A model generated the notes under the pieces. That model had not been told where the DNA came from, did no database searches, and saw nothing but the letters and a program-made list of their open reading frames with translations. Positions 1 through 64,000 of a stretch of 64,000 nt of DNA are shown piece by piece. The stretch lies in assembly GCA_937974825.1 (NCBI GenBank), contig CALJVD010000033.1, positions 6,957 through 70,956 on the forward strand, given 5' to 3'. The stretch comes from an uncultured Oceanospirillaceae bacterium (lineage in GTDB: Bacteria; Pseudomonadota; Gammaproteobacteria; Pseudomonadales; Oceanobacteraceae). The position numbers were made by a program, and so were the translations under genes. How positions within the stretch are numbered: position 1 is the stretch's first letter; each line of letters starts with the position of its first letter.

Positions 1-510
1 TAAAAGTACTTGGCGAGTAGCAAAGTTTAGAATAACAGTACCGTCAGAGTTAGTGCCGTCGCGCTCTGGTTCACAGACAAAGCCAGGTGCGTTAATTAGC
101 GTCCACTGTTCTTTGTTAGACGGGTTGTACTCTTCAGGAAGAATAAATAAGTTACGACCGAACAAGTTCTGCCAAGCAGTCTCAGTAATCATTTTAACTG
201 GTTGGTAATGTTCAGGGCTGGCGCCAACGTGAACATTAGAAACAAATTGATCTTTGTCGGCTAAGTAGGCTTCTACGCGTGCCCATAGCTCATCAAATTT
301 TTTGGCATCAAAAGGACGGTTAATGCTGCCCCAGTCGATAGCATCTTTGCTGCCGGGTTCTTCAACAATAAAGCGGTCCATTGGCGAGCGACCAGTACGA
401 TGACCGGTTTCAACAACCAGTGCGCCATTATCTTGTAATTGACCTTCGCCACGTAAGATAGCTTGTTCAACTAGAAAGGAAGTCGACAAATCAGTGTAAA
501 TAGTACTCAT
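1..510 (-). CDS. pckA: Phosphoenolpyruvate carboxykinase (ATP), first 170 codons; the rest lies beyond the window start
   Basis: The reverse complement of 1-510 reads [51 protein letters not shown]... and stays open to the window edge, so it is absent from the ORF track. This matches the conserved PckA N-terminus (TGxxTGRSPxDxxIV). The gene neighbours hslO as in E. coli. Confidence 0.85.
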
Positions 511-692
511 ATTGGTGCCCCAAGGGTTCCTCTCAGTGGTGCGTGTACCCACGCCTGAAAATATACCTGCCAGCAAGCAGAGATGTAAAGGCGCCGGATT
601 GTAGCAGAGTTAGACCAAATGCTAAACACTCTCTTTTGGAAAGCGCTCGTATTTGGCCTAAACTTTTGTTTACATGCCTTGCAAACGCAGTG

Positions 693-1541
693 CTAGTGCG
701 GATGGCGCTCGGGAAATAAGCTTTCTACTTCCTTGCGATCAAAGCTGTAATGTTGCTGACAAAACTCGCAGTTAATACTAATGCGCTTCTGTTCTTCTAA
801 CAGCGCATTTAATTCATCATAGCCAAGTTGCGTTAATGCAGTAGCTATACGTGGTTTCGAGCAAGAGCAATAAAAGCCTAGCTCAGTGCTTGGAAACACA
901 CGGGTGTTTTCCTCATGGAATAAGCGGTGTAGCAACACATCAGCAGGAAGACCAAGTAACTCTTCGTCTTTTACTGTCGCAGATAACTGATGAATTCTAT
1001 CCCATGCATCTTCGTCGGCAATTTCTTCGGCCGGCGTTGGAATTTTCTGAATCATTAAACCTGCCGCATTCTTACCGTCGGCGGTTAACCAGAATAAACT
1101 AGGCAGCTGTTCAGATTGAGCAAAATATTCTTCTAAGGCTGCAGCAATATTACCACCGCTGATGGCAGTGATGCCCTGATAGCGCTGACCCTGTTCTGGT
1201 TCTAGGGTAATAATCAATTGGCCATTCTCAAAGATTAATTCATGGTTGTCGGTAGTTTCATCATAGCGAGCAATGGCACGTAATTGGCCTTTTTCATTTG
1301 TCTCTGCTTGCAATAAACGAATATTACCCTCAAGACGGGCTTGTAAAGTAATACGTCCAGCAAATTTTAAGGTCGCACTTAAAATGGCGGTAGCTGCCAT
1401 GAGCTCACCTAAGTGAGTAGCAACTAGTTGTGGGTATTTGTGACGACGTATCACTTCTTGATAGCTTTCATTGAGATGGGTGATTTCACCACGAACATCG
1501 GTGCCGTCGAAGCTAAAACGCTGTAAGTAATCGCTGCTCAT
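693..1541 (-). CDS. hslO: Redox-regulated chaperone Hsp33
   Basis: 282-aa ORF with the C-terminal zinc centre CxC...CxxC (FYCSCSKPR ... INCEFCQQHY). It directly follows hslR. Confidence 0.9.
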   Translation of the reverse strand: MSSDYLQRFSFDGTDVRGEITHLNESYQEVIRRHKYPQLVATHLGELMAATAILSATLKFAGRITLQARLEGNIRLLQAETNEKGQLRAIARYDETTDNHELIFENGQLIITLEPEQGQRYQGITAISGGNIAAALEEYFAQSEQLPSLFWLTADGKNAAGLMIQKIPTPAEEIADEDAWDRIHQLSATVKDEELLGLPADVLLHRLFHEENTRVFPSTELGFYCSCSKPRIATALTQLGYDELNALLEEQKRISINCEFCQQHYSFDRKEVESLFPERHPH

Positions 1542-1925
1542 TTAATAATCCTGCTGCTGCTTAAAGCGCGCTAAGTCACGACGCTCTTTTTTGTTGGGTT
1601 TATGGTCTGGAGTCTGCATAAAGCTTTTATTGATACGCCTTTGTTCGGCTTTATCCATACGATCTTTAATGCTTTGAGGTGTTTCTTCGTATAACAGTTG
1701 TGCTTCGGGGGCGCCGCGTCGTTGGTCCGACAATGCTTTAACGATAATTACTTTCTCATCAAAACCTTGACGAACTTTTAGCGTGGCACCGATTTCTACT
1801 AGCTTACTTACTTTAGTACGCTGCCCTTCGTAATGCACTTTGCCGCCTTCAATCGCTGCTTTAGCTAAAGAGCGAGTTTTATAAAAGCGAGCGGCCCATA
1901 GCCATTTGTCGAGACGAATACTCAT
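1542..1925 (-). CDS. hslR: Ribosome-associated heat shock protein Hsp15 (S4 domain)
   Basis: 127 aa with an S4-like N-terminus (RLDKWLWAARFYKTRSLA) and a basic C-terminal tail. It abuts the hslO start (1541/1542). Confidence 0.88.
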   Translation of the reverse strand: MSIRLDKWLWAARFYKTRSLAKAAIEGGKVHYEGQRTKVSKLVEIGATLKVRQGFDEKVIIVKALSDQRRGAPEAQLLYEETPQSIKDRMDKAEQRRINKSFMQTPDHKPNKKERRDLARFKQQQDY

Positions 1926-1980
1926 AATAATAAGCTGTTAGTAGAGGTTGGAAGAGTCTAATAATAAATATTGGGCTCAA

Positions 1981-2673
1981 TTAACAAATTTCAAGCGCCT
2001 GAGTATACAGAAGCTCATCAAATGCCTCGATACCAAAAAATTGATCGTTAGTTTTAGCGGGCTTTTGGCTGTCGGGGTTGTTTACACACACGACCCACTC
2101 AACTCCCCAGCGAGCAGCGGACTCTAATACCGCATGACTGTCATCTATAAAAATAGCACGGGATTTATCAAACCCTTCATCTTGTTCTAAAGCATTCCAA
2201 AACTCAGCTGTTTCTTTCGGTTGCTGATAGTCGTGTGAGCTAATAATGCGGTCGACGTATTTGTTTAAGCCTGTATGCTGCATTTTTAAGTTAACGCTGT
2301 CTCGGTGGGCGTTAGTGACAATTACGGTGCGTTTGTTGAGCTCGCGCATATGTTGAAGAAAATCGAGCACTTGCGGACGAATAGCAATTTTGTGGGCAAC
2401 GTCTTTTTTAAGCTCTAAAATATTCAGGCCGGTTAAGTCTGCCCAAAAATCTAGGCAGTACCAGTCGAGAGTGCCGACTAAACCAACAAAACTTTTATTT
2501 AAATCGGCAAGCGCTTCTGCTTCACTTATACCGCGAAGTTTGGCATAACACTGAGGTACATAGGTTAGCCAAAAATAATTGTCGAAGTGCAAGTCTAATA
2601 AGGTGCCGTCCATATCCAATAAAACGGTATCTATTTGTTGCCATTGTGGCGCGTGCATAGGGTTATACTTCAT
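1981..2673 (-). CDS. yrfG: HAD-family GMP/IMP nucleotidase YrfG-like
   Basis: HAD motif I (DTVLLDMDGTLLD), with NAH..., and FIDDS downstream. It resembles E. coli YrfG along its length and has the same position upstream of hslR. The start could instead be the internal Met at codon 6. Confidence 0.8.
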   Translation of the reverse strand: MKYNPMHAPQWQQIDTVLLDMDGTLLDLHFDNYFWLTYVPQCYAKLRGISEAEALADLNKSFVGLVGTLDWYCLDFWADLTGLNILELKKDVAHKIAIRPQVLDFLQHMRELNKRTVIVTNAHRDSVNLKMQHTGLNKYVDRIISSHDYQQPKETAEFWNALEQDEGFDKSRAIFIDDSHAVLESAARWGVEWVVCVNNPDSQKPAKTNDQFFGIEAFDELLYTQALEIC

Positions 2674-2702
2674 AGTTAAAAGACATTGTTAATAGGATTG
2701 TC

Positions 2703-3266
2703 ATGCATATAAAACCAAAGATACTAGCTCGTCATGTGGTGGCGCAAAGTCGTTTATTTAGAATTGAATCTTTTGATTTGCGATTTAGCAATGGTGTTGA
2801 GCGCACCTATGAGCGTTTGGTTCCAGGTGGTCCTGGTGCGGTAATGCTTGTTCCCCTGCTTGATGACGAAACCGTTGGTTTAATTCGTGAGTATGGCGGT
2901 GGTATCGAAGATTATACCTTAACTTTGCCTAAGGGTGCGTTGGACTTAGGTGAAAGCTTAAAGGATGCCAGTAACCGTGAGCTACAAGAAGAAATCGGCT
3001 TTGCTGGCACCGAGTTTATTCACCTTAAACAATTAAGCTTATCGCCAAGTTACATGCGCAGTGGTATCGATGTCGTTTTAGTTCGAGGTTTATACCCATC
3101 TAAATTAGACGGAGACGAACCCGAGCCTCTAGAGTTAGTGCCTTGGAAACTGAACAATCTAACCGAACTCTATATTCAAGAAGACTTCACTGAAGGTCGA
3201 GCTTTAGCAGCGCTGACGCTTGCGCAAGAATATTTAGCCGGACGTTTCCCTGGTAAGGAACTCTAA
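2703..3266 (+). CDS. nudE: ADP compounds hydrolase NudE (Nudix)
   Basis: Nudix box GESLKDASNRELQEEIGF. N-terminal SRLFRIESFDLRFSNGVERTYERL and DGDEPEPLE closely resemble E. coli NudE. Confidence 0.85.
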   Translation: MHIKPKILARHVVAQSRLFRIESFDLRFSNGVERTYERLVPGGPGAVMLVPLLDDETVGLIREYGGGIEDYTLTLPKGALDLGESLKDASNRELQEEIGFAGTEFIHLKQLSLSPSYMRSGIDVVLVRGLYPSKLDGDEPEPLELVPWKLNNLTELYIQEDFTEGRALAALTLAQEYLAGRFPGKEL

Positions 3267-3267
3267 A

Positions 3268-3690
3268 TTAAGTGCGCGGTACTTTTCTGATGCGGCCAGA
3301 TCCATCAATGGCAACATAAACAAAGACCGCGTCGACCACTTTACGACGTGTGTTTTCGTTAGGGTTGCGCGTCCAGACTTCAATACCAATACGAATAGAC
3401 GACGTACCAATTTCTAATAGCTTGGTATAAAAACCAACCGTTGCTCCTACACGAATAGGCGACATAAATACAACCGACTCTAACGCAACGCTAGCTGTTC
3501 TGCCTTGTGCTAAGCGTGACGCCAAACCTTCAGCGGCGTGATCCATTTGAGCAACCACCCAGCCTGCGGTGATATCGCCATGCATATTTGCATCGTTACG
3601 CGTGGGAATAAGTCTTAATGTGAGCTCACCTTCTGGGCGAGGTTCTAGTTCATCGTGACTGACGTCAGAGGATGCAAACGGGGATAACAT
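3268..3690 (-). CDS. Acyl-CoA thioesterase, hotdog fold (YciA-like)
   Basis: 140 aa. The pattern LTLRLIPTRNDANMHGDITAGWVVAQMD...VVFMSPIRVG...IEVW matches the YciA/4HBT hotdog thioesterase family. Confidence 0.75.
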   Translation of the reverse strand: MLSPFASSDVSHDELEPRPEGELTLRLIPTRNDANMHGDITAGWVVAQMDHAAEGLASRLAQGRTASVALESVVFMSPIRVGATVGFYTKLLEIGTSSIRIGIEVWTRNPNENTRRKVVDAVFVYVAIDGSGRIRKVPRT

Positions 3691-3776
3691 AGTTCACCTG
3701 TTTATTAGAGTTATTATGTGCGCGAATTGTACGTTTATTCGAACAAAATTCCAGCAGTTTCATTGCTGCTGAATGG

Positions 3777-5153
3777 TTAGGGATAAAGCTTTTCAGGCAG
3801 CCAAGTGGCTATTTCTGGCCAGAGCGCCAAGGCAATAAGCAGAAGAACCTGAATACCAATAAAGGGCGCAACGCCACGATAAATAGTGCTGGTTTGTATG
3901 CTCTTCGGCGTAACACCTCTTAGATAAAACAAAGCAAAACCAAAGGGTGGCGTTAAAAATGATGTTTGTAGGTTAATGGCAATCATAATACCTAACCAAA
4001 TAGGATCGACACCCATCATAAAGAGTACAGGCGCTACTATAGGCACAACCACTAGGGTGATTTCAATAAAATCTAATATGAATCCTAGGAAAAAGATAAT
4101 CACCATGACCAGTAACATGGCTGAGAAGACACCGCCGGGTAACTGATTAAAGAAATCGTGAATGAGCTCTTCGCCACCAAACCCGCGGAAGGTTAGTGAG
4201 AACAGCGCCGCGCCAATTAAAATCATAAACACCATGCCTGATACTAATAGGGTGGAGTTCATAACCTCTTTTAAACGACCAAGACTTAACTGCCCGTACA
4301 TGGCTGCTAAAACAATAGAACAGCCTGCCCCTATGCCGGCGGCTTCAGTGGGCGTGGCAATACCGGTTAAGATAGAACCCAGTACCGCAATAATTAACAC
4401 CAACGGTGGTAGTAAGCCTTTGAGTAACTCAAAGATAAAAGCAATATTTAATGCTGGGCGGTCAGATACTGCCGGCGCTGCTGCAGGACGAAATAACGCC
4501 ACAAAGCTAATATAAAGAAGATATAAGACAACCAGTAGTAAGCCGGGAATCAGCGCGCCAACAAATAAGTCGGCAACCGAAATACTGTCAGGACTAAAAA
4601 TCCCCATTTTTAATTGAGACTGCTGATAAGCACTGGAAAGAACATCGCCTAATATAATCAGAACCGTCGAGGGAGGGATGATTTGTCCAAGCGTACCGGT
4701 TGCGGCAATAGTACCGGTTGATAAAGCCGGACTGTAATTCTGCTTCAGCATAGTCGGAAGCGATATTAGCCCCATGGTGACAACGCTGGCACCGATAATA
4801 CCGGTACTAGCGGCCAATAACGCACCGACCAACACTACGGAAAACCCCAGGCCACCACGCATCGGTCCAAAGAGTAGCCCCATATTGTGCAGTAATCGCT
4901 CTGCTACACGAGACTTTTCAAGCATCACGCCCATAAATACAAACAGGGGCACCGCCACTAAAATTTGATTGCTCATGATGCCAAACACCCTGTTAGGGAA
5001 GGCATTTAAGAAAGCGGGATCAAAGGTATTGGTGAGAATCCCAATACCGGCAAATAGCAAAGACACACCGGCCAACGTAAAGGCAACAGGAAACCCTGCC
5101 ATTAATACGATGCACACACAGATAAACAGCAGAATCGCCATAAAACCGATCAT
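3777..5153 (-). CDS. TRAP transporter large permease subunit (DctM family)
   Basis: 458-aa polytopic membrane protein with typical DctM length and sequence character. Its ATG overlaps the upstream dctQ stop (TGATG at 5151-5155). Confidence 0.85.
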   Translation of the reverse strand: MIGFMAILLFICVCIVLMAGFPVAFTLAGVSLLFAGIGILTNTFDPAFLNAFPNRVFGIMSNQILVAVPLFVFMGVMLEKSRVAERLLHNMGLLFGPMRGGLGFSVVLVGALLAASTGIIGASVVTMGLISLPTMLKQNYSPALSTGTIAATGTLGQIIPPSTVLIILGDVLSSAYQQSQLKMGIFSPDSISVADLFVGALIPGLLLVVLYLLYISFVALFRPAAAPAVSDRPALNIAFIFELLKGLLPPLVLIIAVLGSILTGIATPTEAAGIGAGCSIVLAAMYGQLSLGRLKEVMNSTLLVSGMVFMILIGAALFSLTFRGFGGEELIHDFFNQLPGGVFSAMLLVMVIIFFLGFILDFIEITLVVVPIVAPVLFMMGVDPIWLGIMIAINLQTSFLTPPFGFALFYLRGVTPKSIQTSTIYRGVAPFIGIQVLLLIALALWPEIATWLPEKLYP

Positions 5154-5674
5154 TATTGGCGCTCCGTATCTGCAGTCGGTTTGAGAGTTTTAATAAACTC
5201 CGCAATCGATTGAAGCAACATTAGTACCGGCATTACTAAAATAAGTGACTTTAATAAGTACACAAAAGGTAAGCCGCCGGTTTCATCAGAACGTTCTAAA
5301 ATTGCCCAACTGTTGCTGACATAGCGCCAACTCATGGCAAATAAAAATATACAAAAAGGAATAACGAATAAAATAATGCCAACCTGCTCTACTCTGTTTT
5401 TACGCGCTTGAGACCAGTTTTTAGATAAAACATCGACGCGCACATGAGCACCCTGCTGCCAAGTATAAGCAATACCCAACATAAAAAGAGTGGCATGCAG
5501 GTATAAAACAGATTCCTGTAAGACAACAGACGGTAGGCCTAAAAAGTAGCGCATAACAACCACTGCGCAAATTAAGATCACCATGAATAAAGACAGCCAG
5601 CGAATACTGCGACCGACAACAGTCGTAAAACGATCAATCATAAAGTTAAGCCATTTATAGTTGTCAGTAGGCAA
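5153..5674 (-). CDS. TRAP transporter small permease subunit (DctQ family)
   Basis: About 160-173 aa with 4 predicted TM segments, translationally coupled to dctM. The ORF-track start is a TTG at 5674. An ATG at 5641 (MIDRFTTVVGRSIRWL...) is at least as likely. Confidence 0.75.
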   Translation of the reverse strand: MPTDNYKWLNFMIDRFTTVVGRSIRWLSLFMVILICAVVVMRYFLGLPSVVLQESVLYLHATLFMLGIAYTWQQGAHVRVDVLSKNWSQARKNRVEQVGIILFVIPFCIFLFAMSWRYVSNSWAILERSDETGGLPFVYLLKSLILVMPVLMLLQSIAEFIKTLKPTADTERQ

Positions 5675-5831
5675 GAATTGCCCAACGTTAACATTAAACG
5701 CAGCATCGGTATTATTTTAATCATGCGATGGTCTACGGTGGAATTTCACGTATTATAGCGACCTAAACAGGATGTTCCTAACGCCAAAAGATAGAAAAAA
5801 GCATTTTAAGGAAAGAAATTGAAAAAAAGAG

Positions 5832-5860
5832 TTGACGAAACTCAACTCTGTCCTTAATAT
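5832..5860 (+). promoter_or_regulatory. Sigma70-type promoter for tRNA-Thr
   Basis: TTGACG (5832-5837), a 17-bp spacer, then TAATAT (5855-5860). A GC-rich discriminator (GCCGCCCC) follows, and an A-rich UP-like tract lies upstream (5790-5830). Confidence 0.7.
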
Positions 5861-5873
5861 GCCGCCCCAATAC

Positions 5874-5949
<76 letters not shown>

Positions 5950-5954
5950 AATTC

Positions 5955-5990
5955 AAGCCCTAAGTATCTGATACTTGGGGCTTTTTTTTG
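5955..5990 (+). terminator. Intrinsic terminator after tRNA-Thr
   Basis: AAGCCCTAAGTATC / GATACTTGGGGCTT hairpin followed by T8. Confidence 0.75.
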
Positions 5991-6181
5991 CCCGTTTTTT
6001 TTAATACCCCCAATATTACCCACATTACCTACAAGTTGTTTTGCTTCAGCCTAAGTAAAGCTTCATGATAAAGTTCTTAGCAATTTTATTTCGCTCAGTC
6101 TGTGTTTAACTCTGCTTAGCCAAAGCTTGTTAAGCGCCATTAAAGCAGGTGTAAATACTAGAAGAATAGGTGACAAAAGTA

Positions 6182-7216
6182 ATGAGAATATTAAAGAAAC
6201 CTGTACTTGCCGCTACCATTAGTTTGGTTGCGTTTTCAGCTGTAGTGGTTGCTCAGGCAGATGAGGGTAAAGACAGTTTAGGTCCGAAATTCTATGGTAA
6301 ATTTCACGTAACCATGGATTTACAGAAAAACGACAACACAATAGACCCATCCAAAGACGAGCCCAGCCACTGGGCTTTGAACTCACGCAGCTCTCGTGTG
6401 GGTGTACAGCAAGATATTCCACTTAACGAAGACATTACTGCTTTCTATAAATTAGAGGTGGGGGTAGAAGTGGATGATGGTGATAAAAGTGGTCAGTCGT
6501 TTTCTCAGCGTGATGTATATCTTGGTATTAAGGGCGATTATGGCCAGTTACAAGCCGGTCGTTTTAGTACGCCGCTACGAAAGACAGAAGGTAAGATTGA
6601 AGCGTTTAACTCGCTTAGGGGTGATATTAATGCAGTATTAGGGGCACAGTCTCGGGTCAGTAATATTGTGCAATACAGCTCTCCTAAGTTTGCCGACACT
6701 GTTATTAATCTGGCCTTTATGCCAGGCGAAAACGAAGTAGACAGTGTTGGTGTTAACCAAACGCGCTTAGCCAATGCCTACAGTGCTGCTGTGGTTTACG
6801 GTGCGGGTAATCTGTACGCTGCCTTGGCATTAGGTAAAAACTTAGAATCAAAAACTGCCACTGAAGTTGATGAGCGCAGTGACCGCATTCAGTTAGCAGC
6901 TAAATACCAACTCGGTAACGCCGCTTTCGGTGCAATTGTTCAGCACGCTGAAGACAGCAATAACAGTGAGTTGAAAGAAAACGCCTTTATTATCAATACC
7001 ACCTATCGTATTGAAGCCTATACCTTAAAAGCCCAGTACGGTTTAAATAAAGGTGACTCCACTAGCAATAAGCGCACTCTGGCTGCAGTTGGCGTGGATT
7101 ATAAACTTACGGATAAGGCTTTTGTTGGATTAAATTACGCTGCTTTAGATATTGAAAAAGGCGTAAACGAATCAAAGGAAAGAGAACTGTCCTTTGGTTA
7201 TAGCCAAGCGTTTTAG
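6182..7216 (+). CDS. Outer-membrane porin (general Gram-negative porin family)
   Basis: Signal peptide MRILKKPVLAATISLVAFSAVVVAQA, alternating beta-strand pattern, and a C-terminal aromatic residue (..FGYSQAF). The ORF track begins at a GTG at 6170. The ATG at 6182 follows an AGGTGA. Confidence 0.75.
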   Translation: MRILKKPVLAATISLVAFSAVVVAQADEGKDSLGPKFYGKFHVTMDLQKNDNTIDPSKDEPSHWALNSRSSRVGVQQDIPLNEDITAFYKLEVGVEVDDGDKSGQSFSQRDVYLGIKGDYGQLQAGRFSTPLRKTEGKIEAFNSLRGDINAVLGAQSRVSNIVQYSSPKFADTVINLAFMPGENEVDSVGVNQTRLANAYSAAVVYGAGNLYAALALGKNLESKTATEVDERSDRIQLAAKYQLGNAAFGAIVQHAEDSNNSELKENAFIINTTYRIEAYTLKAQYGLNKGDSTSNKRTLAAVGVDYKLTDKAFVGLNYAALDIEKGVNESKERELSFGYSQAF

Positions 7217-7240
7217 GTGGCAAAACATTGCTAACCTAAG

Positions 7241-7701
7241 ATGAAAACCAATTAAGTGCTCTGAAAACAGTTGTATCTATTTAAGTAAAATAGGCGCACT
7301 GTGAAATACACCCTCGCCGCCTGAAGGCCTGCTTCAAAGGCGAGCCTGTAAATAGTACATGAGTAGCCAATACCGTGTTAGATATGGGCACTGCCGATAA
7401 CGATGCTGCCGGTAGAACCACACCCGACCATACCGAATTACACGCTGGTGATATTAGCGGGCAAACACTGGAGCCTGGTTTGTATAAATGGGGCATTGAC
7501 GCTTCTTTTGCGGGCATTGTTTTAGCCATAAAAGCTATTACTGTTAATACCGGCACAACAATGAATGGCCGATTATTCTCTCAAACGGCCGTGACCTTAG
7601 AAATGAATACTATTACTCAGCTTCCCCATCCTTGCAATGACAAGCCCAGTTGCTACATTAACCCTCATAAATATAACAAAGGGTTGAGTAATGAATTTTG
7701 A
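7241..7701 (+). pseudogene. Decayed DUF3494 / ice-binding-protein-like gene remnant
   Basis: The open frame 7375-7701 carries ..DAAGRTTPDHTELHAGDISGQTLEPGLYKW joined directly to ASFAGIVLAIKAITVNTGTTMNGRLFSQTAVTLEMNTI. As I recall them, these are two conserved blocks of bacterial DUF3494 ice-binding proteins that are normally separated by several beta-helix coils. Upstream, 7241-7374 holds a signal-peptide-like start (ATG AAA ACC AAT..) interrupted by stops in all frames. Confidence 0.5.
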
Positions 7702-9172
7702 TGAATACCGTCAGATGGATGGTGTGGCATTAGCGCAGGCAGTGGCTAATAAAGAAGTAACCGCCAGTGAGTTATTGGAAATCGCTATAGCTCGTGCAGA
7801 GGAAGTTAATCCTGAGCTTAACGGCTTAATTATTCCTTTATATGAGCAAGCGCGAGACGTAGCTAAAAACCCAGTGGCAGGCTCGTTGTCGGGTGTTCCC
7901 ATGTTATCTAAGGACTTCTATCAAGAGATGGCCGGTGCCCCGCACTATATGGGCAGCAAAGGTCTTAAGCGCATTAACAATATTGCTCAATCTGACTCCG
8001 AATTAGTCAAGCGCTGGCGCCAAGCTGGGTTAGTGATTTTTGGCCGCACTAATACTCCTGAATTTGCTGCGAAAGGCATTACCGAACCAGAGGCGTGGGG
8101 AGCTACCCGTAATCCATGGAATACAGATCATACGCCGGGTGGCTCATCCGGTGGTTCTGCTGCCATGGTGGCTGCTGGGGTTGTGCCTTTTGCCGGCGCT
8201 AACGATGGTGGTGGTTCTATTCGTATTCCTGCTGCCTGTTGTGGGCTGTTTGGCTTAAAGCCAGGGCGTGGTCGCGTGCCCTGGGGACCAAATATGCAAG
8301 AAGCTATGCATGGCATGGCGATTAATCACGTGGTTACTCGTTCTGTACGAGATAGCGCTGCAGTATTAGATGCAACGCACGGAGACGAGCTCGGCAGCTT
8401 AGTAAAAATAGCGACTCCGCAAAATAGTTATTTAGAGGCCATTGAACAAAAAACACCTACGCTGCGTATTGCTTACAGTACGCGCTCACCTATTGGCAGT
8501 GAGGTTGATCAAGAAGCGATTAAAGCAGTAGAAAAAACAGTCAAACTACTGACTGACTTAGGCCATCATGTTGAGGAAGCGGAGCCTAATATAGATGGTG
8601 AGCAGATGATGCTGGAATGGCTACGCATGTGGTTTGTGAACTGTGCATTAACCGCCAATGAGGTTCGTAAACTAGGGGCAAATCGTGGTTCTGATATGGA
8701 AATAGATACCCAAGTCATGGCTGCGGTAGGTAGCGGAATGAAAGCCATGGATTACGTTCGTGGGTATTACGAGGTGCAGAAGTATGGCTATCAATGGGAT
8801 CTATTTATGCAGACCTATGATTTCTGGCTAACACCCTCTTTAGGTATGGCTCCGGCGAAAATAGGTGCAATGGCCACGCCAGCGATTGAAAAGTTGGGCG
8901 CCAAATTGGCGTTAGGATTAAAAGCCGGCAGTATTATTCGTCATACCGGCATGTTGGAGCGTGTGGCGCGAGAAAACCTTAAATACACACCCTTTACGCA
9001 ATTGGCTAACGTGATTGGGGTTCCGGGTATGTCAGTTCCCTTGCACTGGTGTGATAATGGATTGCCTCTTGGAGTTCAGTTTGTAGGGGCGCATGGTGAT
9101 GAAGCTAAGTTATTGAATTTAGCTGCGCAACTAGAAGAAGCGCAGCCTTGGTTTCATCGAGTACCTAAATAA
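7691..9172 (+). CDS. Amidase (amidase-signature family)
   Basis: 493 aa with the AS-family motif [14 protein letters not shown] and [18 protein letters not shown] (Ser-cisSer-Lys family). Confidence 0.88.
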
Positions 9173-9198
9173 TAAGAGAATGAATAAAGAGGATATCA

Positions 9199-9519
9199 AT
9201 GGATATAGTATCTGAAATAGCACGCCATATTCGTCACTACAATGGACAGATAGCTTTTGCTTTAGTCGTGACTCTGCTGGTGATTTTTGGCGGCGAGATT
9301 AACCGCACCATTCGAAAGCTTGTGGCAGGTTGGAATGTGATGCTACGCGTATTGGTGTTCGTTATATTCTGTGCACTAGGTTACGGGCTTTTGGCGTCTT
9401 GGCTTACTGGTTTTTTACAAGGGCAATTACGCGGATTATCAAACCCAGTGTATCTCGTGGTGGTAATAGGGTCTTTTGTAGTATTAGGCTGGTTAGCTGA
9501 GAGAGGTCGTTGGCGTTAG
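9199..9519 (+). CDS. Small integral membrane protein, function unknown
   Basis: 106 aa with three hydrophobic segments. An AGAGGA ribosome-binding site lies just upstream, and the gene follows the amidase closely on the same strand. Confidence 0.55.
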   Translation: MDIVSEIARHIRHYNGQIAFALVVTLLVIFGGEINRTIRKLVAGWNVMLRVLVFVIFCALGYGLLASWLTGFLQGQLRGLSNPVYLVVVIGSFVVLGWLAERGRWR

Positions 9520-9532
9520 AAATATTGCAGGC

Positions 9533-9725
9533 AAAAAAATAGGGCGATTAAAACTTCCTGTAGTAATCGCCCTGCACCCTAGCGCCGTCCTGGTTATCTA
9601 GATTCATTCATCCTTAACAGTCCGTTGTATTCCGCATGCACTTCCAGTGCTTGTTATTATCCTTTGAGACTTCCTAGTCGTATCCATATGCTGTGATCCG
9701 TACAGCCTTGTGCATCCCTACAACA
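9533..9725 (-). ncRNA. CsrB/RsmY/RsmZ-type CsrA(RsmA)-sequestering sRNA (candidate); 5' end uncertain
   Basis: This lies in an ORF-free gap. The minus strand has 11 GGA motifs in about 190 nt. The plus-strand TCC positions are 9556, 9588, 9611, 9621, 9631, 9643, 9660, 9672, 9683, 9697 and 9715. Many are in A(N)GGA context (AAGGATG, CAAAGGATA, CTAGGAAG, ATGGATA, ACGGATC). The 3' end is a 10-bp GC-rich hairpin (9541-9550/9564-9573) with GGA in its loop, followed by T7. A candidate -10 TAATAT lies at 9729-9734. Confidence 0.7.
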
Positions 9726-9902
9726 GCTATATTAGCAAAGCCCTTATATTTTATGGGGACGAAAGATACAAAATGTTACATTTTCTAAAAGACATTTCTT
9801 TCAGGGGGATTAATAAAACCTATATAAAACAAAGGGTTATGATTTTTCTTGAGTTGATGAAGGGGTTTTTCTAGTGAACATGACTTGAAAGTCTTACTGC
9901 TT

Positions 9903-9920
9903 TGTAAGACATGTCTTACA
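9903..9920. promoter_or_regulatory. GacA/UvrY-type upstream activating box
   Basis: Perfect 18-bp palindrome TGTAAGACATGTCTTACA, which fits the TGTAAG-N6-CTTACA consensus. It lies about 190 bp upstream (minus-strand sense) of the GGA-rich element. An extra GTCTTAC half-site sits at 9891-9897. Confidence 0.65.
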
Positions 9921-10024
9921 CGAGAGTGGTGAAATGTCTTGAAATGTAATCACATTGTGAGCAGAAATACTGCGAAAAGAGTGGCAAACTCCGAACGGTT
10001 ACGGAGTTTGGTGTAGAAGAGTTG

Positions 10025-10714
10025 TTACGCCCGACGCTTAGAGTTAACTAATGCAGAGAACCCTTGAGGGTCGACCAACTCGCCATCGTCCCCTATTTCT
10101 GGGTAAGGAATGTTTCGTTGCTGACAGAATTTAGTGATTTGCGGTTGGCACCATTCAAAGAATAAACGGTTGTAGGTGTCATCATCGAGACGACGATGCT
10201 CTAACATGCCCGCAGCTTTACGTTGCCGAATCGCTTCAGACAATAACATGGATGCCGCTACCGAAACATTAAACGATTCCACCATGCCATACATAGGGAT
10301 AATTAGATGTTCGTCAGCCAGCTCAGCGGCCTTTTCACTGATGCCATCTAATTCTGATCCCATCAGAAGTGCGGTTGGCTGAGTAAAGTCGTATTCACGG
10401 TAATCTTTAGCGCTATCGCTTAAATGAGCTGCGCAAACGCGTAGACCTTGTTGCTTTAGGTGATCAATAGCGCCTTCAATAGATTGATGAGTCACTACTT
10501 CAACCCAGTTGCCACTGCCAGCAGTTTGATTGCCAAACAAACGGTATTTTTCATCTAACCAGACGTTATGAACTTTAGGTACAGCAAAAGCATCACAGCT
10601 GCGTACTATGGCAGAGAGGTTACGTTCTTTATGAACCTCGTCACATAAAATAGTCAGGTCAGGCTGACGTAAATGAAGCGTTTGTTTAATACGTTGTAGG
10701 CGTTCAGGCGTCAC
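10025..10714 (-). CDS. trmH: tRNA (guanosine(18)-2'-O)-methyltransferase, SpoU/TrmH family
   Basis: TPERLQRIKQTLHLRQPDLTILCDEVHKERNLSAIVRSCDAF.. parallels the E. coli TrmH N-terminus, and SpoU motifs are present (LLMGSELDGIS, IPMYGMVESFNVSVA). I prefer the GTG at 10714. The ORF track extends to 10762 with a non-conserved hydrophobic leader. Confidence 0.82.
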   Translation of the reverse strand: MTPERLQRIKQTLHLRQPDLTILCDEVHKERNLSAIVRSCDAFAVPKVHNVWLDEKYRLFGNQTAGSGNWVEVVTHQSIEGAIDHLKQQGLRVCAAHLSDSAKDYREYDFTQPTALLMGSELDGISEKAAELADEHLIIPMYGMVESFNVSVAASMLLSEAIRQRKAAGMLEHRRLDDDTYNRLFFEWCQPQITKFCQQRNIPYPEIGDDGELVDPQGFSALVNSKRRA

Positions 10715-10785
10715 TGCTAAAATCACCGCATAAAATAAAAGGCGGCATTGTATAAAAAGCATTCACTAAATGCACGGAGGAAGCG

Positions 10786-11538
10786 ATGCAAGGAAATTTT
10801 TTGTTAGGAGTGCGCTATTTTTTTGATGGCGTGAAGTATATGCGCCAACCCGGCATTAAGCGCTACGTGGCGTTGCCTATACTCTTCAATATCATTTTAG
10901 TTGGTGCAGCCAGCTGGTGGGGCGTCACGTTAATTACCGACTGGATGAGTGATTTGGCACAGTGGTTTCCAAGCTGGCTAAGCTGGTTATATTGGATACT
11001 GATGCCTTTGCTGGTGATAACCTTTGTTATCGCTCTTGCCTATTTTTTTAGTACATTTCTAATGATACTTATGGCGCCAATTAATGGCTTGCTGAGTGAG
11101 AAAGTCGATTTGCTTGAGGGTGCCAAACTACCGCCCGAATCTCTGTGGTCTATGACCAAGCGTACGGTGTTTCGTGAACTGGTAAAACTTGGGTACTTAA
11201 TACCGCGCTATCTTATTATTATGTTGCTAAGTTTTGTGCCACTCGTACAACTGGCTGTGCCCTTTATTGCTATGGTGTTTGCAAGTTGGGTGATGGGGAT
11301 GCAGTACATTGATTACTCGTTCGATAATCGCAAAATTCACTTCAAAGAAACCAAAGCAGCTCTGCATCAAGACCGTTTAACCGTACTGGGGTTTGGTGCC
11401 ACTGCAGCCGTGTTATTTACTATTCCTGTGGTGAACTGGTTTGTAATGCCTGCCGCAATCATTGGCGCTACTTTAATGAATAAGCCAAATGATATCGATA
11501 AATCAGGCGTACTAAGCAACCAAGTAGTGAAGCGCTAG
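10786..11538 (+). CDS. cysZ: Sulfate transporter CysZ
   Basis: 250-aa membrane protein. The N-terminus GVRYFFDGVKYMRQPGIKRYVALPILFN is typical of CysZ, and the length matches. Confidence 0.75.
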   Translation: MQGNFLLGVRYFFDGVKYMRQPGIKRYVALPILFNIILVGAASWWGVTLITDWMSDLAQWFPSWLSWLYWILMPLLVITFVIALAYFFSTFLMILMAPINGLLSEKVDLLEGAKLPPESLWSMTKRTVFRELVKLGYLIPRYLIIMLLSFVPLVQLAVPFIAMVFASWVMGMQYIDYSFDNRKIHFKETKAALHQDRLTVLGFGATAAVLFTIPVVNWFVMPAAIIGATLMNKPNDIDKSGVLSNQVVKR

Positions 11539-12399
11539 GCCTGCCCACACGATAAGACCAAACCAGTAGTTCTGTAAGAATGCTTTAAAACATGCTTCTC
11601 GTGAGCGATCACGAGAAGACCACACTAACCAAGCAAAGTATAAGCCCCCGATAACCACGCCTAAATAAGCAAAGACGCCCAATTCAAGTTGTCCAAATGC
11701 CAATACTAAGCAGCTTAGGGTGATGGCGTAGAGTGTTGATACCATAAATAAATCAAGATCACCGAAAAGCACTGCAGTCGATTTAATGCCTACTTTTAAG
11801 TCATCGTCTCGGTCTACCATGGCGTAGAGTGTGTCGTAGGCCATGGTCCAGCTCATGTTGGCGATATAGAGCAACCAAGCTACTTTAGGAATTTCACCGG
11901 CTTGCGCAGCAAACGCCATGGGAATAGCCATGGAATAGGCGAGTCCTAAAAACAACTGGGGTAAGTGCGTAAAGCGTTTCGTAAATGGGTACAAAGAAGC
12001 TAAGCCTACTGCAGCAAACGACAGCATGATGGTTAGCTTGTTAGTCAGTAAGACCAATAAGAAGGCTAAGCCAATTAACACAGCAAACCCTTTTAAGGCT
12101 TGTTTTGCACTTAAACGTCCGGTGACTAAGGGGCGATCGGTGGTGCGCTTAACGGCTCCATCCCAGTGACGGTCAGCAAAGTCGTTAATAATGCATCCTG
12201 CTGAGCGCATTAAAAACACACCGGTAATAAAAATAATAACCAAGCTGATATCCGGCTTGCCTTCTCCGGCAATCCAGAGTGCCCATAAAGTGGGGCCTAA
12301 TAATAAATACGAACCGATGGGACGATTAAGACGGGTTAACATTACCCAGTCGTACCAATTGGGCCATAGGCGATCTAATTGCTTAGTAATAGGTTGCAT
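11512..12399 (-). CDS. ubiA: 4-hydroxybenzoate polyprenyltransferase
   Basis: UbiA prenyltransferase motifs NDFADRHWD and YDTLYAMVDRDDD. It lies directly downstream of ubiC. Confidence 0.9.
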   Translation of the reverse strand: MQPITKQLDRLWPNWYDWVMLTRLNRPIGSYLLLGPTLWALWIAGEGKPDISLVIIFITGVFLMRSAGCIINDFADRHWDGAVKRTTDRPLVTGRLSAKQALKGFAVLIGLAFLLVLLTNKLTIMLSFAAVGLASLYPFTKRFTHLPQLFLGLAYSMAIPMAFAAQAGEIPKVAWLLYIANMSWTMAYDTLYAMVDRDDDLKVGIKSTAVLFGDLDLFMVSTLYAITLSCLVLAFGQLELGVFAYLGVVIGGLYFAWLVWSSRDRSREACFKAFLQNYWFGLIVWAGLALHYLVA

Positions 12400-12409
12400 T
12401 GCTGCTCAC

Positions 12410-12946
12410 TTAATTCGCTAAATCTTGTAACTGTTGAGAAAAGGCTTCAGACACCATGAGTGGCTTCTTGCCTAAGTAGAATACCGAACGCCGCGCCCAA
12501 GTTAAATCGAAGTCATTAGCGGCACAGCGACTCACCTTCAGTTTTCCACGCTTTAAATGGGGTTGGCGAAATAAATAGCCACCCAAGGATGAGTTACCTA
12601 AATGCTGTAAGCGTTTTTCACTTCCGCTTAAGGTAGCTAGCGGAATAGCGGTTCGTGCATAGACAACCGCGACCTCCCCTAACATCAATACCACTTCTCT
12701 TACCCAAACTTTTTGATTGGATGAAAGCCACATCTCGGTGCGCTCAACACTAGTGGGGCTGTCGTAGTATTGATTTAATACTTCAACACGAAATTGCCCA
12801 GGGCGCAGTGCTTTTAAACGCGCGGTTAATGACCCGGCATCAAATAGCCAGCTACGCCAGAGATAAGGTAATAAAAACGATTGGTAGTTAACCCTTACCG
12901 ACCAGCTTGGTGAGACGGGGTGGAGTATGTCCGCCAGTGCAGGCAT
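12410..12946 (-). CDS. ubiC: Chorismate pyruvate-lyase
   Basis: The WLFDAGSLTARL motif and an ubiC-ubiA operon arrangement. The ORF track starts at 13057, which adds about 37 non-conserved residues. The Met at 12946 gives a canonical length with AGGT upstream. Confidence 0.7.
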   Translation of the reverse strand: MPALADILHPVSPSWSVRVNYQSFLLPYLWRSWLFDAGSLTARLKALRPGQFRVEVLNQYYDSPTSVERTEMWLSSNQKVWVREVVLMLGEVAVVYARTAIPLATLSGSEKRLQHLGNSSLGGYLFRQPHLKRGKLKVSRCAANDFDLTWARRSVFYLGKKPLMVSEAFSQQLQDLAN

Positions 12947-13122
12947 CAGAAGACCTAATATGACAATAAAAACAGCGAAAGGATGCGCTAAAACGACTCT
13001 GCTCGCAAGTGTTGTGGGATTGTCGTCCTGATTTAACCGTTGATTTTCATGATGCACCTAAGTAGCTTTATGCTCCTTAAGTAAAAAATAGTATTTTCAT
13101 CTAGTTATAAAAGGCAGTCTGT

Positions 13123-13287
13123 ATGAAGAAGTGGCAGTGTGTTGTGTGTGGTTGGATATATGACGAAGAGCAAGGCGCACCAGAAGAAGGCATAGCTCCA
13201 GGGACTCGCTGGGAAGATGTTCCAGAAGACTTTATTTGCCCAGACTGTGGGGTCGGTAAAGAAGACTTCGAAATGATTGAAATATAG
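13123..13287 (+). CDS. rubA: Rubredoxin (54 aa; below ORF-track size cutoff)
   Basis: Translates to [54 protein letters not shown], with two CxxCG knuckles and the canonical rubredoxin core. It lies immediately upstream of a rubredoxin reductase gene. Confidence 0.92.
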
Positions 13288-13319
13288 AACATTCATATTT
13301 ATTAGATTGGACCCTGAGC

Positions 13320-14474
13320 ATGAATCAACAAGCTCCTATTGTAGTGATAGGTACCGGATTGGCCGGATATCACCTCGTTAAAGAATTACGCAAGCTATCA
13401 CCAGAGCAAGCCATTGTTATGATTACCGCCGATGATGGCCGTAGCTACTCTAAACCTATGCTCTCCACGGGGTTTAGTAAGAATAAAAGCGCCGATGAGT
13501 TAGCCATGGCAAGTGCTGCCGATATGGCAGAACAATTAAATATTGTGGTGCGCACTAATACAGAAGTCACCAATATTGTTCCGCTTGAACACAAGCTGTA
13601 TATCGGTACCGAAGAAGTAAGCTACAGTAAGTTAGTGCTAGCATTAGGAGCAAACGTATTAACGCCACCCATAGAAGGCGATGCACAAGACCGTATTTTC
13701 TCTATTAATGACCTGCAAGATTATGCAAAATTTCGTACGGTTGCCGACACCCAAAAACGAGTATTGATAATGGGTGCCGGTTTAATTGGCTGTGAATACG
13801 CTAACGATATGTGTGCGGGTGGCTATGAGGTTGATGTGGTTGATCCCAGCGGTCATGCCTTACCTTCACTGTTGCCTGAACCTGCTGGCAAAGCATTACA
13901 AGACGGCCTAGAAGAGCTAGGAGTGCGTTTTCATTTAGGTGCGGTTGTCAACACATTGACGCGTCAAGACAGTGGTGTAAAGGCAGAGCTGAGTAACGGA
14001 ACAACCATTGAGGCCGACCTAGTAGTGTCAGCTATTGGTTTGCGTCCGAGAGTCGATTTGGCCACATTGTCTGGACTAAAAACTGGTGTCGGTATTAAAG
14101 TAAACAAATTGCTAGAGACCAGTGCATCTGACATTTATGCCATTGGGGATTGCGCAGAGGTCGAAGGCCGTGCTTTACTCTTCGTTCTGCCGTTAATGGC
14201 ATCGGCTCGAGCATTAGCAAAAACTTTAGCAGGACAGCCTACTGAAGTAAGCTATGGTGTTATGCCGGTAACGGTAAAAACACCAGCGGTACCCGTTGTG
14301 GTATCACCACCGGCGCCTGGATCTGAAGGTAGCTGGGAATTTGAAGGAACTGGTAAAGATATCGAAGCGAAATTTTGTAACCAAGCTGGCCAATTGTTAG
14401 GCTATGCTTTGACAGGTGCCAAGGTTGCGAATAAATTAGCTTTGAATAAACAATTACCAGCGATTTTGCCCTAA
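13320..14474 (+). CDS. rubB: Rubredoxin-NAD(+) reductase (FAD-dependent pyridine nucleotide-disulfide oxidoreductase)
   Basis: 384 aa with two Rossmann motifs (VVIGTGLAG and IMGAGLIGCE) and AIGDCA. It is adjacent to rubredoxin. Confidence 0.85.
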   Translation: MNQQAPIVVIGTGLAGYHLVKELRKLSPEQAIVMITADDGRSYSKPMLSTGFSKNKSADELAMASAADMAEQLNIVVRTNTEVTNIVPLEHKLYIGTEEVSYSKLVLALGANVLTPPIEGDAQDRIFSINDLQDYAKFRTVADTQKRVLIMGAGLIGCEYANDMCAGGYEVDVVDPSGHALPSLLPEPAGKALQDGLEELGVRFHLGAVVNTLTRQDSGVKAELSNGTTIEADLVVSAIGLRPRVDLATLSGLKTGVGIKVNKLLETSASDIYAIGDCAEVEGRALLFVLPLMASARALAKTLAGQPTEVSYGVMPVTVKTPAVPVVVSPPAPGSEGSWEFEGTGKDIEAKFCNQAGQLLGYALTGAKVANKLALNKQLPAILP

Positions 14475-14529
14475 AATGTTCCTTGCTTAACGGATGGAAC
14501 TGAATAATTAAAAAATAAGGATAACAACT

Positions 14530-14805
14530 ATGCGTAAACCAGAACTTGTAGCTGCAATTGCAGAAAAAGCAGATCTAACAAAAGAAAAAGCATCTGAAGT
14601 AGTGACTGTAATTACAGAGCAAATTGCTAAAGCATTAAGCGAAGGCGACTCGGTAAGTCTGATTGGCTTTGGTACTTTTGAAGTGCGTGAGCGTAAAGAG
14701 CGTAAAGGTAAGAACCCACAAACCGGTGCAGAAATTACTATTCCTGCAGCGAAAGTGCCTGCGTTTAAAGCGGGTAAAGGCTTGAAAGACGCTGTACGTC
14801 AATGA
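14530..14805 (+). CDS. DNA-binding protein HU
   Basis: 91 aa with the HU/IHF fold signature (..LIGFGTFEVRERKERKGKNPQTGAEITIPAAKVPAFKAGKGLKDAV). The subunit (alpha or beta) is not assignable by eye. Confidence 0.9.
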   Translation: MRKPELVAAIAEKADLTKEKASEVVTVITEQIAKALSEGDSVSLIGFGTFEVRERKERKGKNPQTGAEITIPAAKVPAFKAGKGLKDAVRQ

Positions 14806-14813
14806 TATGGGTG

Positions 14814-14850
14814 GCGCTGTAGGTTTCAAATCTACAGCGCTTCTCTTTTT
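14814..14850 (+). terminator. Intrinsic terminator after the HU gene
   Basis: GCGCTGTAG-loop-CTACAGCGC followed by TTCTCTTTTT. Confidence 0.75.
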
Positions 14851-15002
14851 AATTAACCAATAAAACAGTACAGAATAGTTATATGATCTGGTTGATTTCT
14901 GTACAAGGTCTTGAATCTCCCTTTCAGTCTGTCACAATCGCATCGTTTTATTGAGAGCCGTCCCCTTGGCTTTAATCTATTCTATTTTGCTCGAGATAAA
15001 TT

Positions 15003-15383
15003 ATGTTTAAATTCCGTGCTTTACTGTGGGCGCTTGGTTTATTAATGAGAAAATCAGCGCGTAAAAATCCGGATTTCCGTAAGCAGCTTGCAGGGAAAGA
15101 CTTTGTTTTTCAGCTGCAAACAGAAAACGGTAAAATTGTTCGCCACTATAAAGTGGCAAATGATAAGGTGGTAAGCAAAGGTCGTGCTCATAAAGAGCCT
15201 GCTTTTACCATTAGCTTCAAAGATGCCGAAACTGGCTTACGCATTATGACGTCGAAAGATAAGAATGCGTTTATGAAAGGGATCCAAGAAAAAGATATCG
15301 TTATTAGTGGCGATTTATCTTTACTTATGTGGTTCCAAGGCATTACTAAGCATTTAAAATCGTCTAAAAAGAAAAAAAGATAA
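15003..15383 (+). CDS. Small protein with an SCP2 (sterol-carrier)-like pattern; function unknown
   Basis: 126 aa. The pattern FVFQL..G..V..Y.V......G....P.FT.S..D...G......NAFM.G.....I.GD.....WF resembles the SCP2 fold. It has an N-terminal hydrophobic segment and a Lys-rich tail. Confidence 0.5.
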   Translation: MFKFRALLWALGLLMRKSARKNPDFRKQLAGKDFVFQLQTENGKIVRHYKVANDKVVSKGRAHKEPAFTISFKDAETGLRIMTSKDKNAFMKGIQEKDIVISGDLSLLMWFQGITKHLKSSKKKKR

Positions 15384-15416
15384 ACCAACCAACTATGGTC
15401 GGTTAAGGTGATAAAG

Positions 15417-16697
15417 ATGACCCTGACACGTCGTGTCCTATTAGCGATGACACTGGCCATAGTTCTAGGTAGTCTAACCAAGCTTCTACTCGGCCTGGAT
15501 TGGCTGCCTGCCCTGCTGCATACCTTTCTACAAGTTCATTTAGTTGATGGCCTATTTAACCTAGGCGGCCAAGTGTTTCTGGCAAGCTTAAAACTGCTGG
15601 TGGTTCCGCTTGTCTTTGTCTCATTGGTTTGTGGTGTTTGTCAGTTAAAAGATCAGAGCAGTTTAGGGCGTATGACCTTAAAGACCTTGGTGTTGTATCT
15701 TGGTACCACAGGCTTAGCTATATCCATGGCACTGCTGTTGGCTACTTGGTGGCAGCCCGGTATCGGTATTGAAATGCAAGCCGATTTAGAGTTTCAGCCG
15801 GCAGAGCCTGTGCCACTCTTCGACGTGCTGCTGAATATGTTTCCTAGCAACCCTTTTGCCGCCATGGTAGAAGCTAATATGTTGCAAGTGATTGTGTTTG
15901 CCCTGTTGGTGGGCATTGCGATTGGTAGAAGCGGTGAAGCTGGCAAGCGCTTAGGTTCACACTTTAAAGATTGGGATACGGCTTTAATGAGCCTGACAAC
16001 CCTCTTAATTAACCTCGCGCCTTATGGTGTGTTCTGCTTGTTGTTTACGTTATTTGCACGACAAGGCTTGGCCACCGTGGGTGATTTACTTCTATATATG
16101 GCTACTGTTGTTTCCGTTCTGTTATTGCACTGCTTTGTTGTTTATCCAGTAATACTGAGAACATTAACGCGACTCTCGCCTATTCCGTTCTTATTGAAAA
16201 TGCGACAAGTTCAGTTGTTTGCCTTTAGTACGGCTACCAGTACCGCCACCATTCCTGTGACCTTAGATACAGTCGAAAATAAGCTCGGTGTTGATAACAA
16301 AGTGTCTTCGTTTGTTATTCCTTTAGGCGCCACCATTAACATGGACGGTACGGCTATTATGCAGGGAGTAGCGACAGCCTTTATTGCTCAAGCCTATGGT
16401 ATAGATTTAAGCATGACCGATTATTTGCTAGTCGTACTAACCGCTACTTTGGCATCGATTGGCACGGCTGGCGTACCAGGCGTTGGCTTGGTCACTTTAG
16501 CGATGGTATTGCAGCAAGTTAGTCTACCGGTAGAAGGGATTGCACTGATTATTGGTGTAGACCGCCTATTAGATATGCTCAGAACGGCCGTTAACGTAAC
16601 CGGAGACTCCATGGTGGCTTTGATTGTTGGTCGCAGTGAGCAGGCCTTTGATGAGTCTGTCTATCAAGACCCAACAGCCGGTGAATCGCTAGCGTGA
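15417..16697 (+). CDS. Dicarboxylate/amino acid:cation symporter (DAACS family)
   Basis: About 426 aa, polytopic, with DAACS hallmarks (SSATIP-like TSTATIPVT, PLGATINMDGTA, VDRLLDMLRTAVNVTGD). I prefer the ATG at 15417, preceded by AAGGTG, over the GTG at 15408. Confidence 0.85.
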   Translation: MTLTRRVLLAMTLAIVLGSLTKLLLGLDWLPALLHTFLQVHLVDGLFNLGGQVFLASLKLLVVPLVFVSLVCGVCQLKDQSSLGRMTLKTLVLYLGTTGLAISMALLLATWWQPGIGIEMQADLEFQPAEPVPLFDVLLNMFPSNPFAAMVEANMLQVIVFALLVGIAIGRSGEAGKRLGSHFKDWDTALMSLTTLLINLAPYGVFCLLFTLFARQGLATVGDLLLYMATVVSVLLLHCFVVYPVILRTLTRLSPIPFLLKMRQVQLFAFSTATSTATIPVTLDTVENKLGVDNKVSSFVIPLGATINMDGTAIMQGVATAFIAQAYGIDLSMTDYLLVVLTATLASIGTAGVPGVGLVTLAMVLQQVSLPVEGIALIIGVDRLLDMLRTAVNVTGDSMVALIVGRSEQAFDESVYQDPTAGESLA

Positions 16698-17392
16698 TTA
16701 AGCATTTTTTTATATCAGCAACCTTACTTGCTGCATCCTTTGTTTCTGCGGCAACAACACCTACTGATGTGGCACAGACACGTATTTCAGAAATCATAGA
16801 GTTAAGCCGCTTAACGGGGTTAAGTGTGCAGGCGCGTAATGTGACCCAACAAGTGCTCGAGGAAGCACAAGTGCCGTTAGGCAAGCAGTACAAAGTGGTC
16901 GGAGTAATCTCTAGCCAGTGGTCAGCTGACAAGCTTCAGGCACACTTTCAAAGTATTCTTAATAGTTATGATGCGGTGGAGTTAGAGCAGCTAGCACAAG
17001 CGCTAAATAATCAACATATTCTTTCGGCTCGAAAAAAAGAATTGAGCGCCGTTGCCGAACAAAGCAGCACCGACTATCAGCAGTATATTCAACGACTTCA
17101 AACGCAAAAAATAGCCAAAGGCCGACTGCAATACATACGTAATTTAGACCAAGCAATGCAGCTTTCTGCAGTGTTAATTAAGGCAAGACAGTCTATTTAT
17201 GCGGAGTTAAAGAAGAATGTAGAGGGTTGGCAGCCCGATGAGCATTGGCAGCAGCAATTACAAAAAGATGTGCTGAGCTTTTTGTTCTATGTGCATCGTG
17301 GTACCAGTAATCAAGAGCTTCAGCAGTTAATCAATTATTATCGACAGCCACAACTGAGTGCGTGGTTATCGGATATCAAAAATGCTTTATAA
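16694..17392 (+). CDS. Secreted all-alpha protein, function unknown
   Basis: 232 aa with a signal peptide (MIKHFFISATLLAASFVSAA). Its GTG start overlaps the transporter stop (GTGA), which suggests translational coupling. Confidence 0.6.
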   Translation: MIKHFFISATLLAASFVSAATTPTDVAQTRISEIIELSRLTGLSVQARNVTQQVLEEAQVPLGKQYKVVGVISSQWSADKLQAHFQSILNSYDAVELEQLAQALNNQHILSARKKELSAVAEQSSTDYQQYIQRLQTQKIAKGRLQYIRNLDQAMQLSAVLIKARQSIYAELKKNVEGWQPDEHWQQQLQKDVLSFLFYVHRGTSNQELQQLINYYRQPQLSAWLSDIKNAL

Positions 17393-18073
17393 AATCAGTG
17401 GCAAAATAATGGCATGCAAGGTGCCAGTTAAAGTCATTGCCATGGCAGAGTAAGCCGCTTGTTGTTGTCCAAGCTCTAACGCCCGTGCAGTACCAATGGC
17501 GTGTGCACATACGCCTAATGCTACACCTTGAGCTTGCGGCTCGGTGACTTTGGCCATCTTTAAGATCGATGGAATCATTAATGCACCGAGCAGGCCGGTA
17601 ATCATAACGAAGGCCGACGACAATGCCGGAATACCACCGACTTCTTCAGCAATTGCCACGGCAATAGGAGTAGTGACCGATTTAGTCATAATAGTGTTAG
17701 CGACAACTGTATCGGCTAGGTACCAATAAGTAAGGCCACCGGCTATGCCAATAGTTACACCGCTGCCAACACTGACTGCTAGTAATATACGCAGCCATTG
17801 GCGACGCATGTTGGCGACAAAGTCAGCCATAGGTACGGCCAGCATGACCACCACGGGACTTAACATTTGGTGCAAGTAGTCTCCGCCTAGCATATAGGTA
17901 TCGTAGGTTGTGCCACTGATTTCAACTACAAATACAACCAGTGCTAAGCCCAGTAGAACGGGTTGAGTAAAAGGGTTATTACCGCTTAGGTTGTAAATGT
18001 GTTGGCCAATAATAAAACCGGCAATAGTTAAGGTGGCCCAAAACAGTGGCGTTTGTAAGAGTGCGTTGATCAT
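17387..18073 (-). CDS. LrgB/CidB family membrane protein
   Basis: 228-aa polytopic protein. Its 4-nt start/stop overlap with the upstream LrgA-like gene gives the typical LrgAB pair. Confidence 0.8.
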   Translation of the reverse strand: MINALLQTPLFWATLTIAGFIIGQHIYNLSGNNPFTQPVLLGLALVVFVVEISGTTYDTYMLGGDYLHQMLSPVVVMLAVPMADFVANMRRQWLRILLAVSVGSGVTIGIAGGLTYWYLADTVVANTIMTKSVTTPIAVAIAEEVGGIPALSSAFVMITGLLGALMIPSILKMAKVTEPQAQGVALGVCAHAIGTARALELGQQQAAYSAMAMTLTGTLHAIILPLIL

Positions 18074-18405
18074 AAGTCGGATTTACTCCCCTTCATGATC
18101 CAAGCAGATACTAGTGCACCGGGGATTAAGCTAATGGCAAGAATAATAACCAGAGCAATGCCATGTTCGGCGAGTAATGCTTTTTGGGTCACAATACCAA
18201 CACTCACCGGGATAATAAAAAGCGGTAACAATGGAGACAGTGCGTTGCTGATTTGAGTAAGGCTGGTTGGGGTTTTGCCGCGTATGAGTAAAAACGCTAG
18301 CAATAACAACATACCGAGGATAGAAGCAGGCAGTGGCAAATTAAACGTTAACTGTAAAACAGTACCGCTTAAAAGAAAGACTAAAAGGATTAGTAGGCCA
18401 GCCAT
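18070..18405 (-). CDS. LrgA/CidA family holin-like membrane protein
   Basis: Four hydrophobic helices. The start is set at Met29 of the track ORF (MAGLLILLVFLL...) because the longer ORF runs into tRNA-Leu. Confidence 0.72.
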   Translation of the reverse strand: MAGLLILLVFLLSGTVLQLTFNLPLPASILGMLLLLAFLLIRGKTPTSLTQISNALSPLLPLFIIPVSVGIVTQKALLAEHGIALVIILAISLIPGALVSAWIMKGSKSDL

Positions 18406-18459
18406 AAGAAAGACTTCTGCATTTTGAGCAATGCAAGATGCTGTGCTTCGAGAGTTGAA

Positions 18460-18545
18460 TGGTGCGGAAGGAGAGACTCGAACTCTCACACCTTGCGGCG
18501 CTGGAACCTAAATCCAGTGCGTCTACCAATTTCGCCACTTCCGCA
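18460..18545 (-). tRNA. tRNA-Leu (anticodon UAG)
   Basis: The reverse complement is GCGGAAGTGGCGAAATTGGTAGACGCACTGGATTTAGGTTCCAGCGCCGCAAGGTGTGAGAGTTCGAGTCTCTCCTTCCGCACCA. This is a class II tRNA with a long variable arm and anticodon loop TT-TAG-GT. Confidence 0.92.
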
Positions 18546-18559
18546 TTCAAGTGGCGCGC

Positions 18560-18588
18560 ATAATACCCACTAAATATAATTTTGCCAA
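18560..18588 (-). promoter_or_regulatory. Sigma70-type promoter for tRNA-Leu
   Basis: Minus strand: TTGGCA (18583-18588), 17 bp, TATTAT (18560-18565), then the GC-rich discriminator GCGCGCC. Confidence 0.65.
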
Positions 18589-18701
18589 GTCTTTTTTAAG
18601 AAATATTTAAGAAAAGATAAAAAAGTTTACTAAACGGTCGCTAGACCGCTATTTTTCTTTCGGGTATCTTGCATTACCTACATTATTTTTCAGGAACATC
18701 T

Positions 18702-19718
18702 ATGCCAACAGAAAAATCGGGTAACACCAATATAATAGTGATTGCGGCAGCCGCAGTCATTGTTATTGCTGGCCTGAAAACCGCAGGCCCTATTCTTATT
18801 CCGTTACTCCTTGCTGTATTTATTGCTACGTTAACAATGCCATTAGTGCGTTTTATGGTGCGTTATCGAGTGCCCGAAGTTTTATCTGTGGTTGTTGTCT
18901 TACTATTTCTTTTAGGGTTAGTACTGTTATTTGCATCTTTTATAGGCACGACAGTGAATGCTTTCTATAAAGATATTCCACTGTATGAAGATCGCTTTAA
19001 TCATTTAAGCCATACCTACATAGAATGGCTACGGGCTAAAGGCTTTGCTGTTTCAAATGATATCGTTCGCCAATACATAAACCCTGGTCAAATTATGCGA
19101 ATGGTGGCAGGGGTGTTAAACAGCCTGCGCGGCATGCTAACCAGCACTATGCTTATTCTGCTTATTATTATGTTTATTTTGTTAGAGGCATCGAGTCTGC
19201 CAGATAAGTTAAAGCGTGCCTTTGGAAATACCACAAGTGTGCTAGAGCACTTTAGTACTATCAGTTACAGCATTCAGTACTACCTACGCTTAAAAACTAT
19301 TATTAGTTTTGTCACCGGCTTGTTGGCGTGGGCAGCTTTAAAGTATTTAGAAGTGCCTTACGCAGAGCTGTGGGGTGTTACAGCCTTCTTATTCAACTTT
19401 ATCCCGACCATTGGTTCGTTTGTGGCAGCTATTCCACCAATGCTGCTGGCGTTAATTATGATTGATCCAATTACGGCGATTTCCGTGGCAATCATTTACA
19501 TCATTATTAATACTGTTATTGGCAGTGTGATAGAGCCAAGATTGATGGGGAACTCTTTAGGAATCTCACCGTTAGTGGTGTTCTTATCGTTGGTGTTCTG
19601 GGGTTGGGTTTGGGGCCCTATCGGTATGATTTTATCTGTACCGTTAACGATGGTGGCAAAGATTGCACTGGGCGTTAACCCAAGCAGTCGTTGGTTGGCT
19701 GTGTTACTAGGGCGTTAA
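18702..19718 (+). CDS. AI-2E family transporter (PerM/YhhT-like)
   Basis: About 338-aa polytopic protein with the family's C-terminal pattern (FIPTIGSF..., EPRLMGNSLGISPLVVFLSLVFWGWVWGPIGMILSVPLT). The ATG at 18702 follows AGGAA. The track ORF starts at an upstream TTG. Confidence 0.8.
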   Translation: MPTEKSGNTNIIVIAAAAVIVIAGLKTAGPILIPLLLAVFIATLTMPLVRFMVRYRVPEVLSVVVVLLFLLGLVLLFASFIGTTVNAFYKDIPLYEDRFNHLSHTYIEWLRAKGFAVSNDIVRQYINPGQIMRMVAGVLNSLRGMLTSTMLILLIIMFILLEASSLPDKLKRAFGNTTSVLEHFSTISYSIQYYLRLKTIISFVTGLLAWAALKYLEVPYAELWGVTAFLFNFIPTIGSFVAAIPPMLLALIMIDPITAISVAIIYIIINTVIGSVIEPRLMGNSLGISPLVVFLSLVFWGWVWGPIGMILSVPLTMVAKIALGVNPSSRWLAVLLGR

Positions 19719-20009
19719 AGGTTTTATCACGGTAAGCGTTGGTTAAATAGGTTAATAAACCACCCATGCTTGCCGTCCACTTCTGTAAGTATTAGTCACT
19801 CTTTTTTACTTGAATGGCTGGCAAGAAATTGACGCTTATCAGCATTCTTAATCTAAATTTACCAAGATAGCCTATAAATGACGCTTGTTTGTTTATTTAA
19901 CTAGCCAAACTTGTTGCTTTTTGGTAGAAATAATACCCCCTTACACCGTCAACGATCAAAATGATTGTCGATGGTGCTTTATCAACGCGATGACACTGGG
20001 AAAGCACTT

Positions 20010-21272
20010 ATGTCACAAGATTTCAAACAAGCTGCTCTGGATTACCATCAGTTTCCGAAGCCAGGTAAAGTTAGTGTTGAGCTAACTAAGCCAGCAGAAA
20101 CTTCATACGACTTATCATTAGCATACAGTCCTGGGGTGGCGGAGCCGGTAAAAGAGATTGCGGCAGACCCTGAGAATGCCTACAAATACACTGGCAAGGG
20201 CAATCTAGTGGCGGTCATTTCCGACGGAACAGCCATTTTAGGTTTAGGCGATTTAGGTCCATTGGCCTCTAAACCAGTAATGGAAGGCAAAGGCTTACTT
20301 TTTAAACGCTTTGCTGGTGTGAACGCAATCGATATTGAAGTGGAATCTGAGAGCCCACAGGCTTTCATAGATACCGTGCGTCGTATCGCCATTACCTTCG
20401 GCGGAATCAATTTAGAAGACATTAAAGCACCAGAATGCTTCGAAATTGAGCGTACTCTTATCGAGCAATGCGACATACCTGTTTTCCATGATGACCAACA
20501 CGGCACTGCTATTGTAACTGTAGCAGGCATGCTCAACGCCTTAGAAATTCAAGGCAAGAAACTAGAAGAAGCTACCATGTGCGTTGTTGGCGCGGGTGCG
20601 GCTGCTATTTCTTGTACTAAACTTTTAATACTTGCCGGTATGAAGCCTGAAAATATCTTTATGTGTGACCGTAAAGGTGTGATTCACTCAGGCCGTGATG
20701 ATTTAAACCAATACAAGCAAGCGTTTGCTATCGACACGGACAAGCGTACTGTAAACGACGCAATGACCGGTGCTGATATCTTACTAGGCTTGTCTGGTCC
20801 AGACATGATTAGCCGTGAGCAAATTATGCTATTAGCTGAAAAGCCAATCATTTTTGCATGCGCTAACCCTGTTCCTGAAATTATGCCGGAAATTGTAGAA
20901 GAAGCTCGTCCTGACGCTATTATGGCAACAGGTCGTTCTGACTACCCTAACCAAGTGAATAACGTACTGGGTTTCCCATTCATTTTCCGTGGTGCATTAG
21001 ACGTACGTTCACGTCGCATTAACGAAGAAATGAAACTAGCTGCAGCTAAAGCATTAGCAGGGCTAGCGAAAGAGCCAGTAACACCAGAAGTATTAAAAGC
21101 TTACGGTATAGATAGCCTAGAGTTTGGTCCTGGCTACATTATTCCTAAAGCAGTAGATTCACGCTTATTAGGCGTTGTATCTTCAGCGGTTGCTCAGGCA
21201 GCAATTGATACTGGCGTAGCGCGCAAACCTTATCCTGCAAACTACCCACTAACGTCATTAGATGACCTCTAA
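20010..21272 (+). CDS. maeB: NADP-dependent malic enzyme, short form (no PTA-like domain)
   Basis: MSQDFKQAALDYHQFPKPGK.., LSLAYSPGVA, FHDDQHGTAIV and GAGAAAI are typical of the malic enzyme family. The start is taken at Met16 of the track ORF. Confidence 0.88.
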   Translation: MSQDFKQAALDYHQFPKPGKVSVELTKPAETSYDLSLAYSPGVAEPVKEIAADPENAYKYTGKGNLVAVISDGTAILGLGDLGPLASKPVMEGKGLLFKRFAGVNAIDIEVESESPQAFIDTVRRIAITFGGINLEDIKAPECFEIERTLIEQCDIPVFHDDQHGTAIVTVAGMLNALEIQGKKLEEATMCVVGAGAAAISCTKLLILAGMKPENIFMCDRKGVIHSGRDDLNQYKQAFAIDTDKRTVNDAMTGADILLGLSGPDMISREQIMLLAEKPIIFACANPVPEIMPEIVEEARPDAIMATGRSDYPNQVNNVLGFPFIFRGALDVRSRRINEEMKLAAAKALAGLAKEPVTPEVLKAYGIDSLEFGPGYIIPKAVDSRLLGVVSSAVAQAAIDTGVARKPYPANYPLTSLDDL

Positions 21273-21292
21273 TTAAGACGTTTGATCATAAG

Positions 21293-21317
21293 AACCGGCT
21301 TATCAGCCGGTTTTTTT
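21293..21317 (+). terminator. Intrinsic terminator after maeB
   Basis: AACCGGCT-TATC-AGCCGGTT followed by T7. Confidence 0.8.
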
Positions 21318-21341
21318 ATGGCTGTAATTTATGTTAGGCAT

Positions 21342-21376
21342 AAAAAAAGCTAACCGGGTTTCCCAGGTTAGCTTTT
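21342..21376 (-). terminator. Intrinsic terminator after bipA (A-run/T-run flanked, possibly bidirectional)
   Basis: A7-AGCTAACC..GGTTAGCT-T5, just downstream of the bipA stop. Confidence 0.75.
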
Positions 21377-21394
21377 TGATCGTGCTAAACGGTG

Positions 21395-23209
21395 CTAGCC
21401 GTTACGAGCTGCACGCTTACGTTCGTTCTCAGTCAAATGCTTTTTACGGAAGCGAATGCTAGTAGGTGTTACTTCTACTAATTCATCATCTTCAATAAAT
21501 TCTAGCGCTTGTTCTAGGGTGTGCTTAATGTGCGGTGTTAGAACAATGGCTTCATCGGTACCTGATGCACGAATGTTAGTTAGCTGTTTAGCCTTGGTTG
21601 GGTTTACGGCTAGGTCGTTATCACGGCTGTGTAGGCCTACAATCATACCTTCGTAAACTTCCGTTGCTGGGCCAATAAACATACGGCCACGCTCTTGTAG
21701 GTTGTACAGTGCGAACCCTAGGGCCTTACCTGTTACCATAGACACTAGCACACCATTTTGGCGGTTAGAGGTTAAAGAGGTTTGTAGAGGACCGTAGTGA
21801 TCAAATACGTTGGTCAGAATACCAGTACCAGAGGTTAGTGTTAAAAATAGACCACGGAAGCCAATAAGGCCACGCGCAGGTGCAATAAACTCTAAACGTA
21901 CACGGCCTTTACCATCAGGAACCATGTTGGTCATTTCTGCACGGCGGTTACCCATTTCTTCCATGATAGAACCTTGGTGTTCTTCTTCAACGTCAATCAC
22001 TACTTGTTCGTAGGGCTCTTGTTGAATGCCGTCGATTTCTTTAACCACAACCTGTGGCTTAGAGATGGCCATTTCAAAGCCTTCACGACGCATGGTTTCA
22101 ATTAATACGGATAGGTGAAGTTCACCGCGACCAGAAACAATAAACTTCTCTGGGCTGTCGCCTTCTTCAACGCGTAAAGCAACGTTGTGAATTAACTCAC
22201 GCTCTAAGCGCTCTTTGATATTACGACTGGTGACGTACTTGCCTTCTTTACCTGCAAAAGGTGAGTCGTTAACTTGGAAAGTCATGCTAACCGTTGGCTC
22301 ATCTACCAGTAGAGGAGGTAATGCTTCAACGTGGTTAGGGTCACAAATGGTGTCAGAAATATTTAAGCGATCAATACCAGAAATACAAACAATATCGCCT
22401 GCAGCGGCGTCGGTAACTGTGACGCGTTGTAAGCCTTGGAAGCCTTTTACTTCTAACACGCGACCTTTACGGGTTTTGCCGTCACGGTCGATCACTTGTA
22501 CGTCTGTGCCTGCTTTTAGCTTACCGCGAGTAATACGGCCAACACCGATTACACCAACGTAGCTGTCATAGTCTAAGGCAGAAATTTGTAACTGCAGCGG
22601 ACCTTCAGGATCTACATTTGGAGCAGGTACGTGCTCAACAATCATTTCGAATAAAGCGGTCATGTCTTCGCCTAGCTCATCTGGAGCAAGACCAGCAATG
22701 CCGTTTAGAGCGGAGGCGTAAATCACAGGGAAGTCTAATTGTTCTTCTGTGGCGCCTAGGCGGTCAAATAGGTCAAAAACTTCATCAAGAACCCAGTCAG
22801 GACGTGCGCTTGGACGGTCAACTTTGTTGATAACAACAATAGGACGTAAGCCGCGTTCGAATGCTTTTTGAGTTACGAAGCGCGTTTGTGGCATTGGGCC
22901 GTCTTGTGCGTCAACCACTAAGCAAACAGAGTCTACCATCGACATAACACGTTCTACTTCACCGCCGAAGTCAGCGTGTCCAGGGGTGTCTACGATGTTA
23001 ATGCGGTAGTCCTGCCAAGAGATGGCTGTGTTTTTAGCCAAGATGGTGATACCACGTTCTTTCTCTTGGTCGTTTGAATCCATAACACGCTCGCCTTCTT
23101 GTTCGCGGCGGTCTAGAGTTCCTGATTGTTGTAATAGTTTGTCAACTAGTGTGGTTTTGCCATGGTCTACGTGAGCAATGATGGCGATATTACGAAGTTT
23201 TTCGATCAC
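21395..23209 (-). CDS. typA: Translational GTPase TypA/BipA
   Basis: [34 protein letters not shown] and NKVDR, about 604 aa. I chose the GTG at 23209 to match the conserved N-terminus. It is divergent from glnA as in E. coli. Confidence 0.92.
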
Positions 23210-23470
23210 AAGTATGCCTTGATAAGGTAAATTAAATAAGTTCTGCAAAAACAGGGACGCATATTCTAGCAGAAAAGACAGTAATTGTCTGAAAAATATA
23301 CGACTTTACATTGACTATTGAAAAAGCTTTACCATGCTTAAACAAGAGGGCTGGCTTAAGCATCCTGTCTATTAAATATTTTACGCTTCCCATATACTGT
23401 AAGGGTTTGTTAGCTCTATAATACGTGCTTCAAATTTTCCAACGTTCCTTTGCCACTGGAGAACACAGCA

Positions 23471-24877
23471 ATGTCAGAGAATACTCTGCAAATGATTAAA
23501 GAATACAATGTAAAGTGGGTCGATTTACGCTTTACTGATTTCAAGGGCAAAGAACAACACATTACTATTCCTGCTAGTAGTGTCGATGAAGATCTATTCG
23601 AAGATGGGCAAATGTTTGATGGCTCATCTTTCACTGGCTGGAAGGGCATTGATGCGTCTGACATGATCATGATGCCTGACGACAGCACGCCTTTTATTGA
23701 TCCCTTTATGGAAGACACAACGCTGGTTTTGCGTTGCGATATTATTGAACCTGCCACTATGCAAGGCTATGAGCGTGACCCTCGTTCGGTTGCTCGTCGT
23801 GCAGAAGAGTATTTAAAAGCCACCGGTTATGGTGACACCGCTTTCTTTGGTCCAGAACCAGAGTTTTTTATGTTCGATAATGTCCGTTGGGGCAGTGACA
23901 TGAGCGGTACGTTCTGTAAAGTCGATTCTAAAGAGGCGGCATGGAACAGTTCTACAGAATATGAAGGTGGCAATACAGGGCATCGACCACGTGTTCAAGG
24001 TGGTTATTTACCGGTTCCTCCGGTGGATAGTCATCATGATATTCGTACAGCGATGTGTAATACACTTGAAGCCATTGGCTTAAAAGTAGAAGTGCACCAT
24101 CACGAAGTTGCCAGTGCTGGCCAAAATGAAATTGGTGTTACCTTTAACACCTTGCTTAAAAAAGCTGACGAAGTACAAATGCTTAAGTACGTAGTTCACA
24201 ACGTTGCTGACGCGTATGGCAAAACTGCAACCTTTATGCCTAAGCCATTAGTCGGCGAAAGCGGCTCGGGAATGCACGTTCATATTTCTTACTGGAAAGA
24301 CGGCGTTAACCAATTTGCTGGTGACGGATACGCTGGCTTATCTGAAAGCGCTTTGTACTTTATTGGCGGTTTGATTAAGCATGCGAAAGCGGTGAACGCC
24401 TTTACAAACCCTTCGACTAACTCGTATAAACGTTTAGTCCCTGGCTATGAAGCGCCTGTTATGCTTGCTTATTCAGCACGCAACCGTTCTGCATCTATCC
24501 GTATCCCTTACGTATCATCACCTAAAGCGAAACGTGTCGAAGCACGCTTCCCTGACCCAATGGCAAATCCATACTTAGCGTTCTCTGCTCTGCTAATGGC
24601 GGGTCTTGATGGTGTTAAAAATAAGGTTCATCCAGGGGATGCAGCCGATAAAGACTTATACGACCTACCTGCAGAAGAAGCAGCTAACTTCCCACAAGTA
24701 TGTCGTACCATGCGTGAAGCTCTTCAAAGCTTAGAAGCCGATCATGCTTTCTTGCTTGAAGGTGGAGTGTTCACCAAAGATCTGATTGATGCTTACATTA
24801 AAATGAAAATGGCAGAAGTGATGCGCTTAGAGCAGGCGGTTCACCCATTAGAGTTTGAGATGTATTACAGCCTCTAA
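23471..24877 (+). CDS. glnA: Glutamine synthetase type I
   Basis: 468 aa: [23 protein letters not shown].., [25 protein letters not shown], and the adenylylation-loop motif KDLYDLP. The ATG at 23471 is preceded by GGAG. Confidence 0.93.
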
Positions 24878-24884
24878 GAAGATG

Positions 24885-24923
24885 GCTCAGTGTTCTTTAA
24901 TAGAGCACTGAGCGTTATTTTTG
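24885..24923 (+). terminator. Intrinsic terminator after glnA
   Basis: GCTCAGTG-loop-CACTGAGC followed by GTTATTTTTGG. Confidence 0.7.
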
Positions 24924-24933
24924 GGCCTCTCTG

Positions 24934-26139
24934 TTACAATCCCATTGCTTTCATCACAACGTGTTGCTTCACCGGCAGAACGTTATCAAACCAATTCATG
25001 CCTTGGTTACGTAATAGGCGTAGTAGCGGTTGGTCGGCACCAAATAAACGCTTAAACCCTTCCATACTGGCCATCATGACTAAGTTGTCGGCTTGGCGAC
25101 GACGCTGATAGCGTGCCAATACATGCTTGCTGCCTATGTCGAGTCCTTTTAAGTGACCGCGTATGACTTCCTCTGCCAATACTTGCGCATCTTTAAACCC
25201 TAGGTTGACGCCCTGGCCTGCTAAAGGGTGAATGCTGTGAGCGGCGTCACCGGCTAGCACGACACCATCACACCAGTAATCTTTAGCGTGACGCTGACGC
25301 AAGGGAATACTAGCCCGCTGGGAAGATTCTAAAATAGTGCCAAGCTTATGCTCTAAGGCACTGGCTAGTGCTTGGTTAAAATCATCATCATTTAACGCCA
25401 ACACTTCTTTGGCTTCTTCTGGACTAGTTGACCAAACAATTGAACATAGGTGAGGGTCATGCGGCATAGGTAAGAACGCTAACGGGCCTTCAGGGCGAAA
25501 GCGTTGCCATGCTGTTGCTTGATTGGGCTTTTCTGTACGCACGGTGGCCACTATGGCGTGATGGCCGTAATCCCATTCACGGGTAGGCAACCCAGCCCAT
25601 TGGCGAACCCGAGATAATGCACCGTCAGCACCTACTATTAATTTTGCTTGTAGCATGCCGTTTTGCTCGAGTGCTACGGGGGTATAGCCGTTATCCTGAC
25701 GGTTATCAAAATAACGTACTTTATCGGCAAAAACTTGAATGCTTTCTTCTGATTCAATCACTGAGCGTAATGCCCATTGTGTTTGGTTGTTTTCAACAAT
25801 ATGACCCAAGGCAGGGACGTGTAAATCGGCAGCATCAAAGGTAACCGATCCAGTGCCTTCTGCATCCCAAACATGCATCCCAGTGTAAGGGCTTAATCGG
25901 TCTTGTGGTATCTTCTGCCAGGCCCCTAGACCAGTAAGGAATGTTTGTGATTGTGCACTTAACGCAGAAACACGCATGCCATAGTCATTAATCCCCCGGC
26001 CCATATTCGGTGCAGGCTTGTTATAAGCAGGGTCAACAATGGCAACTTTTAAGCCAGCATTTCCTTGCGCTAAAGCAACAGCAATGGCCTCACCGACCAT
26101 GCCTGCGCCAACAATTATTACATCAAAGTGGGTTGTCAT
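24934..26139 (-). CDS. UbiH/UbiF/VisC(UbiI)/COQ6-family FAD-dependent ubiquinone-biosynthesis hydroxylase
   Basis: 401 aa with DVIIVGAGMVG, GADGALSRVR and VLAGDAAHSIHPLAGQGVNLG. Its position relative to ubiH suggests UbiI/VisC, but the paralogue cannot be assigned by eye. Confidence 0.85.
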   Translation of the reverse strand: MTTHFDVIIVGAGMVGEAIAVALAQGNAGLKVAIVDPAYNKPAPNMGRGINDYGMRVSALSAQSQTFLTGLGAWQKIPQDRLSPYTGMHVWDAEGTGSVTFDAADLHVPALGHIVENNQTQWALRSVIESEESIQVFADKVRYFDNRQDNGYTPVALEQNGMLQAKLIVGADGALSRVRQWAGLPTREWDYGHHAIVATVRTEKPNQATAWQRFRPEGPLAFLPMPHDPHLCSIVWSTSPEEAKEVLALNDDDFNQALASALEHKLGTILESSQRASIPLRQRHAKDYWCDGVVLAGDAAHSIHPLAGQGVNLGFKDAQVLAEEVIRGHLKGLDIGSKHVLARYQRRRQADNLVMMASMEGFKRLFGADQPLLRLLRNQGMNWFDNVLPVKQHVVMKAMGL

Positions 26140-26291
26140 TGTTTTGTTCCTGCTTATGTTTGTGAAGCTTAAATGCTAAAGCTTCTCTACGATTAATTCT
26201 GAGCCAGCATTAAAAAAGTTACTAAATTAGCATGAGCTTTAGTGTTGAATTGTATTGTAATAACTGTCGAGATACTAATTGTAAGCATAAA

Positions 26292-26320
26292 CAAAAAACG
26301 GACAGCTTAGCTGTCCGTTT
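26292..26320 (-). terminator. Intrinsic terminator after the lipoprotein gene
   Basis: Minus strand: ACGGACAG-CTAAG-CTGTCCGT followed by T6. Confidence 0.8.
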
Positions 26321-26346
26321 TAAGAAGGTAATAATAAAGTGGTTGC

Positions 26347-27939
26347 TTACATAGGGGTATAATCGAAGCACGGATTTTCTAGGTCATATTCATCCCCACA
26401 CTCGTCTTCGGGCGCGCCATTATAAAGTGGAAAGGTTCCCTTCTCTTTAGTGATGCGGACATCATCGATTAACCAACCGCGAAAACCATTGTAGAACTCG
26501 TCCTCTGTACTAAATACAAAGCGTAGTTTAGCGTTATGCTTGCCTGCCAGTACTGAGATATCAATAGGCTCTTGCCATAACCATGCAGGGCCACGATTGT
26601 AGCCTCGGTTAGTAAAAGGAATTGGAGCACGGTCAAAGTCACCTGTTTCTGGATCAGAGAGGGGGTTAAGGCGTGCAAGGCTTTTCCATTCGTTGCCACC
26701 ATCGAGACTGTACTCTACCATTAACAGGTCGAAACCATTTTCGTTAGGGTTAACAGACTCAATTTCCCACCAAGTTCTAAAGCTAAGTGCTAACGGGCCA
26801 GCTTCATTTGATAGGTCAATGGCAGGTGATTCTAACCCACCACTATGGAAGTTTGCAGAAGTACCACCATCTAATTCATTACCACCAGTGTCATTTGCAG
26901 GGGTACCAAGAAAGTTGCCCTGTGCAACAGAACCACTTTCAGGCTGCCCGTACCAGCAGGCACCACCGTCAAAGGGGTTAGGTACTTTGCCAGCAGTGTT
27001 ATCATCGGGGGCTAGTTTGACTAACTTATTATCCAAAGCTTGGTTGGTAATGTTAAGGCCATTGGTATGATGATGCCAAAGGTTGATTGTACTAGGACTC
27101 AGATCAACTGAAGTCCAACCACCACAGGTAGCATCGCTAAGAGGGTTGTTAAAGTTGTCTTGATAAACAATATTAGATACTGATGAAGTTGTAGCGTTTA
27201 ATTGATAATTTTGTCCAATAAATGCGAGTGCAGAAGTTGGATCAAATGCTTTATTGATATTGGCGTGGCCATCTTTAATAATGCGTAGAGTGGCTTTCTG
27301 CATAGCACTTAGCTTATCTAGAGATACGTTAATAATAAGTAAGTAATGTCCATTCTCATCGGTAATGTCAGAAGCTACCGCACCATTAGTTTCAGCACCG
27401 CCAGAGAGAGAAACCTCTGCTCCGGATAATGGTCCATCGCTCGTGAAGATAATGCCACTAATAGAAGTAAATATACCAGTGTTGTTGCCCTCTTCATCCT
27501 GTAAAGGGGTAATATTGTCTCCATCTACAACAATGGGTGCTGCAATCGTTGCTAACTTAGAGGAGTTGCTGTTATCAATAATAATTTCGCTGGTTACCGT
27601 AACATCTTTTATGGTGATTTTTAGCGTATAAGCTCCAGCCGGTAGGTTGTTAAGAGTAAGATTACCTTCCGCGTCTGTTGATATATTAGAAAACTCTGAG
27701 TTATCTGCTTGGACTGCAACGGGAATAGCTTTAGGTGAGATGCTGACTGTAGCGTCGGCTAGGGGTTTACCTTGAGCATCGACTAGCTTCATTTGAGATA
27801 AGCTGGTTACGGCTGGTGTGTAGTTGTTTTTATTATTGTCTAAGTCATTGTTAGTGTCGTTTGCACTACTACTTGATCCGCCGCATGCGGCAAGTAGTAG
27901 TGCAAGCGATAAGACAAGTAAATGCTTCATGTAAAACAT
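26347..27939 (-). CDS. Lipoprotein with carboxypeptidase-regulatory-like (Ig-like beta-sandwich) repeats and a large C-terminal beta-rich domain; function unknown
   Basis: Lipobox LLLAAC|GG after a signal peptide (the Met at 27930 or 27939 may be the start) and a Ser/Asn-rich linker. Two segments resemble CarboxypepD_reg repeats (..DAQGKPLADATVSI..DAEGNLTLNNLPAGAYTL.. and ..GPLSGAEVSL..DENGHYLL). The C-terminal part (..SPAIDLS..LSFRTWWEIE..DLLMVEYSLDGGNEWKSL..) recalls accessory jelly-roll domains of secreted M6-like proteins. No catalytic motif was seen. Confidence 0.6.
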   Translation of the reverse strand: MFYMKHLLVLSLALLLAACGGSSSSANDTNNDLDNNKNNYTPAVTSLSQMKLVDAQGKPLADATVSISPKAIPVAVQADNSEFSNISTDAEGNLTLNNLPAGAYTLKITIKDVTVTSEIIIDNSNSSKLATIAAPIVVDGDNITPLQDEEGNNTGIFTSISGIIFTSDGPLSGAEVSLSGGAETNGAVASDITDENGHYLLIINVSLDKLSAMQKATLRIIKDGHANINKAFDPTSALAFIGQNYQLNATTSSVSNIVYQDNFNNPLSDATCGGWTSVDLSPSTINLWHHHTNGLNITNQALDNKLVKLAPDDNTAGKVPNPFDGGACWYGQPESGSVAQGNFLGTPANDTGGNELDGGTSANFHSGGLESPAIDLSNEAGPLALSFRTWWEIESVNPNENGFDLLMVEYSLDGGNEWKSLARLNPLSDPETGDFDRAPIPFTNRGYNRGPAWLWQEPIDISVLAGKHNAKLRFVFSTEDEFYNGFRGWLIDDVRITKEKGTFPLYNGAPEDECGDEYDLENPCFDYTPM

Positions 27940-28037
27940 TCCATATTATGAGTGAAAGCGATATTTTATCATATAGTAGTGTTAAGAAAATAAGCCGAAA
28001 TACTTAGTTTTCATTGGGTAGGCATGGTGAAGTATAA

Positions 28038-29270
28038 TTATAACTTAGCCGCTCTATGCCCCAGCCCCATAGCATGACGAGCAAATAACTTACGTACAGT
28101 CGGGGCGGCACTCATGGCAATCAAGCCTAGGTTACGTAACAAGCGTACTGTCAGTTGTTGCGAGCCAAATACTTTAGGCAACAAGTCACTTAGTAATATG
28201 GTGTTTCGTTGATCAGCACTTTGTTGTTGTTGGTAGGCCATTAATACCTCTAAGTCGCCCGGGGATTTCCCTGCGGCAATAGCGCGATTAAGGTGCTCAG
28301 CTAATACAGCGGTGTCACGTAATGCTAAGTTAAATCCCTGGCCTGCTACCGGATGTAATCCATGAGCGGCGTTACCTAATAGCACTAAAGAGCGGCGTAC
28401 TTGTTCATTACTTATGATTAACGATAGTGGGTAGCTGGCGCGCGTGCCCACCTTTACCAAAGTGCCGATACGATCACCGACTTGCTGCTGTAAATGCGCA
28501 AGAAAGTCGTTATCTGGCATGGCTTTAATATGCTCTATTTCATCGTTAGGTACTGCCCAAACAACGACATAGTCTTGTTCATTTAAGGGCAGGAAGGCAA
28601 TGGGACCATATTGGCTAAAGCGCTCATAGGCCCAATGATTATGACTGCGATTTACTTTGACCTGTGTGACTAAGGCGTGTGTACCGTAATCTTGCTTACT
28701 GTGTCGAATGCCCAGTTGACCTGCCAGTCCAGAACGAGCGCCATCGGCCAACACTAATAATTTGGTTTGTAAGGTCGCACCATCGGTGAAGGTCAGTAGA
28801 GCACCTTCAGCGTTCATTTGAACTTGCTGCACTTGTGCAGGGGCGTGAATATCTATATTGGCTTGGTCTAAGCCAGCAAGCAGCCCTTGGCCTATCACTG
28901 AGTTTTCAACGATATAACCTAATGCCTCTGTGCCTTGTTCTTCGGCATGTAGATGTGTTTGACCAAAGTGTCCTTGGTCAGAGACTTGCACGTGCTGAAT
29001 GGGGCAGGCTCTATCTGCAAGGGTTGACCAAACACCAATTTTATCAAGGATGGTTTGAGTGCTGTATGACAGCGCCGTAGCACGGCCGTCAAAGCTGGGT
29101 GGACGACTGGCGAAATCACCATCCCAGCGAAGCTCTTGGCGTTCAATCAGGGTGACTTTAGTGCCTTGGTCAATGGCAGGTTTTAATAAATGGACAAGGC
29201 TTGCGCCCACCATGCCGGCACCAATAATGGCGATATCGGTTGTATTGTCTAACGGATTATTGTCGGCCAT
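28038..29270 (-). CDS. ubiH: 2-octaprenyl-6-methoxyphenol hydroxylase
   Basis: 410 aa with DIAIIGAGMVG, ADGARSG and LLGNAAHGLHPVAGQGFNLALRD. It lies directly downstream of pepP as in E. coli and Pseudomonas. Confidence 0.85.
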   Translation of the reverse strand: MADNNPLDNTTDIAIIGAGMVGASLVHLLKPAIDQGTKVTLIERQELRWDGDFASRPPSFDGRATALSYSTQTILDKIGVWSTLADRACPIQHVQVSDQGHFGQTHLHAEEQGTEALGYIVENSVIGQGLLAGLDQANIDIHAPAQVQQVQMNAEGALLTFTDGATLQTKLLVLADGARSGLAGQLGIRHSKQDYGTHALVTQVKVNRSHNHWAYERFSQYGPIAFLPLNEQDYVVVWAVPNDEIEHIKAMPDNDFLAHLQQQVGDRIGTLVKVGTRASYPLSLIISNEQVRRSLVLLGNAAHGLHPVAGQGFNLALRDTAVLAEHLNRAIAAGKSPGDLEVLMAYQQQQSADQRNTILLSDLLPKVFGSQQLTVRLLRNLGLIAMSAAPTVRKLFARHAMGLGHRAAKL

Positions 29271-29294
29271 CGTCCCCTCGTCCTTTAAACCAAA

Positions 29295-30605
29295 TTAAGC
29301 CATTAATGCTTCAATGTCAGCGATCTCTTTGACCACGCCAGTGGAAAGAACTTTGTGGCCGGTTTTAGTAACCACGACATCGTCTTCAATGCGAATACCA
29401 ATGCCCCGCCACTTAGGTTCTACGCTTTCGTCATCCGGTGCAATATAAAGGCCGGGTTCAATGGTCAGTACCATGCCTTCTTCCAGTATACGCCATTGAC
29501 CATCAATACGATATTCACCAACGTCATGAACATCCATACCTAGCCAGTGGCCAGTTTTATGCATGTAGAACTGGCGGTAGGCTTCGTTTTCAATGAGCTC
29601 TTCTACATCGCCTTTTAGTAACCCATATTTAACCAAACCTTCGGTTAAAATTTTAACGGCGACTTCATGCGGAGAATTCCAGTTAGCCCCCGGCTTGACA
29701 GCTTCAATGGCGGCTTTGTTAGCGTCTAATACAAGCTGGTACATGGCAGCCTGCGCTTCGCTAAACTTGCCATTAGCAGGAAATGTACGAGTGATGTCGC
29801 TGGCGTAGTAATCTAACTCGCAACCGGCATCGATAAGAATTAAATCACCGTCTTTAATTTCTGCGGTGTTTTGGGTGTAGTGAAGAATACAGCCGTTTTC
29901 GCCCGTGCCCACAATGGATGGATAAGCAGGCCAGCGACTTCCAGCAGCCATAAAAGTGCGCATAAGTTCAGCTTCAAGCTCGTACTCATACATGCCAGGC
30001 TTCACCAGTTGCATTACACGGGTATGTGCATCGGCACTGATTTCGGTGGCACGCTGCATGACTTTAATTTCGGCGGGCGATTTCACTAAACGCATTTCGT
30101 GGAGCAAGTAATCGAGTGCGCTAAATTCTCTGGGTGGAATCGCACCGTTGCGTACTTGGGCTTTAATGTCGTTAATCCAACTCATTAAGCGGTTATCAAA
30201 CTCAGGGCTGATCCCTAAGTTGGTGTACACGCAGTCTTTGCCTTCAATTAAGCCGGGTAAAATATCGTCTATATCAGAGATAGGGAAAGCGTCATCACAG
30301 CCAAGGGTTTCAATGGCGGCTTCAGGGCCTACACGACGCCCCGTCCAGATTTCTTGCTCTTTGATTTTTTCTTGGCAAAAAAGTACGTACTCGCCTTGTT
30401 CTCGACCTGAGATTAAAACGATTACAGAGAATTCTTCAGCAAAGCCTGACAAATAATAAAAGTCAGAGTCTTGACGAAATGGATGTTCAACATCGCGGTT
30501 GCGAACGGTGGTAGGCGCTGAAGGAATAATAGCGATACTGTTCGGACGCATTAAATTGAGCAGTTGGCGGCGACGTTTAGCGTACTCTTTTGGATCAAGT
30601 TTCAT
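29295..30605 (-). CDS. pepP: Xaa-Pro aminopeptidase (M24B)
   Basis: 436 aa with metal-ligand motifs (DAGCELDYYASDITRTF, HWLGMDVHD, EPGLY, IRIEDD). Confidence 0.9.
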   Translation of the reverse strand: MKLDPKEYAKRRRQLLNLMRPNSIAIIPSAPTTVRNRDVEHPFRQDSDFYYLSGFAEEFSVIVLISGREQGEYVLFCQEKIKEQEIWTGRRVGPEAAIETLGCDDAFPISDIDDILPGLIEGKDCVYTNLGISPEFDNRLMSWINDIKAQVRNGAIPPREFSALDYLLHEMRLVKSPAEIKVMQRATEISADAHTRVMQLVKPGMYEYELEAELMRTFMAAGSRWPAYPSIVGTGENGCILHYTQNTAEIKDGDLILIDAGCELDYYASDITRTFPANGKFSEAQAAMYQLVLDANKAAIEAVKPGANWNSPHEVAVKILTEGLVKYGLLKGDVEELIENEAYRQFYMHKTGHWLGMDVHDVGEYRIDGQWRILEEGMVLTIEPGLYIAPDDESVEPKWRGIGIRIEDDVVVTKTGHKVLSTGVVKEIADIEALMA

Positions 30606-30613
30606 AATGGATC

Positions 30614-31180
30614 TTACTGTAATTGTTTAGGTGCTGAGTGAGTGCTGGTATTCATTGAGTAAAACACAGTCAGCGCAGCAATGCGTGCGTGTTCTACTAA
30701 CTCTGAATAGAGCGCTTCGTTTTCTGGATCGGTGTGATCGTCTAACTCAGCTTGGGCGAACGCTGCTAGGTGTTCTAATACTTCTTGTACGTCTTCGGGT
30801 ATGGTCTTTTGAACACGACCAGCGTAGCCAAAGCCGGTTAAAAAACCTTCGCTCCATTGGGCAAGGCATTCAACTTGCTCGTCAACATCAGCGTCATCAT
30901 CAGACGGTAGTAGCAAGGCGTACGACATATCTTGGCTGGTTAGGTCTTGTAATACCCATTCAAGCATTTCGATTAAGGCGTTGTGTAATTCAGGCTTGAT
31001 ATCGCCTTCTAGAGAAAGCAGTTCTTTTGCTTCGCTTAGCCAGTTAGCCGGTTGTAATCGTGCTCCTGCCGCTAAGTGGCCCGTTAGCCAACCATGCAGT
31101 GCAGAAGGAGTTTGATAGCATTCGGATTCTACCCATAAATCGGCTAGGTCGTTAAAGTCTAAGGACATAAGGGATCTCAA
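30614..31180 (-). CDS. ygfB: UPF0149 family protein YgfB
   Basis: Acidic protein of about 185 aa in the conserved ygfB-pepP-ubiH position. The pattern (ALHGWLTG...WSEGFLTGFG) fits YgfB. Confidence 0.75.
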   Translation of the reverse strand: MRSLMSLDFNDLADLWVESECYQTPSALHGWLTGHLAAGARLQPANWLSEAKELLSLEGDIKPELHNALIEMLEWVLQDLTSQDMSYALLLPSDDDADVDEQVECLAQWSEGFLTGFGYAGRVQKTIPEDVQEVLEHLAAFAQAELDDHTDPENEALYSELVEHARIAALTVFYSMNTSTHSAPKQLQ

Positions 31181-31306
31181 CTTATAAAATATAGGGCGAT
31201 TTTAGCACTAAATGCACTAGATTGCTGTCTACCCTGCAATGATTCAATCAGAGCCATTGACCGCAATACAACTAGGCTCTTATAGTAAAGGAAGTTCAAA
31301 AATAAG

Positions 31307-31525
31307 ATGAAGCCAGAGATTATGGATATTCAAGGTTTGCTCCAAAAGTTAGAAAAAATGTTGACGATTCATAATGATCTTCGACGTCAGAATGATGCGC
31401 TTAAAAATGCCGAGGCTCAATGGCAGCTAGAGCGTGTTAAGCTCATGCAACAAAATGAAATTGCTCGTCGTAAAGTGAATGAAATGATTGAGCGTCTACA
31501 AGTGTTGGAGCGTAACAGTGGCTAA
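31307..31525 (+). CDS. Small coiled-coil protein upstream of zapA (TIGR02449-like)
   Basis: 72 aa with heptad-rich sequence. Its 3' end overlaps the zapA GTG start. Pseudomonads have the same small gene before zapA, as I recall. Confidence 0.6.
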   Translation: MKPEIMDIQGLLQKLEKMLTIHNDLRRQNDALKNAEAQWQLERVKLMQQNEIARRKVNEMIERLQVLERNSG

Positions 31526-31832
31526 TCCCTCAAAAACCATTTCTCTGTTAATTCTTGAACGAGAGTATCGCGTGAACTGCCCTGCTGGAGCAGAAGAAAA
31601 ACTGCGTGCCGCAGCGCGTATGCTCGATGAAAAGATGACTGAAATTAAGCAAGCGAGTTCCGCTAGTGGTACCTTGCCTGGGTTAGACCGCATTGCTGTT
31701 ATTGCTGCGTTAAATATTGCTAACCAGCTACAAGAAGCAAAAAACAGTGTGATTGAAGATGCGAAAGTCGTTGCTCATATGCACGAGCTTTTAGATGACG
31801 CAATTGAAGAGAATCAACAGTTAGAACTGTAA
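31518..31832 (+). CDS. zapA: Cell division protein ZapA
   Basis: About 104 aa: ISLLILEREYRVNCPAGAEEKLRAAARMLDEKM..DRIAVIAALNIANQL. It is followed by 6S RNA and ygfA, the conserved arrangement. I prefer the GTG at 31518. Confidence 0.85.
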   Translation: MANPSKTISLLILEREYRVNCPAGAEEKLRAAARMLDEKMTEIKQASSASGTLPGLDRIAVIAALNIANQLQEAKNSVIEDAKVVAHMHELLDDAIEENQQLEL

Positions 31833-31890
31833 TTTAAAAGATAAAGATAGGGCGCGCTGCAAACTTGCTTTAATTTTGCTACAATTAAAT

Positions 31891-32072
31891 TGCTCCCTGG
31901 GGTGTTAGCCAGTGGTAAAGACCTGAGCCGATGCTATTATTTTTGGAAGGTTCATTTATTATTGTGTGCATGTCTGCTTCGGCGGAAAGCCTAATATAGT
32001 AATTGTCCTACCACCTTGGACCATAGGGTTCAAGGGCTTTACCAACATCAGCGGCACAGCGGGGAGCCCCAC
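31891..32072 (+). ncRNA. ssrS: 6S RNA
   Basis: About 182 nt between zapA and ygfA. It contains CCUGAGCCGAU near the 5' side and ACCUUGGACCAUAGGGUUCAAGGGCUUUAC...GCGGCACAGCGGGGAGC near the 3' side, matching conserved E. coli 6S segments. The 5' GCUCCCUGGGG pairs with the 3' CGGGGAGC. A TACAAT -10 lies at 31880-31885. Confidence 0.9.
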
Positions 32073-32083
32073 TTTAATCAGTC

Positions 32084-32665
32084 ATGAACAAAACTGACCT
32101 ACGTAAAGAAGTCCGTCGTCGCAGACGTGCACTTACCCCAAGCCAACGCCAACAAGCGGCATTTAATCTCCTCAGAAATCTGCGTCATTTCCCGCACTTT
32201 CAAAGCAGTCAGCATATCGCTATTTACCTCACTAATGACGGTGAAATTGACACATCAGTATTGATAGCAGATCTGCAAAAACGAGGTAAAACATTGTACT
32301 TACCCGTGCTGCATCCATTTAAGAGTGGTCACCTAAGCTTTATTCGCTGGCATAGTGCTACACGCATGACAACCAACAAGTTTAATATTCCAGAGCCAAG
32401 CTTTAATTCAGACGAGATTATACCCACTGCGATGTTGCAATTGATCTGTATGCCGCTGGTGGCCTTTGATGAGGAAGGGAATCGACTGGGCATGGGTGGA
32501 GGCTTTTATGATCGCAGCTTGGCTTTTATGCAGGGCCAAGGAAATAAGCCAGCACTGTTAGGGTTGGCTTATGAGTTACAGAAAACCGCTAGTATTCCGG
32601 CGGAGCCGTGGGATATTCCACTAGACGCCATCGCCACTGACCGTAAGCTCTATTTGTTTAATTGA
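32084..32665 (+). CDS. ygfA: 5-formyltetrahydrofolate cyclo-ligase
   Basis: 193 aa with LRKEVRRRRRALTP.., GMGGGFYDR and a conserved location immediately after ssrS. Confidence 0.88.
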   Translation: MNKTDLRKEVRRRRRALTPSQRQQAAFNLLRNLRHFPHFQSSQHIAIYLTNDGEIDTSVLIADLQKRGKTLYLPVLHPFKSGHLSFIRWHSATRMTTNKFNIPEPSFNSDEIIPTAMLQLICMPLVAFDEEGNRLGMGGGFYDRSLAFMQGQGNKPALLGLAYELQKTASIPAEPWDIPLDAIATDRKLYLFN

Positions 32666-33611
32666 TTTGCTGATCAAAGAAGTCCCACATAGGCTGCTGA
32701 AATTCTTCTGTTTCGTTCACCATGTGATGGCGCGCATTGGGAATGATTTCAATGGCACCATTTGGAAATTTGCGCTTTAAAAAGCCCATGTTGTATTGCC
32801 AAATAACAGAGTAGTCTTCCGTTCCTTGAACAGTGTTGATGGCAATATCAGACTCTTCTGTACGCTCAATAAATTTGTTCCATTGAATCACGGCATTAAT
32901 CCAACTTACTGATAAGGCTTTTGTTTGTAAGGGATCGATGGTTTGTACGAACGTTAAAAAATCTAAGTCGTGTGAGTTAGTACTCACCGCTCGGGCGACC
33001 TCCTCTCTGCGTCTGCGCACAAAGGGCAGTAGAAGGTTCATCTTTCGCCAGCTCTTAGGACGAACCAGCGGAGATATTAAGTTAACCGACTTAAAAGGAG
33101 AGTTGTCTTGTTTAACTTCGTACTTTAGTAAGTAGTTGATAATGATGGCGCCACCCGTGCTCTGACCAAAGACATGAATGGGTTCAGAAAAGTGCAGACA
33201 GATATTGGTCAGCATCTTAGTAAAGACCTGATCGTACTGTTGGAAACTGTTGATAGCAGCGCGTTTACCCGATGACAACCCATGACCGGGCAAGTCGAAA
33301 GCAATAACACGCCAACCCTTGCTTAGGCAGTATTTGATTAAATGACGGTAGAGGCCAACGTGGTCATACAGGCCGTGGACAAGAAAAGCATTGCCCTTTA
33401 CCTGTTTGGGCTCCCACACTTGAGCAACAATACTGAAGCCGGCAATTTGCAGTAAACCAGCGTGATGGGTTTGAGCGTTGTTATCGTTGAGTGGCAGCTG
33501 ATAATAATCACAATAGTTTTGCCATTCTCGATTATCTAAAGGGTCGTTTAAAGACCAGTCCATAAGAGAAAGAGAATGTAATAAGCCAGCAGCTGTCCAG
33601 GTTTTACTCAC
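32658..33611 (-). CDS. Alpha/beta hydrolase (lysophospholipase/monoglyceride lipase-like)
   Basis: 317 aa with HGLYDH (oxyanion region), the GQSTGG nucleophile elbow and a C-terminal ARHH His motif. Confidence 0.75.
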   Translation of the reverse strand: MSKTWTAAGLLHSLSLMDWSLNDPLDNREWQNYCDYYQLPLNDNNAQTHHAGLLQIAGFSIVAQVWEPKQVKGNAFLVHGLYDHVGLYRHLIKYCLSKGWRVIAFDLPGHGLSSGKRAAINSFQQYDQVFTKMLTNICLHFSEPIHVFGQSTGGAIIINYLLKYEVKQDNSPFKSVNLISPLVRPKSWRKMNLLLPFVRRRREEVARAVSTNSHDLDFLTFVQTIDPLQTKALSVSWINAVIQWNKFIERTEESDIAINTVQGTEDYSVIWQYNMGFLKRKFPNGAIEIIPNARHHMVNETEEFQQPMWDFFDQQIN

Positions 33612-33821
33612 AAATATGCCCTCAACGAAATAATGCCCATAGTGTAGTCAGTCTTGCTATCACTGCATAGCTCTCTAACATTTTTGAAGATAATCTAGAT
33701 CATTGTTCGCTAATCAAATTAATACAGATAAGCTTGCCTAGGTTACAATCGTGGGACAACCTTTGTCAGCGCACAAGCCTTGCTGCTAAAGTGTGCGCGC
33801 TTATTAACATTGAGAATTACT

Positions 33822-34526
33822 ATGCGCCAAGAGCAAATATCGGCGAGAGAAGTCGTTTGGTATAACCCTAAGCTGATTACTGAGCCATTGGAAAGGTTGT
33901 TTGATCCTGAATATTGGCAGGCTGAAGAACGTGTGCTCGGTAGCGCATTAGGGCGAGGGGTTACTTGGTTTGTGCAAACGCAACAATTACCGGCAGCGTT
34001 ACGACATTATCGCCGTGGTGGCTTATTTGGAAAAATAGTAAGTGATAACTATTTGTTTACCGGCTGGAAGAACACCCGCAGTTATGCCGAATTTCAATTG
34101 TTAGAACACTTAGCTCAAAAAGGGGTGAATGTGCCACGCCCTCTAGCTGCACGGGTGATTAAGTGTGGTTTGTTGTATCAAGCCGATTTGTTAAGTGAGC
34201 TAATTCCCAATGCTCAAGATTTAATTAGTATTTTAAAAGAGCGACCATTGAGCGCTAACTTATATCAAAAGATCGGCCAAGAAATTAGAAAAATGCACGG
34301 TGTGCAGGTTAATCATACCGACCTAAATATTCATAATATATTGATCGATCATGATGAAAAGGTATGGATAATAGACTTTGATAAATGCGCTGTTCATGCT
34401 GGCGATAAGTGGAAAGAAGCGAATATTCAGCGATTATTGCGATCGTTTAAAAAAGAACAAGGAAAGGCGAATATTCATTGGCAAGAGTCAGAGTTCGATC
34501 ACTTATTAGCCGGTTATCGTGCTTAA
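33822..34526 (+). CDS. kdkA: 3-deoxy-D-manno-octulosonic acid (Kdo) kinase
   Basis: About 234 aa with RGVTWFV, LRHYRRGG and kinase-like HTDLNIHNILID...IIDFDK motifs characteristic of KdkA. The start is taken at Met15 of the track ORF. Confidence 0.8.
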   Translation: MRQEQISAREVVWYNPKLITEPLERLFDPEYWQAEERVLGSALGRGVTWFVQTQQLPAALRHYRRGGLFGKIVSDNYLFTGWKNTRSYAEFQLLEHLAQKGVNVPRPLAARVIKCGLLYQADLLSELIPNAQDLISILKERPLSANLYQKIGQEIRKMHGVQVNHTDLNIHNILIDHDEKVWIIDFDKCAVHAGDKWKEANIQRLLRSFKKEQGKANIHWQESEFDHLLAGYRA

Positions 34527-34527
34527 A

Positions 34528-35676
34528 CTATTCTGTTAAAAATAGGCTGAGCAGCTCGTTTAAATATTGCTGGCCATGGTCGGTTGCTTGCAGTTGTTCA
34601 GAAACCTCTAATAGGCCAAGTTGCACCGCTCTATCAACAGGCTTTTGCACGTCTTTCAGAGTTAACCCTGTACGTTGCTCAAAGTCTTTTACGCTTATGC
34701 CTTGGTGTAAACGTAAGGCGTTCATTAAGCATTCTAAGCCGCGATCTTCTTTTTCAATCAGTGCATGACGGCGCTTAGCGAGCTTGTTCTTGTTTAGGTA
34801 GTCACTCGGCATACGCGTTTTTTGGCTGCGTATAATGTCACCGCTGTCTGGAAAAGTGATTTTTCCATGCGCACCCGCACCTATGCCAAGATAGTCTCCA
34901 AATTGCCAGTAATTAATATTGTGTCTAGCTTCATGGCCAGCCTTGGCGTGCGCTGATATTTCGTAGTGTTGATACCCTTCTTGAGACAGTAGCGCTAGAC
35001 CGGCTTCTTGGATATCCCACAATGCATCTTCTACGGGTAGTAGAGGAGGGCGTTTATAAAATTCGGTATTAGGTTCAATGGTGAGCTGATACCAAGAAAT
35101 ATGCGGGGGTTCAAAGCGAATAGCATGACGCAGATCTGATAGCGCATCCTCAATGCTTTGACCCGGTAAGCCATACATAAGGTCTAAATTAAAGTTAGTA
35201 AAACCGGCATCTTTAGCAATTTGTACGGCGTTCAGTGCTTGTTGACCGTCATGCACACGTCCGAGCTTTTGCAAAAACTCGCCATTAAAACTTTGAATAC
35301 CAATGGATAATCGGTTGATGCCCAGTGCAAAGTAGCCAGCGAACTTTTCTGCCTCAAAAGTGCCTGGGTTTGCTTCTAGAGTGATTTCTATATCGGGCGC
35401 AAACTCTAGGCTGTTTTTCAATCCAGCAAACAGTTTTTTATAAGCACCCACAGACAATAAGCTAGGTGTTCCGCCACCAATAAAAATACTTTGAATTGGG
35501 CGTTGTTGCACCCACTCTAAATCTTGCTCTAAATCCGCTAGTAGTGCGTCTATGTATTCGTCTTCTGGTAGCTCAGTGGGGGCAGCGTGTGAGTTGAAAT
35601 CACAATAAGGGCATTTTCGAATACACCAAGGCACATGGATGTATAGGCTTAACGGCGGAAGAGACAGAGTGGCCAT
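34528..35676 (-). CDS. hemW: Radical SAM heme chaperone HemW (YggW)
   Basis: 382 aa with LYIHVPWCIRKCPYCDF (CxxxCxxC). It lies downstream of rdgB as in many gammaproteobacteria. Confidence 0.88.
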   Translation of the reverse strand: MATLSLPPLSLYIHVPWCIRKCPYCDFNSHAAPTELPEDEYIDALLADLEQDLEWVQQRPIQSIFIGGGTPSLLSVGAYKKLFAGLKNSLEFAPDIEITLEANPGTFEAEKFAGYFALGINRLSIGIQSFNGEFLQKLGRVHDGQQALNAVQIAKDAGFTNFNLDLMYGLPGQSIEDALSDLRHAIRFEPPHISWYQLTIEPNTEFYKRPPLLPVEDALWDIQEAGLALLSQEGYQHYEISAHAKAGHEARHNINYWQFGDYLGIGAGAHGKITFPDSGDIIRSQKTRMPSDYLNKNKLAKRRHALIEKEDRGLECLMNALRLHQGISVKDFEQRTGLTLKDVQKPVDRAVQLGLLEVSEQLQATDHGQQYLNELLSLFLTE

Positions 35677-35684
35677 AGTGTACT

Positions 35685-36299
35685 TTAAGGGCGCCAGTGT
35701 TTGATCAGTTGTTGAATCGCCTGACCACGATGAGACAGTTCGTTTTTACGTTCTTTACTTAAGCTGGCCGAGCTACAGCCTTCGCTTGGCACATAAAAAA
35801 GAGGGTCGTAGCCAAAGCCTTCACTGCCCTCTGCTGAGGTAGCAATGACTCCTTCCCAACTGCCTTGGAATACTTGTGGGGTTGGGTCTTGGGCGTGGCG
35901 CATATACACCAGTACACACTGGAAACGGGCACTGCGTTGCTCGCTAGGTACATCTTCTAGTGCCGCTAGTAGTTTATCGTTATTAGCACTATCGCCCGTG
36001 CCAAAACCGTCTTCTGCTTGGGCGTAACGAGCGCTATATATGCCCGGAGCCCCCTTGAGTGCATCGACTTCTAAGCCTGAATCATCGGCGAGTGATGGTA
36101 AGCCGGTTTGCTGACAAGCGTTGCGTGCTTTTAAAATGGCATTTTCAACAAAGCTTAAGCCGGTTTCTTCGGCCTCGGTAACCTCTAGCTCTGTTTGTGG
36201 AATTAACTCGATATTTTGCTCAGCAAAGTGTGTCGCAAAAAGTTGGCTGAACTCTCTTAACTTGCCAGCGTTACCACTGGCTAAAACGATTTTAGACAT
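35685..36299 (-). CDS. rdgB: dITP/XTP pyrophosphatase (Ham1 family)
   Basis: 204 aa with VLASGNAGKLREF, DDSGLEVDAL.GAPGIYSARY and FGYDPLF. Confidence 0.9.
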   Translation of the reverse strand: MSKIVLASGNAGKLREFSQLFATHFAEQNIELIPQTELEVTEAEETGLSFVENAILKARNACQQTGLPSLADDSGLEVDALKGAPGIYSARYAQAEDGFGTGDSANNDKLLAALEDVPSEQRSARFQCVLVYMRHAQDPTPQVFQGSWEGVIATSAEGSEGFGYDPLFYVPSEGCSSASLSKERKNELSHRGQAIQQLIKHWRP

Positions 36300-36316
36300 A
36301 ATGTAAGGTTGATCGG

Positions 36317-36790
36317 CTAGTCTTCAAAATAGAATTGTTGGCTAAATTTCACATCAAAGGTGCGCTTTTGACCAGATGGTGTCACTTTAATATCAAGGTT
36401 GTAGCGGTCTTCGTCATCAAAACGGAAGGTGCTGACATAGTACACAGCATCCGTTTCTTTAATCTCTTTAAACTCTAAAACGCGTGACTGACCAATAAGG
36501 TTTTTAATAGTGCCTTCAACCTTTGCGGTGATGGGCGTGCCAACGTCTTTGTTGTCTTTAGTATCTAAGACTGAAATGCTTATAAAGCCCATGGTACGAG
36601 AACGTTCAATACCATAAGCAACGGCAGTTTCTGGGCTTAAGAAATTAGAGGTTAAACCAATATAATGTACCTCGTACTGGCCAAATACTTGCTTTTGACC
36701 ACCACGGCTGCTGTTAGCCATAGAAACACTGGATACCACTAAAAGAAAAGCAGCAAATAACACAGTAAACAGTTTGGATATGCGTAACAT
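36317..36790 (-). CDS. Secreted DUF4426-like protein
   Basis: Signal peptide MLRISKLFTVLFAAFLLVVSSVSMA. The gene sits between metW and rdgB, as the DUF4426 gene does in pseudomonads (from recollection). The Met at 36790 avoids overlap with metW. Confidence 0.6.
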   Translation of the reverse strand: MLRISKLFTVLFAAFLLVVSSVSMANSSRGGQKQVFGQYEVHYIGLTSNFLSPETAVAYGIERSRTMGFISISVLDTKDNKDVGTPITAKVEGTIKNLIGQSRVLEFKEIKETDAVYYVSTFRFDDEDRYNLDIKVTPSGQKRTFDVKFSQQFYFED

Positions 36791-36791
36791 T

Positions 36792-37394
36792 TTATTTCCT
36801 TTTAATGTGATAAATGGCCGTTTCGCCAAGCATGGATGGCCAGAGGTTAATGCTTAGGTGTTCTTTGTACTCGTCATCGACCACGGTTCTGTTCAAAATG
36901 CGAATGCCTTTTTCATGACATAGCACTTCAAAGTCGCGAAAGGTACAAAGGTGAATATTTGGTGTGTCGTACCAGTTGTAAGGCAGCGTTTTAGACATTG
37001 GCATACGGCCCTTCAGCATTAAGTAAAAGCGAGTACGCCAATAGCCAAAGTTAGGGAAGGTAATAATAGCTTCATTACCAATACGTAGCATTTCGTCTAG
37101 CAGTAAGTCAGGACGCTGAACAGACTGTAGTGCATGGGTCATCACAACAGTGTCGCGGCTGTTATCTTGGAAGTTTGCTAAGCCTTTGTCTAAGTCTTGC
37201 TCAATAACATTAACGCCCTTTTGGATACAAGCTGTAATTTTTTCAGGGCTGATTTCTAGGCCGTAGCCGTGCACGTTTTTATGTTCTTTTAAGTATTTTA
37301 ATAAAACACCGGCACCACAGCCTAAGTCTAATACTTTACTATTAGGCTTAATCCATTGCTGAATAATGTTTAAATCTTCACGTAAGGGGTTCAT
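36792..37394 (-). CDS. metW: Methionine biosynthesis protein MetW
   Basis: 200 aa with a SAM-MTase-like LDLGCGAGVLL motif. The start and stop overlap with metX (ATGA-type junction at 37394). Confidence 0.88.
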   Translation of the reverse strand: MNPLREDLNIIQQWIKPNSKVLDLGCGAGVLLKYLKEHKNVHGYGLEISPEKITACIQKGVNVIEQDLDKGLANFQDNSRDTVVMTHALQSVQRPDLLLDEMLRIGNEAIITFPNFGYWRTRFYLMLKGRMPMSKTLPYNWYDTPNIHLCTFRDFEVLCHEKGIRILNRTVVDDEYKEHLSINLWPSMLGETAIYHIKRK

Positions 37395-38545
37395 TAGTTT
37401 GTCTCCCCTGTTATCTCAATACCGTCCATATAAGCCTTAAACACCTCTAAATATCGTGGAATCGGTAACAAGAACGCATCGTGCCCATGGTCTGATTCAA
37501 TACAGGCATAGCTAACGTCTTTATTGGCTTCGATAAGCGCGTTCACTATTTCTTCTGAGCGAGAAGGGTCAAAACGCCAGTCGGTAGTAAAGGAGACAAC
37601 TAAGAACTTACACTGCGACTGGGCTAAACAGGCGACTAAATCACCGTCACAGTCGGACGCTGGATCAAAGTAATCTAATGCGCGCGTCATTAACATATAG
37701 GTGTTGGCATCAAAGCTATTGCTGAACTTTTCACCCTGATAGTGTAAGTAGCTTTCGACTTCAAACTCAGGAGCAAAACTGTAGTTGTACTTACCGTACT
37801 TTAAATCACGACCAAACTTATTCCCCATGGATGCCGCTGATAAATAGGTAATATGGCCAAGCATACGCGCTTGCATTAAGCCGGTTTTAGGAATGGTGTT
37901 GTGTTCGTGGTAATAACCGTTATGGAAATCAGGGTCTTTACTGATGGCCTGACGAGCCACTTCGTTAAAGGCAATGTTTTGTGCTGATAATTTAGGCGCA
38001 GAGGCGATGATTAGCGCGTGATCTAAACGTTCTGGGTATTGAATAGACCAGCGTAAAACTTGCATGCCACCTAAAGAGCCACCGACCACCGCTGCCCATT
38101 TTTTAATGCCTAAATGGTCGGCAAGACGTGCTTGGCTAGTTACCCAGTCACGCACGGCTAGCATAGGAAACTCAGGGCCGTAGATCTTGCCTGTTTCTGG
38201 ATTGATGCTGGTGGGGCCCGTAGAACCAGAGCAGCCGCCTAAGTTGTTAAGACCGACCACAAAGTATTTATTCGTATCAATGGCTTTGCCAGGACCAATA
38301 GCACTGTCCCACCACCCTGGCTTTTTATCTTCCATGCTGTGATAACCAGCAACATGATGGTCGCCACTCAGCGCATGACAAATAAGAACAGCGTTACTTT
38401 TGTCTGCATTAAGAGTGCCGTAGGTTTCTACCATTAGATCGTAGCTAGGCAGTACTTTGCCACTACGCAGTGTTAATGGTTCAGAAAAATGAATAAGTTG
38501 TGGTGTGACTAGACCGACAGAATCTTCGGCAATTACTTCTGGCAT
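37394..38545 (-). CDS. metX: Homoserine O-acyltransferase MetX (acetyl or succinyl specificity not assignable)
   Basis: 383 aa, alpha/beta hydrolase with a GGSLGGMQ nucleophile elbow, ..[12 protein letters not shown].., and partner metW downstream. Confidence 0.9.
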
Positions 38546-38759
38546 AATAGATGGTGTTCCCAGTAGTTCTGACGCTGATAAGCTAAAAAGATCAGTTTAT
38601 CAGGCTTCAGTGGTAATCGCAGCTCTTACCGCGTTCAGTTTAAGGATGCGCAATAGTAAAAGTTTACTAGACTTAGACCTAAGTCGAGTTCACAGAGTCG
38701 TGATACTTACTTCTAATGAGCTTAATAAAAAAAACAATCATGTTGGAGCAAATGGGAAT

Positions 38760-40385
38760 ATGAAAAATACTATTTATAGTGCAGGGTTAGAAGCAAATAA
38801 TGCAAACACTGCAGCACTGTCTCCTCTGAGTTATTTACAACGTACCGCTCAAGTGTACCCGCATAAAGTGGCACAAATTCATCAGGAAACAAAATACACT
38901 TGGGCAGAAACCTACGAACGTTGTTCGCGTTTAGCCTCTGGTTTAAAAGACATGGGGATTGAAAAAGGCGATACCGTTTCGTTTTTATGCCCCAATACAC
39001 CTCCTTTATTTGAAGCGCACTTTGGTGTCCCTATGACGGGGGCAGTATTAAATGCCATCAACACGCGCTTAGACGCAGAAGCTATTGCCTTTATTTTAAA
39101 ACACGCCGAAAGCAAAATTTTATTTGTTGATCGTGAGTTCGGAGAACTAGCAGAACAAGCACTGGCATTATTAACAGACAAGCCAGAGATTGTGGCTATT
39201 GATGATCAGTATTATCGCGAAGGAAAGCTGATCTCTGAGCAAACCTACGAGGCGCTGTTAGAGCGTTCAAACCCTGAATTCCCAATCACGCTACCAGACG
39301 ATGAGTTTAATGCTATTACGTTAAACTATACTTCGGGCACTACTGGTAACCCGAAAGGGGTGGTTTACCATCATCGTGGTGCATACTTGAATGCAGCGAA
39401 CAATATTATTTCTTGGGATATGGGTAAGCATCCTGTGTATTTATGGATTCTTCCTATGTTCCATTGTAATGGTTGGTGTTTTCCGTGGACCATCGCAGCC
39501 TCTGGTGGTACCAGTGTCGCCTTACGTCACGTACGTGCTGAACCTATATATGACGCCATTAAAAATGACAAAGTGACGCATTTCTGTGGTGCCCCTATTG
39601 TTCTTAATATGATGAACAATGCGCCTGACGAAATGAAAGCCGGCATTGAACACTCTGTGAACGTGATGGTGGCTGGCGCAGCGCCACCCGCATCCGTTAT
39701 CGAAAACATGGAGTCTATGGGCTTTAATTTAACGCATGTGTACGGGTTAACTGAAACCTATGGGCCTTGTGTGCTATGTGAATGGGACAGCGACTGGAAC
39801 AGTAAGTCACCCTCGGAACGCGCTGCCTTAAAGGCTCGTCAAGGCGTTAAGTCAGTGATGCAAGAAGACTTAATGGTGGCCGACCCTATTACCATGCAGC
39901 CTGTAGAGAAAGACGGTAACACCATCGGTGAGATCTTCATTCGCGGTAACATTGTTATGAAGGGATACCTGAAAAACTACAATGCCACGAAAGAAGCCTT
40001 TGAAGGTGGCTGGTTCCATACCGGTGACTTAGCCGCTTGGCATCCTGACGGTTACATTGAAATTAAAGACCGCTCGAAAGATATTATTATTTCTGGTGGT
40101 GAAAATATTTCTTCTATCGAAATTGAAGACGTATTGTACCGTCACCCTGATGTAGAAGAAGCTGCTGTGGTAGCACGCCCTGATGAAAAATGGGGTGAAA
40201 CGCCTTGTGCTTTCGTTAAGCTTAAGCCGAACTCTAATGCAACGGTCGACGATGTTATTGAGTTCTGTCGTGCCAATATGGCGAGCTTTAAGGTGCCCAA
40301 GCATATTATTTTTGGAGAGTTACCTAAAACATCGACGGGTAAAATTCAAAAATTTGTTTTGAGAACCCAAGCAAAAGAAGTCTAA
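38760..40385 (+). CDS. AMP-dependent acyl-CoA synthetase/ligase
   Basis: About 541 aa with the AMP-binding motif YTSGTTGNPKGVVYHHRG, then YGLTETYG, GWFHTGDLA and PKTSTGKIQKF. The track ORF begins 255 nt further upstream and overlaps divergent metX. The ATG at 38760 (MKNTIYSAGLE...) fits family N-termini. Confidence 0.85.
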   Translation: MKNTIYSAGLEANNANTAALSPLSYLQRTAQVYPHKVAQIHQETKYTWAETYERCSRLASGLKDMGIEKGDTVSFLCPNTPPLFEAHFGVPMTGAVLNAINTRLDAEAIAFILKHAESKILFVDREFGELAEQALALLTDKPEIVAIDDQYYREGKLISEQTYEALLERSNPEFPITLPDDEFNAITLNYTSGTTGNPKGVVYHHRGAYLNAANNIISWDMGKHPVYLWILPMFHCNGWCFPWTIAASGGTSVALRHVRAEPIYDAIKNDKVTHFCGAPIVLNMMNNAPDEMKAGIEHSVNVMVAGAAPPASVIENMESMGFNLTHVYGLTETYGPCVLCEWDSDWNSKSPSERAALKARQGVKSVMQEDLMVADPITMQPVEKDGNTIGEIFIRGNIVMKGYLKNYNATKEAFEGGWFHTGDLAAWHPDGYIEIKDRSKDIIISGGENISSIEIEDVLYRHPDVEEAAVVARPDEKWGETPCAFVKLKPNSNATVDDVIEFCRANMASFKVPKHIIFGELPKTSTGKIQKFVLRTQAKEV

Positions 40386-40394
40386 ATCAAAGAC

Positions 40395-40427
40395 AAAGGC
40401 CCTTTAATCATAAAGGGCCTTTTTTTT
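40395..40427 (+). terminator. Intrinsic terminator after the acyl-CoA synthetase gene
   Basis: Perfect 12-bp stem AAAGGCCCTTTA / TAAAGGGCCTTT followed by a T-run. Confidence 0.85.
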
Positions 40428-40501
40428 GGGCTATCTGATTAAGTTATAACCTATTATAATTCCGAGCGTTAATTTTAATTCACTAAATAAATGAGGGAAT
40501 T

Positions 40502-41221
40502 ATGCGTCATTTTTTAAAGGTATTGCCAGTTGTGTTTTTATTGCAACCAGCATTTGCTGAAGATGCTGTGTGGGGTGGCTCTGCTGAACTGGGTTCGGTT
40601 TGGACTACCGGTAACACCAAAACAACCAGTATTAACGGTCAAGTTGATGCTCAGCGTGATGGTGAAGTATGGGACACTAAAATTAAACTAAGTGCCCTAG
40701 GTAGTAGTGAAGAAGACGAAAACGGTGTTAGCGTTACATCTAAAGAAAAGTATACCGGTTTGTTACAGTTTAACCGTGACTATACTGAGCGCTCGTATGT
40801 AGCCATTGTTGGTCAACAAGATCGTGACCGTTTTAGTGGATTCAAGTATCAAGGCACTGTGTCTGCTGGTTATGGTTATCATGCCATTGCTAAAGACAAC
40901 ATGACATTAGACCTTGAGGCCGGCCCCGGTTATAGCCGTGAGCGTGAGCGTGTAACAGGTAAGATTTACGAAGAAGCAATTGCTCGTTTAGTGGCTAACT
41001 TTAGTTGGACCATTCGTGAAGGCGTTGAGTTCTATGAAGAGTTCTCTGCTATTGTGGGTGATGACAACCAAATTTACCGTTCAGAAACGGGTCTAAAAAG
41101 CCAAATCAATGGCAGCTTAGCGACCAAAATCACTTATAAAACCAAGCACGTTGCAGAAGTACCTGTAGGTTCTAAAAAAACCGACGGCGAGTTTGGTGTA
41201 ACCTTAGTGTATAGCTTCTAA
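40502..41221 (+). CDS. DUF481 outer-membrane beta-barrel protein (YdiY-like)
   Basis: Signal peptide, GGSAELGSVWTTGNTKTTS motif, alternating beta pattern and a C-terminal ..LVYSF. Confidence 0.7.
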   Translation: MRHFLKVLPVVFLLQPAFAEDAVWGGSAELGSVWTTGNTKTTSINGQVDAQRDGEVWDTKIKLSALGSSEEDENGVSVTSKEKYTGLLQFNRDYTERSYVAIVGQQDRDRFSGFKYQGTVSAGYGYHAIAKDNMTLDLEAGPGYSRERERVTGKIYEEAIARLVANFSWTIREGVEFYEEFSAIVGDDNQIYRSETGLKSQINGSLATKITYKTKHVAEVPVGSKKTDGEFGVTLVYSF

Positions 41222-41321
41222 TACAAGCTCTAGTATTAAGTGTTTATGCGTAAAGGCAGCTGATTTGGCTGCTTTTATGTTTAAAGAGTATTCTTTTTAT
41301 TAATTACCAGTCATTAAACTT

Positions 41322-41912
41322 ATGTCCGACGATATTTCAGACGATCTATTTTTACAAGAAATGCAGGGCGTAAAGCCATTAAAGGCTAAAAGCAAAGTTA
41401 ATCTTGTAAAAAAGACCACCGATAAAGCGACTGTGAATATTCGCCGTCAAGCGGCAGAAAAGCATGCAGTGGTTGATAGCATAGGTTTTTCTACTATATC
41501 GCAAGTGCCACAGGTAGGCGCGCACGATGTACTAGGTTATAAGCGCCCAGGTATACAAGACGGTGTGTTTCGCAAACTGCGTTTGGGGCGTTACGAAATA
41601 GAAGCTCGATTAGATTTACACAGAAGAACATTAGAACAAGCACATAGTGAAATAGAACGATTTATTCACGACTGCATGAGCCATGATATTCGTACGGTAT
41701 TAATTTTACCGGGTAAGGGTGATAGAAACGAAATGACGCCCGCCGTTCTGAAAAGCCATTTAGCCTACTGGTTAAAGGATTATGATGAAGTGCAGGCGTA
41801 TCATACGGCTCAGCCACAACATGGTGGTGCTGGTGCGTTTTATGTTTTATTGCGTAAAAGTGAACGTAAAAAGCAATTAGCCAGAGAACAGTTTTCTAAA
41901 GGGCGTTTGTAG
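41322..41912 (+). CDS. smrB: Smr-domain endonuclease (SmrB-like)
   Basis: 196 aa with LDLHRRTLEQA...VLILPGKG (Smr LDLHG-like and HGxG-like motifs). The overall layout resembles E. coli SmrB. Confidence 0.7.
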   Translation: MSDDISDDLFLQEMQGVKPLKAKSKVNLVKKTTDKATVNIRRQAAEKHAVVDSIGFSTISQVPQVGAHDVLGYKRPGIQDGVFRKLRLGRYEIEARLDLHRRTLEQAHSEIERFIHDCMSHDIRTVLILPGKGDRNEMTPAVLKSHLAYWLKDYDEVQAYHTAQPQHGGAGAFYVLLRKSERKKQLAREQFSKGRL

Positions 41913-41943
41913 CCCAACCTTACCATTTCTTTCGGTGATGGAA

Positions 41944-42732
41944 TTAACGGTTTTTCAGCATTTCTTGCCTAGTCTTCCATTCATTCTGTGCTTCAACCGT
42001 TAGTGCTTCAGGCCAGTTTTCATCCACGGCTTGTCGTAACGCTGCGTTTAACTTTTCTCTTACCCGCGGAGTGTTACACTTGGAGTTTTTACTAAGCGCA
42101 AGGTAGACCAATTCGGTACTCACCGGCATGGGTAATGTAACAACGTCCTGTGTCCCTAATTGCAAAGCATAGGCTTCACCAGGAGCGCGTGCGTACACCA
42201 AATAGTCGACACGTTTCTCTTCAAGCATTTTCAGCGCTTGATGAATGCTGCTCACTTTATTCAGGGTTAAATGCTCGGTGGCATAGTCATCAAACTCTTG
42301 CCCAAGGCTGTGTCCTAAAACAGTTAAACCAGAGTAACCTTTAAGGTCTTCCCATGTTTTGAAGTCGAATTTTTTAGACTTATTCACCCAAACCGCTGTA
42401 TCAGTCTTGATAAGTTCTGGGTGCAAATAGTCGAGCCAAGAGGTTCTATCTTCGGTATAAAAAACAGCGATTAAATCAATATTGCCATCATGAATCTGGG
42501 ATTGAGTTCGCAGCCAAGGACCGGCATAAACCACATCGATATCAATCCCCGATACTTTGCTAATACGCTCAGAGAACGATACCAGTAAGCCTGCTAGCTG
42601 AATTGGCTGAGTGTTTGTTTGCCATAAATAAGGCGGATACTCTGGGTTACTACTAACGGTCAAGCGAGTACATTCTTTGGCATAAGACAGTGATGGAATA
42701 ACAAGTAGTAAACAAAAAAAAGCTCTAAGCAT
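41944..42732 (-). CDS. Periplasmic solute-binding protein (type 3 / polar amino-acid SBP fold), orphan
   Basis: 262 aa with a signal peptide and an SBP_bac_3-like pattern (..SSNPEYPPYLW...DLIAVFYTEDR..). No ABC permease or ATPase gene is adjacent. Confidence 0.65.
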   Translation of the reverse strand: MLRAFFCLLLVIPSLSYAKECTRLTVSSNPEYPPYLWQTNTQPIQLAGLLVSFSERISKVSGIDIDVVYAGPWLRTQSQIHDGNIDLIAVFYTEDRTSWLDYLHPELIKTDTAVWVNKSKKFDFKTWEDLKGYSGLTVLGHSLGQEFDDYATEHLTLNKVSSIHQALKMLEEKRVDYLVYARAPGEAYALQLGTQDVVTLPMPVSTELVYLALSKNSKCNTPRVREKLNAALRQAVDENWPEALTVEAQNEWKTRQEMLKNR

Positions 42733-42809
42733 GGTTATTTTTCTCGTTTAATATTGTAGTTATGCCATTAAGTTTAGTCAGAAAACACAAAAGGTGCATA
42801 AAGTATTTG

Positions 42810-43553
42810 TCAGACCTTTGCTTCTGATTGCTTAGTCATAGCAAACACTTCTTGGTCTAAACGTTCGACACCTTGCTCAATTTGATTTCTACATTCTGTC
42901 AAAAGGTCGTTAATATCTGTCGGTTTTAGGCCTTTGGTATCGATAGGGTCTAAGAACTCAGATAGAACAATGCCAGCCTTCCAGCGGTTAATATCAACGT
43001 GCTTATGCGTGCTGCTAAAAACAACGGGTACGATCGGGAGTCCAGATTCTACTGCTAATACAAAGGCGCCCTTTTTAAAGGGCAGCAATCCTTTACCTCT
43101 ACTGCGGGTCCCTTCAGGGAACATGTAAATAGAGTTGCCTCGTTCACGAATGGTTTTGCTCACTTCTGCCAGAGCGGCTTTGGCCTTAGAGCGATCGCTA
43201 CGATTAATGAAAATATTGCCAGCCAGCCAGAAAGCTACCCCAAAGATAGGCACATACTTAAGGCTATGCTTACCTAAAATGGCGATGTTATCGGGCATAA
43301 CATTAGGGTGTAAAAAGATATCTAGGGTATCTTGGTGGTTACTAATATAAATGGCCGGTTGGTCAGCTGCGATCGGCGATTGGTTCTTTTTAATATGGTT
43401 AATACCCAGTACAGGTAAAGACCAAGACATCATTCGCGCCAGTTTACTGGTGTTATTTAAACGGCGTGGAAAAATAAGACAGTAAAGAACTGCGTAAGCG
43501 CAGATAACTAAAAAGTGAATGACTAAATATACTGCACGTAATAAGTACAACAT
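42810..43553 (-). CDS. plsC: 1-acyl-sn-glycerol-3-phosphate acyltransferase
   Basis: 247 aa with an N-terminal TM segment, the HX4D motif (NHQDTLD) and FPEGTRS. Confidence 0.85.
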   Translation of the reverse strand: MLYLLRAVYLVIHFLVICAYAVLYCLIFPRRLNNTSKLARMMSWSLPVLGINHIKKNQSPIAADQPAIYISNHQDTLDIFLHPNVMPDNIAILGKHSLKYVPIFGVAFWLAGNIFINRSDRSKAKAALAEVSKTIRERGNSIYMFPEGTRSRGKGLLPFKKGAFVLAVESGLPIVPVVFSSTHKHVDINRWKAGIVLSEFLDPIDTKGLKPTDINDLLTECRNQIEQGVERLDQEVFAMTKQSEAKV

Positions 43554-43652
43554 GGCTTGATCTACCTAATTGTGAAGTAGTGCAGAGAGCACCATTGTTT
43601 TAATAATTTTAATAATTAGTTTATAACAAGGTGCTCAGAAGTCTCTACTGTT

Positions 43653-45170
43653 TTAGCGTAGGAATAACTGATATGCCGTATTTTCAGACTCATCCCAATA
43701 AGGGTAATTCAAGTCTTTTAGATAGGATAAGAGTTGCTCTTGCTTGTCGGCAGGTACTTGTAAGCCAACAAACACACGCCCGTACGCCGCACCGTGGTTA
43801 CGATAGTGAAACAGAGAAATATTGAATTGCTTACCCAGTTTCTTTAAGAAATTTAATAACGCGCCAGGGCGCTCAGGGAATTCAAAGCGGTATACCTGTT
43901 CGTTATCAACGGTTGCAGGTGCGTGCCCACCCACCATATGGCGAACATGATATTTAGCTGTTTCATCGTCGGTAATGTCTTGCACTGGGTAATCATCAGC
44001 GCTGAGTTCGTCAATTAACGCTTGGCGAGAGCCTGGTTCAGCGCCTACCTTAATGCCTACAAAAATCTGCGCTTGATTATCATCACTGTAACGATAGTTA
44101 AATTCAGTGATAGGACGTTTGCCAATTAAACTACAGAAACGTTGGAAGCTGCCCGGAGTTTCAGGAATGGTAACGCCTAAAATAACTTCACGACCTTCAC
44201 CAATTTCGGCGACTTCAGAAATATAACGCAGGCGGTCAAAGTTTAGGTTAGCGCCACTTAGTACCGCAACAAAGTTTTGGTTTTCGCAACCTTCGCGCTC
44301 GATATAGTTTTTTATACCGGCAACACTAAGAGCACCTGCAGGCTCACAGACAGCACGGGTGTCATCGAACACGTCTTTAATAGCGGCGCAAATTTCATCA
44401 GGGGTAGCAGTAATAACATCATCAATAGTGTCTTTTAAAATTTCCCACGTGTTTTTACCAATTTGGGCAACCGCCACCCCGTCAGCAAAGATACCAACCT
44501 GCGGCAGGGTAACACGTCGATTCTTTTTAATTGCCATCGCTAGACAAGGCGACTCCGTACTTTCTACAGCAATAACTTTAATTTCTGGGCGAAGTGCTTT
44601 GATGTACGCCGCCATGCCTGCTGCTAGGCCACCGCCACCGACTGGAATAAAAATGGCGTCAATGGGGCCGCTATGCTGACGTAAGATCTCCATGGCGACA
44701 GTACCTTGGCCTGCAATCACTTCAGGGTCATCGTAGGGGTGCACGTAAGTCATGCCTTTTTCTTCGACCAGCTTCTGTGAATGTTCAAAAGCCTCATCAA
44801 AGGAGTCGCCATGTAGCACGACGCGCGCACCACGCGCTTTGACAGAACGCACCTTGATGTCGGGTGTCGTGCGTGGCATAACGATAGTGGCTTTAATGTT
44901 TAGCTTTTGAGCAGATAAGGCAACCCCTTGAGCGTGGTTGCCTGCGGAGGCGGTGATTACCCCCTTGGCTTTTTCTTCGTCGGTTAGTTGAACAATTTTG
45001 TTGTAAGCACCACGCAGTTTAAAAGAGTAAACAGGTTGTTGGTCTTCACGTTTCAGCCAAATTTGATTACCTGAACGCTCTGATAAAAATGGAGCAATAT
45101 GTAGCGGCGATTCGATGGCAACATCATAAACACGCGCGGCTAGTATCTTTTTGAGGTAATCGTTTAACAT
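43653..45170 (-). CDS. ilvA: Biosynthetic threonine ammonia-lyase (threonine dehydratase)
   Basis: About 505 aa with the PLP-Lys motif YSFKLRGAYN, GGGGL and two C-terminal regulatory repeats. The start is taken at Met16 of the track ORF (MLNDYLKKILAARVYDV..). Confidence 0.92.
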   Translation of the reverse strand: MLNDYLKKILAARVYDVAIESPLHIAPFLSERSGNQIWLKREDQQPVYSFKLRGAYNKIVQLTDEEKAKGVITASAGNHAQGVALSAQKLNIKATIVMPRTTPDIKVRSVKARGARVVLHGDSFDEAFEHSQKLVEEKGMTYVHPYDDPEVIAGQGTVAMEILRQHSGPIDAIFIPVGGGGLAAGMAAYIKALRPEIKVIAVESTESPCLAMAIKKNRRVTLPQVGIFADGVAVAQIGKNTWEILKDTIDDVITATPDEICAAIKDVFDDTRAVCEPAGALSVAGIKNYIEREGCENQNFVAVLSGANLNFDRLRYISEVAEIGEGREVILGVTIPETPGSFQRFCSLIGKRPITEFNYRYSDDNQAQIFVGIKVGAEPGSRQALIDELSADDYPVQDITDDETAKYHVRHMVGGHAPATVDNEQVYRFEFPERPGALLNFLKKLGKQFNISLFHYRNHGAAYGRVFVGLQVPADKQEQLLSYLKDLNYPYWDESENTAYQLFLR

Positions 45171-45282
45171 GGTTTTATCCAACAAATTAGTAATATTTAA
45201 AATAAATACGTACAAGGGCAGGCATTGTAGCGCATCAAGCCTTATAATTCGTAAAAATCATTCAGCATAAACAGGCAAGGTT

Positions 45283-45957
45283 ATGAGTCAAGACAGTTTA
45301 AAGCAAGCAGCAGCAGAAGCAGCCGTCGCTTATATTCGTCCTTATTTAGAAAGTGACACCGTCATCGGTGTAGGATCAGGTTCGACAGTCAATTATTTTA
45401 TTGATGCTTTAGCTAAAGACAAGCATTTATTTGCAGGCGCAGTCGCGAGCTCTCAAGCAACGGCTGATCGTTTAGAGCAGCACGGAATTGAAGTGATGGA
45501 TCTAAACTTAGTGTCGCACTTAGACTTTTATATCGATGGCGCCGATGAAATTAACCGTAATCTGGAAATGATTAAAGGTGGCGGTGCTGCGCTAACGCGT
45601 GAAAAGATTGTCGCGGCGGTGGCTCGTCGCTTTATTTGTATTGCTGATAACTCAAAGTTAGTCGACCGATTAGGCAAATTCCCATTGCCTATCGAAGTGA
45701 TTCCTATGGCGCGTTCTTATGTGGCACGTGAAGTGGTTGGTTTGGGCGGAAACCCTGTTTACCGTGAAGGTGTTGTGACTGACAATGGTAACCATATATT
45801 AGACGTGCATAATATATTTATTGATTCAGCCATGTACCTTGAAAAACGCCTGAATCAAATTACCGGTGTGGTAACCAACGGATTGTTCGCACGCAGAAAC
45901 GCTGATGTCTTGTTGTTGGCTACCCATAATGGCGTAGAAACGATCGTGGCGAAATAA
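45283..45957 (+). CDS. rpiA: Ribose-5-phosphate isomerase A
   Basis: 224 aa with [14 protein letters not shown] and [12 protein letters not shown]. Confidence 0.92.
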
Positions 45958-45960
45958 ACG

Positions 45961-48657
45961 ATGTTCAGCAATAGGCTTAAGCGATTATCACTTATAGTGT
46001 TGATTGCCTTGGTGCTAACCATTGGCTTATTGCTGCTTCTCCCTACTTTTTTAAAGCCCAGTTTAAACCGTCTACTCCCCGAGCTTTTAGGCTCAAAGCG
46101 CAAGCCTGCTAGTGTGCATATACAATCGTTAAGCTGGACAGGACTGACCTTGTCAGAATTAACCATGGGCTTGGCTGGCGGTGATACCTTAGAGCTAAAA
46201 AATCTCACTCTGCGCTACCATCCACTCGATCTTCTGCAAGCTCAGATTAATAGCCTTGAAATTGACTACCTTAGTTACACTTGGGGGGAGTCAGAGCTAA
46301 GAGAAGTAGCTGAAGAAGTAGCCGATGATGCGCGGGAAGTGGCTAAAAACAGCTTCAATAGTTACTTAGAGATTCCAGTTTTAAATCAATTATTAGAGTT
46401 GCCTCTAAACGATCTCGTTATTCATAAGCTGCAGTTAGATCATCCAGAGTTCGGTGCCGACCTTCAGGTAAAACTCGATTCAGATTTATTACGCGTTAAT
46501 GGTCTGGCGCTATTAACTTCGGTGAATGCGCCTTGGTTACTAGAGTTACAACTGCACCCAAGCGGTCGTTGGTTTGTAATGTTATCCGATGACAGTCAGT
46601 TACTGGCGCAACAAGATGGTTATATTCGACAAGACGCTGATTATACTTATGTCGACATTAATCAACGGCTAGATCTTGCTGCTTTTAGTCAACGATTGGC
46701 AGTCTTGAATGATACTCCAATTCCCTTAGATGAGATGCGCTTAAGCCTTACTTTACAGCAACCTAATAAAGGTGTGTTTCCGGCAGAAGCAATAGTGACG
46801 GCAAATGCGTGGTTATCTAGTTCTGATGGTAAATTATTAGGGACTTATCCTTGGCAGGCGACGACCTGGGCGATGGCGTTAAACAAAGAAACTAGCAGCT
46901 CGGACTGGCGTTTTAGTTTAGCCAGCAGCCCTCAGAGGCTTGAAGTAAAAGATCCTAGCTTAGTTCAGCTCGTTCAATACAGTGGCTACCAACAGCTACA
47001 AGCAAATTGCTCGGCAGATTTAAGTGAGTGCCATGTCGATGCCAACCTGCGTGCGCAGCTATTAAATAAACAACAGTTGTTGGGGCAAATGGATTTAACC
47101 CCAAGTATGATCTGGAACCAAAATGCTGGTGGGCGGTTACAATTACCCATTAAAGCGAAAGCCAACATCAGCGAGCTGCTTGCAGATACACCGCTTAAAC
47201 AGGTCGTATTAAACGGTGAAGTACAGGCGCTCTTACAAGACAGTTTATGGCAGCTCGAAAGCAAAGATGGATTATCAGTAACGCTTGCTGAACAGCAGGT
47301 TGAAGGTTGGCAGCAAAGCAAAGTTTCCATGAAAGTACTGCCTAACTTAAGCATGCAAGGCGATTTAGAAAGTGAGCATCCGCGTGATCAGTTTGCTGCA
47401 CAAGCGTTAACCTTTGAGATACAACCTTTCACTTTAAGTAAGGCTGCAACCAAGGATCATCCAGAATCAAACATTAAGGTGGCTCAAAGCCAAGTATCTT
47501 GCCGACCCTTTATTACAATCGACAGTATTACTAGCCCTTGCCAAGTACAGATTAAAACCAATAAATCCAGCATTGAAGGCTGGCCAATTCCTGCCGCCAA
47601 CTTAGCGGGAAGTTTGTTATTTCGACAAGCACCAACCGGGCAACATATTAGCTCACAGTTACGTTTGAATGCTGCCAACGATTTAATTCGTATGCGTATT
47701 AACGCTCAGCACAATATAGGTAGCCAGTCGGGTAATTTGCAGTGGCACTTAGAAGATGTGAAGTTAAATTGGTATACCTTAGATATGCCTGAAATGTTGG
47801 CGCTCACTAAGTTTGAATTGTTCAATGGCAGTGTCGCTGGGCAAGGTTGGGTCGACTGGCAGATAAAAAATGATGAGCTACAAGTTAGCCCCGATATTAG
47901 CTTGCGCATCGATAACCTTAGTGGAGCATACGATAACACCGTTGCCTTAGAAGGTTTGAATGGGTTGTTTACTGTACGCCGTCCATTCCTTGGTAATTAT
48001 TTGGTAGACGCACAAATCAGTGGTCGCAGTTTAAACCCTGGCATTGAGCTTAAAAACATCTTAGCGCGTAGCCAAACAGAGATAGCAGAAGATTTTTCTT
48101 GGGCTGTCGCCAATATTTACGAAGTACGCACTGACTTACTGGGCGGCACGGTTAGCACACCGCTGATTGAATACGATACTCGTAACACCTCTAATCACTT
48201 TAGTATTGAACTGAATAGAATTTTAATGTCACAAGTGGTGGCGATAGAACCGTCGTCTGAAATCAAAGCGACCGGTATCTTGGACGGTCTGGTACCGGTG
48301 GTTATTACGCCCGAAGGTTTGGAAATTCCCACTGGCTCATTGTTTGCACGTGATCCAGGGGGCAATGTTCGTTATCAAAATGCGACTGCCGATGCGTTGG
48401 CTCAAAGTGATCAGAGCATGGGTATGGCAATGCAGCTACTCAGTGACTTTCAGTACAATAAGCTGCAAGCCGGTGTTGCCTATCAGCCTGATGGGAAATT
48501 TAACTTAGACTTACAGTTTCAGGGGAAGAATCCAGGGTTCTTTAATGGTAAACCCACTCATCTAAACGTAAATCTCGAATACAACTTGCTCGACTTGCTA
48601 GAAAGCTTGCGGATAGCCGACGATATCATTACGCGTGTCGAAGAAAAGTATCAGTAG
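45961..48657 (+). CDS. YdbH-like large envelope protein (AsmA-like / intermembrane lipid-transport family)
   Basis: 898 aa with an N-terminal TM anchor and long repetitive beta-rich sequence. The C-terminal region (..GNVRYQNATADALAQSDQSMGMAMQLLSDFQYNKLQAGVAYQPDGKFNLDLQFQGKNP...LNVNLEYNLLDLLESL) fits the YdbH C-terminal domain as I recall it. Confidence 0.6.
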   Translation: MFSNRLKRLSLIVLIALVLTIGLLLLLPTFLKPSLNRLLPELLGSKRKPASVHIQSLSWTGLTLSELTMGLAGGDTLELKNLTLRYHPLDLLQAQINSLEIDYLSYTWGESELREVAEEVADDAREVAKNSFNSYLEIPVLNQLLELPLNDLVIHKLQLDHPEFGADLQVKLDSDLLRVNGLALLTSVNAPWLLELQLHPSGRWFVMLSDDSQLLAQQDGYIRQDADYTYVDINQRLDLAAFSQRLAVLNDTPIPLDEMRLSLTLQQPNKGVFPAEAIVTANAWLSSSDGKLLGTYPWQATTWAMALNKETSSSDWRFSLASSPQRLEVKDPSLVQLVQYSGYQQLQANCSADLSECHVDANLRAQLLNKQQLLGQMDLTPSMIWNQNAGGRLQLPIKAKANISELLADTPLKQVVLNGEVQALLQDSLWQLESKDGLSVTLAEQQVEGWQQSKVSMKVLPNLSMQGDLESEHPRDQFAAQALTFEIQPFTLSKAATKDHPESNIKVAQSQVSCRPFITIDSITSPCQVQIKTNKSSIEGWPIPAANLAGSLLFRQAPTGQHISSQLRLNAANDLIRMRINAQHNIGSQSGNLQWHLEDVKLNWYTLDMPEMLALTKFELFNGSVAGQGWVDWQIKNDELQVSPDISLRIDNLSGAYDNTVALEGLNGLFTVRRPFLGNYLVDAQISGRSLNPGIELKNILARSQTEIAEDFSWAVANIYEVRTDLLGGTVSTPLIEYDTRNTSNHFSIELNRILMSQVVAIEPSSEIKATGILDGLVPVVITPEGLEIPTGSLFARDPGGNVRYQNATADALAQSDQSMGMAMQLLSDFQYNKLQAGVAYQPDGKFNLDLQFQGKNPGFFNGKPTHLNVNLEYNLLDLLESLRIADDIITRVEEKYQ

Positions 48658-48754
48658 AGCAGACGGCATCACTTAAATTGATCCTGATTAAAAAATACTC
48701 AGATTTCTATGTAGAAGCGGTGTTACTCATGCGTCTTTATATAATTTACGTTAG

Positions 48755-49801
<1,047 letters not shown>

Positions 49802-49877
49802 TTCCGATTAACTTTAAATATTGAGAGTTGCCCCTATATACTCTCAGTAATCAAATTAACCCTATAAGGTGAAATAC

Positions 49878-50204
49878 ATGAGCGATAATATTATTAACGT
49901 TACCGACAGCTCGTTTGAAGCTGACGTTCTAGGTTCAGACATTCCTGTACTAGTAGACTTTTGGGCTGCTTGGTGTGGTCCTTGTAAAATGATCGCTCCA
50001 GTACTAGAAGTGCTAGCGGATGAGTACGCAGGCAAAGTTAAAATCGCTAAATTAAATATCGATGAAAACGAAGCAACGGCACCTAAGTACAACATTCGCT
50101 CAATCCCAACCTTACTTCTTTTCCGTAATGGCCAGGTTGAAGCAACCAAAATTGGTGCAGCCAGTAAGTCAGAATTGGCAGAGTTTATCGAGCAGGCTCT
50201 CTAG
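49878..50204 (+). CDS. trxA: Thioredoxin 1
   Basis: 108 aa: [30 protein letters not shown]. The ATG at 49878 follows AAGGTGA. Confidence 0.95.
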
Positions 50205-50223
50205 TTTTGGTCAAAAAACATAG

Positions 50224-50249
50224 AAAAGGCGCAGATTTGCGCCTTTTTT
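50224..50249 (+). terminator. Intrinsic terminator after trxA
   Basis: GGCGCA-GATT-TGCGCC followed by T6. Confidence 0.8.
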
Positions 50250-50369
50250 GTGGACACCCACCTACTATTAGGTCTATAGTCACTCCTGCTGAATAAAACT
50301 CAGCCCCTCTCTGAAGATCATTCGTTTTTATTCAATTAATTTTAATAACCGCTAATACATCCAACCTCT

Positions 50370-51641
50370 ATGAACCTATCTGATTTAAAACTTAAGTCTG
50401 TCCCCGAGTTGCTTGAGCTTGCAAAAGAAATGAAGCTTGAGAACGTAAGCCGCACCCGCAAACAAGATATTATCTTTGCTATTTTAAAAAACCACGCTAA
50501 AAGCGGTGAAGATATTTACGGCGAAGGTGTATTAGAAATTCTTCAAGATGGCTTCGGCTTCTTACGCTATTCTAATAGCTCTTATCTAGCAGGACCTGAT
50601 GATATTTATGTGTCACCAAGTCAGATTAGACGCTTTAACTTGCGTAAAGGTGATGAATTAGCAGGTAAGATTCGCCCACCTAAAGACAACGAACGTTATT
50701 TTGCCCTCCTAAAAGTTAATACCATCAATGGCGATAAGCCAGAAAACACTAAGAACAAAGTTCTATTTGAAAACCTAACACCTTTATTCCCACAAGAACG
50801 CTTTGTATTAGAAGCAGGTAATGGTTCAACAGAAGACTTATCGTCACGTGTGTTAGATTTGGTAGCACCTATTGGTAAGGGGCAGCGTGGCTTAATCGTT
50901 GCACCGCCTAAAGCCGGTAAAACTATTCTGTTACAGAGCATTGCTCAATCTATTACTCGTAACAACCCTGAGTGTGACTTAATCGTACTGCTTATCGATG
51001 AGCGCCCAGAAGAGGTGACAGAGATGCAGCGTTCAGTACGAGGCGAAGTTGTTGCTTCTACCTTCGATGAGCCAGCCTCACGTCACGTACAGGTTGCCGA
51101 AATGGTGATCGAGAAGGCAAAACGTCTGGTTGAGCACAAGCATGACGTTGTCATTCTACTCGACTCTATGACGCGTCTAGCTCGTGCTTATAACACTGTA
51201 GTGCCTTCATCAGGTAAGGTGCTTACTGGTGGTGTTGATGCTAACGCTTTAGAGAAGCCAAAGCGTTTCTTTGGTGCTGCACGTAACATCGAAGAAGGTG
51301 GATCACTAACTATTATCGCAACAGCGTTAGTAGATACTGGTTCTAAGATGGACGAAGTAATTTACGAAGAGTTTAAAGGTACAGGTAACCAAGAGTTGCA
51401 CCTGGATCGTAAAATTGCTGAAAAACGTATTTATCCTGCTATTAACATCCGTCGTTCAGGCACGCGTCGTGAAGATATGATGTTTGATGAGCAATCATTA
51501 CAGCGTCTATGGATACTACGTCGTCTATTAACGGAAATGGAAGACCAGCAATCCATCGAGTTTTTATTAGATAAGCTTCGTCAAACGAAGACTAACGATG
51601 AGTTCTTCGACAATATGCGCGGTGGTGGTAAGTCTTCATAA
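50370..51641 (+). CDS. rho: Transcription termination factor Rho
   Basis: 423 aa: MNLSDLK...[22 protein letters not shown], and Walker A APPKAGKT. Confidence 0.96.
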
Positions 51642-51660
51642 GACTCCATCCTGCAGCCAT

Positions 51661-51690
51661 AAAAAAACCGCCCATCTAGGGCGGTTTTTT
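51661..51690. terminator. Bidirectional intrinsic terminator between convergent rho and rpoH
   Basis: A7-CCGCCC-ATCTA-GGGCGG-T6. Confidence 0.85.
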
Positions 51691-51714
51691 GTTTAGGGTT
51701 AAACAATCTAAGCA

Positions 51715-52581
51715 TTAGGCAACGAGTGCGTCACCCATGACAGTTTTAAGCTTATTCATTGCGTTTTTCTCTAGCTGACGAATACGCTCGGCCGATACGC
51801 CGTAAACTGCAGCAAGTTCATGCAGAGTGGCTTTGTCTTCTGTTAGCCAGCGTTTTTGTAGAATGTCGCGGCTGCGTTCGTCTAGCTCAGCCAGTGCTTG
51901 GTGTAAACGATCGTTAGAGTCTTTTTCAAAGTTGTCATCTTCTACTAATAACGCAGGGTCGGCACTTTTGTCTTCTAAAAATAGAGCGGGTGCCTGACTT
52001 ACGTTATCTTCGTCGTCGTTATCACGTGCATCAAAGGCTGTGTCGTATGCGTTTAAGCGGCCTTCCATTTCATAAACGGTACGTGTTTCTACGCCTAAGT
52101 CATCGGCAATAGCGTTTGCTTCTTCATTGTTTAACCAACCAAGGCTTTTCTTTTTGCTGCGTAAGTTAAAGAATAATTTACGCTGAGCTTTGGTCGTTGC
52201 GACTTTCACAATACGCCAGTTGCGTAGAATAAATTCATGGATTTCTGCTTTGATCCAATGCACTGCAAAGGATACTAGGCGAACGCCAACCTCAGGATTA
52301 AAGCGTTTAACCGCTTTCATAAGGCCTACGTTACCTTCTTGAATTAGGTCGGCTTGGTTTAACCCATAGCCTGAATAGCTGCGTGCAATATGCACAACGA
52401 AGCGCAAGTGAGACATAACTAAAATACGTGCGGCTTCTAAGTCTTGCTCATAATATAGACGATCAGACAGTTCACGCTCTTCAACAGGCGTTAAAACAGG
52501 AATAGCGCTAATAGTAGCCACATAGGACTCTAAATTAGCACCTGGTGATAAAGCATTTACTGCTGTGATTGCTTTGGTCAT
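51715..52581 (-). CDS. rpoH: RNA polymerase sigma-32 (heat shock sigma factor)
   Basis: 288 aa with the RpoH box ([12 protein letters not shown]), region 2 ([17 protein letters not shown]) and a region 4 HTH. Confidence 0.95.
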
Positions 52582-52647
52582 TCATTACTCCTGAGTGTTT
52601 TTCACTAACCGTAAAAAATGGCTAGTTAACAATACTATCATAGCACC

Positions 52648-52675
52648 TTAAGACAGCAAATAGACTGGAAAGTTC
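52648..52675 (-). promoter_or_regulatory. Candidate sigmaE-type promoter upstream of rpoH
   Basis: Minus strand: GAACTT (52670-52675), 16 bp, TCTTAA (52648-52653). This resembles the GGAACTT-N16-TCNAA sigmaE consensus and the known sigmaE-dependent rpoH P3 of E. coli. Confidence 0.4.
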
Positions 52676-52699
52676 AGTGTGATAAGTGGTTGCAGCGGC

Positions 52700-53671
52700 T
52701 TAAGGTTCGATTTCGCCTAGGTGTCTGCTGACAGACCACCATGCGCCAATCCAGCCTAAAAACATAGCACAACATAATATAACCATGGCGGCAGAGGCCG
52801 ATAAAGGTTTGAGTCGAAAGTGTGAGCCGTAAAGCATAGCTAAATCGGCGGCCGGGCCTTTCAAGATAAGCCAGCAAATAATAAGTAGTATCCACGCAAG
52901 TAGGCCGCCTATCATGCCGTACCATAAACCGGTGTATAAGAAGGGGCGGCGCACCCAGGCATTAGTGCCACCTACTAATTTTACTACGCGAATTTCATCA
53001 ACTCGCGCAGCAATAGCTAAGCGAATGGTATTACCTACAACCAATATAATCGCCAGAGCCAACAGCGACCCTAAAACTAATACTGTTCGTTCTGCCAGTG
53101 CCAAGATTGAATGCAGCCGCTCTACCCAAGCAATATCTAATTGAACTGAATCAACATGATGGTAGCTTTTTAGGGTGGTAAGCAAGTGCTGTACTTGCTC
53201 AGTTTCTAACCCTAAGGGTGGCTCAACATAGATGGTTGAAGGCAAAGGGTTGCTCGGCAAGAAGTCGAGGGCGGCTTGCAGACCACTGTGTTCTCGAAAT
53301 TCGACTAAGGCAGTCTCTGCATCAATAAATTCAGTGGTTACAACGTTATCGACTTGTTTGAGGCGCTCGCTCAGAGCCTGACCTTCTTCTAGGCTAGCTT
53401 CAGGGGATAGGTAAAGAGTAATACGCCCCGAGGCCTGAAACTGGTTGCTCAGTTGTGCAGTGTTGTCGAGCGCCATCCATAATGCGCCGGGTAACGTTAA
53501 AGCGATAGCAATCACTAACCATGTTAGTACGCTAGAAAACGGGTTTTGCAGTAAGCGAATTAATGTTTCTACTGCTACTTGTTGGTGATGCGCTAACCAA
53601 CTTTCAACACGCTTTTTAAGGCTAAGGTCTTGAGCAGAGGCGCCAGACTGTGGTCGTTTTACTTCAACCAT
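52700..53671 (-). CDS. ftsX: Cell division ABC transporter permease FtsX
   Basis: About 323 aa with four TM segments and a periplasmic domain. The ATG at 53671 overlaps the ftsE stop (ATGGTTGA). The track ORF extends further into ftsE. Confidence 0.88.
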   Translation of the reverse strand: MVEVKRPQSGASAQDLSLKKRVESWLAHHQQVAVETLIRLLQNPFSSVLTWLVIAIALTLPGALWMALDNTAQLSNQFQASGRITLYLSPEASLEEGQALSERLKQVDNVVTTEFIDAETALVEFREHSGLQAALDFLPSNPLPSTIYVEPPLGLETEQVQHLLTTLKSYHHVDSVQLDIAWVERLHSILALAERTVLVLGSLLALAIILVVGNTIRLAIAARVDEIRVVKLVGGTNAWVRRPFLYTGLWYGMIGGLLAWILLIICWLILKGPAADLAMLYGSHFRLKPLSASAAMVILCCAMFLGWIGAWWSVSRHLGEIEP

Positions 53672-54350
53672 GATTGCCTCCAGGAATCTGGCCTTCGTAT
53701 AAATGGCCGTGGTCAAGAATAATACGTCTGCAACCCATGCGCTCAACTAGATCGATATCGTGAGTGGCAATTAATATTGTGACACCGGCTTGTTGGAAGC
53801 GTGCAAAAAGCTGCATGATTTCTTCTGACAGTTCAGGATCAAGGTTACCGGTGGGTTCGTCGGCAAGAAGTAAAGGCGGTTTGTTGACGACAGCGCGGGC
53901 AATGCCTACGCGTTGTTGTTCACCACCTGATAGTTCAATAGGGTTTCTTTTCTCTTTACCCAATAAACCAACAGCGTCTAAGGCGGCGCGAACTCTGCGA
54001 CCGGTATCGGTGGGAGAAAAACCGGCAATTTGTAATGGTAAAGCGACGTTGTCGTATACGCTACGATCAAATAACAGTTGGTGGTTTTGAAACACGACAC
54101 CCACTTTACGTCTATGGTAAGGCACCATCATGCTGGGCATGCGGTTAAGGTTACGACCGTCTACGCTGATGCTGCCACGAGAGGGCTTTTCCATCATCAT
54201 CATCAGCTTAAGTAAGGTACTTTTACCGGCGCCACTGTGGCCAGTAAGGAACGCCATTTCTCCGCGTGCTAATTCAAAACTGATATTGCTAAGCGCTGTA
54301 TTGCCGCTTGCGTAATGTTTACTCACACGCTCAAAGCGAACCATAGTCAT
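53664..54350 (-). CDS. ftsE: Cell division ATP-binding protein FtsE
   Basis: Walker [10 protein letters not shown], signature LSGGEQQR and Walker B LLLADEPT. It is closely similar to the E. coli FtsE N-terminus. Confidence 0.94.
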
Positions 54351-54355
54351 AAGCG

Positions 54356-55420
54356 TTACTCGCTGCCTTCTTGTTGGAATAATGCTTTGGTAAATTCTTC
54401 TGCGTTAAATGGGCGTAGGTCATCGATGCCTTCACCGATACCGATATAACGTACAGGTATGCCAAACTGCTGCGCTAAGGAGAAGATGATGCCCCCTTTC
54501 GCGGTGCCGTCTAATTTAGTCAGCGTTAGGCCAGTAACGCCTACCACTTCTTTAAATTGCTTAGTCTGATTGACGGCATTTTGTCCGGTGCCTGCATCTA
54601 ACACCAACATCACTTCATGTGGCGCAGAAGGGTCGACCTTTTTAATAACACGAACAACTTTCTCAAGTTCTTGCATTAAGTTGTCTTTGTTATGTAAGCG
54701 ACCGGCAGTGTCGGCAATAAGGATGTCGATATCACGTGCTTGGGCTGCTTTTACCGCATCGAATAATACCGAGGCTGAGTCTGCCCCTGTGTGTTGGGCG
54801 ATTACTGGAACGTTGTTGCGCTCGCCCCAGGTTTGAAGCTGCTCGACGGCTGCAGCTCGGAAGGTATCCCCAGCAGCGAGCATCACTTTTTTGTTTTTAG
54901 CCTGGAATTGTTTAGTCAGTTTACCAATAGTAGTGGTTTTCCCCACACCATTAATGCCCACCATTAGAATGATGTACGGCTTTTGCCCAGTGTTGGTTTC
55001 AAGCGGGCGCTCAACCCCTTTAAGAATAGTTTCTAACTCTTTAATTAAAGCGTTATAGAGCGCATCGGAGTTATTGACTTCTTTACGGCTAATTTGGCCG
55101 TTAATCTTATCCATAATAGCTTGAGTGGTTTCGATACCCACATCAGCCATTAATAACTGAGTTTCTAGTTCTTCTAATAAGTCTTCATCAATTTCTTTTT
55201 TGCCTAGCAATAGACTGGCTAAGCCTTCGCTTAAACCACCACGGGTGCGGCTTAAGCCTTGTTGCATGCGTTTAAATAATCCAGGCTTACGAGCTGGCAG
55301 AATTTCTACCGTTGGTTTTTGAGGTTCTTCTTCAACGATGGGTTGTTCTTGTGTTATCTCTTCAGGCTTGGCTTCTGCTTTGTCTGCCTTGCCCTTTTTA
55401 CCTTTAAAAAAATCAAACAT
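54356..55420 (-). CDS. ftsY: Signal recognition particle receptor FtsY
   Basis: Acidic N-terminal region followed by an NG domain (GVNGVGKTTTIGKL, DTAGR, TKLDGTAKGG). I prefer the Met at 55420 (MFDFFKGKK..). Confidence 0.92.
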   Translation of the reverse strand: MFDFFKGKKGKADKAEAKPEEITQEQPIVEEEPQKPTVEILPARKPGLFKRMQQGLSRTRGGLSEGLASLLLGKKEIDEDLLEELETQLLMADVGIETTQAIMDKINGQISRKEVNNSDALYNALIKELETILKGVERPLETNTGQKPYIILMVGINGVGKTTTIGKLTKQFQAKNKKVMLAAGDTFRAAAVEQLQTWGERNNVPVIAQHTGADSASVLFDAVKAAQARDIDILIADTAGRLHNKDNLMQELEKVVRVIKKVDPSAPHEVMLVLDAGTGQNAVNQTKQFKEVVGVTGLTLTKLDGTAKGGIIFSLAQQFGIPVRYIGIGEGIDDLRPFNAEEFTKALFQQEGSE

Positions 55421-55546
55421 GGAAGATTCCGTAACAATATAAAGCATATATTAGGGGCTTATCCTACCATTATTTTGAGTGAATCCCATCGACAATAGTG
55501 GATTAGTTTTCTACCATGCGTTCAATTTTAACGAAAATCTTTTTCT

Positions 55547-56095
55547 ATGCGCAAAACACAGAATCAACAGCTACGAATAATTGGTGGGCAATGGCGTTCT
55601 AGACGACTCAACTTCCCATCGATTGAAGGCTTACGCCCCACCTTAGATCGTATCAGAGAAACTCTGTTTAACTGGTTACAGTTTGATGTAGAGGGTAAGC
55701 GAGTATTGGATGCTTTTGCCGGCAGTGGCGCGTTAGGCTTTGAAGCCTTGTCGCGTGGTGCTAAAGAAGTGGTGTTTTTAGAAAAAAGTCCTCAAGCCGC
55801 AGCGCAAATAAAAGCCAACATAGGGTTGCTAGGGGTAGAAAATGCTCAAGTGTGGGCGGGTGATAGCTTGCAATGGTTAGAGCAAAACAATAGCGAGTAT
55901 GACTTGGTCTTTCTTGATCCGCCTTTTCACTGCAATTTACTGCAGCCTGCAATCGATAAACTCAAATTACCAGTCGGCGCCTTAGTTTATGTCGAGCATG
56001 AACCTAATCTTTTGCCAAAATGGCCAGACAATTGGACAGAGCGAAAAAGCAAAAGCAGTAAAGAGTTTTGCTTTCGCTTATTTGAAGTGCATTAA
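55547..56095 (+). CDS. rsmD: 16S rRNA (guanine(966)-N(2))-methyltransferase
   Basis: 182 aa with LRIIGGQWRSRRL, DAFAGSGALGFEALSRGA and FLDPPF. It is divergent from ftsY as in E. coli. Confidence 0.9.
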   Translation: MRKTQNQQLRIIGGQWRSRRLNFPSIEGLRPTLDRIRETLFNWLQFDVEGKRVLDAFAGSGALGFEALSRGAKEVVFLEKSPQAAAQIKANIGLLGVENAQVWAGDSLQWLEQNNSEYDLVFLDPPFHCNLLQPAIDKLKLPVGALVYVEHEPNLLPKWPDNWTERKSKSSKEFCFRLFEVH

Positions 56096-56099
56096 CGAT

Positions 56100-56762
56100 T
56101 TATGGCAGCCAATTAGGCTTGGGCATAAACTTCTTCTGTAGGGCGATAATTTCTTTTTTATATTCGTCTACTATGTAGGGGCGACTGACCACAAACACTT
56201 GATATATTCCGCCTTGAAGAAGCTCGATTGAAATATTGGTGTTGTTCCCCATTAGCAAATTGCAGTGTAAGAAAGAAAACCAAGAAGTCACAATAATCCA
56301 AATATTCAGCGCTACCGAGCTGATCTCATCTTTTGGCACGTTAACCATGCCAGCCTCAATCAGGCCTTCAATAATGAGTATGACTTGATGCAAGCACTGG
56401 CGGAAGAAGTTTCTAAAGGATTCATGCAGCGAAGGATCTGTTTGCAAAAAATGTTCAATATCTCGATGAAAGAAACGGTATTTCCATAATGCAGAAAACA
56501 CTTCTTGCAGATAATGCACTTTGTCTTGCAGTTGTAGGCTTCTGTCAGTCGGGACATCGAGGATATCCATAATGATCGCTTGGTACTGATCAAAAAGCGC
56601 ATGAATAATCATCTGCTTGTTGCGAAAGTGGTAATACAAATTACCCGGCGACATGTTCAGGTGGGCGGCAATATGATTGGTTGTAACGTTACGTTCACCA
56701 AGCTCATTAAACAGAGTTAGGCTAGCGCTTAGTATCTTGTCTTTTGTTCCCACGAGCGGCAT
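56100..56762 (-). CDS. TetR/AcrR family transcriptional regulator
   Basis: 220 aa with an N-terminal HTH (ILSASLTLFNELGERNVTTNHIAAHLNMSPGNLYYHF). It is divergent from the ALDH operon. Confidence 0.85.
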   Translation of the reverse strand: MPLVGTKDKILSASLTLFNELGERNVTTNHIAAHLNMSPGNLYYHFRNKQMIIHALFDQYQAIIMDILDVPTDRSLQLQDKVHYLQEVFSALWKYRFFHRDIEHFLQTDPSLHESFRNFFRQCLHQVILIIEGLIEAGMVNVPKDEISSVALNIWIIVTSWFSFLHCNLLMGNNTNISIELLQGGIYQVFVVSRPYIVDEYKKEIIALQKKFMPKPNWLP

Positions 56763-56870
56763 CCATTTTGTAGCAGAAATTAAGAGTATGAATTGATAAA
56801 TAAGCTTGATATTCTAGAGCATTAACTCTAATAATTAAAAAATACTATCACACTCTGCAGGTGTTTTCCT

Positions 56871-58319
56871 ATGAGCGCTGTACAAGCTGATCTTCAGATG
56901 CCAGAAAAAAATCAAGAAATTGAGCGTATCCACACTTTGTTTAATCAGCAGAAAGCTGCTTACCGTGCCCAGCCTATGCCAAGCGCTCAAGAGCGCATTG
57001 CTGATTTGCGTCGTTTAAAAGAAGCCGTTTTAAAATACAAAGATGATTTAGCAGACGCTATCTACCAAGACTTTAGCTGCCGCTCAAAAGACGAAACCAT
57101 GGTGGCGGAAGTGATGACTTCGGTACAAGGTATTAATTACGCAATTAAGCGTGTTAAAAAGTGGATGAAGCCTTCTAAACGACATGTCAGCATGTTGTTT
57201 GCGCCTTCGCATAACAAAGTAATGTATCAGCCTCTAGGTGTGGTCGGCATTATGGTGCCATGGAACTATCCACTGCAATTAGCCGTGTTGCCATTAATGA
57301 CTGCATTGGCAGCGGGTAACCGTGCCATGATTAAAATGTCAGAATTTACCCCAGCCATGAACGCTGTACTGAAAAAATTATTAGCAGAAGCTTTCGAAGA
57401 AGACCAAGTGGCGGTTATCGAAGGGGAAGTGGAAGTTTCTACCGCATTCTCAGAAACCCCATGGGATCATTTAGTCTTTACTGGCTCTACTCAAGTGGGT
57501 CGTATTGTTATGGGTGCAGCGGCGAAAAACTTAACGCCAGTGACCTTGGAGCTTGGTGGTAAATCACCGGCTATTATTACCCCTAATGCCAATATGAAAG
57601 ATGCCGTAGAGCGCATTTGCTTTGGTAAGTCATTAAACGCAGGTCAGACCTGTATTGCCCCCGACTATGTACTGCTACCAGAAGGCAAAGAAGAAGAGTT
57701 TATTAAGCTGTACCAAGAAACTTTTGCCAAAATGTACCCAACTGTACGCGATAATGACGACTACACTGCCATTATCAATGATCGTCAGCATCAGCGTCTA
57801 TTAAGCTGGGTAGAGGACGCTAAACAACAAGGCGCTAAATTTACTGTGGTTAATCCTGCTAACGAAGACTTTAGCGGAACACGTAAAATGCCATTGCATA
57901 TCGTGCAACAAGGCACCGCAGAAATGAAGATTCTGCAAGATGAGCTGTTTGGTCCGATTTTACCCATAGTGACCTATAAAACTTTAGCAGGTGCGCTTGA
58001 CTACATTAATGATCGAGATCGTCCGCTAGCGCTTTATATCTTCACTTATGAGCGCAAAGAACAGCAATATATTTTAGAGAACACGCACTCGGGTGGTGTC
58101 ACTATTAACGATACCCTAATGCATGTGGCGCAAGATGATATTCCGTTTGGTGGCGTTGGCCCATCAGGTATGGGGCACTACCACGGTAAAGAGGGCTTTA
58201 TCGCACTGTCAAAAGCGAAAGCAGTACACCGCAAGGGTAAGTTCAATAGTGGACAGTTTGTATACCCACCCTATGGAACCGCCATTCAGTCACTTATTTA
58301 CAAGTTCTTTATCCGCTAA
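56871..58319 (+). CDS. NAD(P)-dependent aldehyde dehydrogenase (class 3 / coniferyl-aldehyde dehydrogenase-like)
   Basis: 482 aa with ELGGKSP, the catalytic Cys region GQTCIAPDY, and EELFGPILP. Confidence 0.88.
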   Translation: MSAVQADLQMPEKNQEIERIHTLFNQQKAAYRAQPMPSAQERIADLRRLKEAVLKYKDDLADAIYQDFSCRSKDETMVAEVMTSVQGINYAIKRVKKWMKPSKRHVSMLFAPSHNKVMYQPLGVVGIMVPWNYPLQLAVLPLMTALAAGNRAMIKMSEFTPAMNAVLKKLLAEAFEEDQVAVIEGEVEVSTAFSETPWDHLVFTGSTQVGRIVMGAAAKNLTPVTLELGGKSPAIITPNANMKDAVERICFGKSLNAGQTCIAPDYVLLPEGKEEEFIKLYQETFAKMYPTVRDNDDYTAIINDRQHQRLLSWVEDAKQQGAKFTVVNPANEDFSGTRKMPLHIVQQGTAEMKILQDELFGPILPIVTYKTLAGALDYINDRDRPLALYIFTYERKEQQYILENTHSGGVTINDTLMHVAQDDIPFGGVGPSGMGHYHGKEGFIALSKAKAVHRKGKFNSGQFVYPPYGTAIQSLIYKFFIR

Positions 58320-58345
58320 AAATAATAAAGATAGGGAAGGATTGT

Positions 58346-58915
58346 ATGCCAAAATTATCTACAACCCGTCGTGGCTTTATGCAATTAAGTGCGACTTCCG
58401 CTGCTTTCTTGGCAGCGGGGGCCTCATTTGCCAGCCTTACTGGCTGTACTAAAGCGCCGGTCGCCAGTGGCTATAAGGTATTACGCAATACCGACTTTGA
58501 GTTTATTACAGCTATTGCACCGGTGGTTTTAGGTGGCTCTTACCCAGGTGTTCTAGGGCCAGAAAAAGCCCCTGAAGTCTTATTAAAAGCCGTTGATAAC
58601 TTAGTGGTTACTTTGCAAGAGTACGCCCAAAGCCAGCTGATTATGATGTTTGATGTAATGCAGTCAGCGCCTTTGCGGGTGGCTATGGATGCTCCTTGGT
58701 CTACTTGGCCTGAAGCGACAGCTGAAGATATTGAGCGCTTTTTGCAAGGCTGGAAAACCAGCATGATTCCGCTTAAGCGCATGGGTTATGGTTCTCTGGT
58801 TAAGGTGCTGGCTATGTGCTGGTACAGTCAGCCCGAAACTTTTATAAGCTCGGGTTATCCTGGTATGCCTAAAAGAGAATTGCTAACCGACCAGCCTATT
58901 GCGGCCGCAGATTAA
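58346..58915 (+). CDS. Tat-signal small subunit (gluconate 2-dehydrogenase subunit 3-like)
   Basis: 189 aa with the twin-arginine motif TRRGFMQLSATSAAFLAAGASFASLTGC (possible lipobox LTGC). It lies immediately upstream of a GMC flavoprotein. Confidence 0.7.
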   Translation: MPKLSTTRRGFMQLSATSAAFLAAGASFASLTGCTKAPVASGYKVLRNTDFEFITAIAPVVLGGSYPGVLGPEKAPEVLLKAVDNLVVTLQEYAQSQLIMMFDVMQSAPLRVAMDAPWSTWPEATAEDIERFLQGWKTSMIPLKRMGYGSLVKVLAMCWYSQPETFISSGYPGMPKRELLTDQPIAAAD

Positions 58916-58928
58916 CAAGGAAACCTCC

Positions 58929-60560
58929 ATGACCGATATTATTAAGCGTGAGCCTGTTATACCTGTGGTAGCAGGCATTAAAGACCCCATTAGAGACGGT
59001 ATAAAAGCGGGCTGGAAATTACAGTCTGCCACTGAGTTAAGCAACGACAGCCTGTTGTCTGCTGATGTGATTATTATTGGCACGGGTGCCGGTGGTGGTA
59101 CAGCAGCAGAAATACTGACCGATGCTGGTTTAAACGTATTGATGCTAGAAGAAGGTCCGCTAAAAAGTAGCGATGACTTTCGTATGGATGAGCGTGAAGC
59201 CTACCGCGATATGTACCAAGAAAGTGCTGGTCGTATGAGCAAAGATGGCTCTATGTCTATTTTGCAAGGCCGTTGTGTGGGCGGTACGACTGTTATTAAC
59301 TGGACTTCAAGTTTTCGTACGCCAGAACAAACACTGGAGCATTGGGCGAAAGAGTTTGGTGTAAAGGGCATGAGCAGCGAAGAAATGGCGCCTTGGTTTG
59401 CCAAAATGGAAGAGCGTTTAGGCGTTCAGCCTTGGCAGGTTAGCCCAAATAAAAACAATGCGGTGCTAAAAGATGGCGCGGCGAAACTGGGCTTAGATTG
59501 GAAAGTTATTCCACGTAACGTGCGTGGCTGTTGGAACCTAGGCTACTGTGGTGTGGGTTGTCCTACTAATGCTAAGCAGTCTATGTTGGTTACGACCATT
59601 CCGAGTGCCTTAGAAAAAGGGGCAAAATTGCTGTACAGCGCCCGTGCAGAGCGACTGATTATGGAAGGCCGTAAAGTGCTGGGCGTTGAAGTCAGTGCCC
59701 TTGACGATAACTACCAACCTACCGGTAAGCGTATTATCGCCAAAGCGCCGCATGTAATATTAGCCGCCGGTGCCATTAATGGCCCAGCTTTAATGCTACG
59801 TTCAAAAGCGCCCGACCCACATAAGCGTATTGGTAAACGTACCTTTTTCCACCCGACTACTTTTACCTTCGCCGAATTTGAAGAGTACGTTGACCCTTAT
59901 TATGGGGCGCCACAGTCTATTTATAGCGACCATTACCAGTGGAACACAGTTACCGGCCCTGTCGGTTATAAGTTAGAGGTACCACCACTGCCGCCGGGCT
60001 TTGCCTCAGTACTTTTATTAGGGCATGGCGCTAACCACTTCCAAGACATACAAAAGCTACCGCATCTGCACTCTATGATTGCCTTATTGCGAGATGGATT
60101 TAATGCTGAGTCTGAAGGCGGAAAAATCGAACTTTCTAACGACGGCTCACCGATTATTGACTATAAAGTAAATGATTACTTATGGGACGGTGTCGTTCGT
60201 TCTTGGTTAAGCATGGCAGAAATGCAATTTGCCGCCGGTGCCAAAGCCACCCGAGTATCCCATGTCGATTCTCCTTGGTTCCATAGCTGGGAAGAAGCCA
60301 AAGCCGGTATTCCTAAGCTAGAGTTTCGTTCCAACGCTTATACCATCGGATCTGCTCATTGTATGGGTGGAATGGCCATGGGTGAAGATCAAACACGCTG
60401 TTTGGTCGATAGCAATGGTAAGTACCATCATCTAGATAATCTTTATGTGTTTGATGGCTCGGTATTCCCGACCAGTATTGGGGCTAACCCACAGCTAAGC
60501 ATCTACGGCATGGCTTGTCGTAATGCGCATAAGCTCGTAGAAACCATTAAAAACGCTTAG
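58929..60560 (+). CDS. GMC-family FAD-dependent oxidoreductase (large subunit)
   Basis: About 543 aa with an ADP-binding fold (DVIIIGTGAGGGTAAEIL), a GMC C-terminal region (..LYVFDGSVFPTSIGANPQLSIYGMA) and no signal peptide of its own. The start is taken at Met11 of the track ORF. Confidence 0.85.
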   Translation: MTDIIKREPVIPVVAGIKDPIRDGIKAGWKLQSATELSNDSLLSADVIIIGTGAGGGTAAEILTDAGLNVLMLEEGPLKSSDDFRMDEREAYRDMYQESAGRMSKDGSMSILQGRCVGGTTVINWTSSFRTPEQTLEHWAKEFGVKGMSSEEMAPWFAKMEERLGVQPWQVSPNKNNAVLKDGAAKLGLDWKVIPRNVRGCWNLGYCGVGCPTNAKQSMLVTTIPSALEKGAKLLYSARAERLIMEGRKVLGVEVSALDDNYQPTGKRIIAKAPHVILAAGAINGPALMLRSKAPDPHKRIGKRTFFHPTTFTFAEFEEYVDPYYGAPQSIYSDHYQWNTVTGPVGYKLEVPPLPPGFASVLLLGHGANHFQDIQKLPHLHSMIALLRDGFNAESEGGKIELSNDGSPIIDYKVNDYLWDGVVRSWLSMAEMQFAAGAKATRVSHVDSPWFHSWEEAKAGIPKLEFRSNAYTIGSAHCMGGMAMGEDQTRCLVDSNGKYHHLDNLYVFDGSVFPTSIGANPQLSIYGMACRNAHKLVETIKNA

Positions 60561-61436
<876 letters not shown>

Positions 61437-61478
61437 CTTGCACCTTTCATCTCTATCTTTCAGACTAGCGTTTGAATC

Positions 61479-63194
61479 ATGGAGATGAAAATGTGGACCT
61501 CAATAATAAAGAAATTTAGCACTTACAGTTTAATTATTCTGCTAAGTGCTTGTACCTCCTTAGAATCCCCCAAAGAACAACAGTCAACTGCAAGCGTGGC
61601 GACAGCAGCCATAGCGAGCGCACACCCGTTGGCGACGCAAGCCGGTATGGATGTTCTTAATCAGGGCGGCAATGCCTTTGATGCGGCGATTGCGGTGGCC
61701 GCAAGCTTAGGGGTGGTAGAACCTTACAGTGCAGGAATTGGTGGCGGTGGCTTTTGGCTATTGTACGATGCCAAAAATGACGACTACCGTTTTCTAGACG
61801 CCCGTGAAACTGCACCAGCAGCAGCGCATAAGAATTATTATCTAACCGCTGAAGGTAAGGTTAATCGTGATAAAGCTATTAATGGCCCGACGGCAGCAGG
61901 TATTCCTGGGCAAGCAGCGGCTTTTGTGTATTTGGCTGAGCATTATGGAAAGCTCAGTTTAAAGAAAAGTTTAGCCGCAGCCATTGAGCAAGCGGAATAC
62001 GGTTTTCCAGTGAATGAGTATTATCGAACGCTGATGGGCTATCGCTTAGATGCCGTGCGTCGTTACCCCGACAGTGCCAGCATATTATTAGATAACAATC
62101 AGATACCCGAGAAAGGATACCTGTTAAAGCAGGTGGATTTAGCCAATACCCTGAAAGCCTTAGCAGACAAAGGGTTTGACGGTTTTTATAAAGGTGAAGT
62201 CGCTACAAAGCTGCTAGCAGCCGTTAACAGTAATGGCGGTGAGTGGACAGCAGCTGATTTAGCCAATTATAAAGTCATTGATCGCAACCCTATTCGTGTG
62301 AACTATGGCGGAACGGAAGTAATCAGTGCTCCTCCACCCTCGTCAGGCGGTATTGCGTTAGTACAAATGCTGAATATGCTGACGTATTTTCAGTGGCAAG
62401 AACTCAGTGCAATTGATCAGACACATTTGCTTGCCGAAGTTATGCGTCGTGCTTACTTAGACAGAGCAGAATTTTTAGGGGATCCAGACTTTATTAGTGT
62501 GCCGCAGACAGAGTTGTTATCAGAACAACGCGCACAGCAATGGGCATCCAGCATCAGTATGGCTCAAGCAACGCCAAGCTTAAGCCTGCAAGGGCCTAAG
62601 AATATTGAACAAGGGTTTCATACCACTCACTTTTCAGTGCTCGATAAAGACGGTAATAAAGTATCGGCTACGTTAAGTATTAATCTGCCCTTTGGTTCAG
62701 CCTTTACAGCGGAAGGCACTGGCATATTGCTAAATAATGAAATGGATGACTTTTCAGCCAAGCCTGGTGAGCCAAATGCCTATGGGTTGGTTGGAAGTAC
62801 AGCCAATGCCGTAGCACCGGGTAAACGACCCTTATCGAGCATGACGCCTACTATTATTGATAGTCCGCAACACACGGCGATACTGGGTACGCCTGGGGGA
62901 AGTCGTATCATTACTATGGTGTTCTTGGGCGTATTAGAGCACCTACAAGGCAAGCCTGTAAGTGATTGGGTATCAAGGCCAAGGTTTCATCATCAGTACC
63001 TGCCAGACCGTATTGAATACGAGCCTAACAGCTTTGATGAATTGGAATTAGAGCAATTGGCGGCACGTGGTCATGAGCTTAAGAATACCCATCGTCGGTA
63101 TGGCAATATGCAGGCAATCTTATTGAACAAAAAGACTGGCGAAATTACTGCCGCCTCAGATCCGCGTGGAGAGGGTGAGGCGCAAGTACAGTAA
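61479..63194 (+). CDS. ggt: Gamma-glutamyltransferase
   Basis: 571 aa with a signal/lipoprotein-like N-terminus (LLSAC), GGNAFDAAIA, the autoprocessing Thr region (..GFHTTHFSV) and GTPGGSRII. Confidence 0.9.
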   Translation: MEMKMWTSIIKKFSTYSLIILLSACTSLESPKEQQSTASVATAAIASAHPLATQAGMDVLNQGGNAFDAAIAVAASLGVVEPYSAGIGGGGFWLLYDAKNDDYRFLDARETAPAAAHKNYYLTAEGKVNRDKAINGPTAAGIPGQAAAFVYLAEHYGKLSLKKSLAAAIEQAEYGFPVNEYYRTLMGYRLDAVRRYPDSASILLDNNQIPEKGYLLKQVDLANTLKALADKGFDGFYKGEVATKLLAAVNSNGGEWTAADLANYKVIDRNPIRVNYGGTEVISAPPPSSGGIALVQMLNMLTYFQWQELSAIDQTHLLAEVMRRAYLDRAEFLGDPDFISVPQTELLSEQRAQQWASSISMAQATPSLSLQGPKNIEQGFHTTHFSVLDKDGNKVSATLSINLPFGSAFTAEGTGILLNNEMDDFSAKPGEPNAYGLVGSTANAVAPGKRPLSSMTPTIIDSPQHTAILGTPGGSRIITMVFLGVLEHLQGKPVSDWVSRPRFHHQYLPDRIEYEPNSFDELELEQLAARGHELKNTHRRYGNMQAILLNKKTGEITAASDPRGEGEAQVQ

Positions 63195-63206
63195 TATTAT
63201 ACAAGG

Positions 63207-64000
63207 TCAGCGCTGGCATTTAGTGCAGTAAACGGTGCTGCGCTGACCAATACGTAGTTCTTTTAGGGTTGTCTGACAACTCATACATGGTTTGCCAGCA
63301 CGTCCATAAACAGCCAATTGCTGGGCGAAGTAACCCGGTTTGCCGTCACCACCCACAAAGTCTTTTAGTGTGGTGCCGCCCTGCTCAATGGCGGCGGCCA
63401 ATACGAGTTTGATTTCAATAACCAGCCGCTCAATCCGCGCTTTGCTTATTTTTCCAGCGGGAGTTTGTGGGCGAATACCAGCAAAGAATAGACTCTCATT
63501 GGCGTAAATATTACCGACGCCCACCACTACCTTTGAATCCATAATAAACGTTTTGATGGCTTGAGTGCGTTGGCGGCAACGACTGTGCAGATAGTCGGCG
63601 TTGAAGTCATCACTCAAAGGTTCTGGGCCTAAGTGACTTAATTGTGGGCACTCACTGCCTGGTTCAACAAAGAGTAGAGCTCCAAAGCGTCTAGGGTCGT
63701 GGTAACGCAAAACCTTACCATTGCTCAGGCGCCAGTCTATGTGGTCGTGCTTATTCGGGGGTGTGTTGTTATCCACGAGTCGAAGAGAGCCCGACATGCC
63801 TAAGTGCCAAATCGCTGTGCCTGCATCGGTGCTTACCAGTAAATACTTAGCACGACGTTCTATCCGCGTAATGCGGTGACCGCTGAGTGCTTGAATACCT
63901 TCTTCAACGGGCCAGCGCAATTTAGGCTGACGTACGATGATTTCTTCTATGCGTTCATTCAGTAACCAAGGTGCTAACCCGCGTTTTGTGGTTTCGACTT
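63207..64000 (-). CDS. mutM: Formamidopyrimidine-DNA glycosylase, truncated by the window end (first ~6 codons missing)
   Basis: The reading frame stays open to position 64000 (..[33 protein letters not shown]..). [22 protein letters not shown] and a C-terminal zinc finger (CMSCQT...YCTKCQ) are present. It is closely parallel to E. coli Fpg. Confidence 0.93.

Follow-up and report, generated by a model that had tools for sequence, protein, structure and literature searches.

The 64-kb stretch of DNA analysed in this study (the window) contains an intergenic gap between trmH, which is read on the minus strand, and a convergent plus-strand gene for a 106-aa membrane protein assigned to DUF3392 (Table 1). 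An NCBIfam search gave no match for the DUF3392 protein, and its gene is syntenic with the element described here in close relatives. It had originally been predicted that no ORF explains the gap. This is true for ORFs above 54 aa, but mechanical ORFs of 20-54 aa do exist on both strands, and those that overlap the element are not conserved. As listed, the trmH ORF is longer (245 aa) than its homologues (227-231 aa), most alignments begin at about residue 17, and the true start is therefore probably downstream of 10762. Further into the same neighbourhood, the window ORFs for ubiA and cysZ overlap by 27 nt (11512-11538), while in the relatives L081, L082 and L083 a gene for a CheY-like response regulator (1208-2158), which the window lacks, lies between them. 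A terminator scan found a terminator-like hairpin that belongs to trmH itself. Because trmH has this hairpin and the DUF3392 gene is convergent, the minus-strand element between them can be regarded as a free-standing transcription unit.

Table 1. Features of the gap between the DUF3392 gene and trmH, with positions in the window
Feature	Position	Strand	Remarks
DUF3392 gene	9199-9519	+	convergent neighbour; 106-aa membrane protein
sRNA (predicted)	9533-9724	-	about 190 nt; predicted 5' end 9724-9721, placed from the -10 element alone; 3' end in the T-run 9539-9533
3' module, family-wide	9532-9604	-	CUAG...CCAGGAnGG...CUAG hairpin; AGGGUGC block 9580-9574; terminator with CAGGAAG loop
Intrinsic terminator	9533-9573	-	10-bp stem 9573-9564 (AGGGCGATTA) / 9550-9541 (TAATCGCCCT); loop CTACAGGAAGTTT; T7 9539-9533
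Small GGA-loop hairpins (predicted)	9706-9690, 9679-9668, 9650-9638, 9628-9617, 9601-9579	-	
GGA triplets	9717, 9699, 9685, 9674, 9662, 9645, 9633, 9623, 9613, 9590, 9558	-	
Extended -10 element TGCTAATAT	9729-9737	-	TAATAT at 9734-9729
A+T-rich linker, box to core promoter	9738-9890	-	G+C 28-33%, against 44% for the window
IHF-like site TAACCCTTTGTTT	9827-9839	-	matches YAANNNNTTGATW with one mismatch; YAANNNNTTGATW is the IHF consensus WATCAANNNNTTR in reverse complement
Third half-site GTAAGAC	9891-9897	-	direct repeat of the left half of the palindrome, 5 nt downstream of it
GacA/UvrY box (predicted) TGTAAGACATGTCTTACA	9903-9920	-	18-bp palindrome; perfect match to TGTAAG-N6-CTTACA
Terminator-like hairpin of trmH	9985-10010	-	terminator scan; separates trmH from the sRNA promoter
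trmH	10025-10762	-	upstream neighbour of the sRNA, same strand
Mechanical ORFs, plus strand	9693-9788, 9710-9874, 9625-9696, 9939-10016	+	20-54 aa
Mechanical ORFs, minus strand	9604-9687, 9916-9987	-	9604-9687 is 27 aa, inside the RNA

Eleven GGA triplets, the number given in the original prediction, lie on the minus strand of 9533-9725, and none lie on the plus strand. When a 193-nt frame was slid across the 64 kb, the window-wide mean was 1.25-1.38 GGA per frame, the maximum outside this region on both strands was 6, and frames with at least 10 GGA were found solely with starts in 9507-9782. No other part of the window, on either strand, is as dense in GGA. The chance expectation of roughly 3 given originally was of the right order: the base composition of the region alone yields 4.6, and dinucleotide shuffles of the region gave 5.55 +/- 1.62, with 4 of 5000 shuffles reaching 11. 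The A(N)GGA context that had been claimed for most of the triplets was found for nine of the 11. The regular 10-nt phasing that had also been pointed out is present at 9633, 9623 and 9613 (TCC at 9631, 9621 and 9611 on the plus strand), but the same intervals are 10 and 11 nt in relatives. Since exact phasing is not kept in close relatives, it carries no weight here. The RNA sequence is 80-88% conserved in the relatives L081, L082, L083 and L205, with almost every GGA position retained.

In the predicted fold of the RNA most of these triplets are exposed. Nine of the 11 have at least two bases with an unpaired probability of at least 0.68, whereas the GGA at 9613 and partly that at 9623 are predicted to be paired. 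Over 22 family members the mean predicted unpaired probability was 0.71 for GGA and 0.36 for other positions. In a consensus fold of five window-type sequences, five hairpins and the terminator likewise have GGA in their loops and the rest are in linkers, so that three sets of predicted structures (the window RNA, the five-sequence consensus and the 22 members) all show GGA in loops or free regions. The stability of the whole-RNA fold (z = -1.44) gives no independent support, because the molecule as a whole is not unusually stable; this is usual for the class of CsrA-sponge RNAs.

The 3' end of the element is an intrinsic terminator. Its stem, its GGA-bearing loop and its T7 are exactly as originally described, but the stem, which had been called GC-rich, has just 50% G+C. 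The statement that the T-run lies on the minus-strand side only also holds, as no T-run follows the shared hairpin on the DUF3392 strand. The 10-bp stem is kept in related genomes and it covaries. Over 23 sequences the terminator helix is 96% paired, compared with 35-48% for slid controls; compensatory changes occur in eight of its 13 pairs; and double-change cells number 50 in the helix and 2-7 in the slid controls. None of 500 shuffles attained the observed covariation score. Covariation was counted for the terminator helix alone; MAFFT misregistered the penultimate hairpin of the Oleispira sequences, and there is no family-wide alignment of the RNA body because the number of hairpins differs between members. 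In a group of orthologues (L006, L007, L008, L009, L013 and L014) no T-run follows the terminal hairpin (for example CCGCCCATTTAGCTCC), and termination in these may be inefficient or may occur elsewhere.

The terminator is part of a 3' module that is found in all genera of the family, consisting of the CCAGGAnGG hairpin, an invariant AGGGUGC block and the terminal hairpin with its CAGGA(U/A)G loop. In Oleispira copies the main GGA hairpin is followed by an additional small one, TTCTAAAGGATTAGAA.

The region upstream of the RNA was not part of the original prediction, and what lies there is the strongest point for assigning the element to a class: a predicted GacA/UvrY box within a promoter that resembles, in layout, those of csrB and rsmZ. 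About 190 bp separate the centre of the box from the predicted transcription start downstream. The box is the one exact match to TGTAAG-N6-CTTACA in the 64-kb window, where about 0.004 perfect boxes (12 specified bases) would be expected by chance. Allowing two mismatches added one further box-like match in the window, an unrelated site at 1366, and the pattern derived from the clade, also allowed up to two mismatches, matched the window at 9903-9920 alone. A palindrome of the form TGT[GA][AC]GAnATATCTCACA occurs at the equivalent position in 25 related loci. The site is thus a perfect box with a position that is kept across the clade, and its binding by the regulator is a prediction. The third half-site is kept as well, since GT[AG][AGC]GA is found 5-6 nt past the box in the family (26 sequences).

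Between the box and the core promoter, the A+T-rich linker varies in sequence between relatives, and its length is almost constant. The IHF consensus is matched with 0-1 mismatch at +81/+82 from the start of the box in 23 of the 26 family sequences; for two of the remaining three, the listing counts from a displaced start of the box. The linker leads to an extended -10 element, and TGnTAnnnT stands just upstream of the first GGA in all family members. No recognisable -35 element was found upstream of the extended -10 in the window, where CCCATA occupies 9757-9752. A scan with the sigma-70 consensus gave no minus-strand promoter at the sRNA locus because the -35 is missing, and the promoter was recognised instead by its conservation across relatives. 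Twenty-six sequences, drawn from five or more genera, conserve its geometry: the half-site follows 5-6 nt after the box and, counted from the start of the box, the IHF-like site comes at +81/82, the extended -10 within +170-185 and the first GGA within +191-205. The placement of the extended -10 at 9737-9729 gives the predicted start at 9724-9721 and an RNA of about 190 nt. The offset of the extended -10 falls at +183 to +185 in window-type sequences and at +170 to +175 elsewhere, with one exception at +182. Judging from these offsets, the difference of one helical turn (about 11 bp) fits a face-of-the-helix constraint on DNA looping.

The comparisons above were drawn from 80 trmH loci of GTDB species representatives, together with loci of close relatives and two metagenome contigs. 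The window TrmH shares 58-69% identity with its most similar proteins from Thalassolituus, Oceanobacter and uncultured Oceanospirillaceae; nearer relatives (81-88%) were seen in raw read-archive assemblies only. A GGA-dense region downstream of trmH and on the trmH strand is found in Thalassolituus, Oceanobacter, Bacterioplanes, Bacterioplanoides, Oleispira and related MAGs. No such region was present at the trmH loci of Marinobacter, Marinospirillum, Oceanospirillum, Cellvibrionaceae, Endozoicomonas or Photobacterium. The conserved unit comprises the box, linker, -10 element, GGA hairpins, 3' block and terminator, around an RNA body of about 150-510 nt (151 to 513) with 8-35 GGA. The window element shares the synteny of this family (downstream of trmH on the same strand) along with its fixed promoter geometry. 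A pattern scan of metagenomes returned 120 loci, of which two were true homologues (L192 and L205), while the others had matched the 16 specified bases by chance. At many of the related loci the sRNA is followed, 0.7-1 kb downstream, by a tRNA gene on the opposite strand.

Family membership was also examined with a covariance model, R1, built from 15 sequences of other genera (Thalassolituus, Bacterioplanes, Oleispira and similar) and containing no window-type sequence. R1 matched the window at 9532-9604 on the minus strand (49.9 bits, E = 2.2e-13), which was its only significant match in the 64 kb, so the window element carries the defining 3' module of this trmH-linked family of GGA-rich sRNAs. 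On 48 further loci, matches to R1 were confined to the Thalassolituus/Oceanobacter/Oleispira/Bacterioplanes clade. A weak match in the window (8.7 bits, E = 0.41) is probably due to chance; it falls on AACAGGAUGUU at 5766-5776 (+), a perfect miniature of the CAGGAUG hairpin loop about 100 nt upstream of a tRNA gene.

With Rfam 15 at the gathering score, the whole window had no Csr/Rsm match and returned solely 6S RNA and two tRNAs. The 6S RNA (SsrS) is at 31891-32069 (+) (RF00013, 98.4 bits, full length), and the tRNA genes are at 5874-5946 (+) and 18463-18544 (-). Relaxing the cutoff to E <= 10 for 9400-10100 still produced no Csr/Rsm match, and the matches that did appear there (Clostridiales-1, mir-4864 and RsaE) were at chance level. 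No Csr/Rsm family was reached at the gathering score in 20 related loci either. Two orthologues came closer. That of Oceanobacter kriegii (L007) scored 55.7 bits (E = 3e-14) against CsrB (RF00018), which is below the gathering score of 71, and that of Thalassolituus maritimus (L006) had a weak score of 16.7 bits against RsmY, where the threshold is 57. These sub-threshold scores place the family at the edge of clan CL00106, below the threshold of each of its families, among them CsrB (RF00018), CsrC, RsmY (RF00195), PrrB_RsmZ (RF00166) and RsmX. The window copy is the most divergent of the family. The suggestion that the RNA could be a lineage-specific member missed by existing covariance models is borne out, as it has no Csr/Rsm match in Rfam and yet is conserved across several genera.

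Kulkarni et al. set out five defining sequence criteria for CsrA-regulating sRNAs (PMC1488887): a high concentration of A(N)GGA, GGA in loops or free regions, a Rho-independent terminator, a conserved upstream GacA/UvrY site and an intergenic location. The window element has all five, which supports the original assignment to the CsrB/Rsm class. The likeness to CsrB of E. coli and Salmonella (RF00018, CL00106) is closest in the promoter. In these organisms csrB has an 18-nt inverted repeat, TGTGAGAGATCTCTTACA, centred at -183, and E. coli csrB has an extra, partially conserved sequence 5 bp downstream of it; an IHF site between the repeat and the start is required for optimal UvrY binding and for tenfold activation (PMC4682653). 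The window shows the same arrangement of a repeat about 180-190 bp upstream, a partial site 5 bp further on and an IHF site. The two RNAs also share short hairpins whose loops are of the CAGGA(U/A/C)G type, and both end with an intrinsic terminator. The loop motif of the family, CAGGAUG, is identical to the CsrB repeat consensus. CsrB is about 369 nt long with about 18-22 sites, whereas the window RNA is half that size (about 190 nt, 11 GGA), has no detectable similarity to RF00018, sits at another genomic location (downstream of trmH) and carries an AGGGUGC block that is specific to its family.

RsmZ, RsmY and RsmX (RF00166, RF00195 and RF02144) of Pseudomonas, which depend on a GacA box for their activation, resemble the window element in this box, in GGA in hairpin loops and linkers and in a rho-independent terminator. 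RsmY and RsmZ are about 115-125 nt. The window RNA is longer than these two and has no match to any of the three models, and its synteny is unlike that of Pseudomonas rsmZ, which adjoins fdxA/rpoS. The upstream region of Pseudomonas rsmZ has a UAS at -196 and an A+T-rich region that is bound by IHF in P. protegens (PMC4950607).

Two known cases come from the same order. In Marinomonas mediterranea, RNA-seq showed that the CsrB and CsrC sRNAs depend on the GacS/GacA homologues PpoS/PpoR (PMC8523701). These two had been predicted from the kinds of feature seen in the window element, namely ANGGA motifs, a terminator and a GacA box, which in M. mediterranea is about 160 nt upstream; CsrB, at 203 nt, is close in size to the window RNA (PMC8523701). 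The csrC promoter of M. mediterranea additionally shows, as here, a half-site past the box (GTAAGG) and, in the linker, a TTGAT motif. However, the bodies of these RNAs have no apparent similarity to the window RNA, the AGGGUGC block and the 3' module are absent from them, and their boxes are imperfect. CsrR1 and CsrR2 of Alcanivorax dieselolei, a marine degrader of alkanes, are, like the RNA described here, lineage-specific, GGA-rich, CsrA-related sRNAs outside Rfam, but their loci are different ones, namely the 5' UTR of hfq and a position antisense or adjacent to a ferredoxin gene (PMC9788540). GacA does not occur in the main text of that paper (PMC9788540). A literature search on CsrA/GacA with Thalassolituus, Oleispira, Oceanobacter and Oceanospirillales found no description of a trmH-linked RNA. 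No paper linking CsrA to Thalassolituus, Oleispira or Oceanobacter was found, and no Csr sRNA is catalogued there.

We consider it probable, at about 85%, that the minus strand of 9520-10025 encodes a CsrA sponge sRNA of about 190 nt that is activated by GacA/UvrY with the help of IHF. The sequence features, the conservation across genera, the covariation of the terminator and the fixed geometry of the promoter are all observed; transcription, dependence on GacA and IHF, and binding by CsrA are inferred by analogy with homologous systems. On the sequence comparisons made here, this unannotated but conserved gene is most likely an uncatalogued, lineage-specific member of the CsrB/Rsm class in a clade of marine oil degraders. 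In the proposed mechanism, a phosphorylated regulator of the GacA/UvrY type would bind some 190 bp upstream of the start, at the 18-bp palindrome and probably at the third half-site too. IHF would bend the A+T-rich linker so that the regulator could meet RNA polymerase at the extended -10 without a -35. The transcript would start near 9722, stop in the T-run at 9533 and present about 11 GGA, six of them in hairpin loops (terminator included) and the others in single-stranded linkers. Several CsrA dimers could then bind these GGA and be titrated off their mRNA targets, which would relieve translational control by CsrA. Searches of the 64-kb window by tblastn with CsrA and UvrY found no csrA or uvrY/gacA homologue, so the presence of csrA and gacA in this genome is an assumption of the model.

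The AGGGUGC block is invariant in 23 of 23 family members, which exceeds the conservation of every single GGA site, and titration of CsrA leaves it unexplained. Its mean predicted unpaired probability of 0.37 makes it neither clearly paired nor free. This raises the alternative of a GacA-controlled sRNA that acts mainly in another way, for example by Hfq-dependent base pairing with AGGGUGC as the seed and with the GGA motifs being secondary. However, the part of the RNA that varies and expands among orthologues is the GGA hairpins (8-35 sites), which is what would be expected of a sponge and not of a seed. The orthologue of O. kriegii DSM 6294 (L007) is an example, being about 510 nt long with 35 GGA and containing a 53-nt unit in 3.1 tandem copies of 92% identity (4084-4248); these copies suggest that the body of the sponge grows by tandem duplication. 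The CAGGAUG loop, identical to the repeat consensus of CsrB, and the near approach of the same orthologue to the Rfam CsrB model also speak against base pairing as the main activity, and we regard that alternative as unlikely.

A second alternative is that the element is not an independent gene, but part of the trmH 3' UTR or of read-through from trmH, or else a cis-acting leader of a neighbouring gene. In the window the element does lie directly downstream of trmH on the same strand. Against this, trmH has its own terminator-like hairpin (10010-9985), and in many relatives, close ones and members of several genera, an opposite-strand gene of 271 aa comes between trmH and the element, while the box, linker and -10 move with the element. 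This gene (271-276 aa) is located between trmH and the sRNA promoter in L081, L082 and L083 (3648-4478) and is missing from the window; NCBIfam gave nothing meaningful for the 271-aa protein. As for a leader, no gene follows on the same strand: the DUF3392 gene converges on the element, and a terminator closes the RNA. This explanation is very improbable.

That the gap is a non-functional spacer enriched in GGA by chance, or that it encodes a small protein, is scarcely credible even though shuffles of this purine-rich region already give 5.6 GGA and a 27-aa ATG ORF exists at 9604-9687 (minus), given that conservation of the element extends across genera, with substitutions that preserve its structure, that R1 matched it blind (E = 2e-13), and that the ORF was dropped as a candidate for non-conservation, its ATG being missing in three of four relatives (L081, L082 and L083) and the alignment having indels of 1-2 nt.

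In a reading that goes beyond a plain CsrA sponge, the constancy of the 3' block and the variability of the GGA hairpins, which expand partly by tandem duplication, could be combined into one model, in which a constant AGGGUGC control module is joined to a tunable GGA sponge, and in which the csrB-type promoter is ancient and the RNA body was replaced. This joint model is offered tentatively and is, on balance, doubtful. The AGGGUGC block could be a determinant of turnover control of the CsrD/RNase E kind, a base-pairing seed or a second protein site. If the model is true, a csrB-type promoter consisting of inverted repeat, half-site and IHF site has been kept from the Enterobacteria to this clade while the RNA body it drives was wholly replaced. 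The promoter layout shared with E. coli csrB suggests, as far as sequence comparison can indicate, that looping by UvrY/GacA and IHF is ancestral in the Gammaproteobacteria. This deep conservation of a csrB-type promoter and the invariant 3' block are the most interesting loose ends of this study.

The alignments and the model presented here are a possible seed for a new Rfam family, and the range of 8-35 sites among orthologues provides a natural series for the evolution of sponge capacity. For the organisms themselves, the RNA would supply the missing RNA of the Gac/Csr cascade in ecologically important marine hydrocarbon degraders, namely Thalassolituus, Oleispira, Oceanobacter and their uncultured relatives.
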